From positions 2,007,230 through 2,071,229 of the forward strand of contig CBDCNV010000001.1 in the NCBI GenBank assembly GCA_965219535.1: a stretch of 64,000 nt of DNA, read 5' to 3'. Positions within the stretch are counted from its first letter, which is position 1. Every line of letters starts with the position of its first letter. Positions 1 through 64,000 of this stretch are shown here, one piece after another. The notes beneath the pieces are model-generated. The model did no database searches, was not told the DNA's origin, and saw only the letters and a list, made by a program, of their open reading frames with translations. The position numbers were made by a program, and so were the translations under genes. This DNA comes from Opitutales bacterium. Its GTDB lineage: Bacteria > Verrucomicrobiota > Verrucomicrobiia > Opitutales > PNEW01.

Positions 1-86
1 CTTTCATTTGAAGGAACAGTTTTTGCATCTTCCGGATCCAGCACGAGATAATCATTACCTAGTGCATGATATTTATAAAACCTCAT
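1..86 (-). CDS. dapF: diaminopimelate epimerase, N-terminal fragment (gene continues past the window start)
   Basis: A reverse-strand ATG at 86..84 opens the frame MRFYKYHALGNDYLVLDPEDAKTVPSNE, which runs off the edge. The pattern xFxKxHxxGNDaxxhD is the typical DapF N-terminus. Only 28 codons are visible, so the ORF track does not list it. Confidence 0.5.
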   Translation of the reverse strand, partial: MRFYKYHALGNDYLVLDPEDAKTVPSNE

Positions 87-253
87 AGCGGTTATTTATA
101 ATTCCAGGTTTAATGGTGTCTTCACTCTGCCTACTGCCACTAATCAATTTTAAATGCAATGGATGATTTACATCTTGTCTTACGACCTCAATTAAATACC
201 GCAGCCCTTTACATCATGAGCTATGAGCATAGGGCATCACCCTATTGCCAGTT

Positions 254-571
254 TTAATTGAAAGATTTTCCACACCCACAAGTTGTTTGTGCGTTGGGGT
301 TATGGATCTCAAAACCTTTCCCATTTAATCCGTCATCGAAATCAACACGGCACCCATCTAGATGGACCATGCTCTTGGGGTCTATGATGAACTTGATCTC
401 CTGACTTTCTTCTACAACATCATCATCCTTTATATCATCAAAAGACATGCCATATTCCAAGCCAGAACATCCACCCGTCTCCACAAACAAGCGAAGGTAT
501 TTACTGTCATCAGCAATTTCTGATCTTAATTGCTGGATGCGGGTAGCTGCATTTTCTGTCAATATAATCAT
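254..571 (-). CDS. erpA: iron-sulfur cluster insertion/carrier protein, HesB/IscA/ErpA family
   Basis: The sequence contains LRLFVETGGCSGLEYGMSF and a C-terminal NPNAQTTCGCGKSF, which supply the three canonical A-type carrier cysteines. I chose the start at the internal Met (MIILTENAATRI, 105 aa). The 44 extra N-terminal codons of the 254..703 ORF have no family counterpart. Confidence 0.85.
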   Translation of the reverse strand: MIILTENAATRIQQLRSEIADDSKYLRLFVETGGCSGLEYGMSFDDIKDDDVVEESQEIKFIIDPKSMVHLDGCRVDFDDGLNGKGFEIHNPNAQTTCGCGKSFN

Positions 572-716
572 ATAATGAAAACCAATCGACAAATGCGATT
601 TTGTCAATTCATGAAATTGTTCATCAAAATTGCCAGTTATATAATTGTGTGTTTTTATAGAGAGAGAATATTTTCGAATTGGTATGGCATTAGCCACTTG
701 CAAATAAAATCAAAGG

Positions 717-1715
717 TTGTTTTATAGTAATACCGTGTCGCGCTTAAAACATCTATTAAATGAAATAAACTATAAACTCGTTCGCCGTTTGGCAGAGGGC
801 GGTATGGGTATGGTTTATGAAGGACAACAACATGGAATAGATAAATTTTCCAAAACAGTGGCGATCAAGTTAATCCGTGAAGAGTATTCTAAGATTAAAG
901 AATTCCGCAGTAATTTTATAGGAGAAGCCAAATTAGTTGCAGATCTTATCCATACCAATATCGTTCAAACCTATCACCTGGGAGAAATTGATGGTCAGTA
1001 TTTCATCGTCATGGAATATGTAAATGGCATCAATCTTGAAGAGTTTCATTTTAAACATTTAGCATTAGGCCTTCCCGTTCCTGTGGATTTAGCAGTATTT
1101 ATTGTCTCACGGGTATGTCGGGGGCTGGCCTACGCGCACTCAAAATGTGACAAGGAAGGCCGACTTCTCAACATCGTTCACCGAGACGTCAATCCTAAGA
1201 ATATTATGCTGGCTTATGAAGGAGATGTAAAGCTGACTGATTTCGGAATCGCTAAAGCGCTTGATCTCATGTACAATGTTGAAGGCGAAGTCATTGCAGG
1301 GAAAGATGAATACCTATCTCCGGAACAGGCAAAGCGAGAGGTTACGGATGCCAGAGCCGATCTTTTTTCATGCGGGATCGTTTTAGCTGAATTATTACTC
1401 GATAAAAATATTTTTGAAGAAGATAACCCGAAGTTGACACGCCGTAATATTCTCAAAATGCAAATACCGGATTTCACTCAATTACGGCCCGAAATCGATT
1501 CCAAACTTAATGACATCCTTCACAAAACTTTCCAGCGTAATCGAGATGACAGATATCAAAGTGCCGCAGAATTACTTACCGCGTTAGAAGTTTATCTTTA
1601 TAGTGATGGATATGGGCCGACTAATGAAAAATTGGCAGATTACGTGCAAGATATTTTCGATAAAAAACAGTCTGAACCTTTGGCCCATCAATCAACGAGC
1701 CAGTCTTCTTCTTAA
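717..1715 (+). CDS. serine/threonine protein kinase (Hanks type, kinase domain only)
   Basis: It has a glycine loop and VAIK lysine (GGMGMVYEG...TVAIKLI), the catalytic loop [11 protein letters not shown], and DFGIAKAL. No TM segment or sensor domain is present. The start is TTG, as in the ORF track. Confidence 0.85.
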
Positions 1716-1736
1716 AAATAAACGCAGATCGTATAG

Positions 1737-3188
1737 TTGAATTTATTAATGAGTGCGCAAGGATTCCATCAAGTTCAGAAACAGACGCAAAATCTGGTCT
1801 TAGCTCCGCAATTGCGGCAGTCGCTCAAGATATTGCAGGTCCCCGCACTCGACTTGCGCAATGTTATCGTAGAAGAATTACAAAGTAATCCCGCACTTGA
1901 AGAATTGCCAATTGAAGGGATCAGTATTGAAGAGTCTAATAGCACGAGTGAAGATAGCGAGAATGATTCCTCTAAAGAGGAATTGGAATTTAGTGATGAC
2001 TTTAAAGTCTTGAATCAAATGGAGGAAGACTGGGCTGAATTATATACCCAGGATGGAGGTAGTTATTCTTCGGAAGCAGCTGATCGTCGCCAGCATCTGT
2101 TTGATTCGCTCACGAGCGAGACATCACTTCAAGAGTATCTCATCCGTCAAGCGGAGCTTTCTGACGCATCTGAAGAAATAATGAAAGCATTAGAGTATCT
2201 TGTCGGCAGCCTTGATGATCATGGCTTTCTCACCATTGCAATTCCTGAAATTGCACTCATGTCGGAACTCCCGTTAAGCACCATACAAGAGGCGCATAAG
2301 CTGCTTAAAACTCTCGATCCTCCAGGTATAGGAAGTGTCGATCTGCAAGAATGCCTTCTCATACAGCTCAAAATTCAAGGCAAAGAAGAGGGCGTTGCCG
2401 CTGATATTATAAAAAAACATTTCGAGCTCCTTTTACGCCGCCGTATTCCAGAAATTGCACGGAAAATTAATGTGAGCATTGAAATTATTGAAAATGCAAT
2501 TGAAGAAATCGCATCACTTGACCCCTCACCCGGTCGCCGGTTTAGCGATGATAATAATCGAGTCGTTGTTCCCGACGTAAAAGTTGAAAAAGTTGGTGAT
2601 TCGTGGACGGTGGTGATGAATAATGACTATATCCCCAGACTCAGACTAAGTTCAACCTACAAGGATCTTATTGCGAAAGGAAAACTGTCAGCCACCGAAA
2701 AAGTGTATATCCAGGATAAAGTTCGATCAGGGAAATTTCTGATAAGTTCAATCGAACAGAGGCAGCAGACAATAGAGCGAATAACACGAGAAATACTTAA
2801 ATTCCAAAATGATTTCTTTGAAAAAGGAGTATCTCATCTGAGGCCGCTGACGATGAGCCAGGTAGCTGATGCGGTAGGGGTTCATGAAACCACGGTTAGT
2901 CGAGCTATCGCAAATAAATACATCGATACACCCCACGGTGTTTTGCCTTTTAAATACTTTTTTACCTCCGGCTACCAGGCAGATGGTGGCGAAGCGATTT
3001 CTAATACCAGTATTAAAGAACGGATCGCGCATTTAATCCATACTGAAAACTCGTCCAAACCTTATAGTGACCAGGAAGTCGTGAAAATACTAGCTGAGCG
3101 GGATATCAAAATAGCCCGACGGACGGTGGCTAAATACCGGGAAGAATTGGGTATTCCCGCCACCAATCTTCGCCGAAGGTATTCTTAA
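1737..3188 (+). CDS. rpoN: RNA polymerase sigma-54 factor
   Basis: Region I is Q/L-rich (LVLAPQLRQSLKILQ) and is followed by an acidic linker. The C-terminus carries the HTH and RpoN box (ARRTVAKYREELGIP). An alternative ATG start lies at 1749. Confidence 0.95.
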   Translation: MNLLMSAQGFHQVQKQTQNLVLAPQLRQSLKILQVPALDLRNVIVEELQSNPALEELPIEGISIEESNSTSEDSENDSSKEELEFSDDFKVLNQMEEDWAELYTQDGGSYSSEAADRRQHLFDSLTSETSLQEYLIRQAELSDASEEIMKALEYLVGSLDDHGFLTIAIPEIALMSELPLSTIQEAHKLLKTLDPPGIGSVDLQECLLIQLKIQGKEEGVAADIIKKHFELLLRRRIPEIARKINVSIEIIENAIEEIASLDPSPGRRFSDDNNRVVVPDVKVEKVGDSWTVVMNNDYIPRLRLSSTYKDLIAKGKLSATEKVYIQDKVRSGKFLISSIEQRQQTIERITREILKFQNDFFEKGVSHLRPLTMSQVADAVGVHETTVSRAIANKYIDTPHGVLPFKYFFTSGYQADGGEAISNTSIKERIAHLIHTENSSKPYSDQEVVKILAERDIKIARRTVAKYREELGIPATNLRRRYS

Positions 3189-3203
3189 TCCCCACGTGTT
3201 TAT

Positions 3204-3725
3204 TTACGGTGAAGGATTAAGCGAATGGTGCTCTTCCAAATGAGCTATCGCTTTTTCACCAAAATAAGCTATCCTGAATGAATCGAGATGCTCACGGATT
3301 TTCGTTACATGGGTGATATCAGTCGTTTGCTTGCATTTCATCGCGTGAACAAGCATTTTATGTAAGAGGACAAGCTTATTATTATAAGCTTCTCTGTCCT
3401 CAACATTGTCGCTCGTCACGGGTTTAACTCTTTGATACATGAAATACTGGGTGACGATGTCTTGAATTTTATTAGCGTGGATCTCCTTATTATTTACCCA
3501 ACGCACTAATTGATTATAATTTCCTTCACCTTCTGATGAAAGGCTAATAATTTTTGCCATTGATTTCTCAACCGTCTGACAGTTTTCCTCAATCATATCG
3601 AACCGCATTGCGTCTCCATAGATGCCGCAAGGTATCTCGCAGTGGGCGGACGCATCGGGTGCAAACGTTCCCAAAGATAGTATCATTAATAACACTAAGA
3701 TTTTATAATTCATTAACATCTTCAT
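3204..3725 (-). CDS. sodN: nickel superoxide dismutase precursor with N-terminal signal peptide
   Basis: The Ni-hook HCEIPCGIYGD matches the HCxxPCGxY consensus. It sits immediately after MKMLMNYKILVLLMILSLGTFAPDASA, a hydrophobic core ending in AxA. The ATG at 3725 is preceded by AGGAG with a 4-nt spacer. The longer ORF to 3791 would overlap tsaB and was rejected. Confidence 0.85.
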   Translation of the reverse strand: MKMLMNYKILVLLMILSLGTFAPDASAHCEIPCGIYGDAMRFDMIEENCQTVEKSMAKIISLSSEGEGNYNQLVRWVNNKEIHANKIQDIVTQYFMYQRVKPVTSDNVEDREAYNNKLVLLHKMLVHAMKCKQTTDITHVTKIREHLDSFRIAYFGEKAIAHLEEHHSLNPSP

Positions 3726-3784
3726 ATTACTCCTAATTGAGTTATAATCTTTAACCCATAGATAAAGGAGAATTTGCAGAGAAA

Positions 3785-4471
3785 ATGTCAACTGCGATTA
3801 AGCAATCACTCTCTACTCAGAATCTGCTCTTATTGGACGCAAGCACTTCAATTGTTCAGACTGGATTTTTGCGCGATGGTAACTGGCTGGCCTTTTATGA
3901 GAATAAAAATGAATCATTAAACGCAATTTTTAAGGATACGAGTAAATGTTTAAAAGAGGCCCAATCTGATATAAATGCAATAGATGGATTTCTGATTTGT
4001 GAAGGACCGGGTTCAATTTTAGGTCTCCGGCTAGTACTTATGGCCGTTAAAACGTGGCGCTCTACCCTCTCCCCGCGACGATCGAGCGTCTATCTCTATC
4101 GAAGTCTTGAGATCGCAGCACAATTACTTTTATTACAAGATATTGAACCACCTTTACATTTCATTTCATATTCCAAAAAAGACATTTGGAATTTACTCAC
4201 CGTTGATAAAGATCGTAGTTTTCAAAACCTGGAACAGGTTAACGTCCAATCTTTAAAAAAGGTGTCTGGCCCTCTATGGTATATTCGCCAGCGTGAAAAG
4301 GAGTACCCACCTCCACTTCCGGTTAATGAATTTAAATATTCTCTCAAAACACTGCCTCTACTTCTCAGCCAACCGTCATTTTTTCACGAAGTCGATGATA
4401 TGAATGAAATTAATCCTGGTAAATCTGAATTTTTAAAGTGGCAGGTCCAACGCCATCGTAAAAGTACTTAA
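3785..4471 (+). CDS. tsaB: tRNA t6A37 biosynthesis protein TsaB (YeaZ-like, M22 family)
   Basis: The N-terminal LLLLDASTS and the [11 protein letters not shown] motif correspond to the TsaB consensus (DTST...GPGSFTGLRIG). The length of 228 aa also fits. Confidence 0.6.
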
Positions 4472-4485
4472 TTGGATTTTATTGG

Positions 4486-5640
4486 ATGCCAAAATCAATT
4501 GTATTAGAACCACAGCAGCGTTGCTGGGCGGAAATTGATCTCTCGGCATTAGAGCGTAATCTAAAGCTTATACGTTCTGCACTGCCCGCACATATTCAAT
4601 ATGTCGCGGTAGTAAAAGCCGACGCTTACGGTCATGGTATGGCACAGACGGTCACCCGTCTCATGCATTGCGGTGCTGATCTTTTTGCCGTAGCTAATGT
4701 TCTCGAAGGAGCAGCAATACGGGAAATTGGCTCTGGTTGGCCAATATTAGTATTAAGTTCTATCCTTCCCGAAGAAGATAAGCAAATTACTGAATATAAT
4801 TTGATTCCAACGCTATCGACAGTGGAGGAAGCCGAACGTTTTTCCATTCTTGGAAAGCAAGTTAAACGTAAAATTTCCGTTCACCTAAAGATTGATACCG
4901 GTCTTGGGCGATTAGGTGTCTGGCACGAACATGCGCTGGATCTATATAATCTAATACGGGAAAAACCAGACTTGAGTCTTGAAGGTATTTATACTCACTT
5001 TTCCAGCGCAGATAGTGATCCTGAATTTACTCATGAACAAAGGGAACTATTTTTAAAAACGCTTGATCGATTACCGGGAATAGACCCTAAAAGGTTACTC
5101 ATTCACGCTGATAATAGCGCCGGACTGGAATCATTTAAAAGAGGCCAACCTTTTAATGCCGTCCGTGTTGGTTTGCTTCAGTTTGGCGTGCTTCCCTACC
5201 CTGACTCTTTACTTTCGAGAGTTAAAGTAGAACCCGTGTTCAGTTTCCACAGTCGCATTGGGTTAGTAAAAGACTTACCTGCAGGAACAGGTATCAGTTA
5301 TGGTCGCACTCATATTTTAACTCGTGATTCACGAATCGCCGTCATTACCGCGGGTTATGGTGACGGTGTCCCAACGACAATGAGCAACAAAGGTTCAGTG
5401 TTAATTCATGGGAAGCACTGCCCTATCCTCGGGCGCGTAACAATGGATCAAACAGTCGTCGATATAACCGGGTTAGAAGACACACAGATTGGTGACTTTG
5501 TGACTTTCATTGGAAGGCAGGGAAATGAGAACATTGATGTTACAACCTTCAGCGATTGGGCTCTATCTATTCCCTGGGAGACATTTTGCTCGATAACTAA
5601 GCGCGTCCCGAGAATTTATCATACCGATTCCGCTATCTAG
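4486..5640 (+). CDS. alr: alanine racemase
   Basis: It carries the PLP-lysine motif [10 protein letters not shown], has a full length of 384 aa, and ends with a conserved C-terminal beta domain. Confidence 0.93.
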
Positions 5641-5681
5641 GATCGCCATATTTCAACTACAAAGAGCCTGTACCCTTCCTT

Positions 5682-6293
5682 TTAATTCTCGATGCTTGAT
5701 TGTAGCCAAGACACAAGTTCATTCAATGCTCTTGCCCGGTGACTGATTTTGGATTTTTTTGATTCACCTAGTAATCCAAAAGTCTGGGAATACCCTGCTG
5801 GGATGAATACAGGGTCATAGCCAAATCCATTTTCCCCCTCAGGTTTACTCGCGATAAATCCCTCACAGATTCCTTCAAAGGTTTTTTCTAATCCATCGGG
5901 ACCTAATAACACAAGGACACAGACAAAACGACCCGATCTATCGATTCCTTCAACACCTTTAATTTTCCTCAGTAATTTACTTATATTTTCAGTATCATTT
6001 ACATCAGCACCTGCGTAACGAGATGAATATACTCCAGGTTTACCCTGGATAGCATCTACCATTAATCCACTGTCATCCGCTAAAATCCAGGTGTTTTTCG
6101 CGATCATCTCTTTCAAAGCATAGGCTTTAAGTTTAGCATTACCGGTAAAAGTATCAGCTGTTTCCTCAACAACGGGCATATCACCGGTATCCATGGCCGA
6201 CGCTACGCTGATTTTTAAATCTGATGCTTTGATAATGCCCGATAATTCTTTAATTTTGTTGGCATTTCGTGTCGCCAGGTAAATTGTCATCAT
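5682..6293 (-). CDS. rdgB: non-canonical purine NTP pyrophosphatase (RdgB/HAM1)
   Basis: Motifs ATRNANKIKE, SSRYAG, FGYDPVF and SHRARA are present. The gene overlaps the ribD stop by 4 nt. Confidence 0.9.
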   Translation of the reverse strand: MMTIYLATRNANKIKELSGIIKASDLKISVASAMDTGDMPVVEETADTFTGNAKLKAYALKEMIAKNTWILADDSGLMVDAIQGKPGVYSSRYAGADVNDTENISKLLRKIKGVEGIDRSGRFVCVLVLLGPDGLEKTFEGICEGFIASKPEGENGFGYDPVFIPAGYSQTFGLLGESKKSKISHRARALNELVSWLQSSIEN

Positions 6294-7420
6294 GAGCTAT
6301 CTCTATTCGGATACTCAACATATCCACGCATAAGTTCATCATCACCTAATGTTGCGTGGTGGACCTCTCGCAGAGTGATTGCATCTTTTATCATTTCAGG
6401 ATTATGCCCAGCGAATGGTGAAAGTGCTTCAGGATCAGCTAAAAGCTTAGGCGCGCGATAAGAAAATAAGTAATTCAGCTCTCTGGAATTAATTAATGAG
6501 CTGATTGTTTTTGCACCTCCTTCAAAAAACACCCCGATCAGCCCTTCTTCTACACACTTTTGACGAAACGCGCTCCATTCAATACCCTCTTTATTGGTGG
6601 CGACTTTCCACAATGCTATTTCTGGGTCGAGCAATTTTCTTTTTTTTTCAATATCTATATTATTGCTGACGACAATCACCGTTCGCGCTTTATCTTCATC
6701 GTCATATACGTTTGCCAAATTTTTATTCACGGTACGCATTTGAGGGTCTAGAATTATTCGGATTGGACACCATTTCTTCCCATTTTCCATTCTACTCGTC
6801 AGGATCGGATTATCGGATATAACAGTATTGGCTCCAACTGCTATCGCTGGAAAAAGGCGCCTCCAGCTCATCACATCATTTCTAGCTTGAGGACCGGTAA
6901 TCCACTTGGAATCTCCCTTTCGTGTAGCCACCCGACCATCTATCGTGGTTGCTACTTTACCTGCAATTAAAGGAGATCTGCATTTGATCCAAAAATTATA
7001 AAGAATATTCAAATCTTCGCACTCCTTGCCTAATATTCCTTCCATAACCGTAATCCCGGCTTTTCGAAGCCTATCCAGTCCTCTACCTGCGTGTTGTGGA
7101 TTGGGATCAACCGCTCCCACAACAACACGCTTAATTCCGGATTGAATGATCGCGTCAACACAGGGCGGTGTGCGACCATGGGTCGAACAGGGCTCAAGTG
7201 TCACATACAGGGTAGCCTCCGATGAGAGATCCCCATCCAATTGCTTTAATGCGTTAATTTCAGCATGGGCATCACCCGCTTTGAGATGATAGCCCTCGCC
7301 TCTCACCACACCTTGATCGAGTATCACTGCACCCACCATGGGATTAGGATGAGTTTTCCCCCATCCTTTGTATGCAATTTGCAATGCCCGCTCCATGTGG
7401 AGTTTAGCGTCTGGTTCCAT
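6290..7420 (-). CDS. ribD: bifunctional riboflavin biosynthesis deaminase/reductase
   Basis: The CMP/dCMP deaminase zinc motifs HAEINAL and LEPCSTHGRTPPC are followed by a RibD_C reductase domain. Confidence 0.93.
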   Translation of the reverse strand: MEPDAKLHMERALQIAYKGWGKTHPNPMVGAVILDQGVVRGEGYHLKAGDAHAEINALKQLDGDLSSEATLYVTLEPCSTHGRTPPCVDAIIQSGIKRVVVGAVDPNPQHAGRGLDRLRKAGITVMEGILGKECEDLNILYNFWIKCRSPLIAGKVATTIDGRVATRKGDSKWITGPQARNDVMSWRRLFPAIAVGANTVISDNPILTSRMENGKKWCPIRIILDPQMRTVNKNLANVYDDEDKARTVIVVSNNIDIEKKRKLLDPEIALWKVATNKEGIEWSAFRQKCVEEGLIGVFFEGGAKTISSLINSRELNYLFSYRAPKLLADPEALSPFAGHNPEMIKDAITLREVHHATLGDDELMRGYVEYPNRDSS

Positions 7421-7517
7421 CTTAAATGAGAGCTCGGTATATATCCCGAATCATGGGTGGGAAACCGATAAGAGCAAATTTAAATCCTAGCCTAAATCTT
7501 TAACTGCTGGACGGGAA

Positions 7518-8921
7518 TTAATTAACCGTTGTCTCAACAACGATAATAAATATCTCCACGCCATCTTCATTCACAAACGTTGAAGTGATGCTTTGCGTTG
7601 GCAGTGCTGTCTCATCCGATTTGAAATTGTTCTGTGAAATCAAAGTAGAAAATCCGGGCGCCGTCGTCGCGCCAGGTGAGACAATGACCGAGGCCCCATT
7701 ATTTTGCTGTAAATCACCTCCCGTAATTCTCATTCCTTGATTAGCTCCTCCAATGGTAAAAGACCCGTCGCCGATAATAAGGGTTGGATTTGCACTGCCC
7801 GAAGCATCGATGTCGCCTACCGTCGTGCGTATCCCAACGGGGACACCACGAGCATCAATACCAATTTTTCCGCTCAATCCCGCAAATACAGTATTTGCAC
7901 AATTGATCGCTCCCATCGCTATTGAGTTGATAACTTCTAATAGTGATGCATTCGCTTGAGCATCATACACTTCACCTGCGGGGAAAAGTGCCTGGTTTAC
8001 CGCGTTGATTGTGCCAACGCTAAAAAAACTGAAAAATGTGTCCGTATCTGCATTTTCAATTACAAAACTGGGCCGCCCTTTAATGTATTCTACATTTTGA
8101 TTATATTTCAAAGGCAATGCCGGACCACTGAAGGTTGCAGGATCCAGGTTAATCGTAAGCAACCCGCTACCTGAAAACTCCGCCTGAACGATATCATCAT
8201 TTTCATCAATAAACGATACCCGGGTAATTTTATTTAGACCGGCGCGGACAGTAACACTTTGGCCGGTGAGAAGTACCTGATCAAAAATGTTACCATTAGG
8301 GTGTTGAATATTGGTTTCTACAGTATCACCTGATCCATCAATAACTACCCCGACTGAACCCTCCCCGGTCAAAGGGGTAAAGCCAAAATCATCGATTGCC
8401 GTTAAACTTTCAGTAGCATTGAAAACAGGGATGGGATCATCTAGGAGATGAATTTTTCCAATACCATCAGGAGCAAGTAGACTAAGGGCATTAAATGTAA
8501 TAAATTGGGGATTATCCTCGGGCAAGAGCCTCTGAGGCAGGTCCGATACGGAAATGAGTAGGTTGTTATTGGTATCATAAACCTCGATTGTACCATCGCC
8601 CCCAATTAGGTTTGCCGCATAAAACTCCACGATGAGCGCTGGAGTTTCAAAAGTTATAATCCCAGTTTCACCATTGAGTATGGACCATGTATGTGTAGGT
8701 GAATGGGCAAGTTGAGTGGCTAATATTCCAGCACCGGCAACGCCATCCGTAAAAAGGGCAGTAAATGGCGGTGTCCCAATTGAGAAAAACTGACTCGATT
8801 CTTCAGGGATATTTTCAAAGTCAGTGTATACCTCTTGATCTTCTGGTGCCGCAGTCAAGCAAACGGCCGATCCAATCAATAGCGTGGAGATAAATAGATA
8901 GATTCTAAGCGAGGATATCAT
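7518..8921 (-). CDS. secreted hypothetical protein (signal peptide, G/T/S/N-rich, probably beta-rich)
   Basis: It is a 467-aa ORF with the N-terminal signal peptide MISSLRIYLFISTLLIGSAVCLTAAPEDQ. I recognise no family motif. Confidence 0.7.
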   Translation of the reverse strand: MISSLRIYLFISTLLIGSAVCLTAAPEDQEVYTDFENIPEESSQFFSIGTPPFTALFTDGVAGAGILATQLAHSPTHTWSILNGETGIITFETPALIVEFYAANLIGGDGTIEVYDTNNNLLISVSDLPQRLLPEDNPQFITFNALSLLAPDGIGKIHLLDDPIPVFNATESLTAIDDFGFTPLTGEGSVGVVIDGSGDTVETNIQHPNGNIFDQVLLTGQSVTVRAGLNKITRVSFIDENDDIVQAEFSGSGLLTINLDPATFSGPALPLKYNQNVEYIKGRPSFVIENADTDTFFSFFSVGTINAVNQALFPAGEVYDAQANASLLEVINSIAMGAINCANTVFAGLSGKIGIDARGVPVGIRTTVGDIDASGSANPTLIIGDGSFTIGGANQGMRITGGDLQQNNGASVIVSPGATTAPGFSTLISQNNFKSDETALPTQSITSTFVNEDGVEIFIIVVETTVN

Positions 8922-9338
8922 AATAGTTACTTTAAGCTCATTTATCTGCTTAAGTTGAAAGTGTATTAGGGTATTTTGAAGTTTGGGAAATTATCTTTTC
9001 CTGTCATCAGATACAAGAGTTTTTATCGATTGATGAGCATTCTCTTAGAATATCTAAAGATATTGACCCATAATAGCTTACATATAAATCAGAGTTCTAA
9101 ATCTCAACAATTGGCATTCTGATTGAGTACAAGTTCCTTATCTATACCAAATGTTTATATTAATCATCACATCGACTGGGATTAAAACAATTCTGATCCA
9201 TATTTGTTCCCACCTCTTTAAAAATAGAATCATTAGTTGGCACCCGTCTTTAGAATTACGCACTTCATTTGTTTTTATTGCTATCGTTTAAAATTTAATT
9301 TTAAACCTGAAGCGATAGACCTATAAAACTTACCTAAT

Positions 9339-10406
9339 ATGAGTAAAAGTTATAAAATTGCCGTAATTCCTGGTGATGGCACGGGACCAGAAGTCACACG
9401 TGAAGCGACAAAAGTACTGAATGTTGCGGCTGACAAATATGGATTTAAACTGGAACTGGAGGAATATGATTTCGGCGGAGACCGCTTCCTGCGCAGCGGT
9501 GAAGTAATACCGGAAAGCGCGACCGAAGAGATGCGCAAATTCAACTCTATCCTCCTGGGAGCAATCGGACACCCTGATGTAAAACCAGGTATTCTCGAAA
9601 AGGGCATCCTCTTGCATTTAAGGTTTGAATTAGATCAATACATAAACTTACGCCCCGTTATACTTTATCCAGGGGTAGACACACCGCTGAAGGATAAGGG
9701 ACCTGAAGACATTGATTATGTGGTTGTACGTGAAAACAGCGGTGACCTTTATACCGGGACGGGGGGAATTTCTATGAAGGGGACCCCCAATGAAGTCGCG
9801 GTACAGAGTGCAGTTTACAATCGTTTCCAAGTCGATCGATGTCTTAGGTACGCTTTTCAATATGCGCGCAAAAGAAATAAAAATAAGACCCTCGCACTCT
9901 GCGGTAAGACCAATGTCCTTACCTATATTTATGACCTTTGGGAACGTGCATTTGAAGAGATGGGAGAAAATGAATTTTCTGACATTAAGCGTGAGTACTA
10001 TCACGTGGACGCTACCTGCATGTGGATGGTTAAAAACCCCGAGTGGTTTGACGTCATCGTAACCGGTAATATGTTTGGTGATATAATCACTGACCTGGGG
10101 GCAATTACTCAAGGTGGTATGGGTATAGCCGCGGGAGGTAATATCAATCCCAATGGAGTAAGTATGTTCGAACCTATAGGTGGATCGGCTCCGAAATATA
10201 CAGGGAAAAATGTCATCAACCCACTGGCTGCGGTCTGTGCTTCTATGATGATGCTTGAGACTCTGGGTGAAGGTGAGGCTGCAAAGACAATTGAAAATGC
10301 GGTCAAAGAGGTTACTGGAACAAAACTTAAGGGACTTGGGGCAGGTAGCATGGGCTATAGCACAAGTGAAGTGGGTGATATCATTGCAGAATTAGTTGCA
10401 GGTTGA
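9339..10406 (+). CDS. leuB: 3-isopropylmalate dehydrogenase (short, actinobacterial-type LeuB)
   Basis: Motifs [45 protein letters not shown] and [10 protein letters not shown] are present. From memory, the protein aligns along its full length with the M. tuberculosis-type LeuB. A tartrate or D-malate dehydrogenase assignment cannot be fully excluded. Confidence 0.8.
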
Positions 10407-10462
10407 GCTTACATTCCCTTTCCCCTGCAAACTTAAATCGGCAAGTTTAGGAAAAAGTCTTA

Positions 10463-13138
10463 ATGAAGTCAGGAGATATCAGGCAATCGTTCCTTGATTT
10501 TTTTAAAAGTAAAAGTCACGCCATCATCCCATCTGCTTCGTTAGTGCCCACGGCACCCAACCTGCTATTCACTAATGCAGGAATGAATGCATTTGTACCC
10601 TACTTTCTGGGGGAACAGAAATCGCCCCACAAACGTATCGCCGATACCCAAAAGTGCATACGCGCAGGTGGAAAACACAACGACCTGGATGAGGTTGGTT
10701 TTGATACCTATCATCACACATTTTTTGAAATGTTGGGAAACTGGTCCTTTAATGATTATTTTAAAAAGGAAGCTATCGATTGGGCGTGGGAATTACTTAC
10801 AAAAGAGTGGAATTTGCCTAAAGAACGGCTATATGTAACCGTCTATAAACCCGGAAAAAACGACCCCGCAGAATTTGATCAGGACGCCTACGATTATTGG
10901 ACGGAGATATTTTCCGCTGAAGGCATGGATCCCGCTATCCATATCTGCCCGGGGGGTAAAGATGAAAATTTCTGGATGATGGGCGATACTGGCCCCTGTG
11001 GCCCATCGAGTGAAATCCATATCGATCTTACTTTAAAGGGGGACACGCAAGGGAAGCTTGTGAATGCCGATAGTCCAGCTTGTTTTGAACTATGGAATCT
11101 GGTTTTTATTCAATTTAACGCGGAAGCCAACGGTAACTACACTCCGCTTTCCTCCCGACATGTTGATACCGGGTTGGGTTTCGAACGCATCGCCGGTATA
11201 TTCGCATCGACAAAAAACTTTAGTGATTTTTCCCGACCCGCCTCAAATTATGACAGCGACTTATTCACGGATATTTTCAGCCAATTGACACAATTAACCG
11301 GACATCAATACCAGGCGACAATCCCTGAAGATAGAAATAATATGTCAGATATAGAAAAACGAGATTGTGCATTTCGTGTCATTAGTGACCATATTCGCAC
11401 GCTCACTTTCTCAATCGCTGACGGTATTATTCCGGGAAATGAGGGCCGCAACTATGTTCTCAGACGAATTTTAAGACGGGCAGTTTTATTTGCGAAGCGG
11501 ATCGAATTGCCGCATGGCTCATTTGTAAAGCTCGTCGACCCCTTAATTGATAAACTTAAAGATATTTTTCCTGAGCTTTTGGAGCAAAGGGATATAATCT
11601 TAAAATGCATTAGTACTGAAGAGGATACCTTTGAAAGAACTCTCGACCGTGGTTTGCAGCACTTTGAAAAGCTGACTGCTGATGAGAAAAAAACGATCTC
11701 GGGGGAAGAGGCCTTTAAGCTATTTGATACTTATGGATTCCCTATTGATTTAACGCAAATAATCGCGGGTGAGCGTAACATAGAAATAGATCTAGCTGGC
11801 TTTAATAGAGAAATGGATAAACAACGTGAACGGGCACGGGCCGCCCAGAAAAAGACATCCATTTCAGTAAAAGAAGATCGAGATTTTCAAGTGGAAGAAA
11901 CAATTTTTGTGGGATATGAAATTGAGAATCTCAATAATTATCCTGCTCTAATCAAAGACGTTATTCAGGAGGGTAATGATAGTTTTATTATCTTTGATAA
12001 AACACCATTTTACGCAGAGATGGGTGGTCAGTTAGGGGATTCTGGATTTGCTTTAGTAAATGACATCCGCATTCCCCTCTTGGATACGGTAAAGAATGAG
12101 TCGGATTACTATCTGCATAAAACGAATTTTCAAGGAGTTGATAAATTTTTAGGAGAGTCCGTATTACTCTCCGTGGATACAGCCAGGAGAAAGTCCATTC
12201 AACGCAACCATACGGCTACGCATTTACTGCACTGGGCATTGCGCAATATATTAGGAACACATGTCCATCAGGCTGGGTCACTTGTCGCTGATGATTATCT
12301 ACGCTTTGATTTCAACCACATTGAACAGACAAACAAAGATGAACTGAAGTCGATCGAGTCTAGTGTAAACAGCCGTATTCTAGAGAACGATGGAGTTTCC
12401 GCCTATGAAATTCCCTTTTCGAAAAAACCAAGTGATGTTCTCGCCTTTTTTGGTGATAAATATGGCCCTATTGTCCGTATTGTTGATATCGGTGGATACT
12501 CTAAAGAACTTTGCGCAGGAACCCATGTTCAGCAGACAGGTGAAATCGGGCTCCTGAAAATCATAAGTGAGTCCGCAATCGCATCGGGAACACGCCGTAT
12601 TGAAGCAGTCGTAGGAACAAGCGCTTATGATCTTATGACCCGGGATTATAATCTATTACACGATCTGGCGCAAAAATTATCCTGTAGCCCCAACGAACTA
12701 AAACAGAGATTCGAATCGCTTATCGAACAACGCAATGATCTTCAAAAACAAGTTCGCAGCCACCAGCAGCATGACACTGCACATTTAGCTGACAATTTGG
12801 CGGGAAAAGCAAAAAAGGTGTCTGGTTTAAGCTGGGTGATCGAAAAGATAGACGTGAATAACCCCGGGGAAATGCGCACCCTTGCGGTCAGCGTTTCAGA
12901 ACAACTCGGCGCATCGGTCGTTGTTCTTGGAAGCATTATTAAGAAGAAAGTTACCATCCTCGTATTGTGTTCTGAAGAGGCCGTTAAGTTCGGTCAGCAT
13001 GCGGGCACAATGGTAAGCGAATTATCCGAAAAATTGGACGGAAAAGGAGGAGGGAAACCCGACTTTGCCATGGGCGGGGGTAAAAACACCGACCAATTAG
13101 AGACCATTCTCAATGAATTCCGTAGAGCAAACAGTTAA
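10463..13138 (+). CDS. alaS: alanine--tRNA ligase
   Basis: It is 891 aa with a class II core (FTNAGMN, KCIRAGGKHNDL), the editing-domain HxxxH motif (HTATHLLH), and a C-terminal DHHA1-like domain. Confidence 0.97.
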   Translation: MKSGDIRQSFLDFFKSKSHAIIPSASLVPTAPNLLFTNAGMNAFVPYFLGEQKSPHKRIADTQKCIRAGGKHNDLDEVGFDTYHHTFFEMLGNWSFNDYFKKEAIDWAWELLTKEWNLPKERLYVTVYKPGKNDPAEFDQDAYDYWTEIFSAEGMDPAIHICPGGKDENFWMMGDTGPCGPSSEIHIDLTLKGDTQGKLVNADSPACFELWNLVFIQFNAEANGNYTPLSSRHVDTGLGFERIAGIFASTKNFSDFSRPASNYDSDLFTDIFSQLTQLTGHQYQATIPEDRNNMSDIEKRDCAFRVISDHIRTLTFSIADGIIPGNEGRNYVLRRILRRAVLFAKRIELPHGSFVKLVDPLIDKLKDIFPELLEQRDIILKCISTEEDTFERTLDRGLQHFEKLTADEKKTISGEEAFKLFDTYGFPIDLTQIIAGERNIEIDLAGFNREMDKQRERARAAQKKTSISVKEDRDFQVEETIFVGYEIENLNNYPALIKDVIQEGNDSFIIFDKTPFYAEMGGQLGDSGFALVNDIRIPLLDTVKNESDYYLHKTNFQGVDKFLGESVLLSVDTARRKSIQRNHTATHLLHWALRNILGTHVHQAGSLVADDYLRFDFNHIEQTNKDELKSIESSVNSRILENDGVSAYEIPFSKKPSDVLAFFGDKYGPIVRIVDIGGYSKELCAGTHVQQTGEIGLLKIISESAIASGTRRIEAVVGTSAYDLMTRDYNLLHDLAQKLSCSPNELKQRFESLIEQRNDLQKQVRSHQQHDTAHLADNLAGKAKKVSGLSWVIEKIDVNNPGEMRTLAVSVSEQLGASVVVLGSIIKKKVTILVLCSEEAVKFGQHAGTMVSELSEKLDGKGGGKPDFAMGGGKNTDQLETILNEFRRANS

Positions 13139-13278
13139 TTAATGGCAATAAGACAAGGGGACCAACTGACCTCTTAGTTAATCGAAAATACTGTTTTCTC
13201 AATGGAGAGTTTATCTGAATTCGGTCCCATCCCCTTACTATTGGAACCGTGTTTCGATTACAGATTTAAACAGTTCAA

Positions 13279-14547
13279 TCAGCGAATCATTCCCGCCGCG
13301 ACAGTCTCGTTCGTGAACTCATCGATGAGAACTACACTTCCCATGATGCGATTTCGACGATAGCTATCAAATAGCAGCGGACTCGAAGTTCGAAGTATAA
13401 CACGACCTATATCGTTAAGCCCGATGTCAAAGTCACCTTCTTTTTTATGTAATGTATTAATATTTATTTTATACCTGATCTCTTTAACCAAAGCTTTCAC
13501 TTCCTTTGTCGTGTGTCTGAGGATATATTTACCCTTGGGCTGTAATTTTGTTTTTTCCGAAAACCAGCAAAGCATAAGATCAATATCTTGCCCAATCTGC
13601 GGTTTATTATTTGGTTTTGATATTAGATCCCCACGGCTGATGTCCAATTCGTTTTCCAGAGTAAGGGATACGGATAATGGATAGAATGCTTCTTCCAATT
13701 CTCCGTCAATTGAGTGAATGCCTTTTATTCGAGAACTGAAACCTGACGGCATCACAACTATTTCATCTCCCGGTTTAAATACGCCACCGGCAATGCGTCC
13801 CGCATACCCGCGAAAATCATGATACTCCTGCGAATGTGGGCGTATCACCCATTGGACCGGAAGTCGTGGATCAACCTGATTAGCATCCGGTCCGATGTAG
13901 ACATTTTCTAAATGATAAAGAAATGTGGGACCATTGTACCAAGGCATTTGTTCAGATTTATCGACTATATTATCTCCGTGTAATGCACTGATGGGCATAA
14001 AAGTCATGTCCGAGACATCCATCCGTGAGGCAAAATTCGTGAAGTCATCCATTATCGCGTGAAAGACAGATTCACTGTAATCGACAAGGTCCATTTTATT
14101 TATGCAAATGACTAAATGCTGGATGCGTAACAGGGACGCGATAAAAGCATGTCTACACGTTTGTTCTACTACCCCATTGCGGGCATCAATTAATATTACC
14201 GCAAGGTTCGCGGTCGAAGCTCCGGTCACCATATTTCTCGTGTACTGAATATGACCAGGAGTATCGGCGATGATAAATTTTCGTCTCGGTGTGGCAAAGT
14301 AACGATAAGCGACATCGATTGTAATACCTTGCTCACGCTCTGCACGCAGACCGTCGGTAAGCAGTGCAAGATTAATGTAATCATCACCTCGCTGTTTGCT
14401 AGACTTTTCAATCTCTTGTAACTGATCTTCAAAAATCGTCTTTGAATCATGCAGCATTCTCCCAATGAGAGTGCTTTTTCCATCATCTACACTGCCTGCG
14501 GTAGTAAATCGCAATAGATCCATTTCGCGGTATGAATTATGGTCCAT
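13279..14547 (-). CDS. cysN: sulfate adenylyltransferase subunit 1 (GTPase), no APS-kinase fusion
   Basis: It has G-domain motifs GSVDDGKST, DTPGH and NKMD. It lies immediately downstream of cysD. Confidence 0.93.
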   Translation of the reverse strand: MDHNSYREMDLLRFTTAGSVDDGKSTLIGRMLHDSKTIFEDQLQEIEKSSKQRGDDYINLALLTDGLRAEREQGITIDVAYRYFATPRRKFIIADTPGHIQYTRNMVTGASTANLAVILIDARNGVVEQTCRHAFIASLLRIQHLVICINKMDLVDYSESVFHAIMDDFTNFASRMDVSDMTFMPISALHGDNIVDKSEQMPWYNGPTFLYHLENVYIGPDANQVDPRLPVQWVIRPHSQEYHDFRGYAGRIAGGVFKPGDEIVVMPSGFSSRIKGIHSIDGELEEAFYPLSVSLTLENELDISRGDLISKPNNKPQIGQDIDLMLCWFSEKTKLQPKGKYILRHTTKEVKALVKEIRYKININTLHKKEGDFDIGLNDIGRVILRTSSPLLFDSYRRNRIMGSVVLIDEFTNETVAAGMIR

Positions 14548-14587
14548 AATTATATTAAAGTTAGAGCATCACAGCGATTCGTGAATA

Positions 14588-15496
14588 TTAAAAATAGCCT
14601 TCGCGTTTACGATCTTCCATCGCTGTATCTGAGCGTTTATCATCGGCGCGCGTCCCGCGCTCAGTGACCCGCACTGCTGCTATTTCACGGATGATCGCAT
14701 CTACTTCGCTCGCCTCAGATTCTATAGCGCCCGTGCAAGTGGCATCACCCACGGTTCGAAAGCGAACGCGTTTCCACTCAGGTTTTTCTTCAGCTTGTAA
14801 TGAAATATATTCAGTCACTGCCAGCAGGACCCCATTACGTTGAACAACTTCCCGTTCATGGGAAAAATAGATACTGGGCAAATTCAATTCTTCTTTCTCG
14901 ATATATTGCCAGACATCCATTTCCGTCCAATTGCTGAGCGGAAAAACCCGAAAGTGTTCTCCTGCTTTTTTCCGACCATTGAATATATTCCAAAGTTCGG
15001 GTCTTTGATTTTTAGGATCCCACTGCCCGAATTCATCACGGTGTGAAAATATTCGTTCTTTCGCACGGGCTTTTTCTTCATCGCGACGAGCGCCCCCAAT
15101 GGCAGCATCAAACTTGTATTTTTCGATTGTGTCGAGAAGGGTTATGGTCTGTAAAACATTGCGACTTGCATTGTGGCCCTTCTCTTCAACTACACGGCCA
15201 TTATCGATTGATGCCTGCACACTGCCGACAATCAGACGAGCATCCAACTCTTCAATCATCTGGTCTCTAAATTCTATCGTCTCTGGAAAATTATGCCCGG
15301 TGTCGATATGCAGCAAAGGAAATGGCAACTTCGCTGGCCAAAACGCTTTTTGCGCTAGTCGTGTAATGACGATGGAGTCCTTTCCACCGGAAAACAATAA
15401 CACAGAATTCTGAAACTGAGCTGCTATCTCTCTAAAGATATAAATAGCTTCAGATTCGAGGTGCTTAAGGTGGTTTACGGAATAAGACTGATGCAT
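14588..15496 (-). CDS. cysD: sulfate adenylyltransferase subunit 2
   Basis: It has the PAPS-reductase-fold PP-loop (LLFSGGKDS) and a typical CysD C-terminus ending in REGYF. Confidence 0.95.
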   Translation of the reverse strand: MHQSYSVNHLKHLESEAIYIFREIAAQFQNSVLLFSGGKDSIVITRLAQKAFWPAKLPFPLLHIDTGHNFPETIEFRDQMIEELDARLIVGSVQASIDNGRVVEEKGHNASRNVLQTITLLDTIEKYKFDAAIGGARRDEEKARAKERIFSHRDEFGQWDPKNQRPELWNIFNGRKKAGEHFRVFPLSNWTEMDVWQYIEKEELNLPSIYFSHEREVVQRNGVLLAVTEYISLQAEEKPEWKRVRFRTVGDATCTGAIESEASEVDAIIREIAAVRVTERGTRADDKRSDTAMEDRKREGYF

Positions 15497-15565
15497 GTGC
15501 AGGTTAAATTGAATAGATTAAAACTGTAGTATTATTATCCAAGCCAGTATATTGATATAAATCTA

Positions 15566-16174
15566 TTATTTGAAAAGGATATGAGGTATGATCCGAGTGT
15601 AGAGTGTTTCGACACACTCCTCGAGACTGCATTCTGAAGTATCGATCGTCAGATCAGTTTTAATCGGTTCTTCGAACACTGAATCTTTGCCCGTGAATTC
15701 CTTTATCTGGCCAGATTCAGCCTTCGCGTAGAGTCCTTTTACATCCCTTGCCGCGCATATATCAAAGGGACACTTAACATAGACTTCCGAAAAATTATCC
15801 ACTCCAATAATCTTTTTGGCCATATCGCGAAATTTAATCCTTGGGGTAATAAATGCGGTAAGCGTTACGATTCCGGCATTGAGAAATAACTTTGCCACTT
15901 CTGCAATACGCCGAATATTTTCTTCTCGGTCCTCATCAGAAAACGACAGATTACTGTTAAGCCCTGAACGAATGTTATCCCCATCGAGAATTTGCGTTAA
16001 ATAACCTTCAGCTTTAAGTCGTTTTTCCAAAGCTAGGGCCAGCGTGCTTTTACCAGATCCAGACAACCCGTACAACCAGATGATGTGGCCGTGTTGTTTG
16101 AGAAGATTTTCCTTTTCTACTTTACCCAGCTTGGAATCAAATTTCGGATATATATTCTCCGGTTTACCAGTCAT
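15566..16174 (-). CDS. cysC: adenylylsulfate (APS) kinase
   Basis: It has the P-loop GLSGSGKSTLA and the LDGDNIR motif. The length is 202 aa. Confidence 0.93.
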   Translation of the reverse strand: MTGKPENIYPKFDSKLGKVEKENLLKQHGHIIWLYGLSGSGKSTLALALEKRLKAEGYLTQILDGDNIRSGLNSNLSFSDEDREENIRRIAEVAKLFLNAGIVTLTAFITPRIKFRDMAKKIIGVDNFSEVYVKCPFDICAARDVKGLYAKAESGQIKEFTGKDSVFEEPIKTDLTIDTSECSLEECVETLYTRIIPHILFK

Positions 16175-16377
16175 TATATATTAAAGAATAAGTTAGAGTT
16201 TAGCCCGCTGGGGAAAATTACTATTCATACCTTCACTTGATGTAAAAGCTAAATGTAAAATATCTCTTCCTGAATAAATATAAAATTAGGACAATCAATT
16301 AATTCTAATTATCATTAGTCTCTTACGAACAAGAGACACGATCAGCTATTTTACCACTAATGCCAATCGCAAGATTT

Positions 16378-17097
16378 TTAAATCTGATAATCCACTAGAT
16401 TAGTCGATTCATGAAGCCCACACTCCCGCTTCATCCCATTAAATCTTGTCGCCTCAGCAGTTATACCCTCTTTGAGTTTTTGGGTGCTATGCCAATCACC
16501 TAAAGAAACATAACCTTCTTTTCGAAGCGGATGATAGGGTAAATCGTGTTTTAACATATAATGATCAATATCTTCATCTATGAAATCAATGATCGGATAA
16601 ATTTTATACATGTTGTTTTGCTTCGTAACGACTTTTAGCAATTTTCGTGTGCTCGCTTGATCACGCCTCAACCCAGCCATCCACGCTTTAGCCTTTAAGT
16701 CGAGAAGCGCTCGATTCATCGGTTCAACTTTACGCGTGAAATTATATTCCTTTAACTTTTTCTCACCCTGTTCCCATAACTTGCCCTCTAGTGATTCTTG
16801 TTCTGCGGCACTCATCAGGGGCTGATATTTCTTTATGTTAAGTTTAAAGCGCTCGGTCAGCTCTCTGGCATAGCGATAAGTTTCATCAAAGAGATAGCCA
16901 GTATCGATGAAGACAACACGAATATGAGGATTTACTTGAGTCGCCATGTGCAACATTACGGCTGATTGAATGCCAAAGCTTGTACTCAGAACCAGATTAT
17001 CTCCAAATTTACGATTGGCCCATTCAATTCTCTCAATTACGCTAAGTGACTCTATTTCTATCACTTGCAATTCTACTTGTTCGACTATACTCTCCAT
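16378..17097 (-). CDS. cysH: phosphoadenosine phosphosulfate (PAPS) reductase
   Basis: The C-terminus carries the ECGLH motif. The CC...CxxC Fe-S cysteines of APS reductases are absent, which is consistent with a PAPS-type enzyme and with the presence of cysC. Confidence 0.88.
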   Translation of the reverse strand: MESIVEQVELQVIEIESLSVIERIEWANRKFGDNLVLSTSFGIQSAVMLHMATQVNPHIRVVFIDTGYLFDETYRYARELTERFKLNIKKYQPLMSAAEQESLEGKLWEQGEKKLKEYNFTRKVEPMNRALLDLKAKAWMAGLRRDQASTRKLLKVVTKQNNMYKIYPIIDFIDEDIDHYMLKHDLPYHPLRKEGYVSLGDWHSTQKLKEGITAEATRFNGMKRECGLHESTNLVDYQI

Positions 17098-17244
17098 GAA
17101 AATTTTTTAAATACTTAATTTACTTATGTTTACTATATTAGGTAATACACTAATGATAAGTTGTCAATAGCTAGTTATTCTAAAATTATGGGTTAGGAGC
17201 GATAAAGGATAACTGGCGAGTGCGCCGATCCAGAAAACTGGTGA

Positions 17245-18360
17245 TCAAGAACCGGGGTGGATAAAACTCCAATCGAGCGGGACCTTGATCTTACGCCCTT
17301 CTTTATTACTCACTGAAACTTCATTCGGGCTTTCACCTGCAGCAATATCAGTAACCATACCAAAATTTGTCGGTACCTGGTGTACTGCTTGTATAAGTCT
17401 GATTGAAGTTGAGCGAGCGCGAGAGAAATACCGGGTTGTCGCTATTCCACGATTATGGAGGGGTTTTTTCCGTGATTCGGATAGTGAGTCAAAATAAGTA
17501 TTCACTTCTTCAAGACCGACCCGATTGCGATGTCGTCCACCCCATGGCTCCTGATGTCTGCCACCATTGGTGAACCAAAAAATTGTGCTGGGCAAAGTTT
17601 CTGTATTTTTCAGGGAGAACCAGACATAACCGTCAAGTGTTGCCGCCGTCCAAGCAAATCTATTTTTACTACTTGAGACCATAGCGAGGTCTTCATACCC
17701 GGCGCGCGCCGGGTATTCATGCAAAGAAGTAAAACCTCCGTTAGCCAAAGCCACTTTATCAAGTGATTTAAACTTGGCTCCAACTTTTAAGGCGCTGTAT
17801 TCACCTATTGCTGGATTGCTGAAAGGTACGGGACAGACTTCACCGTGCAGAAATCGACTCACATTAATATGATAGGGGCCGCCTTTTTCAGGAAAATGAA
17901 GTATGGCGTGATGACCATAGTTAAAGTGCCCTTGCACGCCTTCAATTATGTGTTCCTGGTACAAAGCGCGATGATCCGGATTTAATGAAATTATTTTTGT
18001 TATCTTTCCCTTCACGCATTTAAGGGATAGCTGCAACTCGATGCTGTAAACATTGCTCTTAATATATTTCCATTTCAAATTAGGGGCATCCCCGTGAACA
18101 TGGGGTATTCCCTTGTTTACCCCAAAGGGGAAACAGAAGAAATCACCACGTAATATTCTTTCAATCGGTGAAACCTGGGATGATATTTCATGGGCTTCCC
18201 AAGGTGGCAGCGAAAAAGGTGAGACCCAGCGGTGCTTTAATTTGAAATTAACAGGAGCAAGATGACCACCTATCTCACTGAGATAAAATTCAACTCTTTC
18301 ACTGCTAACCCAGAAACTAGTCGCCCCATGAATTTTTATTTTTAAATCACGCGTGCGCAT
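17245..18360 (-). CDS. hypothetical protein (soluble, His/Trp-rich; fold not recognised)
   Basis: It is a 371-aa ORF with no signal peptide and no motif I can name. A 147-bp gap separates it from cysH. Confidence 0.65.
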   Translation of the reverse strand: MRTRDLKIKIHGATSFWVSSERVEFYLSEIGGHLAPVNFKLKHRWVSPFSLPPWEAHEISSQVSPIERILRGDFFCFPFGVNKGIPHVHGDAPNLKWKYIKSNVYSIELQLSLKCVKGKITKIISLNPDHRALYQEHIIEGVQGHFNYGHHAILHFPEKGGPYHINVSRFLHGEVCPVPFSNPAIGEYSALKVGAKFKSLDKVALANGGFTSLHEYPARAGYEDLAMVSSSKNRFAWTAATLDGYVWFSLKNTETLPSTIFWFTNGGRHQEPWGGRHRNRVGLEEVNTYFDSLSESRKKPLHNRGIATTRYFSRARSTSIRLIQAVHQVPTNFGMVTDIAAGESPNEVSVSNKEGRKIKVPLDWSFIHPGS

Positions 18361-18767
18361 TTCTAGATCTTAAAGATTACTATTATTATTCGACTTGCGG
18401 ATCGATCAGACTAATCGCATGATTGAAGATAAAAGAAATCCCTGGAATTGCATACAATTTTACGGACCAATCTGCAGATTCCCATTCTCATAATTTTTAC
18501 TATTCACTTTTTCATAGCAAGTTTTAAAAAAGTGCTTTAACGGCAAACTATCTCTTAACCTAAATGAGCAAATAAGAATCAAGAGATACCTTGATAATTA
18601 GAATTTATACTATTTTATAAACCGGTGAAGCGTTTCTTCTCGACCCTAAACCCTTATTTATTTTAAAAAAGTGAAATATCCTGCATCTGGATTAAAAGTT
18701 CGTGAATACCCTGCTCAACTTACATTTAATCTCAAGTCATCTAGATTACAAATTTACACTATAAAGA

Positions 18768-19877
18768 ATGGAAATTGAATCACATCCATTTTTTGAAAAA
18801 ATTTCAAGTGACCAGCGCCAGGAATTGATACGTCATGCAATAATTGAAGAGTATACCCCTGACACTCTTATTTTTGAAGAGGGAAGTCGTTCTGACGGCA
18901 TGTATTTAGTCCTCGAAGGGACGGTTGCGTTTTCTAAAAAAACTCCCGAGAATACATTCAGAACCGTTAGTTACTCTGCCATGGGTGATTTTTTTGGGGA
19001 AATCGGATTATTCACCGGAAAAACACGTTCATCACAAGCTGAATCGAGAGGTAAAGTGATACTCGCAAAAATTCCAAGTGAATACCTGCTTAGCTTTTTT
19101 AAAAGCACCCAGGGGCCCATTGACAATATCCTCCAGAGTATTATCAGCCATCTTCACGACACTACCCAACACTATATAGATGATTTAGTAGCACAGGAAA
19201 AGCTAGCTGTCGTTGGCAATATGATTAATACAATCATACACGATTTTAAAAATCCCTTTTGTTTAATCAGCCTCGGTGCTCAACTCATCATGCAATCACA
19301 CGCAGATGAGAAGACACAAAAGCTTTGTAATAACATTGAGGAGCAGGTACAGCGAATGGTTGATATGGCTGAAGAATTAGCTCAATTCTCCAGGGGTCAG
19401 CATGAATTGAAACCAGAAAAGGTTAACGTGAATAATCTGCTCGAGCGATTTAAAGCATTAAATTTCCCTTTCTTTCAAGATGATCTCATTAAAATTGAAA
19501 TCGACGTTCCCGATATTGTAATAGAAGGTGAGGAAAATAAGCTCCTGCGTGTCATACAAAATCTTGTGGGCAATGCGATTGATGCCTTTGAAGAGAATCC
19601 AGGGGAAATAAGTATTACCGGTAAGGTAGAAGGTGAGGAGTTAAAATTAGAAATAAAAGACAATGGCTCCGGAATTCCGGAAACGATACGAGAACATTTT
19701 TTCGAACCCTTTATTACTTATGGGAAAAGCCGTGGCACCGGATTAGGCAGTGCCATAGCGAAATCAATCGTTGAAGCGCATAATGGGAAAATAAGATTTG
19801 AAACTAAAACAGGTAAAGGGACTACTTTTTATATTAGTCTGCCCATAAAACAACAAGCAGTCGCCAATGTTGCTTGA
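18768..19877 (+). CDS. cyclic-nucleotide-binding domain sensor histidine kinase (soluble)
   Basis: The N-terminal cNMP-binding fold (FFGEIGLFTGKTRSS) is followed by the H-box IIHDFKNPF. The HATPase N, G1 and G2 boxes follow (NLVGNAIDA, DNGSGIP, GTGLGSAI). No TM segment is present. Confidence 0.85.
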   Translation: MEIESHPFFEKISSDQRQELIRHAIIEEYTPDTLIFEEGSRSDGMYLVLEGTVAFSKKTPENTFRTVSYSAMGDFFGEIGLFTGKTRSSQAESRGKVILAKIPSEYLLSFFKSTQGPIDNILQSIISHLHDTTQHYIDDLVAQEKLAVVGNMINTIIHDFKNPFCLISLGAQLIMQSHADEKTQKLCNNIEEQVQRMVDMAEELAQFSRGQHELKPEKVNVNNLLERFKALNFPFFQDDLIKIEIDVPDIVIEGEENKLLRVIQNLVGNAIDAFEENPGEISITGKVEGEELKLEIKDNGSGIPETIREHFFEPFITYGKSRGTGLGSAIAKSIVEAHNGKIRFETKTGKGTTFYISLPIKQQAVANVA

Positions 19878-19909
19878 TTTTTTACGCTGAATGAAGCTTT
19901 CCTGTTAAA

Positions 19910-22294
19910 TTAAAAGAACAGGTTTATTCGCCCTTCGAGTCGAAAAGGTAATTCACGAGAGACAAGTAAGTTGTTGACAAAAGTATCACCGTTATGAACC
20001 CAGTTTGTCTCGTCCGTAATATTGTATAAGGTGATCTCTGCTTTCCATTTTGGTTTACTATAGGAAATCGCGGCATTCAAAGAAAATTGTGTTGGAAAGT
20101 GAAATTCCGCGTCTAGATTGCCAATTTGCTCACTCTCTACGGAACCCCAAAGCCTGAATCCTAAGCCGGAGGTGGGCCGGTAACTACTTCCCGCGTTAAA
20201 CAGCCAACGGGACATTCCTGGAATACGCCAATCTGCAGCCGGCGCCTGGTTGGCCCCGGGGAAAGATTCATAACCGAGCCCTGTTCCGCGAGCTCCCGGA
20301 CCGGTACCAGGCGCATAAAGATCATATATCGAACGTCCCCCCAACTGAAAAGGGGCAGAATCCCGGTAATGCCCTTCGCTAAATGTAAGGTTAGAGTAAA
20401 TGTAGAAATCGTTTTTCGGTTGATAGACACTTTCTAATTCAAAACCTTGTACACGGATATCGTTTTTACCTCCACGAAACTCTACTTTTTTTCGATCTTG
20501 AGAAAAAGCAGTTAATCCAACGAAAAGCTTATGCTCATAAAAACTAAATCGCATGCCACCTTCGTAAAGATCGCTGCGATTATTAAAATCGTTTCTATCG
20601 ATTTGATTATTGAAGAGAAATATACCGCCGCCCGTCACACTTCCATTGACCGCTCGGGAACGATTATAGGTGAAATAAAAAGTAGATGAAGTATTGGGCT
20701 TATAATAAAGGCTGAGATGACCGCTAAAGTGGTGAAAGTCATGATTGTCATTCCAGGGATCTCCACCGGGGGGTGGCAGCGGGTCTGTGACGTCTGCAAA
20801 AAAGGAGTCTCCACGCAAACCGTATAGAAAATGTAAATTATCGGTCAGCTCAAATTCATGCTGCCAGAAAAGTCCGATATTCCACAATTTTGAATGAGTT
20901 GTTTCGGGGCTGAACAGTTCGGCTCCAAAAAAAGGTCTTTCCCCAGGTCCAGGCAACCCAGGAAAATATGTCTGACTGAACTGCTCACTGAAGTTAAAAT
21001 CTGTCGGCGGACGCGTAATATCGTAATTGAAAAAATACTCATTGAAAAAGTTTATGTAATTTTCGCGCTCCTCATAGCGAAAGGTAATCCCACTCAATAT
21101 TTCATGTTCTCTCCCCCCCCACTGAGGATGAAAATTGAACTCATATCGCGACTCCCAGGTAATTTGGTCGACGTATTCTATATACTCCAGCTCATGAAAT
21201 CGACGGCGCGTAATATACTCAAACAAAATTCGATTTGTAAATGCTAAGGTATTTTCTTCGTTCACTGTAGTAATTAACTGAGCATGAAAAACATTCGCAT
21301 TGCTAAAATCACTATCGGAATAAAGGGTGTCGGTGGGGTCAATAGAGGTCGTCCCGTCTGGTGTCAGGAACCAGGGTTCGACAAAGGGACCACCAATATC
21401 ATCAACCTTTCCGGTATAATATATTCCTTTATCGATGAGTTCCTGAGAGGGGCGATTAACACCAAGGAGCTGAGGAATTGCCTGCCAACTGTACTGGGTA
21501 TTAAAATCCATCTTCACCCCTTTATTCGGCCTCCAGGTTAATGCCAGATGAATATCCTGACGGTCATTGCGTGCGCCATTAGCATTGAACAAGGTTTCGT
21601 TTTCCTGCCCTGCATAACTGAGTCTCCCAGCTAAAGTATCCTCAACAAGCGGTTGATTAATATCAATACGCCACAAGCTACTAAAAAATGAATTGTTCTC
21701 AGGAACCCAGGAACCAAAGCGCATATGGACATTCGTAAAGGACTCATCCAGGTGAGGCTGTTTTGTTATATAGTTAAGATACCCTCCGCTGTAAAAACTG
21801 GGGCCGTATACCGATGACCCCGGTCCTCGCACGATATCAATCGACTCAACATTATTAAATCCGGGCTGCATTCCATTAATATTTGCAGAGCGACGCTGTC
21901 CATTCAGGTAAGCCTCAGCGACATCACCGCGAATCGTTGGCGTCGTCAGATTTCCGAAACGTGATGGGGCCGATGCACTCGGGCTGAATAATACTGTTTC
22001 CTCTATTGTTTCAATTCCGTGGTCACGGAGCAGAGCTTCATTGATGAGGCTTACCCCACGTGGGGTATCGAGAATATTGCGGCGAGTACCAAACAGGGAG
22101 GCAACGGAACGCGCTAGAGGGTTAATAGAATCTTCATAAGACAATCCTTCTACAATGTATTCATCCATAGTATGGATAGATTCATCAGAACTCGACTCCT
22201 GAGCCAAAACCAACCCAGGTATTGAGAAGACGATTATAAAATTCGACAGAAAACCCCAGAAGCTGTTCTCGATTGTATGAGTTTTTTTCGTCAT
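19910..22294 (-). CDS. TonB-dependent outer-membrane receptor (thiamin or thiamin-precursor uptake inferred from the upstream riboswitch)
   Basis: It is 794 aa with a signal peptide, a TonB-box-like DEYIVEG, a plug domain, a long beta-barrel and a C-terminal aromatic residue (NLFF). Confidence 0.9.
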   Translation of the reverse strand: MTKKTHTIENSFWGFLSNFIIVFSIPGLVLAQESSSDESIHTMDEYIVEGLSYEDSINPLARSVASLFGTRRNILDTPRGVSLINEALLRDHGIETIEETVLFSPSASAPSRFGNLTTPTIRGDVAEAYLNGQRRSANINGMQPGFNNVESIDIVRGPGSSVYGPSFYSGGYLNYITKQPHLDESFTNVHMRFGSWVPENNSFFSSLWRIDINQPLVEDTLAGRLSYAGQENETLFNANGARNDRQDIHLALTWRPNKGVKMDFNTQYSWQAIPQLLGVNRPSQELIDKGIYYTGKVDDIGGPFVEPWFLTPDGTTSIDPTDTLYSDSDFSNANVFHAQLITTVNEENTLAFTNRILFEYITRRRFHELEYIEYVDQITWESRYEFNFHPQWGGREHEILSGITFRYEERENYINFFNEYFFNYDITRPPTDFNFSEQFSQTYFPGLPGPGERPFFGAELFSPETTHSKLWNIGLFWQHEFELTDNLHFLYGLRGDSFFADVTDPLPPPGGDPWNDNHDFHHFSGHLSLYYKPNTSSTFYFTYNRSRAVNGSVTGGGIFLFNNQIDRNDFNNRSDLYEGGMRFSFYEHKLFVGLTAFSQDRKKVEFRGGKNDIRVQGFELESVYQPKNDFYIYSNLTFSEGHYRDSAPFQLGGRSIYDLYAPGTGPGARGTGLGYESFPGANQAPAADWRIPGMSRWLFNAGSSYRPTSGLGFRLWGSVESEQIGNLDAEFHFPTQFSLNAAISYSKPKWKAEITLYNITDETNWVHNGDTFVNNLLVSRELPFRLEGRINLFF

Positions 22295-22339
22295 GTGTCT
22301 TCACAAAGCCACTCCGGTAAAGGACACACGCAGAATCTT

Positions 22340-22440
22340 ACACTTGCATTCCTCCGCCGGCATGACCCGGATCAGGTTCCATGGGTAGCAAAGTCGATCG
22401 TGCTTCATTCTCAGCCCTACGCGAAGGGCTCCCCGTTTTA
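22340..22440 (-). promoter_or_regulatory. TPP (THI-box) riboswitch aptamer in the 5' leader of the TonB-dependent receptor
   Basis: The reverse strand reads ACGGGGAGCCCUUCGCGUAGGGCUGAGAAUGAAGCACGAUCGACUUUGCUACCCAUGGAACCUGAUCCGGGUCAUGCCGGCGGAGGAAUG. This contains the invariant CUGAGA, ACCC and ACCUGAUCNGGNUNAUGCCNGCG elements and the GGGA-like 3' end, in the correct order and spacing. Confidence 0.9.
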
Positions 22441-22539
22441 ATAATTTTAAACAATATTAAGTAAATGATATCTCATATATCAACATTAATTCTTCCTCGA
22501 ATCGATCATCCCTTATATAGATTAAAGGCCGATCACCGA

Positions 22540-23727
22540 TTAAACTAAAATCTCTTCAACAATCCCGTCGAGGGCATGTTTTACAGGCACCGAACCATTG
22601 ACTAATGCATACCGGTAGCGTTTCCCTTCATAATTACGCATCACCACTTCAGTTTCTGTTATTCTCTCTACATATTCGGGGTTAACCGGCACCTTTCCAC
22701 CACCACCCGGAGCATCAATAACAAATTGAGGGACGGCATAACCCGTAGTATGACCACGCAACCCCTCTATAATTTTAATGCCAGTTTGGACATCAGACCT
22801 CAAGTGAGAGCTACCGGTGATCAAGTCACACTGATAAATGTAATAGGGTCGAACGCGCATCATAAGTAGTCGGTGAACGAGAGATTTCATCACCTCAACA
22901 TTGTCATTTATCTTTTTCAGCAGAACAGATTGGTTTCCTAAAGGGACACCGGCAAAAGAGAGTTGGTCACAAGCTTCTTTTACTTCCCATGTGCACTCTT
23001 TAGGATGGTTGGCATGAATGCTCATCCAAATCGGCCCGTGATTTTTTAATATCTCGCACAGTTCTGGTGTAATACGTTGAGGGAGAAAAATGGGAATACG
23101 CGTTCCTATGCGGATAAATTCAATATGTTCGATAGCACGAAGACGCGTAAGGAGGTAATCTAATTTTTTATCTGAAAGAAGAAGTGGATCCCCACCACTG
23201 AGGAGTACATCGCGAACCTCTTTGTGTTCTTCAATATATTTCAGCCCATTTTCCATCTCGGGGTGAAAATTATAATCCTGGGCGTTGGAAACAAGTCGGC
23301 TACGTGTACAATAGCGGCAATAAGCGGCACAACGATCGGTTACGAGAAAAAGGACCCGATCCGGATAGCGATGAACCAGCCCTTCCACCGGCATCGTTTT
23401 TTCTTCACCCACCGGATCGAGCATTTCTTCCGGTGCTGTAATCATTTCTTCTCCGCGTGGGATTACCTGGCGTCTTATGGGGCAATCGGCATCCTCCCGG
23501 TCGATAAGATTAAAAAAATAGGGTGTTATCGCCACAGCCAGTTTATGATCAGCATATTGACAACCCGCTTTCTCTTCCTCGGTAAGTGTCATGTATTGCT
23601 TCAATTGCGCAGCAGTTGTGATACGATTCTGTAGTTGCCAGACCCAGTTATTCCAATCACTCTTCGCTACATCTGCCCAAAGGCCTTGACCACGATACCA
23701 ATTACTCAATTTATCTTCAGGATACAT
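22540..23727 (-). CDS. kamA: lysine 2,3-aminomutase family radical SAM enzyme (KamA/AblA-like)
   Basis: It has the radical SAM motif CAAYCRYCTRS and the KamA-type N-terminal region (WNNWVWQLQNRI). The length is 395 aa. The beta-lysine versus beta-glutamate specificity cannot be resolved. Confidence 0.85.
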   Translation of the reverse strand: MYPEDKLSNWYRGQGLWADVAKSDWNNWVWQLQNRITTAAQLKQYMTLTEEEKAGCQYADHKLAVAITPYFFNLIDREDADCPIRRQVIPRGEEMITAPEEMLDPVGEEKTMPVEGLVHRYPDRVLFLVTDRCAAYCRYCTRSRLVSNAQDYNFHPEMENGLKYIEEHKEVRDVLLSGGDPLLLSDKKLDYLLTRLRAIEHIEFIRIGTRIPIFLPQRITPELCEILKNHGPIWMSIHANHPKECTWEVKEACDQLSFAGVPLGNQSVLLKKINDNVEVMKSLVHRLLMMRVRPYYIYQCDLITGSSHLRSDVQTGIKIIEGLRGHTTGYAVPQFVIDAPGGGGKVPVNPEYVERITETEVVMRNYEGKRYRYALVNGSVPVKHALDGIVEEILV

Positions 23728-23776
23728 GTATGCTTATATTTCTTTAATCTGCACTCGAGCTCACTATAAATGCATT

Positions 23777-23791
23777 AATCATTTAATGATT
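23777..23791. promoter_or_regulatory. perfect 7-1-7 palindrome AATCATT-T-AATGATT, candidate ArsR/SmtB operator
   Basis: It lies in the 185-bp divergent kamA/arsR-family intergenic region, about 120 bp upstream of the regulator start. The TCAT..ATGA core resembles SmtB/ArsR-type operators. Confidence 0.3.
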
Positions 23792-23912
23792 TTTATCTTG
23801 TCAGTAAGAATCCATATATTTAAATAAGTCAATACATTATGCGGAGATAGAGCATTAAATCAGGCACCACGTCTAAATGGTGATATATTAGACAGCTAAA
23901 AAAGGGATATAA

Positions 23913-24245
23913 GTGGATAAGAATGACGAACTGGCAAAACAGTTTTGGGCGCTGGGTGACCCATTACGGCTAAAAATCCTGCAGCTATTGCCACACACTC
24001 CCAACTGCGAACATCATAACAATGTTTCCCAGCTTGCGGAGAAGCTCGGGTTGAGCCAACCAACCATTTCCCATCACTTACGAATATTGAGACAAGCGGG
24101 GTTAGTTTCACATAAAAAAATGTGTCGTGATTGTTTCTATTGGATCGAATTGGAAGCTACAGCCGCAGTCTTGGAAAGCATGCGCACAGCTTTACATTTA
24201 GACTATAAAGAAGAAGCCACTTTTAAAGATCCGGCTAGTATCTGA
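23913..24245 (+). CDS. ArsR/SmtB family transcriptional regulator
   Basis: Winged-HTH signature: LGDPLRLKILQLL ... VSQLAEKLGLSQPTISHHLRILRQAGLV. The start is GTG. Confidence 0.88.
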   Translation: MDKNDELAKQFWALGDPLRLKILQLLPHTPNCEHHNNVSQLAEKLGLSQPTISHHLRILRQAGLVSHKKMCRDCFYWIELEATAAVLESMRTALHLDYKEEATFKDPASI

Positions 24246-24284
24246 ACTAAAAACAGATGGATAATAGCAGTTACTACAGCAGCA

Positions 24285-25448
24285 ATGTCTAAAATTAAAG
24301 CCGGAATTTTAGCCCTTGAAAATGGGAAAATATATCGGGGCAAGGCATTCGGCGCAGTAAAGACGGTAGTTGGAGAGAGCGTCTTCAACACAAGCATGAC
24401 AGGTTATCAGGAAATTCTGACCGATCCTTCTTATTATGCGCAAATTGTAACTATGACCGCCCCTCAAATCGGCAATTATGGGATCAATCCAGACGATGTT
24501 GAATCCGATTCCCCAAAGGTGGCCGGGTTCATTGTACGCGAACTCAGCCCCCTTAGCAGTAACTGGCGAAGCCGGCAAGGGCTCGATGATTATCTGACTG
24601 AATTTGGTATCCCCGCATTGAGTGGTGTAGATACACGCACCATCACAAAAAATTTACGCACGCATGGAGCTCTCAAGGCTTGCCTCAGCACGGAAGAAAT
24701 ATCTGGCGATGAAGCCGTTCAACGCGCGCGTGACTGGCCAGGCCTTTTGGGTGTAGATTATGTTAAGGAAGTCACATGCAAGTCGACTTACACCTGGGAT
24801 CCTGAGGGAAAAGACAAACACCCTTTTACGGTAAAGGGAACGCGCCTTTTAGACCCGGCGAAAAAAAAGAAAAACTATAAGGTTGTCGCCTATGATTTTG
24901 GTGCAAAATACAATATTTTTCGAAAACTGCGCTACCATGGCTTTGAAGTCGAAGTCGTACCTGCGGATACTCCGTCAGATAAAGTTGACGCATTAAAGCC
25001 CGATGGCGTTTTCTTATCGAATGGCCCTGGCGATCCGGCACCTCTAACCTACACGCATAAAGCAGTTGCTGAATTAATTCAACGCTACCCTACTTTTGGA
25101 ATTTGTCTCGGACATCAGATCATTACCCATGCCCTTGGCGCTAAAACCTACAAGTTGAAGTTCGGTCATCGGGGCGCTAATCAACCCGTTAAGAATTTAG
25201 AAACGGGAGAAGTCTACATCACCTCGCAAAACCATGGATTCGCCGCAACAAGGGAGGAACTGGAAAAAACAGACGCGATTGTCACTGAAATAAATCTTAA
25301 TGATCAAACAGTGGCAGGTCTGCGTCTTAAAGATAAACCTGTTTTTTCGGTTCAATACCACCCCGAGGCTTCACCTGGACCACATGATACAGATAAACTG
25401 TTCGAGAAGTTTTATAAGCTCGTCGAAGACCGAAACAATTCAATGTAG
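24285..25448 (+). CDS. carA: carbamoyl-phosphate synthase small (glutaminase) subunit
   Basis: The N-terminal CPSase small-chain domain is followed by a GATase with the catalytic GICLGHQ and YHPE motifs. Confidence 0.95.
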
Positions 25449-25559
25449 ATAATGTTAATCGGTTTAGAATTAGTAAGCAATTAGATGTTTAATTCGATTA
25501 CCTTGTAGAGGAATATCTGCAGAACAGATAAGGGGAATTCATTTACACATCCATTTCTC

Positions 25560-26309
25560 TTATACACTTATTCTTTTTTCAAATCCCTCGATGTCTTCCG
25601 GAGCATCTACTCCCGCCGCCGGTTCATTTGTTATTCCAACTGCGATCCTATAACCATTTTCAAGAGCGCGTAACTGTTCTAATCTTTCAATCATTTCCAA
25701 TCTACCGGGCGACAGCTTACTGAATTTATTAATAAATTCTGCGGTGTAGGCATATAATCCCAAATGCCAATAATATGTATTTTCCTGCAAACTTTCATTT
25801 TCAATAGCCCCCCGTTGAGTTCTTGCGAACGGGATGGGTGATCGAGAAAAATACAGGGCCCGGTTCTGGTTATCAAAGACAACTTTTACTTTGTCGGGAT
25901 CCCGAAAATCATCCGCCTGACTAAATGGAGCAGCCATTGTCGCCATATCGATATCAGGCTCGAGTATCAATTTTTTAAGGGTTTCAATCTGGCTTGAGGT
26001 CACGAGAGGTTCGTCTGCTTGTACGTTAATTATATAGTCAGCCTGAATTTTTTCATTTGCCTCTGCTATGCGATCAGTCCCACTGGGATGTTCAGCCGAG
26101 GTTTTTATCGGCTGGTAACCGTGATCCTCAAGAAGGTTAAAAAGCTCCTCATCCTCTACGGCGAAATGCAAAGGTATATCAGGTGCCTCGGAAGAAATAC
26201 GTTCAGCAGTCCACAAAATCAAAGGTTTATTCTGCACAAGATGAAGTAACTTGCGTGGAAAGCGTTTGGAAGCTAATCGAGCCGGAACGACAATGGCGAT
26301 ATCAGACAT
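25560..26309 (-). CDS. kdsB: 3-deoxy-manno-octulosonate cytidylyltransferase (CMP-Kdo synthetase)
   Basis: It has the N-terminal IVVPARLASKRFPRK motif, VQADEP, and a length of 249 aa. Confidence 0.9.
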   Translation of the reverse strand: MSDIAIVVPARLASKRFPRKLLHLVQNKPLILWTAERISSEAPDIPLHFAVEDEELFNLLEDHGYQPIKTSAEHPSGTDRIAEANEKIQADYIINVQADEPLVTSSQIETLKKLILEPDIDMATMAAPFSQADDFRDPDKVKVVFDNQNRALYFSRSPIPFARTQRGAIENESLQENTYYWHLGLYAYTAEFINKFSKLSPGRLEMIERLEQLRALENGYRIAVGITNEPAAGVDAPEDIEGFEKRISV

Positions 26310-26348
26310 TTATTTAAACTTTATTGTAAATTCATATTATCAAATCGA

Positions 26349-27209
26349 TCAATCTCTGGCAGACTTCGGATCGAGCGCATCTCGTAATCCATCTCCTAGA
26401 AAGTTAAGTGAAAAAAGAGTGAGTGAGAAAAAAAGCACAGGGAACATAAGCAGCCAAGGATAAACTTCCATTTTTTCTGCTCCCTCTTTAATCAGGAGCC
26501 CCCAGGAACTCATTGGTGGTTGCACACCAAGCCCTAAAAAACTTAAGACCGCTTCTAAAAGCATGACTGCCGGTATGGTCAAAGTGGCATAAACAATTAT
26601 CGGCCCCAGTGAATTGGGAATAAGATGACGTAAAATTATTCGGCTTTGAGAAGAACCCAATGAGATCGCGGCATCAACAAATTCCAGCTTTTTTAAAGAT
26701 TGTACCTGACCACGCACAATCCGAGCCATCGTTAGCCATTCTACAGCACCTATTGCGATAAACAATAAAACAATGTTACGTCCGAATACCACCATGAGGA
26801 GGATAACAAAAATCGTGAATGGCAGAGCATACAGGATATCTACAAAACGCATCATCAAGGAATCTGTTTTCCCACCAATGTATCCCGCGACTGCACCGTA
26901 TATTACACCTATCACTATAGACACTAGGGTCGCCATAAAACCAACCCCCAATGAAATACGCCCCCCATAGAGCAGACGAGTAATTAAGTCGCGACCGAGA
27001 ACATCCGTGCCCATCCAATGCTTTAAACTGGGTACCTGTGCTCCATATAGGAGATCCTGCTCTTCATAAGTGTAAGGTGATAATAAAGGTCCGCACACAC
27101 TTAACACTGTCATGAGGATAAAAACGATGAGTCCAAATTGGGCTAATTTATTATTCCTTAACCGGTCATAGGCGTCTTTCCACAATGAAATCGAATGATC
27201 TTTATTCAT
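26349..27209 (-). CDS. peptide/nickel-type ABC transporter permease (OppC/DppC family)
   Basis: It has six TM segments and the BPD_transp_1 EAA-loop region (VDAAISLGSSQSRIILRHLIPN). Confidence 0.88.
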   Translation of the reverse strand: MNKDHSISLWKDAYDRLRNNKLAQFGLIVFILMTVLSVCGPLLSPYTYEEQDLLYGAQVPSLKHWMGTDVLGRDLITRLLYGGRISLGVGFMATLVSIVIGVIYGAVAGYIGGKTDSLMMRFVDILYALPFTIFVILLMVVFGRNIVLLFIAIGAVEWLTMARIVRGQVQSLKKLEFVDAAISLGSSQSRIILRHLIPNSLGPIIVYATLTIPAVMLLEAVLSFLGLGVQPPMSSWGLLIKEGAEKMEVYPWLLMFPVLFFSLTLFSLNFLGDGLRDALDPKSARD

Positions 27210-27239
27210 CAGTTGAATTATTACTAGAGAAACTATTGT

Positions 27240-28157
27240 TCATTCATATTTTAAACGGGGATTTATTATTACCTGAATAATATCCACAATGAGGTTCAAA
27301 AGAATTATAAGCGTGGCGTAAAACAGAACCGTGCCTAAGACCATCGTATAATCACGATTGAATGCGGCCATGACAAAGAATCTGCCCAAACCTGGAACTT
27401 GAAATATTGTCTCCACGACAAATGACCCGCTGATTAAACCGGCGGAAGCCGGACCAAGGAACGCCACGACGGGTAACAGCCCAGTCTTGATTCCATGCAC
27501 CAGGACAACACGCCATTCAGACAATCCCTTAGCGCGTGCAGTGCGGATGTAATCACTGCTGAGAATCTCTAGCATTCCACTGCGCGTGAGCCGCGCGATG
27601 TAAGCGGCATAATATATGCCAAGGGTAAAAGCTGGTAGGACCCGGTCGCTCCATTGCTCCCAACCAAGGGGATTAAACCATCCTAAATAGAGTCCAAAAA
27701 ACAAAACCAGGAGTGGCCCCATAACAAAGGTCGGCATACAAATTCCAGCCATCGCAATTGACATCGGTAAATAGTCCCATGACGAATTTTTATTTACCGC
27801 GGCAATCGTACCTGAAATTGTTCCCAATAAAACGGCGATAATTAAAGCGAGCAACCCCAGTTCCAGGGAGACGAGGAAAGATTGCCCTATCAATTCATTT
27901 ACCGTCCAACCTACATATTTAAATGATGGACCGAGGTCACCTTGAAATAAATTCCCCATGTAGTGGAGGTATTGCAGCCACATGGGATTATCAAAACCGT
28001 AATGTGCCTCGAGGTTCACCCGGATTTCGGGAGGAACGGCTTTTTCATCACTAAGAGGATCACCTGGCGCGAGGCGAATCAGAAAAAAAGTAACAGTCGC
28101 GATGATAAGGATGACGGGAATGGCATAGATAACTCGCCTGCAAATAAAATTAAACAT
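27240..28157 (-). CDS. peptide/nickel-type ABC transporter permease (OppB/DppB family)
   Basis: It has the N-terminal RRVIYAIPVILII...FFLIRLAPGDP signature and the EAA loop (DYIRTARAKGLSE). Confidence 0.9.
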   Translation of the reverse strand: MFNFICRRVIYAIPVILIIATVTFFLIRLAPGDPLSDEKAVPPEIRVNLEAHYGFDNPMWLQYLHYMGNLFQGDLGPSFKYVGWTVNELIGQSFLVSLELGLLALIIAVLLGTISGTIAAVNKNSSWDYLPMSIAMAGICMPTFVMGPLLVLFFGLYLGWFNPLGWEQWSDRVLPAFTLGIYYAAYIARLTRSGMLEILSSDYIRTARAKGLSEWRVVLVHGIKTGLLPVVAFLGPASAGLISGSFVVETIFQVPGLGRFFVMAAFNRDYTMVLGTVLFYATLIILLNLIVDIIQVIINPRLKYE

Positions 28158-28182
28158 TCTTAATGATTTCTCAATAAACTAA

Positions 28183-29811
28183 TTATTCACTGTCCAGGTA
28201 CACATGCTTGTAGGGATGACGGTCGAGGATGTTGGGGTGCCAACCGCGGACACTGGGTTGGATAAGTAAACTGCGCACATAAAAATAGATTGGCATAACG
28301 GGTAATTCCTCGAGGAGGATTTCTTCTGCATCTTGGAAATGACTAAAGCGTTCCTCTTTAGCTAAATTCTTACTGGCGAGGGAAATTAAATTATCATATT
28401 CGAGATTTGACCATCCGGTTCGATTATTACCTCCGTCCGTGATCCATAAATCGAGAAACGTGTTGGGGTCATTATAATCCCCGATCCAACCAAAGCGCCC
28501 TATTTGATAATTTTTACTATGCATGCTGTTTAGAAACACTTTCCACTCTTGATTCAGTAATTTTATCTTAATATTAAGCGCCTTTTTCCAAATCTGTTGA
28601 ATGGCCTCAGCCAAGGTGCGATGGCGCTCGCTGGTATTATAGAGCAGTTCAAGTTCAGGAAAACCCTCTCCATCAGGGTACCCTGCTTGAGCAAGTAAAT
28701 CACGTGCTTTTTCACTATCGTACTCTATTCGGGCCCTCGCATTATAGCCTCCCGTATCCGGGGGAGTAAAGTGATAGGCAGATTGTTGACCTGCACGTGT
28801 TACATATTGAGTGATCTCATCTCGGTTCAGAGATAATGATAACGCCTTGCGCACACGAATATCGTCCAGGGGTGGTGAATTGACATTAAACAAATAGCAA
28901 TAGGTTCCAAGATAGGTATCAAACCGACTCATATCCGGTCTTTCTTCAAGGTAGTAATCGACACGATGAAACGGTATGGTGTTAGTAATATGAATATAAC
29001 CTACGCGAAAAGCACGCTCTTCTGCATCCCTACTTTCTATAGGCAAAAAACGAATTTCATTCAACTTCACTTGTTCTGCGTCCCAGTATAGCGGATTTTT
29101 TTTTACACTAATCCTTTGATTAATGATCCAGTCCTTTAAAGTGAAGGGCCCATTTGAAACTATGTTTCCCGGGCGAGTCCAAGGTGTCCCCCGCTCGGTC
29201 ATGCCACCAAATTTTTCAACTGTCGGGGGGTGCACCGGCCACCAGGATAAATGGCTTTGAAGTTCGAGAAAATAGGGTATAGGACTTTCCAATATAATCT
29301 CCAGTTTCTTATCACCGTGAGCTTTGACTCCAACGAGGGAAAAATCCGTAATTTCTCGACCATTAAAAGCTCGTGCATTTTTCATCGCGTAGAGCATATA
29401 AGCATTTTCAGCCGCCAAATCGGGTGATAGGATACGTTCATAAGAATAGACAAAATCATGCGCTGTAACTGCATCCCCATTTGACCAAACTGCGTCTTCG
29501 CGAAAATGAAAAATATACCGTTTCCCCTCTTCGAATACTTCCCAACTTTTTGCCACCCCTGGTACTGGATGAAGATCGATCGGATCTTCTGATACTAAGC
29601 CTTCAAAAAGAGCCGAAACAATATTATGTTCAGGAACACCTGTTACAATGTGTGGATCCAGTCCTTCAGGTTCGGTACCATTGCCAATATATAATATCTG
29701 TTCACGGTTGCCACGCTCAACGTTAGTTTCCCGAATTCCACATCCAGCGATACTCAAACTCAGAGCTGCTGGTAAGAGGCTCTTTATTATTATAAGATAG
29801 ATTCTTGGCAT
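28183..29811 (-). CDS. ABC transporter substrate-binding lipoprotein, family 5 (OppA/DppA/NikA-like)
   Basis: It has an SBP_bac_5 architecture. The ATG at 29811 gives MPRIYLIIIKSLLPAALSLSIAGC with a lipobox. I judge the longer TTG-initiated ORF to 29850 less likely. Confidence 0.88.
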   Translation of the reverse strand: MPRIYLIIIKSLLPAALSLSIAGCGIRETNVERGNREQILYIGNGTEPEGLDPHIVTGVPEHNIVSALFEGLVSEDPIDLHPVPGVAKSWEVFEEGKRYIFHFREDAVWSNGDAVTAHDFVYSYERILSPDLAAENAYMLYAMKNARAFNGREITDFSLVGVKAHGDKKLEIILESPIPYFLELQSHLSWWPVHPPTVEKFGGMTERGTPWTRPGNIVSNGPFTLKDWIINQRISVKKNPLYWDAEQVKLNEIRFLPIESRDAEERAFRVGYIHITNTIPFHRVDYYLEERPDMSRFDTYLGTYCYLFNVNSPPLDDIRVRKALSLSLNRDEITQYVTRAGQQSAYHFTPPDTGGYNARARIEYDSEKARDLLAQAGYPDGEGFPELELLYNTSERHRTLAEAIQQIWKKALNIKIKLLNQEWKVFLNSMHSKNYQIGRFGWIGDYNDPNTFLDLWITDGGNNRTGWSNLEYDNLISLASKNLAKEERFSHFQDAEEILLEELPVMPIYFYVRSLLIQPSVRGWHPNILDRHPYKHVYLDSE

Positions 29812-30024
29812 CCAGTCGTTAATGCAACGGTGTGTTGATAAAATCTGCAATATTTTACTGAGAGATTAAGCAGCTTTAAAGTTATGTGTTTTATTTCTAT
29901 ATGGAGTTAAACTGCACTTCGATCCGTTGTGCACCCTTTTCAAATACAGGATGCGAGGAACTCATTTCCTTTATATTCAAAGCGCTTGCTAAAGGCAAAA
30001 TAGGCCCCTAGTGATTATTTTAAG

Positions 30025-31035
30025 GTGATTTTATTCAAGATAAGACGTGACAATAAGTACAAACCGGGCCTGGCCTGGTTTTGCATTTTTGCACTATTCT
30101 GGATCACGTTACTGCTCTATGCCGGCGGCTTTACGACCAGTATTGAAGCCGGAATGGCTTTCCTCGACTGGCCACTTTCCAATGGGTCAATAAACCCAGC
30201 GGGATGGACGGAAGATCGGGAAATGCGCGCTGAACACAGCCATCGACTACTGGGTATGAAAATTGGTATCCTCTCAATAATTTTAGTCGTTTGGACACAA
30301 ATTCGAGAGGATAGACGCTGGGTTCGCCGTGTTGCCCTGATTCTTTTGCTCATGGTTATTCTTCAAGGGTGTTTAGGGGGCGCACGCGTAGTATTTGACC
30401 GGTTTAACATTCACAGCGAAAACAACGTTATAGCACAATCTTTTGCGATAATTCATGCTTGCGGTGCACAAATCATCCTTTGTCTCCTGGTAACGCTTTC
30501 ACTTGTCTGCTCACGTCATTGGATTGAAAGATACGGCGGGTTGAAAGAACCCGCTCCGAACAGTGTGGGATGGGCGGGATTAATTGCCTGCATCACACTA
30601 TTTATCGCGATCACCTTTGGCGCTATTATGCGCCACGCTGACGTTGGCCTGGCTATTAGCACCTTTCCCTACTCCACATGGGAGGGCAACTGGTTGCCAA
30701 TCAATTGGAATTGGGCTGTGTCCATAAATTTCGCCCATCGCGTAAGTGCTCTACTCGCGTCCATTGCCATCCTTTTTTTCATTGCTAATATATGGAAGTT
30801 CGCGCGAATTTCACCCACATTAGGCTGGTTGAGTATCCTCCCTCTTTTATTGCTTTTTTTGCAAATTTTTCTCGGTGCAACTGTAACTTGGAGTCGAATT
30901 CATGAACATGCCGCCACCGCTCATATGCTAAACGGGGCTTTTCTTCTTGCCAGTTGTTGGATGCTCACTTTTTTAAGTATGCGTTTATCACCCCCTTTTT
31001 TTATCCCCCATAAAGGTTCTAAACTTGCCACTTAG
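30025..31035 (+). CDS. ctaA: heme A synthase (COX15/CtaA)
   Basis: It is polytopic, has the GGFTTSIEAGMAFLDWPL motif, and has conserved His residues in paired helices. It lies next to ctaB. Confidence 0.88.
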   Translation: MILFKIRRDNKYKPGLAWFCIFALFWITLLLYAGGFTTSIEAGMAFLDWPLSNGSINPAGWTEDREMRAEHSHRLLGMKIGILSIILVVWTQIREDRRWVRRVALILLLMVILQGCLGGARVVFDRFNIHSENNVIAQSFAIIHACGAQIILCLLVTLSLVCSRHWIERYGGLKEPAPNSVGWAGLIACITLFIAITFGAIMRHADVGLAISTFPYSTWEGNWLPINWNWAVSINFAHRVSALLASIAILFFIANIWKFARISPTLGWLSILPLLLLFLQIFLGATVTWSRIHEHAATAHMLNGAFLLASCWMLTFLSMRLSPPFFIPHKGSKLAT

Positions 31036-31070
31036 GATAGAAGTTAATTAGAAATCATCCTCATTAATAA

Positions 31071-32012
31071 ATGAGAGCTAGTCCCACCCAATATAATATT
31101 CAGACAGAATCGCAATCTGAGCTTATCACCAGAGAAGATTCTGAACGTGGGGTGCTCTTTTTCGATTATTGGGAATTAACCAAACCACGTCTGAGTCTAC
31201 TCGCGGTCATTTCAGCTATTGTTGGTTATCTTGTAGCTCAACCGGATAAAGATATTTTATTATTCATGAACCTGCTCATTGGGACGTCACTGGCAGCAGG
31301 GGGAGCAGCGGTTCTTAATCATTGGCAAGAAAGGGAAACGGATGCCATAATGGTGCGGACGCGCAACCGCCCGATCCCCTCTGGATCGATAAGCCCGAAA
31401 GCCGCCTTTATTTATGGAATCGTGATTTCAATAACAGGTGATCTTCTACTCTGGCTCGGGGTCAACAGTTTAGCAGCGAGCATGGCTCTTATTACCCAAG
31501 CAGCTTATCTCTTAGTTTACACTCCACTTAAACAGCGTTCCCATTGGTGCACGGAGATAGGTGCCATTCCAGGAGCCATTCCCCCCTTAATTGGGTGGGC
31601 TGCAGCTGAAGGTTCAATTTCCACCCTCGGTTGGATATTGTTTGCCATTCTCCTAACCTGGCAAATTCCACATTTTATGGCCATTGCTTGGAAGTTCCGG
31701 AAGGACTACGAAAAAGCAGGGTTTCCCATGCTCTCAGTTATTGACGTGAGCGGGTCTCGCGTCGCAAGACAATCTCTCATCTTCACTCTTTTATTAATTA
31801 TCAGTAGTCTCACGCCGACCATTCTGGGCTATACTTCACTTTTTTACGCACTGGTCGCCGCCAGCTTGGGGGCCTGGTTTCTAATCATGGCCCTGTGTTT
31901 CATGCAGGCAGCTAATCGCGATAAAACTGCACATAAGCTTTTCATGGTTTCAATCGCCTATCTCCCCTTATTGTTGGCCGCCCTTGTAATCGATCGCTGG
32001 TTTATCGTTTAG
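31071..32012 (+). CDS. ctaB: protoheme IX farnesyltransferase (heme O synthase)
   Basis: It belongs to the UbiA family, with NHWQERETDAIMVRTRNRPIPSG and a second Asp-rich region. Confidence 0.92.
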   Translation: MRASPTQYNIQTESQSELITREDSERGVLFFDYWELTKPRLSLLAVISAIVGYLVAQPDKDILLFMNLLIGTSLAAGGAAVLNHWQERETDAIMVRTRNRPIPSGSISPKAAFIYGIVISITGDLLLWLGVNSLAASMALITQAAYLLVYTPLKQRSHWCTEIGAIPGAIPPLIGWAAAEGSISTLGWILFAILLTWQIPHFMAIAWKFRKDYEKAGFPMLSVIDVSGSRVARQSLIFTLLLIISSLTPTILGYTSLFYALVAASLGAWFLIMALCFMQAANRDKTAHKLFMVSIAYLPLLLAALVIDRWFIV

Positions 32013-32098
32013 CTCATTGATTCTGCCAACCGGCTATCACTCTCATAGAATCTATCCGCGCTTTTTCTTAAAGCGGAGTCACAAGTCAAATAATTTTC

Positions 32099-32539
32099 AT
32101 GATGGGGTTTCCATTTCCTGAATTAAACGCCAGTTTAAATAGCCTGGCAACTGTGTTGCTGACTCTAGGTTTTATATTTATCAAAATTAAAAAAATTAGA
32201 GCTCATCAATATTTAATGGTCACAGCTTTTATTATCTCAATTGTATTTCTTATAAGTTATGTCACGCATAGAATCATTGCACAGGGTGTTCATACGCCTT
32301 TCAACGGTGAAGGATTCTGGCGAACCGTATATTACAGTATACTTATCAGTCACATTATTTTAGCAATTATCATCGTTCCATTAGTGTTGCGCACTCTTTT
32401 CCTGGCGTTTACAAATCAATTTGAAAGGCATCGTTTTTGGGCCAGAATTACCTTCCCTATCTGGTATTATGTTTCCATCACCGGTGTGCTTGTTTATTTT
32501 TTTCTCTATCAATGGTTCCCTTCAGACATCCAATTCTGA
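32099..32539 (+). CDS. DUF420 family membrane protein (commonly linked to heme-copper oxidase biogenesis genes)
   Basis: It has four TM segments. As far as I recall, the NASLNSLATVLL and ISHIILA patterns are typical of DUF420. Its position after ctaAB also fits. Confidence 0.7.
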   Translation: MMGFPFPELNASLNSLATVLLTLGFIFIKIKKIRAHQYLMVTAFIISIVFLISYVTHRIIAQGVHTPFNGEGFWRTVYYSILISHIILAIIIVPLVLRTLFLAFTNQFERHRFWARITFPIWYYVSITGVLVYFFLYQWFPSDIQF

Positions 32540-32639
32540 CCTGGCATCCACAAATCGTAAGCGCTTAAGTAATAAACGAATTTATAGAAGACGCATAGAA
32601 CCAATCTCATTGGCTGAATAAGATTAATTAAATTTTTTT

Positions 32640-34457
32640 ATGACTTGGGAAATCGCATTTGTTTTGATTCTGCTCATCTTGGCAATCGCCAGTTTTGTCT
32701 TGGAAAAAATCCCAAGCGATCTGACGGCGATTACATTATTTATTATTATTCTCTTAGTAGGATTACTCCCTGTTGCGAATACTTTGCCTTCGACAAGTAT
32801 GATGCTGAGCGTTTTTGCTAATCCCGCTCCAGTCACTGTTGCTTCAATGTTCATCATCAGCGCCGCCTTGGAAAAATGTGGCGCGATTGAAGTCTTAGCT
32901 GTATTTCTCGAAAAATTAGCTGGTCTGGGCTACCGCTGTTTTTTACTCGTTATGATCTTAGGTGTGGCTGTCGCTTCTGCTTTTATTAACAACACGCCTA
33001 TCGTGGTAGTTTTACTACCTGTTATTTTAAGTCTTTCAAGAAAAATGGGGGTTCCTGCTTCCAAGCTTCTCATTCCACTTTCTTATGCTTCGATATTCGG
33101 AGGAATCTGCACCCTTGTCGGAACAAGTACCAATATCCTTGCCAGCAGCATCATAGAAGCCGCAGAACAACCACCCCTTGGGATGTTTGAAACAGCCTGG
33201 ATAGGCGTTCCCTTACTATTGGTGGGAAGCATCTACCTCATTTTTTTCGCGAATCGATTGCTCCCCGTTCGCGAAACACTGACTTCTATCCTCTCAGAAG
33301 AAGAGCGCAAAGAATATATAACAGAAGCTTATGTTCAGCACGACTCCTCGGTTATAGGTAAAACACTCGCCGAATCAGGCCTATTAAAAACCGGCAGCGC
33401 GCGGGTGCTTGAAATTATCCGCGATCAAGTAGCTCTCTTTACTGATCTCAATAATCTGGTCTTACTTGAAGGCGACCGATTGATCATGGCCCTACGTCCC
33501 TCGGGCGTGGCTCACGCACGGATGATCGACGGGGTTAATCTGGCCGCAGAAATGGGCCAGGGGCTGGAAACCATCGCCGCGCATGAAGGTTCAATCGTAG
33601 AAGGTGTAATCGGTACTAAATCAACGATAAGAGGGAAAAATATAAGGGAGACTAATTTCAGACAACGCTATCGAATGATTGTTTTGGCCATTCATCGAGG
33701 CAGCGTAAATCTACGTGAAAAACTGGACCAGGTACCTCTCGAATTAGGCGACACCCTGCTGATGATGGGGACCGACACCGCAGTCGAAGATCTTCGAAAA
33801 AGTGATGATATTCTCCTTCTTGATCGTCCAACGACTCCGGCTAAAAGTATGCGCCAAAAGATGCCAATCGTATTTATTATCATTGCGGCAATCATTATCT
33901 CAGCTTCTTTAAATCTTGTTCCCATTGTAGCTGCAACTTTAACCGGTGTTGGCGCTTTATTTCTCACCGGTTGCCTCAAGCCGAATGAGGGATACGCAGC
34001 AATCGAATGGAGTATCATTTTTCTCATCTACGGTATGCTAGGTGTTGGCATGGCGATGTTTTCTACAGGTACCGCAACATTCCTCGTGGATGAGTTCGCT
34101 GCGCTTACTGAATCTTTATTTTCTGATCCATTGAAACCTTACATCATGCTCGCCGGGCTATACTTGTGTACTACCGTGCTTACAGAATTTCTTTCTAATA
34201 ATGCGACTATCGTCCTCATGGCTCCAGTTGCCATGGGTATTGCGGAAACCCTGGGTGTAGATCCCCGCCCTTTTATTATTACCGCAGCGATAGCTTCTTC
34301 TGCCAGTTTTTCAACACCTATCGGCTATCAGACTAACACCTTTGTTTTTGGTGTCGGCGGTTATCGTTTTGCAGATTTCTACAAGATAGGTCTACCGCTC
34401 AATATAATTTTTTTTATTGTAAGTATGGCACTCATCCCGCGTATTTGGAGTTTTTAA
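32640..34457 (+). CDS. SLC13/DASS-type anion permease with two central TrkA-C (RCK_C) domains
   Basis: The N- and C-terminal CitMHS/DASS transmembrane halves contain SFINNTP and SNNAT hairpins. They flank two soluble TrkA-C repeats (SSVIGKTLAESGL..., STIRGKNIRETNF...). Confidence 0.85.
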   Translation: MTWEIAFVLILLILAIASFVLEKIPSDLTAITLFIIILLVGLLPVANTLPSTSMMLSVFANPAPVTVASMFIISAALEKCGAIEVLAVFLEKLAGLGYRCFLLVMILGVAVASAFINNTPIVVVLLPVILSLSRKMGVPASKLLIPLSYASIFGGICTLVGTSTNILASSIIEAAEQPPLGMFETAWIGVPLLLVGSIYLIFFANRLLPVRETLTSILSEEERKEYITEAYVQHDSSVIGKTLAESGLLKTGSARVLEIIRDQVALFTDLNNLVLLEGDRLIMALRPSGVAHARMIDGVNLAAEMGQGLETIAAHEGSIVEGVIGTKSTIRGKNIRETNFRQRYRMIVLAIHRGSVNLREKLDQVPLELGDTLLMMGTDTAVEDLRKSDDILLLDRPTTPAKSMRQKMPIVFIIIAAIIISASLNLVPIVAATLTGVGALFLTGCLKPNEGYAAIEWSIIFLIYGMLGVGMAMFSTGTATFLVDEFAALTESLFSDPLKPYIMLAGLYLCTTVLTEFLSNNATIVLMAPVAMGIAETLGVDPRPFIITAAIASSASFSTPIGYQTNTFVFGVGGYRFADFYKIGLPLNIIFFIVSMALIPRIWSF

Positions 34458-34611
34458 AAATTAAAAGGAAAAATATTACTATAATCACGAAACTATTCTT
34501 CCATAATCCTGTTATAACATACAGCTGATCATTCATCCTTGATGAAACCCAATCTTATATTATTGATTGCTAAATTTTGTCGCTAAAATAGTCTCTAGCT
34601 AAATCCAAATC

Positions 34612-35604
34612 GTGATGATAAATAAATTTATATGTTTTTTATTATTGATTTCTCTCATCTGTTGCAGTCTCATTCTCGTTGCGCAAGATAGTGACAGTGA
34701 AGCTGTTGAAATGGAAGAGGATAGTGGTCGCTTTGATTCTGATGATTCAGAGGAATTTATCGAGGAAGATGGCGAAGAAGATGAAAGTTTCGATTCTGAT
34801 CGTTCAGTCGAGTTCCTTGATGAAGACGAAAGTGAGGAACTGGATTACGAAAGCGATGAGCAGAGTAAAACAGAAGATAAAGTTCAGCTTAAGCCAACTG
34901 ACGCCACCTCGAGTAAATTAATTGACCTGCACCTAAAAGCGTTAGGGGGAGTAGAAAACTTAAAGGCTATCAATACCCTTAAAATGGAGGGAGAATTTCG
35001 TGAAGGGAAAAAAAGTTGGAATATGACCTGGTTCAAGAAAGCACCGAATAAATACAGGGTCGAGCGCCATCATCGTCTTTTAGGAAGAGACTATATTACG
35101 GTAAAAGCCTATGACGGGGAAAACGCATGGGTGAGAGAAGTTTCCCCTGAAATGTTGCCTCCTGAAAATATGAGTAAAGGTGATCTTATAGCCTTTGCTC
35201 AAGAAGCGGAATTTTATAATCACCTGATCGACTGGCGTGAAAAGGGTCACCGCTTTAATTACATTGATAAAATCAAGCTCCGCAAAGAGCCGACCTATTT
35301 TGTACAAGGAAAGCTCAAAGACGGGCGCGATGTATTTTATTATTTCGACCCACAGAATTTTCTTCTCAGACAATTTGGCTTCAAGGAACGATTTGCCGGA
35401 TCGCTTGTTGATGCTGATTATATTCCCGTTAATTTCACAAAAATTAAAGGGGTGTGGATGGAGGGAAAAAAGCAATACGTGGTTGAAGGTCGAGTCTATA
35501 AAGAAATTAACTACGAAAAAATCCTCGCCAATATAGATATACCTGACTCTTTATTTGAGGTCCCCGAGGTGAAAGAATTTATTCTACGTCAGAAAAGTAG
35601 GTAG
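34612..35604 (+). CDS. secreted protein: acidic D/E/S-rich disordered region plus LolA-like (outer-membrane lipoprotein-sorting-like) domain
   Basis: A signal peptide (INKFICFLLLISLICCSLILVAQD) is followed by about 70 aa of D/E/S-rich low complexity. Next comes LIDLHLKALGGVENLKAINTLKMEG...AYDGENAW, a pattern typical of LolA-fold sorting-like proteins. Confidence 0.6.
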   Translation: MMINKFICFLLLISLICCSLILVAQDSDSEAVEMEEDSGRFDSDDSEEFIEEDGEEDESFDSDRSVEFLDEDESEELDYESDEQSKTEDKVQLKPTDATSSKLIDLHLKALGGVENLKAINTLKMEGEFREGKKSWNMTWFKKAPNKYRVERHHRLLGRDYITVKAYDGENAWVREVSPEMLPPENMSKGDLIAFAQEAEFYNHLIDWREKGHRFNYIDKIKLRKEPTYFVQGKLKDGRDVFYYFDPQNFLLRQFGFKERFAGSLVDADYIPVNFTKIKGVWMEGKKQYVVEGRVYKEINYEKILANIDIPDSLFEVPEVKEFILRQKSR

Positions 35605-35624
35605 AGCTTTTCTCTTCAGCATCA

Positions 35625-37964
35625 ATGCGGCTTTTCCTGAACGATAAAAAAGTTTCATTAAGCGTAAGGGAATTTTCTGAGTTTCACCTTGGGCCGAGCA
35701 ATTCTGATTTTAGTAAAACCGGGCTTTGGCGTGTTGAACTGGGTCAGACTTGGCACAAAGAGTTAAAAGCCCAGGCTATCGCAGAATACAGCAATGCGAC
35801 ATTTGAAATCCCTGTAAGTGGCACCTGGCTTCAAAAAGACTGGGCTGTTTCCATCCAGGGACGTATCGATCAGGTAATACACCAGGGTAATAGTGTAACA
35901 TTCAGAGAAATAAAAACAGTAAATGCTACCCTGCCCTTAGCCGAAGATGAGTTATTGGACAGATTCCGCACCTATTTTCTTCAATTAGGAACATACCTCG
36001 TTCTCGCGGACAACAATCCTTCCTACCGAGATCTGCTTATACACGGAGAGCTTCTCTTTATTGATATCACAGAAGAGAATTCACAATCCGTGATGATCGG
36101 TACGGATTTTAAAGATCATTTTTTAAAACAGATGGAGATCCTTTATTCATTTCTCGAGCAACGCTGGTTGTCAATGCAACGTCTGCGCCGATTGGATTTT
36201 AATCTTCCATTCTCGTCGCTTCGTTCAGGTCAGGAATATACCCGTGAGATGCTGGACCGCGCAGGAAATCAGTCCAAGGTTATCCTCTTTGAAGCTCCAA
36301 CCGGATTCGGTAAAACCGGTACCGCCCTCGAATTCGCACTTGGTCGTTTGCGTGATGGTCATTATGATCGCGTCATCTTCCTCACGAGTAAATCTACGGG
36401 GCAAATCCAAGTTGTTCGCCAATTAGAGTCGATGTTATCTGAAGACGGAGGACTGCAATATTTCCAATTGCGCAATAAAATAGAGCATGCCCAGGATTGT
36501 AATCTTCGCTATTGTGACAATGGATACGGTTGTAGGCATAACTTAGCGGAACAATGGGAGAAAGCGGGAATTGCTCCAATGCTCCTTTTTGAAAACAGAA
36601 CACTCACTTTATCCCAAATAAAAAAATTAGGGGATACCCATCGGGTTTGCCCCTATGAAATTTCTCGATCTGCCTTACCCTTCGCCGATGTCTGGGTGGC
36701 AGATTATAATTATGTATTCAGTCCAACTAATAATAATATTTTTTTTGAACAACCTGGATTTGAACCGAGTCAAACTTTACTCATCATAGATGAAGGGCAT
36801 AATTTACCTTCGCGTGTCGCTGATCGTTATTCTCTTTCCTATTCCCAGTCAGACGCTGAAATAGTGATTAACGAATTGCAGTTCGCGAACATCTCTGCCC
36901 CCCTCTATCTGGCTTATGAAAAATGGCTTCACCTGCTTGATCAGGTGAAAGCTACTGACCGACTCAATGAAAAAACAGAAATTCAAGTACGGGAATATAT
37001 TAATGCGATAGTTAAAGAATTAAGGCAAAGTCCAATTGATAAATCTCTCTTTACAAACGCTGCTTTTGATAAGCTCTGGTCATGCTCAATAATTAAAAAA
37101 TTCCTCGATCATGAGAGTCTCGAAAAACTTATCTGGGCTCCAGACTCTGGTGCCTTAAATTTCACCTGTTTAAATGCTGCGATAGAAATTGAGTCTGTCA
37201 TTCAATCTTTTGGTCAAACTCTGATAATGTCAGCCACACTCACTCCAAAAAAACACTTCAGTGAATCCTGTGGGATCAACCCTGAACTCTGTCAATGGGT
37301 GGAAGCGGAGGCCGAGTGGAGAAAGGGCGCTTATCAGGTTGCCATTGATTTAAGGGTAGATACCAGCTTAAAGAACCGTTCCCGTCATTACGCCACGACT
37401 GCTGAGACCGTTAGTCTTTTGTGTCAGATGGCTAACGACCCGATAATTGTTTACTTCCCCTCCTACCGTTATGCCGAAACAATCGGTGAATATCTAAGTG
37501 TGGCCTCCTCCGGAATTCGAACAGCGATACAACCGCGTAATCTTGATCTTGCTGAGCAAGATCTCTTTATCGAAGAAGCACTCCTTAACATGGATACCTT
37601 ATTCCTTGTCCTCGGTAGTAGTTTTTCTGAGAGCATAGACATGCTCGGAGGGCGTGTCACGACTGTTATGGTAGTTGGTCCAGCCTTACCCGAGGTTAAT
37701 GCAATTCAACGAGCTAAAATGGAAGAATGCGATTACCTTTCGCGCGATGAAGCATTTTTAAAAGTTTATCAAACGCCGGCGATGATGAAAATTAATCAGG
37801 CCCTGGGCAGACTAGTGCGTGCACCAGGGCAACAGGCTCGCGTATTACTACACTGTAAACGGTTTGCTCAACGATCTTACACCAACTTATTAGCAGAAGA
37901 ATACCGGCAAGCCTATGAGATAAAATCTGAAGAAGGTTTGCTCAATTGGCATCAAGGAAAATAA
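35625..37964 (+). CDS. RecB-like PD-(D/E)XK nuclease domain fused to XPD/DinG-family Fe-S DNA helicase
   Basis: The N-terminus has GRIDQV...FREIKT...QLGTY, matching the D, ExK and QxxxY motifs of RecB-family nucleases. Helicase motif I is APTGFGKTG, motif II is DEGHNL and motif VI is QALGRLVRA. The Fe-S cysteines are CNLRYCDNGYGC (Cx4Cx5C) plus VCPYE. Confidence 0.8.
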   Translation: MRLFLNDKKVSLSVREFSEFHLGPSNSDFSKTGLWRVELGQTWHKELKAQAIAEYSNATFEIPVSGTWLQKDWAVSIQGRIDQVIHQGNSVTFREIKTVNATLPLAEDELLDRFRTYFLQLGTYLVLADNNPSYRDLLIHGELLFIDITEENSQSVMIGTDFKDHFLKQMEILYSFLEQRWLSMQRLRRLDFNLPFSSLRSGQEYTREMLDRAGNQSKVILFEAPTGFGKTGTALEFALGRLRDGHYDRVIFLTSKSTGQIQVVRQLESMLSEDGGLQYFQLRNKIEHAQDCNLRYCDNGYGCRHNLAEQWEKAGIAPMLLFENRTLTLSQIKKLGDTHRVCPYEISRSALPFADVWVADYNYVFSPTNNNIFFEQPGFEPSQTLLIIDEGHNLPSRVADRYSLSYSQSDAEIVINELQFANISAPLYLAYEKWLHLLDQVKATDRLNEKTEIQVREYINAIVKELRQSPIDKSLFTNAAFDKLWSCSIIKKFLDHESLEKLIWAPDSGALNFTCLNAAIEIESVIQSFGQTLIMSATLTPKKHFSESCGINPELCQWVEAEAEWRKGAYQVAIDLRVDTSLKNRSRHYATTAETVSLLCQMANDPIIVYFPSYRYAETIGEYLSVASSGIRTAIQPRNLDLAEQDLFIEEALLNMDTLFLVLGSSFSESIDMLGGRVTTVMVVGPALPEVNAIQRAKMEECDYLSRDEAFLKVYQTPAMMKINQALGRLVRAPGQQARVLLHCKRFAQRSYTNLLAEEYRQAYEIKSEEGLLNWHQGK

Positions 37965-38016
37965 TCACACTTACAGCTTGCGCTCTTAAGACAAATATTA
38001 CACAAATAATTTTTTA

Positions 38017-38553
38017 ATGAGCGAAGTCGCAAGAATTGAAAGCGAGGAGCTACACCAGTATATAGATAGTATTGCCAATAGCATCGCGGATAAACACCGC
38101 GATAATAAAGAGTTGGTTATTGTCGGAATTGCCAATGGGGGCATCCCCTTTAGCATTAATCTCGCTCGAGTTTTGGGAAAAAACCTGGGCCACACGGTAC
38201 CTTGCGGCAGTGTTGATATCTCATTTCATCGCGATGATATTGGACACAAACCTATAACATCGATCGATAATCCTACGGTCTTACCGGTAAATATAGAAGG
38301 CGCAACCGTCATTTTAGCGGATGATGTGCTTTTTTCCGGACGAACAGCAAGAGCTGCACTCAATGAAATATTCGATCAGGGACGGCCTGGCTTTATCGAG
38401 CTGGCAGTACTTTGTGATCGGGGCAACCGGCGTCTACCTATTCAGCCCAACTACATCGGTTTCTCAAAAGAAACGACCATCAATCAGAAAGTCGTGGTGA
38501 ATTTGAACATTGAAGATCCATCGAATGATAGCCTAGTTATTTTAAGCGCATGA
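38017..38553 (+). CDS. pyrR: bifunctional pyrimidine operon regulator / uracil phosphoribosyltransferase
   Basis: It has the PRTase PRPP loop (VILADDVLFSGRTARAA) and typical PyrR length. It overlaps the pyrB start by 4 nt. Confidence 0.88.
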   Translation: MSEVARIESEELHQYIDSIANSIADKHRDNKELVIVGIANGGIPFSINLARVLGKNLGHTVPCGSVDISFHRDDIGHKPITSIDNPTVLPVNIEGATVILADDVLFSGRTARAALNEIFDQGRPGFIELAVLCDRGNRRLPIQPNYIGFSKETTINQKVVVNLNIEDPSNDSLVILSA

Positions 38554-39509
38554 AAAAAGCATCTAATTGGACACGGAAACATTTACTTTCAATTGAAGCC
38601 CTGAGTCGGGAGGAATTGGAAACTATATTTTCAGTGGCCGACTCTTTCAAACGCACCCTCCAGAGATCGCAAAAAAAATTACCTTCGCTACGGGGCAAAA
38701 CTATAGTTAATCTATTTCTTGAACCCAGCACACGCACGCGAGTCGCTTTTGAAATAGCGGCAAAGCGCCTCAGCGCTGATGTTATCTCTATAACTTCAAA
38801 TGTCAGCAGCCTGACGAAAGGAGAAACACTTCGTGATACGGCGCGAAATATTGAAGCATTAAATGCTGATCTCCTCGTCATTCGCCACTCAGCAGCTGGA
38901 TCACCTCAATATTTAAGCCGAATTATTAATATCCCTGTTATTAATGCCGGAGACGGGGCACACGAACACCCGACTCAAGCCTTACTTGACACCTTTACCT
39001 TGAGAGAACAACTGGGAGAGTTAAAGGGAAAAAAAGTAACCATCTTGGGTGATATTTTATTCAGTCGAGTCGCGCGTTCTAATATTTGGGCACTGCAGAA
39101 ACTTGGCGCGCATGTTACCCTGGCGGGTCCATCGACTCTTGTCCCCAAACTTTTTTGCGAACTCCAGGTAGAGGTCACTCACTCTTTAAAAGAAGCCCTC
39201 GCCGACGCTGATGCGGTCATGCTCTTACGTATTCAACATGAGCGCCAAACTTCCACCCACTTCCCCTCCATTGGGGAATACAAAAGCATGTTTGGGCTCA
39301 ATCTTCAGCGCGCTTCCTGGCTAAAACCTGACGCTATAATTATGCACCCAGGTCCTATTAATCGTGGTGTAGAAATCGATTCCCAACTCGCTGACTCTAA
39401 CCGCTCCGTAATTCTTCAACAAGTCACTAATGGCATTGTTTGCCGCATGGCAGTTCTCTTTCTTTGTGCCAGTGCAAGCAGTCAGACTCAGCCGAAAAAG
39501 CTAACATGA
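38550..39509 (+). CDS. pyrB: aspartate carbamoyltransferase catalytic subunit
   Basis: It has the carbamoyl-phosphate motif EPSTRTR, HPTQALLD, and HPGPINRG. Confidence 0.95.
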   Translation: MKKASNWTRKHLLSIEALSREELETIFSVADSFKRTLQRSQKKLPSLRGKTIVNLFLEPSTRTRVAFEIAAKRLSADVISITSNVSSLTKGETLRDTARNIEALNADLLVIRHSAAGSPQYLSRIINIPVINAGDGAHEHPTQALLDTFTLREQLGELKGKKVTILGDILFSRVARSNIWALQKLGAHVTLAGPSTLVPKLFCELQVEVTHSLKEALADADAVMLLRIQHERQTSTHFPSIGEYKSMFGLNLQRASWLKPDAIIMHPGPINRGVEIDSQLADSNRSVILQQVTNGIVCRMAVLFLCASASSQTQPKKLT

Positions 39510-40819
39510 GCATCCTTACTTGGATTTCTGGGGGACGGGTTATAGATCCCGCAAACAATCGAGACGCGACAGGTGATATTTATGCTGTCGACGGTAAAAT
39601 TGTTCCGAGTTTGAGTGATAAAGAAAAGAAACAGGCCCAGCAAATTAAAGCCGAGGGGTTGATTATTTGTCCGGGTTTTGTCGATATTCACACCCACCTA
39701 TGTGAACCAGGAGATACCCACCGCGAGACCATACAGACCGGAACATGGGCAGCAGCGGCTGGAGGTTTTACCACTGTTGTCTGTATGCCGAATGCTAATC
39801 AGCCAAGTGACAATGCTGGAACTATACAGCAAATAAATGATGCCGTAGATAGGGATGCTCTCGTTAATGTCTTCCCGACTGGCGCATTGACCATTGGGAT
39901 GGAAGGTAATGAACTCGCGCCCGCCGGATCACTCCAAAGGTCCGGCATAGTCGCCATCACCGATAGTTACCGAAGTGTGCAGAATAACGAAATCATGCGC
40001 CGAGCGGTTGAATATGCCAATATGTTCAATCTCGTTGTTATGGATCATTGTCAGGATCGGGCGCTTACTGAAGGCTCAGTTATGAATGAAGGAATATGGT
40101 CATTACGCCTCGGTCTTCGCGGATGGCCGAGTGCTGCAGAAGACATTATAGTCTCCCGTAATGTCATACTTTCTACTTACATAGGAGCGCATATCCACCT
40201 TCAGCAAGTAAGCACTTCGAATGCGGTTGAAATTATTCGGCGGGCAAAACAGCGCAACGTCAATATATCCGCTGAAGTAACACCCCATCATTTACATCTC
40301 AGTGATGAATGCGTAAAAAATTATGATACCAATTTTAAAACAAATCCTCCCCTGCGTACACCTGAAGACCAGGCAGCTCTTATCGAAGGACTCCTTGATG
40401 GCACTCTAGATTGCATAAGCACAGACCACATGCCACACACAGATTACGAGAAAAATGTCGAGTACGATCTAGCTCCGTTCGGAGTTATTGGATTAGAAAC
40501 TTCACTCGCTGTTTGCCTGAAAGTCTTAGTTCATAGTAAACAATGCGATCTATCGCAGCTCATAAAATTATTAACCTGCAATCCATCAGATTTACTTGAA
40601 TTAGGGAAAGGCACGCTCAGCCCAGGTGCAGACGCAGACATTACTCTATTCGATCCCGATGAAGAATGGGTGGTGGATCCAGATAAATTCCAAAGTCGCT
40701 CCAGGAACTCACCTTGGATTGATAAATCGTTAAGGGGTAAGGTGAAACAGACTTTTGTCGCGGGCCGAAAAGTATGGGATGGCGATCGCGTTATCTTACC
40801 AGAAGATATCAATGGCTAG
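39506..40819 (+). CDS. pyrC: dihydroorotase (class I, long form)
   Basis: It has the metal-binding DIHTHL motif and an amidohydrolase fold. The ATG at 39506 overlaps the pyrB stop as ATGA. The upstream extension to 39440 lies inside pyrB and was rejected. Confidence 0.9.
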   Translation: MSILTWISGGRVIDPANNRDATGDIYAVDGKIVPSLSDKEKKQAQQIKAEGLIICPGFVDIHTHLCEPGDTHRETIQTGTWAAAAGGFTTVVCMPNANQPSDNAGTIQQINDAVDRDALVNVFPTGALTIGMEGNELAPAGSLQRSGIVAITDSYRSVQNNEIMRRAVEYANMFNLVVMDHCQDRALTEGSVMNEGIWSLRLGLRGWPSAAEDIIVSRNVILSTYIGAHIHLQQVSTSNAVEIIRRAKQRNVNISAEVTPHHLHLSDECVKNYDTNFKTNPPLRTPEDQAALIEGLLDGTLDCISTDHMPHTDYEKNVEYDLAPFGVIGLETSLAVCLKVLVHSKQCDLSQLIKLLTCNPSDLLELGKGTLSPGADADITLFDPDEEWVVDPDKFQSRSRNSPWIDKSLRGKVKQTFVAGRKVWDGDRVILPEDING

Positions 40820-40930
40820 CCATTCATGCGCTGAATCCCTCATGGGAGATGCATAATGCGGCTTCTTTACTCCTAATTGCGTGACTGAATACTCGATCAG
40901 TATTTTTCATATACTAGGGAGCGACTCACA

Positions 40931-41836
40931 ATGACAGAAGCGGAAGCCATTGAGATATTAAAGCATCATAAAGGTTTAATCTTTTATTTTTTCCTTCTTT
41001 TGGCATCGGGGCTGGGGTGTTTGATTTCCCTCGTATTTAAGCTAAGACTCGTATCCAAAGATCCCGGTAAAAAAAGCAAGGTCCCCGCTTGGAAAATTGG
41101 TTGGCTCGATTTCGGTTTATTTATCTGGTGTTTGATCTGCAGTATGATTCTCGCACAAATGATAGCCCCTTACCTCCTGAACACCGTATCTCATACTGAA
41201 GATTCTTATGCTGTTTGGAATATAATTTCGGGGGGCGTCACTTTGCACCTGGGAATGATTCTGGTCTTCGTCCTTTTCCGGTATTTTCAGCCACATTTAT
41301 TCCCTCAGTCTTTGAATGTTGAAATTATATCCTTTTTGAAGGCTGCTAAATTAGGGGCATACTACTTCTTAGCGGCTTTTCCACTCGTTTGGGTGACCGG
41401 CTTGTGCTCAGTTTTTGTTTTCGAAAGCCTCAATAAGGTGGGATGGGGAATCCCATTGGATCAACAACCCCTGGTTGGCATATTCGAAAAAACAAAATCC
41501 CCCGTCGCTTTAACGGTACTTTTAATCATGGCAATTTTAATAGCTCCAGTAGCCGAGGAATTGGTCTTTCGCGCAGGTATTTACCGCTTCTTTAAAAGCC
41601 GATTGCCGACAGTTATTTCAATGATTTTGAGTGCAATACTATTTTCTCTCCTCCACACGAATATTGTTAGTTTTTTCTCATTAGTCGTTATCGGGGTTTC
41701 TCTCTGCGTGGCCTACGAATTAAGTGGAAATATCATGGTTCCTATAATTTTTCATTCGGCATTTAATCTGAACTCTATTATTCTCATCCTTTTTCGTTCT
41801 GATCTTGCTTGTTTAGGCCTCCTTTTGAACTGGTAA
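40931..41836 (+). CDS. CPBP family intramembrane glutamic endopeptidase (CAAX protease/Abi-like)
   Basis: It is polytopic and carries motif 1 AEELVFRAGIY, motif 2 LFSLLH and motif 3 FHSAFN. Confidence 0.8.
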   Translation: MTEAEAIEILKHHKGLIFYFFLLLASGLGCLISLVFKLRLVSKDPGKKSKVPAWKIGWLDFGLFIWCLICSMILAQMIAPYLLNTVSHTEDSYAVWNIISGGVTLHLGMILVFVLFRYFQPHLFPQSLNVEIISFLKAAKLGAYYFLAAFPLVWVTGLCSVFVFESLNKVGWGIPLDQQPLVGIFEKTKSPVALTVLLIMAILIAPVAEELVFRAGIYRFFKSRLPTVISMILSAILFSLLHTNIVSFFSLVVIGVSLCVAYELSGNIMVPIIFHSAFNLNSIILILFRSDLACLGLLLNW

Positions 41837-42816
41837 TGCATCCATTCACTAAAAATTCATCTGAATCAATCGCGCGGCTAGGCGAACGTAAGCTGCTGGA
41901 AAAAATACGCCTTTGGCTTGGAGAGACCTCACCACCCGCACCGCATGGAATGGGTGACGACACTGCAATTCTCCCCATTGAACCCGATCAATTTAATTTA
42001 ATTACTACCGATACACTCGCCTATAAATGTCATTTTAACGATGCCGTAAAACCTGAACAGGCAGGAGCCAAATTAGTTAAACGTAATTTAAGCGATATTG
42101 CTGCCATGGGGGGGACCCCAAGCAGTGCAGTTATCAGTCTCTTTCTTCCACCCACTTTACGTTTGGATTGGCTATCTGCATTTTACGCCGGTGTTCGAGA
42201 CGAATCTATAGATTCAAATATAAAAATAGTCGGTGGTGATCTTTGTGAGACTGAAGATTTTCTTGGAGGTCAACTTACACTTTGGGGAAATGCCCGCCGT
42301 CCGGTTACACGCACAGGGGCTGATAGTGGTGATTTTATTTATGTCAGTGGAACCTTGGGAGGGAGTAGCTGCGGCAAGCACCTGGATTTTACCCCGCGCT
42401 TGGCCGAAGGCAAATGGTTGTCAGAACAATCGGATGTACATTCCATGATTGATATAACAGATGGTCTAATGAAAGATTTACCGACCTTGATCCCGCCGAC
42501 CTGTTCGGCAGGTTTAAGTATTAAATCACTCCCCATTAGCGAAGCCGCTCAAACCCTATCCGCGGAAGACGATCAATCTCCTGCTGAACATGCTTTGAAC
42601 GATGGCGAGGATTATGAACTGCTATTTACTTTAAGCAACACGTGCGACTCTGAGTTATTTCATAAAAAGTGGAGCGAACGGTTTGAAATTCCCATTACCC
42701 GGATCGGAGAAATGATGGAGGATTTAAATCAAAATCGACCACGCCGTATAATTAATTTAGATACCGGTCATGAACTCGAGGGGCTCGTAGGATATGAACA
42801 TTTTAGCGCGTCTTAG
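41836..42816 (+). CDS. thiL: thiamine-monophosphate kinase
   Basis: It has an AIR-synthase-like fold with GDDTAIL, NLSDIAAMGG and GEDYELLF. I placed the start at the ATG overlapping the upstream stop (TAATG). Confidence 0.88.
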   Translation: MHPFTKNSSESIARLGERKLLEKIRLWLGETSPPAPHGMGDDTAILPIEPDQFNLITTDTLAYKCHFNDAVKPEQAGAKLVKRNLSDIAAMGGTPSSAVISLFLPPTLRLDWLSAFYAGVRDESIDSNIKIVGGDLCETEDFLGGQLTLWGNARRPVTRTGADSGDFIYVSGTLGGSSCGKHLDFTPRLAEGKWLSEQSDVHSMIDITDGLMKDLPTLIPPTCSAGLSIKSLPISEAAQTLSAEDDQSPAEHALNDGEDYELLFTLSNTCDSELFHKKWSERFEIPITRIGEMMEDLNQNRPRRIINLDTGHELEGLVGYEHFSAS

Positions 42817-43225
42817 AGCTGGAATAATCTCTACATCGGACGTGGAAACCGAGGCAATTGCGAGGACTCTGGCGTCTCAAATCCCTGAAGATCTGACACT
42901 GGCACTATATGGGGAACTGGGGGCAGGAAAAACCACTTTTATCCGCGGATTGGCCAGCGCATGGAAGATCAATGAACCCGTCACCAGCCCAACCTATAAT
43001 ATTCTAGCTATTTATCGCGGTGATAGAATCCTTCTTCACCTCGATGCTTTTCGATTGGAAAATCAAAGTGAAATTGAAGAGCTGATGATCGATGAATTCC
43101 TGTCGTCCCCCTATTGCCTGGCCATTGAGTGGCCCGAAAATCTAGAAAACTGGCTACCAGATGCCTGCTGGAAACTAAAACTGGAAATCCACGATAAAAC
43201 CAAGCGTTTTATCAAAATGCTGTAA
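42794..43225 (+). CDS. tsaE: tRNA t6A37 biosynthesis ATPase TsaE (YjeE)
   Basis: It has the P-loop GELGAGKTTFIRGL, then SPTYNI and HLDAFRL. It overlaps the thiL 3' end by 23 nt. Confidence 0.88.
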   Translation: MNILARLRAGIISTSDVETEAIARTLASQIPEDLTLALYGELGAGKTTFIRGLASAWKINEPVTSPTYNILAIYRGDRILLHLDAFRLENQSEIEELMIDEFLSSPYCLAIEWPENLENWLPDACWKLKLEIHDKTKRFIKML

Positions 43226-43294
43226 TCGGTACCCTACCCCCTGTCATTGTCTCTCAGACAATGTGTGAGCGCAATAAAACGTCGTTCCATATAT

Positions 43295-44548
43295 TTACAG
43301 TGCCTTGAGTACAATACTGGCGTTATGACCGCCAAATCCAGAATTGTTGCTCATCGCAACTTTGACGGTACTCGACTTTTTTTTGTTGGGAACATAATTC
43401 AAGTCACAATCAGGATCAGGATTTTCGTAATTAATCGTTGGAGGGATCTCTCCCGTTTGGATAGCTTTCGCTGCTGCTGCGGATTCGATTCCTCCGGCTG
43501 CACCTAAAAGGTGACCGGTCATGGATTTCGTTGAGCTGATATGAACATTGTAGGCATGATCACCAAACACGTTTTTAACTGCTAGCGTCTCCACTTTATC
43601 ATTCGGACCTGTCGATGTCCCATGTGCATTTATGTAATCGACATCAGAAGCCTTTAAATTGGCTTCTTTCAATGCATTCTTAATACAGAGTGTGAGCCCC
43701 CTCCCATCCAAATCTGGAGTGGTAATATGGTAAGCATCACAAGTAGCCGCGTATCCTGCCAATTCACAATATATATTCGCACCACGCGCTTGAGCATGTT
43801 CCAAAGTTTCCATGACTACAATTCCGGAACCTTCTCCCATAATGAATCCATCTCTTTTCATATCGAATGGCCGACTGGCACGCTCAGGTTCATCATTGGA
43901 TGAGGTGCTCATCGCTTTCATGTTACAAAAACCAGCGTAACCCAAGGGAGTAACTGCAGCTTCGCTTCCACCCGCGATCATGATATCTACAGTCCCCGTT
44001 TGCAAATGAAGCATGGATTCACCAATCGCGTGAGTTCCCGTAGCGCAAGCGCTAACCACGCTAAAATTAGGTCCCATCGCTCCAATTTCCATCGCGACAA
44101 TTCCTGAGGCAGAATTTGCAATTAAAGACGGAATCATAAAGGGAGATACTTTACGCGGTCCCATCTCATAAAATCGGCGAGTTTGCGTTTCGATCGTATC
44201 CATCCCACCAATACCTGATCCTATAATGATACCCAAGCGGGTCTTGTCCACTTTCCCCAAATCAAGTTGACTATCCTTGAGCGCGATCTTCGTCGTCGCT
44301 AAGGCAAAATGGGTGTAACGGTCATTGCGTCTGACTTCTTTCGGATCCATATAATCCTTAGGATCAAAATCCAGAACCTCAGCACCAATTTTTGTGGGAA
44401 AATCGCTAGGGTCCCAACGGGAGATCCTTTTTATACCACTGCGGCCAGCTAACAAATTATCCCAGAAAGTCTGAATATCATTGCCCAATGAATGAAGGAT
44501 TCCCAGACCGGTAATCACTACCCTGCGTTTTGGTGAAAGTGTATCCAT
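43295..44548 (-). CDS. fabF: beta-ketoacyl-ACP synthase II
   Basis: It has the active-site Cys context (SACATG), the HGTST and GHLLGAAG motifs, and a length of 417 aa. It follows acpP. Confidence 0.95.
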   Translation of the reverse strand: MDTLSPKRRVVITGLGILHSLGNDIQTFWDNLLAGRSGIKRISRWDPSDFPTKIGAEVLDFDPKDYMDPKEVRRNDRYTHFALATTKIALKDSQLDLGKVDKTRLGIIIGSGIGGMDTIETQTRRFYEMGPRKVSPFMIPSLIANSASGIVAMEIGAMGPNFSVVSACATGTHAIGESMLHLQTGTVDIMIAGGSEAAVTPLGYAGFCNMKAMSTSSNDEPERASRPFDMKRDGFIMGEGSGIVVMETLEHAQARGANIYCELAGYAATCDAYHITTPDLDGRGLTLCIKNALKEANLKASDVDYINAHGTSTGPNDKVETLAVKNVFGDHAYNVHISSTKSMTGHLLGAAGGIESAAAAKAIQTGEIPPTINYENPDPDCDLNYVPNKKKSSTVKVAMSNNSGFGGHNASIVLKAL

Positions 44549-44549
44549 C

Positions 44550-44576
44550 AAAAAAATGGAGGCTAGAAACCTCCAT
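44550..44576 (-). terminator. intrinsic-terminator-like hairpin (partial terminator/attenuator) between acpP and fabF
   Basis: The reverse strand reads AUGGAGG-UUUCUAG-CCUCCAU followed by UUUUUU, then G and the fabF AUG. The stem is 7 bp and is followed by a U-tract. Confidence 0.5.
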
Positions 44577-44617
44577 TAGGGGAATTCAGCTCGTTACGAA
44601 AGAATCAAAGGGGATCG

Positions 44618-44872
44618 TCAACCCGCTTTTTCCTCAATGTATTTAGTAACATCGCCAACGGTTTGCAGCTTTTCTGCTTCTGATTCAGGGATTTCTCCTT
44701 CGATCTCATCTTTGAATTCTTCTTCAAAGGCCATAATAAGCTCGACTGTATCCAAGGAATCAGCCCCTAGATCATCCAGAAAGGACGCCTCTGAGGTAAC
44801 TTGCTCATTATTTACGTTGAGCTGGTTTACGATAATCTCTTGAACGCGATTTTCGATTGATTTATCTGCCAT
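44618..44872 (-). CDS. acpP: acyl carrier protein
   Basis: It has the phosphopantetheine site [19 protein letters not shown] and is 84 aa long. It sits between fabG and fabF. Confidence 0.97.
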
Positions 44873-44912
44873 AATTATTCGACTGATTTACAAGAAGTAT
44901 GTTTATTCGGAA

Positions 44913-45665
44913 TCACATCACAAGGCCGCCGTCAATGGAAAAAATTTTGCCCGTAATATAAGAGGCTTCTTCTGAACAGAGAAAAGAGACTAGCCCGACA
45001 ATGTCTTTCGGTTGCCCCAGTCTTTTTAGGGGGATGAGTTTTGTGATTGTTTCGGTCGTTTTTTCGTCAATTCCAGCGGTCATATCCGTTTCGATAAACC
45101 CCGGAGCTACCGCATTTACGGTAACCGTACGACTGGAAAATTCTTTAGCTAAACTCTTGGTTAAACCGATGATTCCCGCTTTTGATGCCGCATAATTAGC
45201 CTGCCCAGCATTGCCCATCAGACCAACTACTGAGCTAATATTGACGATTCTGCCCCAGCGCTGCCGTGCCATCGGATGAGCGAGTGATTTTACCCAATAA
45301 AAACAGCTCGATAAATTCGTTCGCAATACACTATCCCAGTCGTCATCCGACATTCTAAGGATTAGCCCATCGCGTGTGATCCCGGCATTATTTACGAGGA
45401 TATCTATGCATTCATACTCTGTAAGAATCGATTTTGCGGTAGCTGCCACAGCTTCACCATCAGATACATCGACCGCGTAGGCCTTAGCCTTTCCACCAGC
45501 TTTTACGATCGAATCAGCTACTAAACTGCAATTGGATTCAGATTTGCTGACACAAATAACGGTCAACCCGCTTTCGGCTAAATCCTCAGCTATCGCACGT
45601 CCAATTCCTCGACCCGCACCGGTCACAAGGGCCACCCTATTATCGAATGTCAGCTGCATGGGCAC
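44913..45665 (-). CDS. fabG: 3-oxoacyl-ACP reductase
   Basis: It is an SDR with VTGAGRGIG, NNAG and YAASKAG motifs, in the fabG-acpP-fabF context. Confidence 0.93.
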   Translation of the reverse strand: MPMQLTFDNRVALVTGAGRGIGRAIAEDLAESGLTVICVSKSESNCSLVADSIVKAGGKAKAYAVDVSDGEAVAATAKSILTEYECIDILVNNAGITRDGLILRMSDDDWDSVLRTNLSSCFYWVKSLAHPMARQRWGRIVNISSVVGLMGNAGQANYAASKAGIIGLTKSLAKEFSSRTVTVNAVAPGFIETDMTAGIDEKTTETITKLIPLKRLGQPKDIVGLVSFLCSEEASYITGKIFSIDGGLVM

Positions 45666-45737
45666 ATGTCTTCAAATATGAAGAATGGTGGCAAGAAATA
45701 TCGATTTCCCCATCCACACAGGTATACCAAGTTCAAT

Positions 45738-46901
45738 TTAATAAACATCACGTTGGTAATGTTTTTCTTTCTTCATTTGCTTGACGTAATTTTTTGCATC
45801 TTCCTCAGTCATACCTCCCTCTTTTTCGATTATATCATGGAGGGCATTATCAACATCTACAGCCATGCGTTCAGCATCACCACAAACATAGAAAAAAGCG
45901 CCGCTTTTAATCCAATCCCATAAATCAGCGGCGCTTTCACGCATTTTGTCTTGAACGTAGATCTTATAATCCTGATCACGCGACCAGGCGTTATCAATAC
46001 GGGTTAACTGGTTTTTGCTCAAATATTCATCAAATTCCGCACCGTAGAGATTATCGGTGGCTTCATGTTGATCGCCGAAAAACAGCCAGCTTCTACCTTT
46101 ACTCCCACGGTTGATACGTTCTTGAAGAAAAGCGCGAAAAGGGGCAATACCTGTTCCAGGACCAACCATAATGAGATCCTCATTTTCATCTTCAGGTAAT
46201 CCAAACTTAGACTTGGCTATAAAAACCGGAGTTTTTTTCTCAAATACCTCAACACGATCAGAAAGATAGGTTGAAGCCACCCCCACACGTTCATGCCCAT
46301 TTGTTTCATAACGGACGACAGCTACCGTTAAGTGAACTTCATTCGGGTAGACGCTGGGTGAAGAAGCTATGGAATAAAGGCGGGGTACCAGTCTGCGTAA
46401 GCAATTGACAAATTCTTGAGCATCAAATTTTGCGCTGGGGTACTCCTCCAATAGGTCAATGAATTCACGATTCACAAGAAAAGCTTTAGTCGCTTCTTTT
46501 GAATCCTCAGAAAGCAGATCTTCAAGTTTCTTTTTTTCTTCTGTGTTAGATACTTTTTCCGACAATGTGATAAGGAATTTTTTTGTTGGTAAGGCTAGGG
46601 CAACTCTGCGGAATAGCGCATCGCGCAAGGATATATCATCAAGGTCATTCTTCATGCGCACTTTTTCCTCACCTGACAGCCCCAATGCCTTGATAACCGC
46701 GTCGACTTCCTCTATACGATTTGTGGGATAGACTCCCAGGGAATCTCCACAGGTATAAATAAGGTCGCTTCCCGAAATATCGATTACATAGTGCTGGGTA
46801 TCCTTTGCGGATCCTTCTTTTGTGAGCATGCGCCTTTCTGTCATCTGCGCGATAAATGGATTTTTTACTGTATAAACCACATTTGATTTTATTTCACTCA
46901 T
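45738..46901 (-). CDS. CysJ-like FAD/NAD(P)H oxidoreductase (sulfite reductase flavoprotein C-terminal module, no flavodoxin domain)
   Basis: It has an FNR-like fold with the FAD motif RLYSIASSP and the NADPH motifs MVGPGTGIAPFRAF and FYVCGD. The C-terminus ends in RDVY. At 387 aa it lacks the N-terminal FMN domain of full CysJ. Confidence 0.8.
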   Translation of the reverse strand: MSEIKSNVVYTVKNPFIAQMTERRMLTKEGSAKDTQHYVIDISGSDLIYTCGDSLGVYPTNRIEEVDAVIKALGLSGEEKVRMKNDLDDISLRDALFRRVALALPTKKFLITLSEKVSNTEEKKKLEDLLSEDSKEATKAFLVNREFIDLLEEYPSAKFDAQEFVNCLRRLVPRLYSIASSPSVYPNEVHLTVAVVRYETNGHERVGVASTYLSDRVEVFEKKTPVFIAKSKFGLPEDENEDLIMVGPGTGIAPFRAFLQERINRGSKGRSWLFFGDQHEATDNLYGAEFDEYLSKNQLTRIDNAWSRDQDYKIYVQDKMRESAADLWDWIKSGAFFYVCGDAERMAVDVDNALHDIIEKEGGMTEEDAKNYVKQMKKEKHYQRDVY

Positions 46902-47005
46902 TGTAACCTCAAAAAGATGTTCGCTTTGTATTAAATTTCAATATTATCCCTCTAAAATAAATTATGATCACCTTTATTCATTTTTTTAAATCTTTAATAT
47001 AACTA

Positions 47006-47755
47006 ATGACCATGCGCAATGAGGAAGAGTCTATTCGTATTCATAAGTTCCTCTCTGAACAGGGAATATGTTCAAGACGTGATGCTGAAGAATTGATTAA
47101 AGAGGGTTTAGTAGAGGTAAACGGGAAAGTCGCAGAGATTGGGCAAAAAATAATACCGAGTAAAGATCATATTTCCGTTCAAGGTAGAAACCTTGCGGCA
47201 CGGTCGAGGAAAAACCTCACCCTCGCACTCAATAAACCTCGCGGTCTTATTTGCAGCAATCATGATCCCTACCATAATCAAACGGTTTTCGATCTGCTGC
47301 CAAAAGAACTACATAGGGAACGTCTATTTTGTGCAGGTCGTCTGGATAAAGAAAGTGAAGGGCTCCTTATTCTAACGAATGATGGGGATTTGGCCCATCG
47401 CCTCACTCACCCTTCAGCCTTGGTAATTAAACGCTACGAGGTCACCCTTAATCACCCATTCGACTTGAAGAAGATACCGTTATTAAAACGAGGGCTGAAC
47501 GTCGATGACGAGATATTGCGTGTGGAAAAAGTTATTTCTTTGAAAAAAAGTCCGAATCAAAACAACCGACTGGAGATCCATCTCAACCACGGTCGGAAAC
47601 GTGAAATCAGACGCCTATTTGAAGCACTTGGCTATCGCGTAAAAAAACTCGCCCGTCACCAGATCGGAGGCCTGACCATACGCGGCATAAAACCTGGTTA
47701 TTACCGCGTCCTCAATCCCAAAGATATCGAAAAATTACTCGATGTCAGCAATTGA
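47006..47755 (+). CDS. rRNA pseudouridine synthase, RsuA/RluB/RluF family (S4 domain + catalytic domain)
   Basis: The N-terminal S4 domain (RIHKFLSEQGICSRRDAEELI) is followed by the catalytic Asp motif GRLDKESEGLLILTNDG. Confidence 0.88.
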   Translation: MTMRNEEESIRIHKFLSEQGICSRRDAEELIKEGLVEVNGKVAEIGQKIIPSKDHISVQGRNLAARSRKNLTLALNKPRGLICSNHDPYHNQTVFDLLPKELHRERLFCAGRLDKESEGLLILTNDGDLAHRLTHPSALVIKRYEVTLNHPFDLKKIPLLKRGLNVDDEILRVEKVISLKKSPNQNNRLEIHLNHGRKREIRRLFEALGYRVKKLARHQIGGLTIRGIKPGYYRVLNPKDIEKLLDVSN

Positions 47756-47944
47756 AATAGAGGCACTAAAGCAGACCGTATTAGTAAATGAAGAAAGATA
47801 GATCTGAATAAGCAGATAATTTCATTTACTACATAATACTCATTACTGTTCATTGATTACTCTCATATCAGTTCACCGCTAATAGCCGAATACACTTTTT
47901 CCTTGTGCACCTGCTGAATCCTTAGTTTATCATCAACACAAGCT

Positions 47945-48832
47945 ATGTCTGACCCAAAAATTATCGATGGAAATCTCATTTCTAAACAGATACTAGAAGA
48001 GTTAAAAATTGAGATCGCGGCAAGTAAAGGTCCACAACCTCGGGTCACTTTTGTTCGCGTGGGTGAAGATCCTGCGTCTGTTTATTATGTTAATAAAAAA
48101 CAGAAAACTGCGATGGAGATTGGCATCGACAGCAGCGTTCAAGTTTTCCCGGAAAACACCAGCGAAAATGAACTGCTCGCAGTAATCGACAACTTGAATA
48201 AGGATACTTCGGTTCATGGCATTCTTATTCAATCTCCTCTGCCTGACACTTTCAGCGAAGAAACGGCATTCAACCGGGTGAACCCCGATAAAGATGTAGA
48301 TGGACTGAATATTAAAAATTTTGGCCGTTTATGCCAAGAAGATGCAGAGGGTTTTGTCGCCTGTACCCCGGCAGGAATTATAGAATTACTGAAACGGTCA
48401 GATGTAGGAATCGACGGGAAGCATGCAGTGGTCGTGGGGCGTAGCCTTCTCGTAGGTAAGTCCTGTGCCCTGCTTTTAATGCAAAAGAGCCAAAACGGTA
48501 ACGCGACGGTATCGATTTGTCATTCCCATACACAGGATTTATCAGCAATTACTAAACAGGCCGATATCTTAATTGCCGCTATGGGTAAGGCTGAATTTAT
48601 CACTGAAGCCATGGTAAAACCAGGAGCAGTGGTAATAGATGTAGGTATTAATCGAGTTGCGGATGATTCCAAAAAAAGGGGGTATCGGATCGTCGGTGAT
48701 GTCGACTTTGATAATGTTTTACCTCTCGTTTCTAAAATCACCCCCGTTCCCGGTGGCGTTGGCCCGATGACGGTGGCAATTCTCATGCGAAATACACTTA
48801 AAGCTTATAAAAAAGCTCATCTCGCCGATTAA
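47945..48832 (+). CDS. folD: bifunctional methylenetetrahydrofolate dehydrogenase/methenyl-THF cyclohydrolase
   Basis: Motifs [28 protein letters not shown] and [11 protein letters not shown] are present. Confidence 0.95.
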
Positions 48833-48970
48833 TATTCAGTCGGTTAGTAGTCTACTATAACCGATATGTCATGCTCCCCCTTGCAAACATCCTCCTCGTC
48901 CATTGCCTGTCTCTGGCTTCTATTGTTCTCAAACAGTTTTATAGATTCCTCTATGAGGATAATTAAAAAA

Positions 48971-49705
48971 GGGTCATGCCTAGAACAGAGGGTATCTTAA
49001 GCACATATTAAGGATGTTACGATGGAGGTTTTGATGACGATGGTTAAAGCGATATTCAGTTTCTTTGAGGTGCAGTTGGAAGGTCCTACGAGAAAGACCT
49101 TTGAACTTAGCCAATCGAAGTTTAGCAAAAGCCCAAAAAGATTCAATCCCGTTAATGTGGGAGTGTCCCTGGGCAAACTCGTTGTCGTTGTGATTGACAC
49201 GGTAATGCTTCTTATAGCCCAGATCCACGAGGCCGTTGTAAGCACGCCACCCGTCAGAATAAAGCACACTGTCAAAAGTAACTCTCCCTTGGATCACCGC
49301 ATGCAGAGCGGCTCTGGAGACGTTGCGTACAACCTGGGTATAGACTTTCCCATTACGCTTGAGCAACCCGAAGACGGGCACTTTCTTGAATGCACCCCGA
49401 CCTCTTTGCCCTGGAATTCTTTTGCCTCCAAAGTAGGACTCATCCATTTCCACCGACCCCCTAAAAGGCGAGGCCTGCGCACATTGCTGCAACAAACGCT
49501 CCCGCAACAAGCGCAAATAACGGTTGACCGTGTTACGATTCAATCCTGTCAATTGGGCTATCTTCAACGCTTCCATATCCAAGCTAAAACACTTTACTAA
49601 CTGCCGAAATTTGGCCTCAGAAATTTTTGAACGATGTACATACTTATTTCTCATTTGTCTAGAATAGCTTACACATCTGATATGTGTCTATTCTAGGCAT
49701 GACCC
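48971..49705 (-). mobile_element. IS1595-family insertion sequence (IS1016-like size class), apparently intact
   Basis: It is a 735-bp element bounded by perfect 15-bp inverted repeats, GGGTCATGCCTAGAA at 48971..48985 and its complement at 49691..49705. It is flanked by an 8-bp direct repeat, TTAAAAAA, at 48963..48970 and 49706..49713. It carries a single transposase ORF and looks more GC-rich than its flanks. Confidence 0.9.
48980..49654 (-). CDS. IS1595 family transposase (ISXO2-like DDE domain)
   Basis: The N-terminal HTH (IAQLTGLNRNTVNRYLRLLR) is followed by VEMDESYFGG...VFGLLKRNGKVYT...SDGWRAYNGL...HINGIESFW, the IS1595 DDE(N/H)K-type pattern. Confidence 0.9.
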   Translation of the reverse strand: MRNKYVHRSKISEAKFRQLVKCFSLDMEALKIAQLTGLNRNTVNRYLRLLRERLLQQCAQASPFRGSVEMDESYFGGKRIPGQRGRGAFKKVPVFGLLKRNGKVYTQVVRNVSRAALHAVIQGRVTFDSVLYSDGWRAYNGLVDLGYKKHYRVNHNDNEFAQGHSHINGIESFWAFAKLRLAKFKGLSRRTFQLHLKETEYRFNHRHQNLHRNILNMCLRYPLF

Positions 49706-49887
49706 TTAAAAAATATCCTTTCATAAGATTAAATTAACTTCATCTGTCATTTTTCGCACAGCTAATTCAAGCGTTGAATGTAAATTATTTGTTAACTTAT
49801 CCTCTATAACTAAACATCACCCAGTGCGGACTTGAACTTCTATCGCAAATATCGATATTTTAGTTAAAATCAAACAGTCGAATCATT

Positions 49888-50988
49888 TTGAATAACCTAC
49901 CTAACATTCTCGTCGTCGATGATGAACCTATCAATGTCAAATTGCTGCAACGCAAGCTTGAGAAAGAAGGGATGGGTGTGGATGTTGTTTTTGATGGTGA
50001 AGCTGCCTTAAAAAAGATAGCTAAGCGGAGGCCTGACCTCATATTACTGGATATAATGATGCCGGGTCTTGATGGTATTGAAGTCTGTAAACGATTGAAA
50101 AGTGAAGAAAAGACCCAGACCATACCAGTTATATTTATTACCGCTAAGACTTCTAAAGAAGGGAAAATCGCCGGACTCAGTGCCGGGGCAACGGATTACA
50201 TCACTAAGCCCATCGATCTCGATGAAACGATTGCTCGGATTAAGACCCAATTGCAAATTCAAGAAATTCATCGCCAAAATTTAGATCTTCAAGCACGCCT
50301 GAATGATGCTCGTCAGTCTGCGGCTATCGGCGCGATTACCCAGGGCATCGCACACAATCTAAATAACCTGCTTGGCGTGGTTGTAGGCTACCTCGATCTT
50401 ATCGAAAACTGTTCGGATGACCCGAAAATGGTAAAACGCAGTTCTGGCCTGATGAACCAGGCAGTGAAACGCATTGTTAACATTGTCCAACAATTAAGTC
50501 TTTTTGCTACAAAAAATAAAGTTCAACTCACCTTAATGCCTGTCGGGCAATTATTGATTAATAGCATTAATCGATTCAGCACCGAGAACGATATTACCTC
50601 AAAAATCAACCTCTCCAACCCGGAGCCAGAAACGAATATTAATGCGAATGCCGAGGCATTTGAAAACATCTTGGGGCTCTTGCTTATGAACGCCTGGGAG
50701 AGTTACCCACAAGGATGCACTAAAGAACGTAAAATTGATGTTCGAACAAAAATCATCCAGCGCCAGGGAGGTAAACATCTGCAAGTTAAAGTCTCTGACC
50801 ATGGGGAAGGTATTGATCCAAAGATCGCAGATCATGTATTTGAACCTTTTATAACGTCAAAAACTTCAGTCGGTCGCGGTATGGGGCTGACTATCGCGCG
50901 CCATAGCATACGCAGTCTTGGTGGTGATATCACGCTCGCAAAAAATCCCCGCGGGGGTACTTTTGTGACTTTCAATCACCCGTTATAA
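49888..50988 (+). CDS. hybrid signalling protein: N-terminal receiver (REC) domain + histidine kinase (HisKA-like + HATPase)
   Basis: The REC domain has ILVVDDEP...LILLDIMMPGLDG...ITKP. The H-box is GIAHNLNNLLGVV, and the HATPase has DHGEGI and GRGMGLTIAR. No TM segment is present. The start is TTG. Confidence 0.85.
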   Translation: MNNLPNILVVDDEPINVKLLQRKLEKEGMGVDVVFDGEAALKKIAKRRPDLILLDIMMPGLDGIEVCKRLKSEEKTQTIPVIFITAKTSKEGKIAGLSAGATDYITKPIDLDETIARIKTQLQIQEIHRQNLDLQARLNDARQSAAIGAITQGIAHNLNNLLGVVVGYLDLIENCSDDPKMVKRSSGLMNQAVKRIVNIVQQLSLFATKNKVQLTLMPVGQLLINSINRFSTENDITSKINLSNPEPETNINANAEAFENILGLLLMNAWESYPQGCTKERKIDVRTKIIQRQGGKHLQVKVSDHGEGIDPKIADHVFEPFITSKTSVGRGMGLTIARHSIRSLGGDITLAKNPRGGTFVTFNHPL

Positions 50989-51183
50989 GAGAAGATACCA
51001 GGATAGTACGAGTCGGGTAAATGCCAGGGGCCGGGTAAATAGAAGTGCCAATTTGGACACTCCCCTCTTTCCTTACCTGATTGAAATTATGCCAGTTCTC
51101 AACTGGTGCTCAACGCTCTGGCAATTCACCTTTTTTTAATCCACTTGACCCCATAAGCACTTATCCACTTACCTACATATCCC

Positions 51184-51987
51184 ATGATTAAAGTGGCATT
51201 TCTTGGCGCTGGTAGAATGGCTTCCGCAATAATAAATAGTTTGCTTACGAGTAAACTATACCGCCCCAATGAACTCATATGTACAAGCGCGGAGGATGGG
51301 ACAGGTGAATCCCTCTCAGCGCAATCTGGAATTTTGTATACAGATAATCTTGAAACTTTATTTACTGAAGCTGAGACACTCGTGCTTGCTTTTAAACCTC
51401 AGCAATTACGTGATATCAGCTCAGTTCACGCTAGCCTTAGCGCAGGTAAACTTATTATCTCTATACTGGCGGGTATTACGATTGAAAAACTTGAGAGCAA
51501 ATTTCCTCAAACTAACAGAATAGTCAGATCCATGCCCAACACACCCGGTCAGATCGGTGCAGGCATCACTTGTTTTGCTTCGAGAGAGAAAATAAACGAT
51601 GATGATGTGGCGACCGTAGAAAGAATTCTTGGCGCATTGGGGCCCGCCATACTTGTTTCAGAAGAGTGCATGGATGCTGTAACTGCGGTGAGCGGAAGCG
51701 GCCCTGCTTATCTATTTGAGTTTGTCGCTGCCCTGCGTGATGGTGGTGTTAAAGCTGGGTTAGATGCGGATCTCGCATACAAACTCGCGCTGGAGACTGC
51801 TCTTGGAGCTTCACGCCTGCTCGCTCGCACAAATGAATCGCCCGAAATATTGCGCGACCTTGTTAGTTCTCCTGGGGGAACAACTCTCGCGGGTCTCGAA
51901 GTTATGAAAAATAGAAACTTTCGTGAAATCATGGCAGACACTGTGCTCGCCGCCAAGAAACGGTCTATCGAACTGGCGAAAGAATAA
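51184..51987 (+). CDS. proC: pyrroline-5-carboxylate reductase
   Basis: It has the Rossmann motif VAFLGAGRMASAI, then SMPNTP, and the C-terminal SPGGTT dimerisation domain. Confidence 0.93.
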   Translation: MIKVAFLGAGRMASAIINSLLTSKLYRPNELICTSAEDGTGESLSAQSGILYTDNLETLFTEAETLVLAFKPQQLRDISSVHASLSAGKLIISILAGITIEKLESKFPQTNRIVRSMPNTPGQIGAGITCFASREKINDDDVATVERILGALGPAILVSEECMDAVTAVSGSGPAYLFEFVAALRDGGVKAGLDADLAYKLALETALGASRLLARTNESPEILRDLVSSPGGTTLAGLEVMKNRNFREIMADTVLAAKKRSIELAKE

Positions 51988-52103
51988 TTTTTAAGTGCTT
52001 AGAGTATGCTCATCTGGATTGATTGAGAGACTTATTACCTATCTTCATTTTCCCGCAAAATCTATCTCCCTAGATAAATTTTTTATAAGCAATTATATCT
52101 TTG

Positions 52104-53102
52104 ATGGCTAAATTCGTGAAAGGGAAGATCGTTGTTACAGGTGGAGCGGGATTTATCGGCAGTGCACTCGTTTGGGCATTAAATGAGCAGGGGATAAATG
52201 ATATCATTGTCGTGGATTATAAAGACAAAGATGAAAAATTAAAGAATCTTGAACCACTCGCTTATGATGATTTCCAGGAAGCAGACTCTTTTATAGATAA
52301 AATCCATAGCTCACCCAATTTATTTAAAGAGATTCGAACAATATTTCATCTGGGAGCTTGCTCGAGTACAACAGAACGCAATGTCGGTTACCTGATCGAT
52401 AATAATTATATCTATACTAAACGTCTCGCGCATTGGGCGTTGGATAGAGATATTCGTTTTATCTATGCCTCATCCGCGGCTACATATGGTGATGGTTCTC
52501 ATGGTCTGAGTGACAAATCCACTCAACTTAGTCAACTGCGACCGCTCAACTTATATGGATATTCAAAGCACCTGTTTGATATTTACGCCCAACATAAAGG
52601 GTTACTGGACAAAATCGTTGGATTAAAATATTTCAATGTTTTTGGTCCGAACGAAAATCACAAGGGTGATATGCGTAGTGTCGTCAACAAAGCGTTTCAC
52701 CAAATAAGTAAATCCCGTAAAGTGAAACTTTTTAAAAGTTATCGCCCGGAATATAAAGACGGCGAACAAAAACGCGATTTTCTCTACGTTAAAGATGCGG
52801 TAGCTATGACTTTATTTCTCGCTGAAGAAAAAGATAAAGCCGGAATATTTAACATCGGTAGCGGAACTGCAATTACCTGGAAAAATCTTGTTTCTCCAAT
52901 TTTCCAGGCAATGAACTTTGAAGAGGAAATTGAATTTATCGAAATGCCTGAACATTTACGTTCTAAGTATCAATATTTCACCCAAGCGGATATATCACGT
53001 TTACAGGAAAATGGATACAATACCTCGATAACCGAAATCTCCTCGGCAGTTGAAGATTATATAATAAATTATCTAATCCCTAATAAACACCTGGGGGAAT
53101 AA
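52104..53102 (+). CDS. hldD: ADP-L-glycero-D-manno-heptose 6-epimerase
   Basis: Motifs VTGGAGFIGS, HLGACSSTTE, ASSAATYG, YGYSK and KRDFLYV are present. From memory, the protein is collinear with E. coli HldD. A TTG start at 52101 is also possible. Confidence 0.9.
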   Translation: MAKFVKGKIVVTGGAGFIGSALVWALNEQGINDIIVVDYKDKDEKLKNLEPLAYDDFQEADSFIDKIHSSPNLFKEIRTIFHLGACSSTTERNVGYLIDNNYIYTKRLAHWALDRDIRFIYASSAATYGDGSHGLSDKSTQLSQLRPLNLYGYSKHLFDIYAQHKGLLDKIVGLKYFNVFGPNENHKGDMRSVVNKAFHQISKSRKVKLFKSYRPEYKDGEQKRDFLYVKDAVAMTLFLAEEKDKAGIFNIGSGTAITWKNLVSPIFQAMNFEEEIEFIEMPEHLRSKYQYFTQADISRLQENGYNTSITEISSAVEDYIINYLIPNKHLGE

Positions 53103-53441
53103 TAGCTGAACGAGAAGATCGATAAAATGAGGAATAGCTAAAGATTTTATTTATACGCAGCCCTCTAGCTTTAATTTACTTAAGACAGAAGCTGCAGCCG
53201 CCACCTCGCTGTGGGCCAAGTATTCGCAATCGAGAGAGCTGGCACACACGCATATTCAATTATAATCTATTTTGCTAGAAACTATTAAGTTTCCTAAACG
53301 CAGGTTAGAGATGATTAGATACGCTAGTACGCACAGCCTTAAGGTCATATAACTTATTCTATATCCCTAATCAGTTTAGTGCTTACTTACTTTTAAGCTT
53401 CTCACCGTGCATTTGATTCATTTTACTTCACGCCAATTAGG

Positions 53442-54245
53442 ATGACATCGACAGAAGTTACTCTCAAAAAATCCTCCTTTGGTCAGACCATGCGCCCAGA
53501 TTCCTGGTGGGTGCAACCATTGCTGATTTTTATTGGCCTATTTACTTTTATTGTTTACGCGACATGGGCTGCTTTTCAAGGTGAGCATTATAGCTCAGGG
53601 CCCTATTTATCCCCGTTTTATTCCCCTGAGCTTTTAGGCGATTCTCCTCACAGCTGGTTTGGCCCTAAACCGACCTGGTGGCCAGACTGGTTACCGTGGT
53701 CACCCGCTTTTCTTATTCTTTGGGCACCCGCCGGGTTTCGTCTTACCTGCTACTATTACCGGGGCGCTTACTATAAAGCGTTCTGGGCAGACCCCCCCGC
53801 CTGCACGGTCGGAGAACCGCGAAACGCCTACCGAGGTGAAAACTCTTTTCCCCTTATCTTCCAGAATGTTCATCGTTATTTTCTCTATCTCGCTCTCTTT
53901 TTTATTATCTTCCTTTCGTATGACGTATGGAACGCAATGTGGTTTAGGGATCCCGGGAGTGATGAAGCTTCATTTGGAGTTGGTACAGGGACTCTGGTAC
54001 TTGCAGTAAACGTTTTCCTTCTCGGGGGCTATACTTTAGGTTGTCACTCTTTGCGACATCTAGTCGGTGGATTTCTCGATCAGCTATCAAAATCTCCCGT
54101 GCGTCAACGGGCATATGGCTGCGTCAGCTGTTTAAATAAAAACCATATGAGGTGGGCATGGTTGAGCTTAATTTGGGTTTTATTTTCTGACATATATGTC
54201 CGGTTGTGCTCGATGGGAATCTGGACGGATTGGAGGATCTTCTAA
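53442..54245 (+). CDS. sdhC: succinate:quinone oxidoreductase single membrane-anchor subunit (mycobacterial Sdh1 SdhC-like)
   Basis: It is a 267-aa Trp/Tyr-rich polytopic protein directly upstream of sdhA (TAATG overlap). It contains the Cys/His cluster LGCHSLRH ... GCVSCLNKNH. Confidence 0.75.
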   Translation: MTSTEVTLKKSSFGQTMRPDSWWVQPLLIFIGLFTFIVYATWAAFQGEHYSSGPYLSPFYSPELLGDSPHSWFGPKPTWWPDWLPWSPAFLILWAPAGFRLTCYYYRGAYYKAFWADPPACTVGEPRNAYRGENSFPLIFQNVHRYFLYLALFFIIFLSYDVWNAMWFRDPGSDEASFGVGTGTLVLAVNVFLLGGYTLGCHSLRHLVGGFLDQLSKSPVRQRAYGCVSCLNKNHMRWAWLSLIWVLFSDIYVRLCSMGIWTDWRIF

Positions 54246-56068
54246 TGGGCGAATACCAGACTTACGAACACGATGTCTTAGTTATTGGATCGGGTGGCGC
54301 TGGACTCCGCGCGGCGATCGAAGCATCCATCCATGGTGTCTCTGTGGGCTTAGTTTGTAAATCAATGCTCGGAAAAGCTCACACCGTTATGGCTGAAGGT
54401 GGCATTGCCGCGGCCTTGGGAAACGTCGATGACCGTGACAATTGGAAAGTCCATTTCTCCGATACGATGCGTGGTGGTCAGTATATCAATAATTGGCGCT
54501 TGGCAGAGTTACATGCCAAGGAGTCACCCGAACGTGTTCGCGAACTAGAGGCATGGGGTGCGGCTTTTGACCGCACAAAGGATGGACGCATCCTGCAAAG
54601 GAATTTCGGTGGACATAAATATCCACGCCTCGCTCACGTCGGTGATCGTACCGGCCTCGAAATGATTCGTACCCTCCAGGATCACGGAATTCACCAGGGG
54701 ATGGAAGTCTATATGGAATACACCGTCACACATTTACTTAAAGACGGAGATCGTGTAATCGGCGCAGTTGCCTATACCCGTGACCGCGGCCGTTTCGTCG
54801 TCTTCAAGGCAAAAGCGGTCATCATGGCTAGCGGCGGTGTTGGTAAAGCATACAAAATTACGAGTAACAGTTGGGATTGTACCGGAGACGGGCACGCGCT
54901 TGCTTATCAAGCCGGCGCTCAATTAATGGATATGGAATTTGTTCAATTTCATCCCACAGGAATGGTTTGGCCACCGAGCGTGAAAGGAATCCTCGTCACT
55001 GAAGGCGTACGCGGCGAAGGAGGTATTTTACTTAATAGTGAAGGCCGTCGCTTCATGTTTGATGACATTCCTGAAAATTATAAATCACAGACCGCCGACA
55101 GTCCAGAAGAAGGGTGGCGCTACACCCAGGGGGATAAATCAGCGCGACGACCCCCTGAGCTGCTCACACGCGACCACACAGCGCGTTGTATTGTGAATGA
55201 GATCAAAGAGGGAAGAGGAAGTCCCCATGGTGGCGTGTTCCTTGACATCTCCTGGATTAAAGAAAAGCTACCCGACGCTGTTGGGCATATAAAAAGAAAA
55301 CTGCCCAGCATGTACCATCAATTTAAACAACTGGCTGACATCGACATCACCCAAGAGCAAATGGAAGTGGGACCTACTACTCACTATGTGATGGGGGGGA
55401 TTCGTGTCGATGCTGATACTCAAATGTCTACCCTTCCCGGCCTCTTTGCTTGTGGAGAATGTGCCGCGGGAATCAACGGCGCCAACCGACTTGGCGGCAA
55501 TTCTCTTTCCGATCTATTGGTCCTTGGAAAACGTGCTGGCGAATACGCAGCAAACTTCGCTAATGAAAATGGCCCAAGTGAAATAAACTCGGATCATGTT
55601 GATACCGTGACGAAAGATGCGCTTAAACCATTTGACCGGGCCCATGGCTCAACCGCGACTGAAGGCCCCTATCAAATTCAGAATGACCTCCAGGAATTAA
55701 TGCAGAATCTTGTTGGTATTGTGCGCAATGAAGACGAGATGCGAAAGGCTCTGGTAGGGATCAATGAACTATGGGAGCGCTTTAGTAATGTCAGCGTTGA
55801 AGGTAATCGTGAGTTCAACCCTGGCTGGCACACAGCTCTCGACCTGTCAAATTTACTCACCGTGTCTGAAGCGATTACGCTGTCTGCACTCGAACGAAAA
55901 GAGAGTCGAGGCGCACATTTCCGGGAAGATTACCCACAAAAAGAAGACGCTTTCGGGAATATCAACATCTTTATTCAAAAAGACAGTAATGCTAACATGC
56001 AGGTGAAATCTGATCCCATTCCCCCAATGCCCGATGAACTTAATAAAATAATTGAGGAAATGAAGTAA
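54245..56068 (+). CDS. sdhA: succinate dehydrogenase/fumarate reductase flavoprotein subunit
   Basis: It has the FAD motif VLVIGSGGAGLRAA, the covalent-FAD His context KAHTVMAEGG, HPTG, and RLGGNSL. The start is at the ATG overlapping the sdhC stop. The 13-codon upstream extension was rejected. Confidence 0.95.
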   Translation: MGEYQTYEHDVLVIGSGGAGLRAAIEASIHGVSVGLVCKSMLGKAHTVMAEGGIAAALGNVDDRDNWKVHFSDTMRGGQYINNWRLAELHAKESPERVRELEAWGAAFDRTKDGRILQRNFGGHKYPRLAHVGDRTGLEMIRTLQDHGIHQGMEVYMEYTVTHLLKDGDRVIGAVAYTRDRGRFVVFKAKAVIMASGGVGKAYKITSNSWDCTGDGHALAYQAGAQLMDMEFVQFHPTGMVWPPSVKGILVTEGVRGEGGILLNSEGRRFMFDDIPENYKSQTADSPEEGWRYTQGDKSARRPPELLTRDHTARCIVNEIKEGRGSPHGGVFLDISWIKEKLPDAVGHIKRKLPSMYHQFKQLADIDITQEQMEVGPTTHYVMGGIRVDADTQMSTLPGLFACGECAAGINGANRLGGNSLSDLLVLGKRAGEYAANFANENGPSEINSDHVDTVTKDALKPFDRAHGSTATEGPYQIQNDLQELMQNLVGIVRNEDEMRKALVGINELWERFSNVSVEGNREFNPGWHTALDLSNLLTVSEAITLSALERKESRGAHFREDYPQKEDAFGNINIFIQKDSNANMQVKSDPIPPMPDELNKIIEEMK

Positions 56069-56811
56069 TGGCAAAAGCAACATTCAGCATCTGGCGAGGC
56101 AATGCATCCGGTGGTCGATTTGTCGATTACGAGACAGAAGTATCAGCGGGCATGGTAGTTCTCGATGCCATTCACCAAATTCAGGCTGAAAAAGCTAATG
56201 ATCTCGCCTGTCGCTGGAACTGCAAGGCAGGTAAATGTGGGTCTTGCTCAGCTGAAGTTAATGGTATGCCAAAGTTAATGTGCATGACTCGTCTCAACGA
56301 TCTGCCTCTGGAAAAGCCAGTGACGGTTGAACCCATGAAGTCATTCCCGTTAATTAAAGACCTGACAACGGACGTATCATGGAATTATCGGGTGAAGAAA
56401 AAGATAAAAAAATTCAAACCTCGCCCCCCCGACGAAGCTGACGGTTCCTGGCGTATTGCCCAAGAAGACATTGACCGCGTTCAAGAATTCCGTAAATGTA
56501 TCGAATGCTTTCTTTGCCAGGACGTTTGCCATGTACTGCGCGAGCATACATTACACGATGAATTTATCGGCCCTCGAGCTCTTGTCTATGTAGCCGCTTT
56601 GGAAATGCATCCCCTCGACACCGAAAACAGAAATGAAGAATTAAAAAAGGCTCACGGAATCGGTTACTGTAATATTACTAAATGCTGCACCAATGTCTGC
56701 CCTGAAGAAATTACAATCACGGATAATGCAATCATCCCTCTTAAGGAACGTGTCGTAGATGAATTATACGATCCAGTCACTCGATTCATAAGATTATTCA
56801 GTTCTCAATAA
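56068..56811 (+). CDS. sdhB: succinate dehydrogenase/fumarate reductase iron-sulfur subunit
   Basis: The 2Fe-2S ligands are CRWNCKAGKCGSC...C, the 4Fe-4S ligands are CIECFLCQDVC, and the 3Fe-4S ligands are in CNITKCCTNVCP. It overlaps the sdhA stop as TAATG. Confidence 0.95.
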   Translation: MAKATFSIWRGNASGGRFVDYETEVSAGMVVLDAIHQIQAEKANDLACRWNCKAGKCGSCSAEVNGMPKLMCMTRLNDLPLEKPVTVEPMKSFPLIKDLTTDVSWNYRVKKKIKKFKPRPPDEADGSWRIAQEDIDRVQEFRKCIECFLCQDVCHVLREHTLHDEFIGPRALVYVAALEMHPLDTENRNEELKKAHGIGYCNITKCCTNVCPEEITITDNAIIPLKERVVDELYDPVTRFIRLFSSQ

Positions 56812-56832
56812 TCCCAAAAAAACGGAAATGTA

Positions 56833-57336
56833 ATGTCGGATTTTGAACTAAAACCATTACATAAAGATTCCATTCCCGCCGCACTAGATAAGGTCACGCG
56901 TTATCGTCTCCTCAATGAATCGTTTGCAGCTGAAAGTATCTGTCTCGATGTATTAGAAATTGATCCCGATAATCAACATGCATGGGTTCTATTACTCTTG
57001 GCTATGACTGACCAGTTTCTCGAAGGATATAATGTCAGCAATAAAAAGATCCAGGAAGTTCTAACCCGAATAAGCAATGATTACGAACGAACCTATTACT
57101 CAGGTATCGCTCGTGAAAAACGTGCAAAAGCACAATTGAATAAAAGCTCGCCTGGCGCAAACTTTGTTGCCTATGAATTATTTCGTGATGCGATGGAATG
57201 CTATGATCGAGCAATCCCCATCCGTCCAGAGGGTAATGATGATGCGGTTCTTCGGTGGAATACCTGTGCCCGTATCATTATGCGTCACAAGCTTCTGGCC
57301 AAAGAGGAAGATAAAACTATAAACCTTTTAGAATAA
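56833..57336 (+). CDS. hypothetical soluble helical protein, apparently co-transcribed with sdhCAB
   Basis: It is a 167-aa ORF starting 21 nt after sdhB and is followed by a strong terminator. It looks helical and TPR-like, but I recognise no family. Confidence 0.65.
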   Translation: MSDFELKPLHKDSIPAALDKVTRYRLLNESFAAESICLDVLEIDPDNQHAWVLLLLAMTDQFLEGYNVSNKKIQEVLTRISNDYERTYYSGIAREKRAKAQLNKSSPGANFVAYELFRDAMECYDRAIPIRPEGNDDAVLRWNTCARIIMRHKLLAKEEDKTINLLE

Positions 57337-57379
57337 AGCGCTTGAGAAATTTAATAGCGTGGCGGAAAAATGTTTATAC

Positions 57380-57411
57380 TACTCATTCGAGTAAAAATGA
57401 ATGAGTATTTT
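57380..57411 (+). terminator. rho-independent terminator closing the sdh operon
   Basis: It has a perfect 9-bp stem, TACTCATTC / GAATGAGTA, with a 10-nt loop, followed by TTTT. Confidence 0.65.
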
Positions 57412-57540
57412 GGGGACGCATTCTAGAACCATCCACCTTTGTCATTTAGCATATCGACGGGCAATGAAAGACTCTTCATGTGTCGTTATCCCTTAATTCT
57501 TATTGTTCAACGAACATTGTCAGGGTTTTGATTTTTCCCC

Positions 57541-57849
57541 TTACTTCAATAAAAACGCCTTATACTGTGCAGGGCGTCGCTGAAACTTTTCATCTGCGGT
57601 TTTAATAAATATTTCCATTTGATCATTTATCTCCGCGACATATTTTTTAACTTCTGACTCATTACCTTCAACCTCGAGTAATACACGACCGTCAGCAAGA
57701 TTTTCCACATACCCGCAAACTTCGAATTCCCGTGCAATTTTCATGCATTCGTATCTAAAACCTACACCCTGTACTTTTCCTGAAAAATAAACACGACAAT
57801 GAAAAATATCCATATCCATTGGTGCAAAGAGAGTTACCTGTTTATTCAC
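57541..57849 (-). CDS. acyP: acylphosphatase
   Basis: It has the signature VYFSGKVQGVGFRY plus GYVENLADGRV. An alternative start at Met11 (57819) would give the usual length of about 92 aa. Confidence 0.85.
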   Translation of the reverse strand: MNKQVTLFAPMDMDIFHCRVYFSGKVQGVGFRYECMKIAREFEVCGYVENLADGRVLLEVEGNESEVKKYVAEINDQMEIFIKTADEKFQRRPAQYKAFLLK

Positions 57850-57901
57850 AAAATGCTATACAATTTTCACTTGACGCACTAGACCCTTTTTCATGCCATA
57901 A

Positions 57902-58708
57902 ATGCCGAAAAGAGGACAAGTGTTCGCACTTGAACGAGATTACATTTCATACATATTAACCAAGGTTCATAGAACCGATCCCAGAAGTCTTATGAGCAAC
58001 TATGATTTCGATAATTACTCGGATGGTGAATGGGAAGATCGCGGGGAAACCGCTTGGAACGAATTCGATTGGCAGCATTACCTTCAGCAAAATGAACGTG
58101 ATATCGATAAATTTCGTTCCTTTTATGAAAGAGTTAAAAACGAAGCAAACCCGGTAAATGAAGCTGCATTTTTAATGGGTTGGGACCATGAGGATTGGTC
58201 ACATCTCGATCTTGCTTTTGAAGATTTCAACAGTAGCGGCACCGGTGAAATCAGCGAGAGACTCCATGAGGATGAGGAATCTGATTATGATGATCTGGAT
58301 CCTTATACCCTGCATAGACATCCTGTTTTTGTCGTAACGAGAGGCCTCTATCTCGATCTTAAGAAATGTTGGGAGCTGTTTATGAAACGCTGTCCGCGGG
58401 CCATAACTCCCATTATTGCCTGGCAATACGGCAATAGTATCCATCGTGGTGAAATGAATGCTATCCTCTCTATTCAGGCAATTGATATGGGAGATTACGC
58501 GCTTGCTGTGTGTCACCTCAAAACGGCTTTGAGCGACCTTAATCAGTCAATCAGCATCCTGCAAGCGCTGCCAAATAAAAATTCGGGCGTCATACCACAA
58601 TTAAAAAAGGTATCCATGAAACGTCTTTTTGATTTGCGCGAAGTATGGCTCCGCATGATGGGAGATTGCCGTGATGAATTACAACGTCGTTATCAGGACG
58701 GAGAATAG
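57902..58708 (+). CDS. hypothetical protein (acidic, Trp-rich N-terminal half and helical C-terminal half)
   Basis: It is a 268-aa ORF ending 17 nt before the next gene. I recognise no motifs. An alternative start at Met31 (57992) is possible. Confidence 0.65.
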   Translation: MPKRGQVFALERDYISYILTKVHRTDPRSLMSNYDFDNYSDGEWEDRGETAWNEFDWQHYLQQNERDIDKFRSFYERVKNEANPVNEAAFLMGWDHEDWSHLDLAFEDFNSSGTGEISERLHEDEESDYDDLDPYTLHRHPVFVVTRGLYLDLKKCWELFMKRCPRAITPIIAWQYGNSIHRGEMNAILSIQAIDMGDYALAVCHLKTALSDLNQSISILQALPNKNSGVIPQLKKVSMKRLFDLREVWLRMMGDCRDELQRRYQDGE

Positions 58709-58725
58709 AAAGAGCGATAGAACTC

Positions 58726-59532
58726 ATGGTAATCTGGAAAGAGGTAGAACAACTCATTGCGCGCAACGCAGCACCTCGTCCAGATCTTCGTAAGCAATTG
58801 CGACTCGCAATTCAGGGCGATCATCACGCTTACCTTTCTCTCGTCGACCAATACCTCAACCTCGTCGTTGAGTACATGTATTTGAATGGCGGGGGGTGCA
58901 CTTCAGAAGTATCTGATAAAGCACAGCGATTGTTTTTCAGGCTTTGGGAACTATTGCCTTACACCTCACGTTTGTCTGACTTTGAACGTATGCTCACCCT
59001 TGCTTTAATTGGAGAAAAAGGCTCACCGTCAATTTCTCATAATGTATTAAAGGGTAAGATAATGAGAATTCGCCCTTATTTTCGCTTTCTTCTCGTCTCC
59101 CATGAAATGGAGAACTGGCATCGACATTGGATCAGTTTAGCATGCAGATTAAAAAGTAAAGATCTGCATGATTTGATTCTAAACATGCGCTGTGAAATGT
59201 GCGGAATTGATACGTCATTATTGAAGGATGAAGAGCGGCATTGCCTGAATGAGATCTGTCGGGATCTTGAATCGCCTTTTAATCTCAAAAAACGTGCCGC
59301 TATGTGCACAATGATAAAACAATTCTCTAAGATAAAAGACTTTAAAGCCCGATGGCTCGAAATGAAGTGTGAATTAGTCGAACTCCGCCAGGAAATCAGA
59401 TTAACCAATCAAGATAGTGAGAGATTTATCAAAGAGCTTGGTAATAATCTCCATTCTGCAAAAATCCTTCAACCCCAATGGGTGGATCGCGTTTTTAACA
59501 TTATTCATTTTGAGAGTTTCCCAAGTGGTTAA
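58726..59532 (+). CDS. hypothetical protein with degenerate ECF sigma-70-like regions 2 and 4 plus a C-terminal extension of about 100 aa
   Basis: GDHHAYLSLVDQYLNLVVEYMY and AQRLFFRLWELLPY resemble ECF regions 2.1-2.4. IRPYFRFLLVSHEMENWHRHWISLACRLKSKDLHDLILNMRCEM resembles region 4 (LPxxxRxxhxL...IAxxLxxSxxxhxxxLxRAR). The similarity was judged by eye only. Confidence 0.6.
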   Translation: MVIWKEVEQLIARNAAPRPDLRKQLRLAIQGDHHAYLSLVDQYLNLVVEYMYLNGGGCTSEVSDKAQRLFFRLWELLPYTSRLSDFERMLTLALIGEKGSPSISHNVLKGKIMRIRPYFRFLLVSHEMENWHRHWISLACRLKSKDLHDLILNMRCEMCGIDTSLLKDEERHCLNEICRDLESPFNLKKRAAMCTMIKQFSKIKDFKARWLEMKCELVELRQEIRLTNQDSERFIKELGNNLHSAKILQPQWVDRVFNIIHFESFPSG

Positions 59533-59683
59533 ACGGTAAGATGTCCCTTTAATCTTAATCGTCACTGTGCTGGATCAATAATCACTATTAAACAGGATGG
59601 TGAGAACATGGCTCCCGCCTGAATTAAACCTGCTCACTTGAGCTTATAATTATTACTGCTTATTTTACAGTATAAGCTAGGGC

Positions 59684-61219
59684 TTACGAGGCATTCATTC
59701 GCTTCACCACTTCCTGTCGTAAATCTCTTATTTGATTATCATAGTTTTCCCTCGCACGAGAAAGATTGTAGGAAAAATTCTCATGAATCCTCCGATTCGA
59801 TTCTTGCAGCTGTTTTTCTGCTTCATTTCGCATGACTGCGATCATACCTTCTTGCTGTTTTCCAGCTTCTATTATCTTAGCCAGCAATTCATTTCTTAAA
59901 GCTTGTGTTTGATGCTTAGTGTAATCTTTAAAATCTTCTAACCCGTTTTTCTGACTGTGCTCTACTCGAATACGACTAACTGCACTAATAATACTATCGT
60001 GATTATGCCGACTTGATTCCTGAATGCGTTTTTCCATTTCTTTTCGCATATCAGCTAATTTTCCCTGCTGCATTTCTTCTACTGCCATTATCCTTGCAGA
60101 TATATCTTCTTTAAGCGCGCGAGACTGTTTTCTTGCTAAACCCTTTAATGATTCAATCTCTCTACGTTCGAGTTCCGACGATTCAGTGCTGGCAGTTAAA
60201 TATTTATCTCTCAAGCGATGCTCGGTTTCATTAAGTTTAATTGAATATTCGTGACGCAAATTATCGATCTTTCGCCCCTGCTTGCGGTCGATTATTTTAA
60301 TAATCTGTGAAATATCCTCGCGAGATCTCTTCTCGCTCGCTTCTATTTGTTCATTTGATTTGTGCCTTAATTTTTCACTTTCGCCTAATAACCGTTGCTC
60401 GGTTCTCTCCAGTAATTCTCGCGTCGTTTTCTCGCTCGCTTCTATTCGCTCAAGGGACTTATGACGTAATATTTCATTTTCGCTTAATAACCGTTGCTCA
60501 GTCTTTTCCAGTAGTTCTCGCGCTGTTTTTTCACTACTACTTCCAATTTTATTGATAAGAGAAGATGTCGTCGCCTTAAGCGATCTTTGAAACTCCTGGC
60601 GCAAATGAAGTTCGTGCTCTATAAACTCTTTATGCCCTACTCTATCACTTTCCAGTTTATTTGAAATCACCACAGCAGATTGAAGCTTTTTATCCAATTC
60701 ATTGACTGTCTGATTGATATAGGCATCCAGCTGATAGTGTAATTGATTTTTCGTCTCATCCAAATATTGGGTCGAATGACGGTGCAAGGCATCCAAACTG
60801 CTGCCCAGCATATGCTGCATCGTCTTCTTTAAGTTGTCTCTTTCAGTCTCAACTTTTCTACTAATATCATTAATCCGCCTTGTGCTATCCTTACGGTGTT
60901 CGTCCAATCTCAAGTTGAATATGTTTCTTATGTTTTCAACAGATTCTTCAAAACCATGGTGAAAATGATAGCCTTGAGCCCGTTGATCATCGTCATAGCG
61001 TTGACGCTCAATAATAAGTCTTAATTCGAAAAGCCGAAATAATTTTACTGCGGTATAGATAATGAGTATGATCGTTAATGCTGCCCCACCGGTCATATAA
61101 GCCCAGTTGTAATTAACATCAAACACGGACATCCCAAATACCATCGGCACTGAAAGGGCAAAAATATAAAACCATACAGGATATATATCCGCTAAATGTA
61201 CAGAGCTTCTTTTACTCAT
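59684..61219 (-). CDS. membrane-anchored long coiled-coil protein (two N-terminal TM helices, 450-aa charged helical repeat region), paralog of 62353..63315
   Basis: The N-terminus is LADIYPVWFYIFALSVPMVFG...AALTIILIIYTAV, followed by heptad-rich E/K/R/Q sequence with internal 33-aa and roughly 70-aa duplications. Its ATG overlaps the upstream gene's stop by 8 nt. Confidence 0.8.
   Translation of the reverse strand: MSKRSSVHLADIYPVWFYIFALSVPMVFGMSVFDVNYNWAYMTGGAALTIILIIYTAVKLFRLFELRLIIERQRYDDDQRAQGYHFHHGFEESVENIRNIFNLRLDEHRKDSTRRINDISRKVETERDNLKKTMQHMLGSSLDALHRHSTQYLDETKNQLHYQLDAYINQTVNELDKKLQSAVVISNKLESDRVGHKEFIEHELHLRQEFQRSLKATTSSLINKIGSSSEKTARELLEKTEQRLLSENEILRHKSLERIEASEKTTRELLERTEQRLLGESEKLRHKSNEQIEASEKRSREDISQIIKIIDRKQGRKIDNLRHEYSIKLNETEHRLRDKYLTASTESSELERREIESLKGLARKQSRALKEDISARIMAVEEMQQGKLADMRKEMEKRIQESSRHNHDSIISAVSRIRVEHSQKNGLEDFKDYTKHQTQALRNELLAKIIEAGKQQEGMIAVMRNEAEKQLQESNRRIHENFSYNLSRARENYDNQIRDLRQEVVKRMNAS
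60325..60522. repeat. two tandem copies of a 99-bp (33-codon) unit inside the coiled-coil gene
   Basis: CTCGCTCGCTTCTAT recurs at 60332 and 60431, giving a 99-bp period. The two units are recognisably similar with scattered substitutions. At protein level the units read SEKTARELLEKTEQRLLSENEILRHKSLERIEA and SEKTTRELLERTEQRLLGESEKLRHKSNEQIEA. Confidence 0.85.
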
Positions 61220-62036
61220 GAATAGTATTGATTTTTCCGAAGAGCAGTGGTTTGCAAAGACTAAGATGTGTCACCGCAACCCATTTTGTGTTTTCCATTT
61301 GAGCTTCAATCGTAATCGATGTGGAACCAAATGGCAGTTTAAATAAAAATTCAAATCCCGAATGCAGAATTTCATCTTCCGATTCAAACATATAGTCCAA
61401 CTCTCTCCTTTCAATTAAATATTGGCTTTCGACAAACTTATCTCCTGCCTTACCGCGAATGTTTATAATCTTCGCACCATCTATTGAAAAGCACCAACCG
61501 CGAAGTCGAGTATTATTGCCATTTGATTTGTAATTCTCAGGTTCATCTAACTGAAAATTAAAACCATGATTCACTCGATAGCTATTACCATTAATTGCTT
61601 TATTTAATTTACTCCCGCCTTTAAGTATCGTCGCATCGGCAAGCGTGCCCCCAACAAAGGGGAACCAGCTACTCGAGTTCATCTTTTTTACTTCGAGACT
61701 GAATGGAACTCTATCGGCAGTCATCGGAACTGAGAGATCAAAGCCAGAATGAATGATCGCTATTTTCTCACCGAACGACATTAATTCAGACCTTTTAATC
61801 CCATAATTGCCTATGCTCTCATCTTCTTCTGTAACACAGCGTATTTCTGATATTTCAGCATAATCTTCAGAAAAGCACCATCCACTGATATAAGCTAATC
61901 GTTCATCGAGTGTAGATTTCCGCACTGTCTCTATCTCATAAATAAATCCATTATTCCCCAGAAACCCTGTTCCTTTAGGAGAAGTGGGTAGATACGGACT
62001 AAGACCCGTTAATGCTATATCTTCATTAGACAACAT
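61212..62036 (-). CDS. hypothetical soluble protein made of two tandem 'GWCF' beta-type domains, paralog of 63308..64000
   Basis: It contains an internal duplication. The first half reads ISGWCFSEDYAEISEIRCV...YGIKRSELMSF...HSGFDLSVP...SLEVKK...W. The second half reads LRGWCFSIDGAKIINIRGK...YLIERRELDYMF...HSGFEFLFK...TIEAQM...W. No signal peptide is present. Confidence 0.8.
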   Translation of the reverse strand: MLSNEDIALTGLSPYLPTSPKGTGFLGNNGFIYEIETVRKSTLDERLAYISGWCFSEDYAEISEIRCVTEEDESIGNYGIKRSELMSFGEKIAIIHSGFDLSVPMTADRVPFSLEVKKMNSSSWFPFVGGTLADATILKGGSKLNKAINGNSYRVNHGFNFQLDEPENYKSNGNNTRLRGWCFSIDGAKIINIRGKAGDKFVESQYLIERRELDYMFESEDEILHSGFEFLFKLPFGSTSITIEAQMENTKWVAVTHLSLCKPLLFGKINTIHE

Positions 62037-62352
62037 AGCAGCAGAAAGTGAACCTCACAGTTTACGAAACGAAGATGACATATATCAATTTTATATTTCA
62101 GTAGATTGCTATAAGTCATGAGCGATGCCTATTAAAATTATTATATATGTTTTTATCCAATCACAAAAGACTATTTACAGAAAACCTTTTTACATTCGGA
62201 CTTCTGATTAACGCTTATACATTCTTTATATGTAAATAGAATGTATTGGGGTAGTAACAGAACTGCGTTTAACTAACGCGTATAGCGGAAGAATCGGCTT
62301 CCTTAATCGATGATTAATTAAGGATAGTAACATTTATAAGAATATAGGTTTC

Positions 62353-63315
62353 TTATCGCTTCTTATTCCTCTTTTTTTTCACCCTCGATTTAGAGAGAGT
62401 ACTTCTAAGTGTTGATACATTTTTACTTTTCCGGGAAGAGCCTTTCGGTTGCGTTTTTGTTTTTTTCTTAACCGAGATACTTTTTTTTGTCTTCTTTTTC
62501 GTTTCCTTAACCTTGGATTTAGACTTCGTTTCCTTAGCTTTTTTACTTTGGCTTTTTTGTCCAACTACTTTTGAACGTTTAATCAAATTTCCATTAAGTT
62601 CTGCAATTGTATCTTCAATGGATTTTTTCATTTCCTTGCGAAATTGAACACTGAAATTTTCTAAATCTTTCTTTAGCAGGGTGTCTTTAAATTGCTTGTT
62701 CGCCTCGAGAGAAAACTGTTTAAGCTTACTCAACTTAGCATCCTGTTTGACTAAACTAGTATCAATTGATCTTTCGAGTTTATCAAAAGATTTTTGAATT
62801 TCTTCACGAAGACGGTCTCCGTGTCCAACGAGATCGTCTTCGTGGATTACATCTTTCAATTGCTTGTTTTTCTCTGATGCTAGAACTTTAATTTTCTTAT
62901 CCAGGGCACGAAGCATTACCAGATTTTCCGCTTCAAGATCCTTGTGAAGCTTTTTCCTCGTTGATTCACTTTGCTCCGCTACCACCTTATTAAATTTATC
63001 CAAATGAGACGTAATTTCAGTTCGGTATTCATCAAAGGTACGTTTAAATTCTTTTCCAAAATTATATTCAAAATCTCTAAGGTCTTCCTTGTACCGACGA
63101 TTCAAAATATCGATATGAGAATTACGCAGCTGTGAGGCTCTTATTGCAGTATAGGCGATGAGAAATATGGTAATTATTCCCGCGGCGAATATAAAAAAGG
63201 AAGCAAAGGGTATTCCTGTAATAGCCACGCCGAATAGCAGGGGAACCGCTGCGGCGAGACAAACAGCCCATCGAGGATAACAATCAGATAAGAGGATCGA
63301 TATTTTTTTATTCAT
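62353..63315 (-). CDS. membrane-anchored coiled-coil protein with an extremely lysine-rich C-terminal tail, paralog of 59684..61219
   Basis: Its N-terminus (LSDCYPRWAVCLAAAVPLLFG...IITIFLIAYTAI...RRYKED) aligns with the other coiled-coil protein. The last 70 aa or so are K/S/T-rich (KSQSKKAKETKSKSKVKETKKKTKKSISVKKKTKT...KKKRNKKR). Confidence 0.8.
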   Translation of the reverse strand: MNKKISILLSDCYPRWAVCLAAAVPLLFGVAITGIPFASFFIFAAGIITIFLIAYTAIRASQLRNSHIDILNRRYKEDLRDFEYNFGKEFKRTFDEYRTEITSHLDKFNKVVAEQSESTRKKLHKDLEAENLVMLRALDKKIKVLASEKNKQLKDVIHEDDLVGHGDRLREEIQKSFDKLERSIDTSLVKQDAKLSKLKQFSLEANKQFKDTLLKKDLENFSVQFRKEMKKSIEDTIAELNGNLIKRSKVVGQKSQSKKAKETKSKSKVKETKKKTKKSISVKKKTKTQPKGSSRKSKNVSTLRSTLSKSRVKKKRNKKR

Positions 63316-64000
63316 GAATAAAATTAACCTTACGCGGGAATAAAGGAAGACAGAGAGTTCCCTGAATTACCGTCAACCAATGTTCGTCCTCCAATTGCGC
63401 TTCGAGGGTAATTGGAGTTGTCCCTGGTCGAGGATTGAGAGAAATCTCAAACCCAGAATGGAATATTGTATCGTTATCACCAAATTTTTCGATTAATTCA
63501 ATACTTTCCAAATTGTATCTTCCCATGACACTGGAACGATCAGTGACACAACGAATACCTTTAATTGTTGATAGGTCTTCATTAAAACACCACCCACGCA
63601 AATAATACTCAGAACCGTCGGCTTTTATATTTTCAGTCTCGTAGAGATTAAAAAGAAAACCATTTTTAACGCGGTATGGCTTACCATTCATATCGATGCG
63701 CTTATATATCCCTTCATCTTCTACAGTTTGTTGTTCACTGCCCAGCGCTCCCTTCATGACGATTAACCAGTCATCTGAACCATTTAATTTTGCTTCCAGG
63801 GTAAACGATAGCTCTCCGTCAGGTGCCGGTATGGAGATTTCAAATCCGGCATTAAGACTTGCATTAACTTTACCAAAATTAACTAATTCAGTTCTCTTAA
63901 TCCCGTAACGCGCAATAATTTCGGAATGTTCCGTTTGCAACCTGACACTCGTCACCTCGGTTAAGTTCTCTGAAAAACACCAGCCACTAATTATAAGAAC
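63308..64000 (-). CDS. hypothetical two-domain 'GWCF' protein, 5'-truncated by the window edge
   Basis: The frame stays open to position 64000 (VLIISGWCFSENLTEVTSVRLQ...), so the GTG at 63955 is internal. The second domain reads LRGWCFNEDLSTIKGIRCV...HSGFEISLN...TLEAQLEDEHW. It ends in FIHE, as its paralog ends in TIHE. Confidence 0.8.
   Translation of the reverse strand, partial: VLIISGWCFSENLTEVTSVRLQTEHSEIIARYGIKRTELVNFGKVNASLNAGFEISIPAPDGELSFTLEAKLNGSDDWLIVMKGALGSEQQTVEDEGIYKRIDMNGKPYRVKNGFLFNLYETENIKADGSEYYLRGWCFNEDLSTIKGIRCVTDRSSVMGRYNLESIELIEKFGDNDTIFHSGFEISLNPRPGTTPITLEAQLEDEHWLTVIQGTLCLPLFPRKVNFIHE

What the first reader, a model, noticed from the sequence alone, without database searches (positions are those of the whole stretch)
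59684..64000. Tandemly duplicated, translationally coupled two-gene module: double 'GWCF' domain protein plus 2-TM-anchored coiled-coil protein
Two consecutive minus-strand copies of the same gene pair are present. Copy 1 is 63308..>64000 followed by 62353..63315. Copy 2 is 61212..62036 followed by 59684..61219.

The first gene of each pair encodes a soluble protein built from two repeats of a domain of about 110 aa. The conserved landmarks are (L/I)xGWCF, then I(R/K)xV/G, then Y-x-(I/L)-x-R-x-E-L, then HSGF(D/E), then (L/I)E(V/A), then W.

The second gene encodes a protein with a short N-terminus and two TM helices with conserved landmarks YPxW, VPxxFG, YTA and RY. After the TM helices comes a long charged coiled coil.

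In both copies the stop of gene 1 and the start of gene 2 overlap by the same 8 nt (ATTCATGAGTAA and ATTCATGAATAA). Gene 1 therefore always ends in IHE and gene 2 always starts inside it. That argues for translational coupling and for a stoichiometric complex.

I cannot assign either protein to a named family. From memory, the GWCF...R-E-L...SGF pattern is reminiscent of the beta-sandwich accessory domain found at the termini of some glycosyl- and methyl-transferases (xGWA...RPDV...GF), but that is only a recollection.

The array runs off the window edge, so more copies may follow. A membrane-tethered scaffold or cytoskeleton-like pair is a plausible function, but it is purely inferred.
Basis: partly seen in the sequence, partly recalled or inferred. 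Interest (0 to 1): 0.8.

Follow-up and report, generated by a model that had tools for sequence, protein, structure and literature searches.

The report
Membrane-anchored rod plus Ig-like adaptor pair
Marine Opitutales bacteria carry two old copies of an unnamed gene pair, a soluble protein of two Ig-like domains and a membrane-anchored helical rod that differs in length between strains; it is probably a cytoplasmic scaffold, possibly for sugar-polymer assembly, but its function is untested.

Summary
Two minus-strand pairs (1a/2a and 1b/2b) are paralogous, and each pair overlaps by the same 8 nt, ATGA(A/G)TAA. That overlap is kept in 20 of 20 junctions across 12 sequences from marine Opitutales. 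All four genes are under purifying selection (dN/dS 0.11-0.38). The array does not continue: every complete locus has exactly two pairs.

Gene 1 is an acidic cytoplasmic protein of two Ig-like beta-sandwich domains. The domain has no Pfam, NCBIfam or PDB match.

Gene 2 is a lineage-restricted orphan with a two-helix membrane hairpin and a 250-450-residue helical rod. The rod is not heptad-based: its period is 3.67 in 2b and 3.75 in 2a. Its length differs between near-identical strains in 33- or 55-residue steps. Paralogue 2a ends in a 70-residue lysine-rich tail.

My best reading is a split, enzyme-free version of the membrane-anchored coiled-coil scaffold found in glycan polymerase/terminator complexes. 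The function is inferred, because no glycan genes flank the locus. Interest is moderate.

The parts
63308..64000 (-). Gene 1a, 3' 230 codons plus stop. The full protein is 268 aa in orthologues, so the first 38 codons lie beyond the window. It is a soluble acidic protein of two Ig-like domains.
   Evidence: full-length orthologues L003:5777-6583 and L001:7985-8791
63308..63315 (-). 8-nt overlap ATGAATAA: the stop of gene 1a and the start of gene 2a.
62353..63315 (-). Gene 2a (320 aa): N-terminal membrane hairpin, helical rod with period about 3.75, and a lysine-rich tail.
63136..63273 (-). Gene 2a two-helix hydrophobic hairpin (aa 15-60), with conserved P14, W16, P25 and T56.
62356..62565 (-). 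Gene 2a C-terminal 70-aa basic tail (31 K/R, 2 D/E). A basic tail is present in all 2a orthologues and absent from 2b.
62037..62352 (-). AT-rich 316-bp spacer between the pairs. It probably holds the promoter of pair b and a weak hairpin after gene 2a. No Rfam match.
61212..62036 (-). Gene 1b (274 aa): two Ig-like beta-sandwich domains (aa 24-133 and 152-274), pI 5.2, no TM segment or signal peptide.
61212..61219 (-). 8-nt overlap ATGAGTAA: the stop of gene 1b and the start of gene 2b.
59684..61219 (-). Gene 2b (511 aa): membrane hairpin (aa 15-60, nt 61040-61177) followed by a helical rod of about 450 aa with hendecad (11/3) periodicity.
60330..60529 (-). 99-bp tandem repeat encoding the 33-aa (3 x 11) unit SEKTxRELLExTEQRLLxExExLRHKSxExIEA. 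It is present in 2 copies here and in 1 or 3 copies in strains about 96% identical over shared residues.

Best explanation
Shown. The locus holds two ancient paralogous copies of a two-gene module found only in a clade of marine Opitutales (Verrucomicrobiota).
- Gene 1 encodes a soluble, acidic protein of two Ig-like beta-sandwich domains with no signal peptide.
- The other members of that domain family sit between an N-terminal coiled coil and the GT2/GT4 catalytic modules of large polysaccharide-synthesising enzymes.
- Gene 2 encodes a short N-terminus, a two-helix hydrophobic hairpin, and a 250-450-residue helix with a single narrow hydrophobic stripe at 11/3 (2b) or 15/4 (2a) periodicity.
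- The rod's length changes between strains in multiples of 11 residues.
- Paralogue 2a ends in a polybasic tail.
- The genes overlap by a conserved 8 nt.

Inferred.
- Charge distribution around the hairpin places both ends of gene 2, and therefore the rod, in the cytoplasm.
- Termination-reinitiation at ATGA(A/G)TAA makes the two proteins in a fixed ratio, and they form a complex.
- The hairpin anchors an oligomeric, non-supercoiled or right-handed helical bundle that projects from the inner membrane.
- The Ig-like protein docks on the part conserved between 2a and 2b: the N-terminal peptide, the hairpin and the juxtamembrane RRY..D.R...Y.F segment.
- The complex is then a non-catalytic scaffold or spacer at the cytoplasmic face of the membrane.

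Function. In the fused relatives the order is coiled coil, then this domain, then GT2 polymerase modules, sometimes with a methyl- or sulfotransferase at the far end. On that basis the most likely job is to organise or space glycan-assembly enzymes encoded elsewhere. That would make it a split, enzyme-free counterpart of WbdD/WbbB-type coiled-coil scaffolds.
For: Conservation:
- Paralogy of both genes.
- The 8-nt overlap in 20 of 20 junctions, and a fixed 1a-2a-1b-2b order in every locus.
- dN/dS of 0.11-0.38 for all four genes.

Gene 1:
- The AF2 model of 1b shows two beta-sandwiches, with mean pLDDT 75 and cores above 85.
- Foldseek matches tandem Ig/FN3 proteins.
- Exhaustive phmmer gave 55 hits. 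The closest outside the family are GT2 enzymes carrying 3-4 copies of the domain (P0007, E 3e-41; P0008, E 8e-21).
- Pfam scans of the hits show GT2, GT4 and methyltransferase modules C-terminal to the domain.
- Domain mapping with a simple coiled-coil heuristic flags a charged heptad-compatible segment N-terminal to the domain in P0012, P0024, P0028, P0029, P0035, P0039, P0041, P0043 and P0054; the segment is long and obvious by eye in P0028.
- P0007 lies in a heptose/LPS-like glycan cluster.

Precedent:
- Published work on coiled-coil proteins as membrane-associated scaffolds and rulers for glycan polymerases, with modules either fused or split between polypeptides (PMC11231755).

Gene 2:
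- Periodicity power at 3.67 is 168-185 against a shuffle mean of 10 +/- 9, with nothing at 3.5. This holds in all orthologues.
- 33-aa unit copy-number variants of 478, 511 and 544 aa.
- AF2 of 2b is all-helical with a hairpin.
- Positive charges flank the hairpin and gene 1 has no signal peptide, so a cytoplasmic location is inferred.
Against: - No glycosyltransferase, wzm/wzt transporter or other glycan gene flanks the module in any genome. The neighbours are SDH, acylphosphatase, fumarase, a GFO/IDH/MocA oxidoreductase and unannotated ORFs.
- Neither protein carries a catalytic or terminator domain.
- Ig-like domains are generic modules. The same family also occurs as Big_7 repeats in secreted glucosaminidases, so the domain does not by itself imply glycan assembly.
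- Gene 2 has no detectable relative outside the clade, so nothing links it by descent to WbdD or WbbB.
- The AF2 model of 2b has low confidence (pLDDT 63), and the oligomeric state is unknown.
Confidence: 0.35

Rival explanations
1. A cytoskeleton-like or tethering structure unrelated to glycans. The rods would form membrane-attached filaments or struts. The polybasic tail of 2a would bind DNA (a membrane-nucleoid tether) or another anionic polymer. The Ig-like proteins would cap or regulate assembly.
For: - Non-heptad long-period coiled coils are typical of bacterial cytoskeletal rod proteins such as Scy and FilP (my own knowledge).
- The 70-aa tail with 31 K/R is conserved in character in all 2a orthologues.
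- The genomic context is housekeeping, not glycan-related.
- The two paralogous rods differ in length.
Against: - No homology to any known cytoskeletal or nucleoid-associated family. The SlmA hit is far below threshold (20.8 bits against 120) and falls in helical sequence.
- 2b lacks the basic tail.
- It does not explain why the partner domain is otherwise found fused to glycosyltransferases.
Confidence: 0.25
2. The helical region is not a coiled coil. It would be an apolipoprotein-, perilipin- or synuclein-like 11-mer amphipathic helix that lies flat on a lipid surface, coating or shaping membranes or lipid bodies, with the hairpin as a monotopic anchor.
For: - A strict 11/3 periodicity with no heptad signal.
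- A weak Apolipoprotein A1/A4/E hit (E 0.0014, 18.8 bits) and a KMP-11 hit.
- A conserved proline in the first hydrophobic helix and a very short loop.
- The polybasic tail could bind anionic lipid.
Against: - The Pfam hits are far below the curated cut-off (90 bits).
- The hydrophobic face is only one residue wide (about 26-31% apolar residues), which is closer to a coiled-coil core than to class-A lipid-binding helices.
- It gives no role for the Ig-like partner.
- 2a has a 15/4 period, not 11/3.
Confidence: 0.1
3. An anti-phage defence or other conflict system whose long cytoplasmic tail acts as a sensor or effector platform, by analogy with the ZorA tail in Zorya.
For: - Weak PADLOC hits of 2b and 2a to the tail part of ZorA3 (E 1e-4 and 8e-3).
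- Fast evolution and length variation between strains.
- One ENA fragment (P0005) joins the 3' half of gene 1b to a region with an integrase-type Pfam hit.
Against: - The hits cover only helical tail sequence. There is no MotA/ExbB domain, ZorB partner, nuclease or ATPase.
- The module is in a fixed syntenic chromosomal position among housekeeping genes in all genomes, not in a variable island.
- No relatives in viral contigs or plasmids.
Confidence: 0.05
4. Spurious or decaying ORFs with no function.
For: No annotation in any source, a narrow taxonomic range, and a low-complexity lysine tail.
Against: - dN/dS of 0.11-0.38 with dS up to saturation.
- Intact reading frames and an intact junction in at least 11 independent loci.
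- A confident domain fold.
- Indels stay in frame and in multiples of 11 residues.
Confidence: 0.02

Closest known systems
The family is not modelled and is distantly related to Pfam Big_7 (PF17957).
   Same: - Significant sequence homology (E 3e-41 to 1e-10).
- The same conserved G-W, R, R and G-F positions.
- An Ig-like beta-sandwich of about 95-110 aa in tandem copies.
- Cytoplasmic location inferred (no signal peptide).
- Frequently adjacent to a coiled coil.
   Different: - Gene 1 is free-standing with no catalytic module.
- It carries R-x-E-L in place of R-P-D-V.
- The coiled coil is on a separate, membrane-anchored polypeptide.
- The Pfam Big_7 model itself does not hit it.
WbdD (E. coli O9a / K. 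pneumoniae O3), WbbB (K. pneumoniae O12 / Raoultella) and K. pneumoniae O7 ORF6: coiled-coil scaffold and ruler proteins of ABC-transporter-dependent O-antigen assembly.
   Same: - A membrane-associated extended helical rod on the cytoplasmic face.
- Modules can be fused or split between polypeptides.
- ORF6-O7 is also modelled with an extra beta-sandwich 'CBM' of unknown role.
- Rod length is the functional variable (PMC11231755).
   Different: - No sequence homology was detected.
- There is no terminator kinase, methyltransferase or GT domain.
- The anchor is a two-helix hairpin at the N-terminus, not a C-terminal amphipathic helix.
- The periodicity is hendecad or pentadecad.
- The locus is not in a glycan gene cluster.
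Bacterial non-heptad rod proteins: Scy/FilP 51-residue repeats, and the hendecad or pentadecad segments of tetrabrachion and trimeric autotransporter stalks (from my own knowledge).
   Same: A long helical rod with period above 3.6 and repeat-unit length variation.
   Different: There is no homology. Those proteins are soluble cytoskeletal or extracellular, whereas this one is anchored to the inner membrane with a dedicated Ig-like partner.
ZorA tail (Zorya) and chlamydial Inc proteins (bilobed hydrophobic domain plus coiled coil).
   Same: The overall layout: a membrane domain followed by a long cytoplasmic helical tail.
   Different: - There is no MotA/ExbB domain or ZorB partner.
- The organism is a free-living-type Opitutales genome, not a chlamydia.
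- There is no evidence of secretion.

Membership tests
GT-associated Ig-like accessory domain family (unmodelled, Big_7-like) | Significant sequence similarity to the domain repeats of GT2/GT4 enzymes | tested here: met
   phmmer against 1.84 billion representatives: P0007 E 2.9e-41, P0008 7.8e-21, and 17 hits at E <= 1e-10. GT modules were confirmed by Pfam.
GT-associated Ig-like accessory domain family (unmodelled, Big_7-like) | Beta-sandwich (Ig-like) fold | tested here: met
   AF2 gives two all-beta domains with core pLDDT 83-94. Foldseek PDB hits are tandem Ig/FN3 proteins at E 2.5e-5 or weaker, with low TM (0.2) because the two-domain orientation differs.
GT-associated Ig-like accessory domain family (unmodelled, Big_7-like) | Covalent attachment to a catalytic glycosyl- or methyltransferase module | tested here: not met
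   Gene 1 is 268-274 aa and consists of the two domains only.
Pfam Big_7 (PF17957) | Match to the Pfam model at or above its gathering score | tested here: not met
   No Pfam hit at E <= 1 for gene 1 or for 42 GT-type domain copies. The relation shows only through phmmer hits to Big_7-bearing proteins P0015 (E 1.4e-12) and P0030.
WbdD/WbbB-type coiled-coil ruler of glycan assembly | Extended membrane-associated coiled coil on the cytoplasmic side | tested here: inconclusive
   A long helix with a narrow hydrophobic stripe and a membrane hairpin is present. The period is 3.67/3.75 rather than heptad, and the oligomeric state is unknown.
WbdD/WbbB-type coiled-coil ruler of glycan assembly | [quoted passage not shown] | tested here: not met
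   No catalytic domain in any of the four proteins.
WbdD/WbbB-type coiled-coil ruler of glycan assembly | Location in a glycan biosynthesis cluster with the wzm/wzt ABC transporter | tested here: not met
   The neighbours are SDH, acylphosphatase, fumarase, an oxidoreductase and hypothetical ORFs in the window and in L001-L005.
WbdD/WbbB-type coiled-coil ruler of glycan assembly | Rod length determines polymer length | not testable with these tools
   Only the precondition is seen: natural length variants of 478/511/544 aa (2b) and 320-375 aa (2a).
Zorya ZorA | MotA/ExbB/TolQ membrane domain with a ZorB partner | tested here: not met
   The PADLOC hit covers only tail positions 357-589 of 780 at E 1e-4. 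There is no MotA Pfam hit and no ZorB-like neighbour.
Apolipoprotein A1/A4/E (PF01442) | Match at the Pfam gathering score | tested here: not met
   18.8 bits against a cut-off of 90.

The most novel reading that the evidence does not exclude
The module would be a free-standing, modular 'ruler kit'. An inner-membrane-anchored hendecad rod changes length in 33- or 55-residue (about 5-8 nm) steps between strains. A dedicated Ig-like adaptor recruits separately encoded glycan polymerases. Marine Verrucomicrobia would then tune surface-polysaccharide chain length by repeat expansion and contraction in a non-enzymatic gene. The two paralogous kits (short with a basic tail, long without) would serve two polymers.
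Probability: 0.15. Interest if true: 0.6.

Novelty: new variant of a known kind. Interest (0 to 1): 0.4.

Why it matters
If the scaffold reading is right, this would be the first case where the coiled-coil and beta-sandwich 'chassis' of a glycan polymerase/terminator machine exists as its own translationally coupled gene pair without any enzyme. Natural rod-length alleles would be available to test the ruler idea.

Independently of function, two results stand:
- The work identifies a widespread cytoplasmic Ig-like domain of multi-module glycosyltransferases that has no match in the Pfam (2025) and NCBIfam copies searched and no detectable relative among solved structures.
- It documents a long membrane-anchored rod with clean 11/3 and 15/4 periodicity in two paralogues.

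The module is confined to one marine Opitutales clade, so its general importance is limited.

Tried and rejected
Family and structure searches that gave nothing usable:
- Pfam, NCBIfam and PADLOC scans of all four proteins returned only sub-threshold helical-composition hits (Apolipoprotein, KMP11, SlmA C-terminus, ZorA tail). I rejected these as memberships.
- PDB profile searches with the full-length alignment and with a 42-sequence domain alignment found nothing.
- Foldseek against PDB returned only generic Ig/FN3 tandems.

Gene 2 homology:
- A profile of the hairpin region returned one 85-aa TARA fragment.
- The full-length search returned only orthologues.

Hypotheses rejected:
- Chlamydial Inc-like effector. 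It was raised by the hairpin plus coiled-coil layout and dropped once the taxon proved to be Opitutales.
- Mobile or viral origin. There are no relatives in viral contigs or plasmids.

Other negative checks:
- The inter-pair spacer has no Rfam match and no conservation beyond relatedness.
- Promoter and terminator consensus scans were at or below shuffle expectation.
- The two neighbouring 268-aa ORFs are not paralogues of each other or of the module.
- Literature searches for Big_7 and for hendecad membrane anchors found no prior description.

Full report
OBSERVATION. ORF listing and translation confirm four minus-strand genes:
- 1a: 63308..>64000, open to the window edge.
- 2a: 62353..63315, 320 aa.
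- 1b: 61212..62036, 274 aa.
- 2b: 59684..61219, 511 aa.

Gene 1a and 1b share 41% identity (E 6e-57), and BLASTP also detects the internal two-fold repeat (E 2e-19). Gene 2a and 2b share 25% identity over the first 214 residues (E 1e-19). The DNA shows ATT CAT GAA TAA at 63308-63315 and ATT CAT GAG TAA at 61212-61219, with the next gene's ATG inside. That is an 8-nt overlap in both pairs.

ORIGIN AND CONSERVATION. A pattern scan of one genome per species found three loci, all in Opitutales/Verrucomicrobia MAGs. One of them is a 4.49 Mb chromosome with a 98% identical gene 1b (L003, OY829953.1). A 2.29 Mb ENA contig (L001) and six marine metagenome contigs (L006-L011) carry the same genes.

- In every locus the order is 1a-2a, a spacer of roughly 220-410 bp, then 1b-2b.
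- Every complete locus has exactly two pairs.
- One flank carries a divergent 99-aa ORF, a GFO/IDH/MocA oxidoreductase and fumarase. The other flank carries hypothetical ORFs followed by succinate dehydrogenase; in most loci (not L005) an acylphosphatase lies between them.

So the array does not continue past the window. Only the first 38 codons of gene 1a are missing.

All 20 junctions examined read ATGA(A/G)TAA.

Nei-Gojobori dN/dS is 0.11-0.38 for all four genes, with dS ranging from 0.1 to saturation. The genes are real, fast-evolving and under purifying selection. No source gives any of them a name.

GENE 1. There is no Pfam, NCBIfam or PADLOC hit. The word-indexed search found only orthologues. 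The exhaustive phmmer search over 1.84 billion representatives found 55 hits. After the orthologues, the best are large proteins with 1-5 copies of the roughly 95-aa domain.

Pfam shows GT2 modules (often two), GT4, and sometimes methyltransferase or sulfotransferase modules C-terminal to the repeats. Weaker hits (E 1e-12 to 1e-5) are secreted proteins with 5-8 Big_7 Ig repeats plus SH3 and glucosaminidase. These place the domain in the Big_7-like Ig superfamily, although the Pfam model itself does not hit it.

My domain mapping uses a simple coiled-coil heuristic. In many glycosyltransferase relatives it flags a coiled-coil-like segment before the domain (P0012, P0024, P0028, P0029, P0035, P0039, P0041, P0043, P0054). 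The sequence is very clear in P0028.

The closest non-family relative, P0007, lies in a heptose/LPS-like cluster with SIS, HAD and NTP-transferase genes, a GT9 and a multi-GT2 protein.

AlphaFold2 on an 18-sequence alignment gives two beta-sandwiches (aa 24-133 and 152-274). Each has a small two-helix insert at the R-x-E-L...SGF motif. Mean pLDDT is 75 and the cores are at 83-94. Foldseek against PDB returns only tandem Ig/FN3 proteins. Sequence profiles find no solved relative.

Gene 1 is acidic (pI about 5) and has no hydrophobic segment, so I infer it is cytoplasmic, like its glycosyltransferase relatives.

GENE 2. Both paralogues have the same layout:
- A basic 14-residue N-terminus.
- Two hydrophobic helices (about aa 15-34 and 41-60) joined by a 4-6-residue loop.
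- Arg/Lys after the second helix.
- Conserved P14, W16, P25 and T56, and a juxtamembrane RRY..D.R...Y.F segment.

By the positive-inside rule both termini face the cytoplasm. This is an inference.

The remainder has no proline and is predicted all-helical by AF2. The long helices are 37-191, 196-222, 233-419 and 424-510, at pLDDT 63.

A Fourier analysis of hydropathy shows no heptad signal. For 2b the peak is at 3.66-3.68 residues, with power about 170-235 in the full-length (478-511 aa) orthologues, against a shuffle mean of 10 +/- 9. For 2a the peak is at 3.74-3.77. Both hold in every orthologue. These values correspond to hendecad (11/3) and pentadecad (15/4) repeats. When the sequence is written in rows of 11, the apolar residues fall at positions 1, 4/5 and 8, which is a one-residue-wide stripe.

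Length varies in multiples of 11:
- A 99-bp tandem repeat (60330-60529) encodes a 33-aa unit.
- That unit is present once, twice or three times in proteins about 96% identical over shared residues (478, 511 and 544 aa).
- The window's 2a (320 aa) lacks a 55-aa unit that is present in the 98%-related L003 (375 aa).

Across loci 2a is 320-375 aa and 2b is 389-544 aa. All 2a orthologues end in a lysine-rich tail, which here is 70 aa with 31 K/R and 2 D/E. 2b has none. No relative of gene 2 was found outside the clade.

CONTEXT. The surrounding 64 kb is ordinary chromosome. It encodes sigma-54, AlaRS, EF-Tu, a TonB receptor, an oligopeptide-binding protein, FabF/FabG, FolD, P5C reductase, an epimerase and SDH. 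No glycan cluster is adjacent. Rfam, promoter and terminator scans and an alignment of the inter-pair spacer gave nothing notable. There are no relatives in viral contigs or plasmids.

INTERPRETATION.

Shown:
- A conserved, duplicated, overlapping gene pair.
- It encodes a soluble tandem Ig-like protein with no signal peptide, plus a protein with an N-terminal hydrophobic hairpin and a non-heptad helical region whose length varies between strains.

Inferred:
- A cytoplasmic location for both proteins and for the rod.
- 1:1 production through termination-reinitiation.
- A physical complex.
- A scaffold or spacer role.

The only functional lead is domain fusion. In other bacteria the same Ig-like domain sits directly between a coiled coil and GT2 polymerase modules. 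That layout matches the WbbB / K. pneumoniae O7 ORF6 class. In that class the coiled coil is a membrane-associated scaffold and chain-length ruler, and the modules may be fused or split across polypeptides (PMC11231755).

I therefore favour a split, enzyme-free scaffold for glycan assembly, with confidence about 0.35. The lack of any glycan genes nearby, the absence of catalytic domains and the generic nature of Ig domains keep this low. The rivals are:
- A cytoskeletal or nucleoid/membrane tether, in which the basic tail matters (0.25).
- A lipid-surface-binding 11-mer amphipathic coat (0.1).
- A defence system (0.05).
- Non-function (0.02).

NOVELTY AND SCORE. The parts are familiar kinds: an Ig-like domain, a membrane hairpin and a helical rod. 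The free-standing, translationally coupled combination has no described counterpart. The accessory-domain family is not covered by Pfam or PDB, and gene 2 is a lineage-restricted orphan. I rate it a new variant of a known kind.

Interest is 0.4. It is a tidy, testable module with unusual rod periodicity and natural length alleles. It is also confined to one marine clade and has no demonstrated function.

Noticed in passing
L003:5200-5499 (-) and L001:7297-7596 (-); just beyond window position 64000: A divergent 99-aa ORF lies immediately upstream of gene 1a. It has two hydrophobic helices followed by a charged helix (HHIEKA.EKR...EEKM.EFRKKL), so it looks like a miniature of the gene 2 layout. 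It is conserved in L001-L005 and has only a sub-threshold PspB hit.
   Followed up: partly
window 57902-58708 (+) and 58726-59532 (+): Two adjacent 268-aa ORFs run convergent to gene 2b and have no Pfam or PADLOC family. Both are syntenic in L001, L003 and L004; L005 shows only one ORF of this kind. They are not paralogues of each other (E 0.2). The first has an acidic stretch (HEDEESDYDDLDPY).
   Followed up: partly
window 48980-49654 (-): An IS1595/ISXO2-type DDE transposase (E 7e-29) sits among housekeeping genes, about 10 kb from the module. A 192-aa ORF overlaps it on the opposite strand.
   Followed up: no
P0005 (185 aa, ENA contig of 1023 bp): This fragment's C-terminal 134 aa are 91-92% identical to the second half of gene 1b. 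Its N-terminal part carries a precomputed PF02899 (phage integrase SAM-like) hit. This may reflect a rearrangement or an assembly chimera at this locus in one sample.
   Followed up: no
proteins P0007-P0057 (not in the window): The cytoplasmic 'GWC...R(P)DV...SGF' Ig-like domain of multi-module GT2/GT4 enzymes has no Pfam model and no PDB relative. It often follows a coiled coil. In P0007 each copy is followed by a helical segment of about 65 aa, giving a 160-aa super-repeat.
   Followed up: partly
window 56833-57336 (+): A 167-aa ORF with weak TPR-like hits lies directly after the SDH iron-sulfur subunit. It is conserved at the same place in L001-L004 and could be an SDH-associated factor.
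   Followed up: no
window 49888-50988 (+): A hybrid protein with an N-terminal response-regulator receiver domain and a C-terminal HATPase_c domain lies next to the transposase.
   Followed up: no
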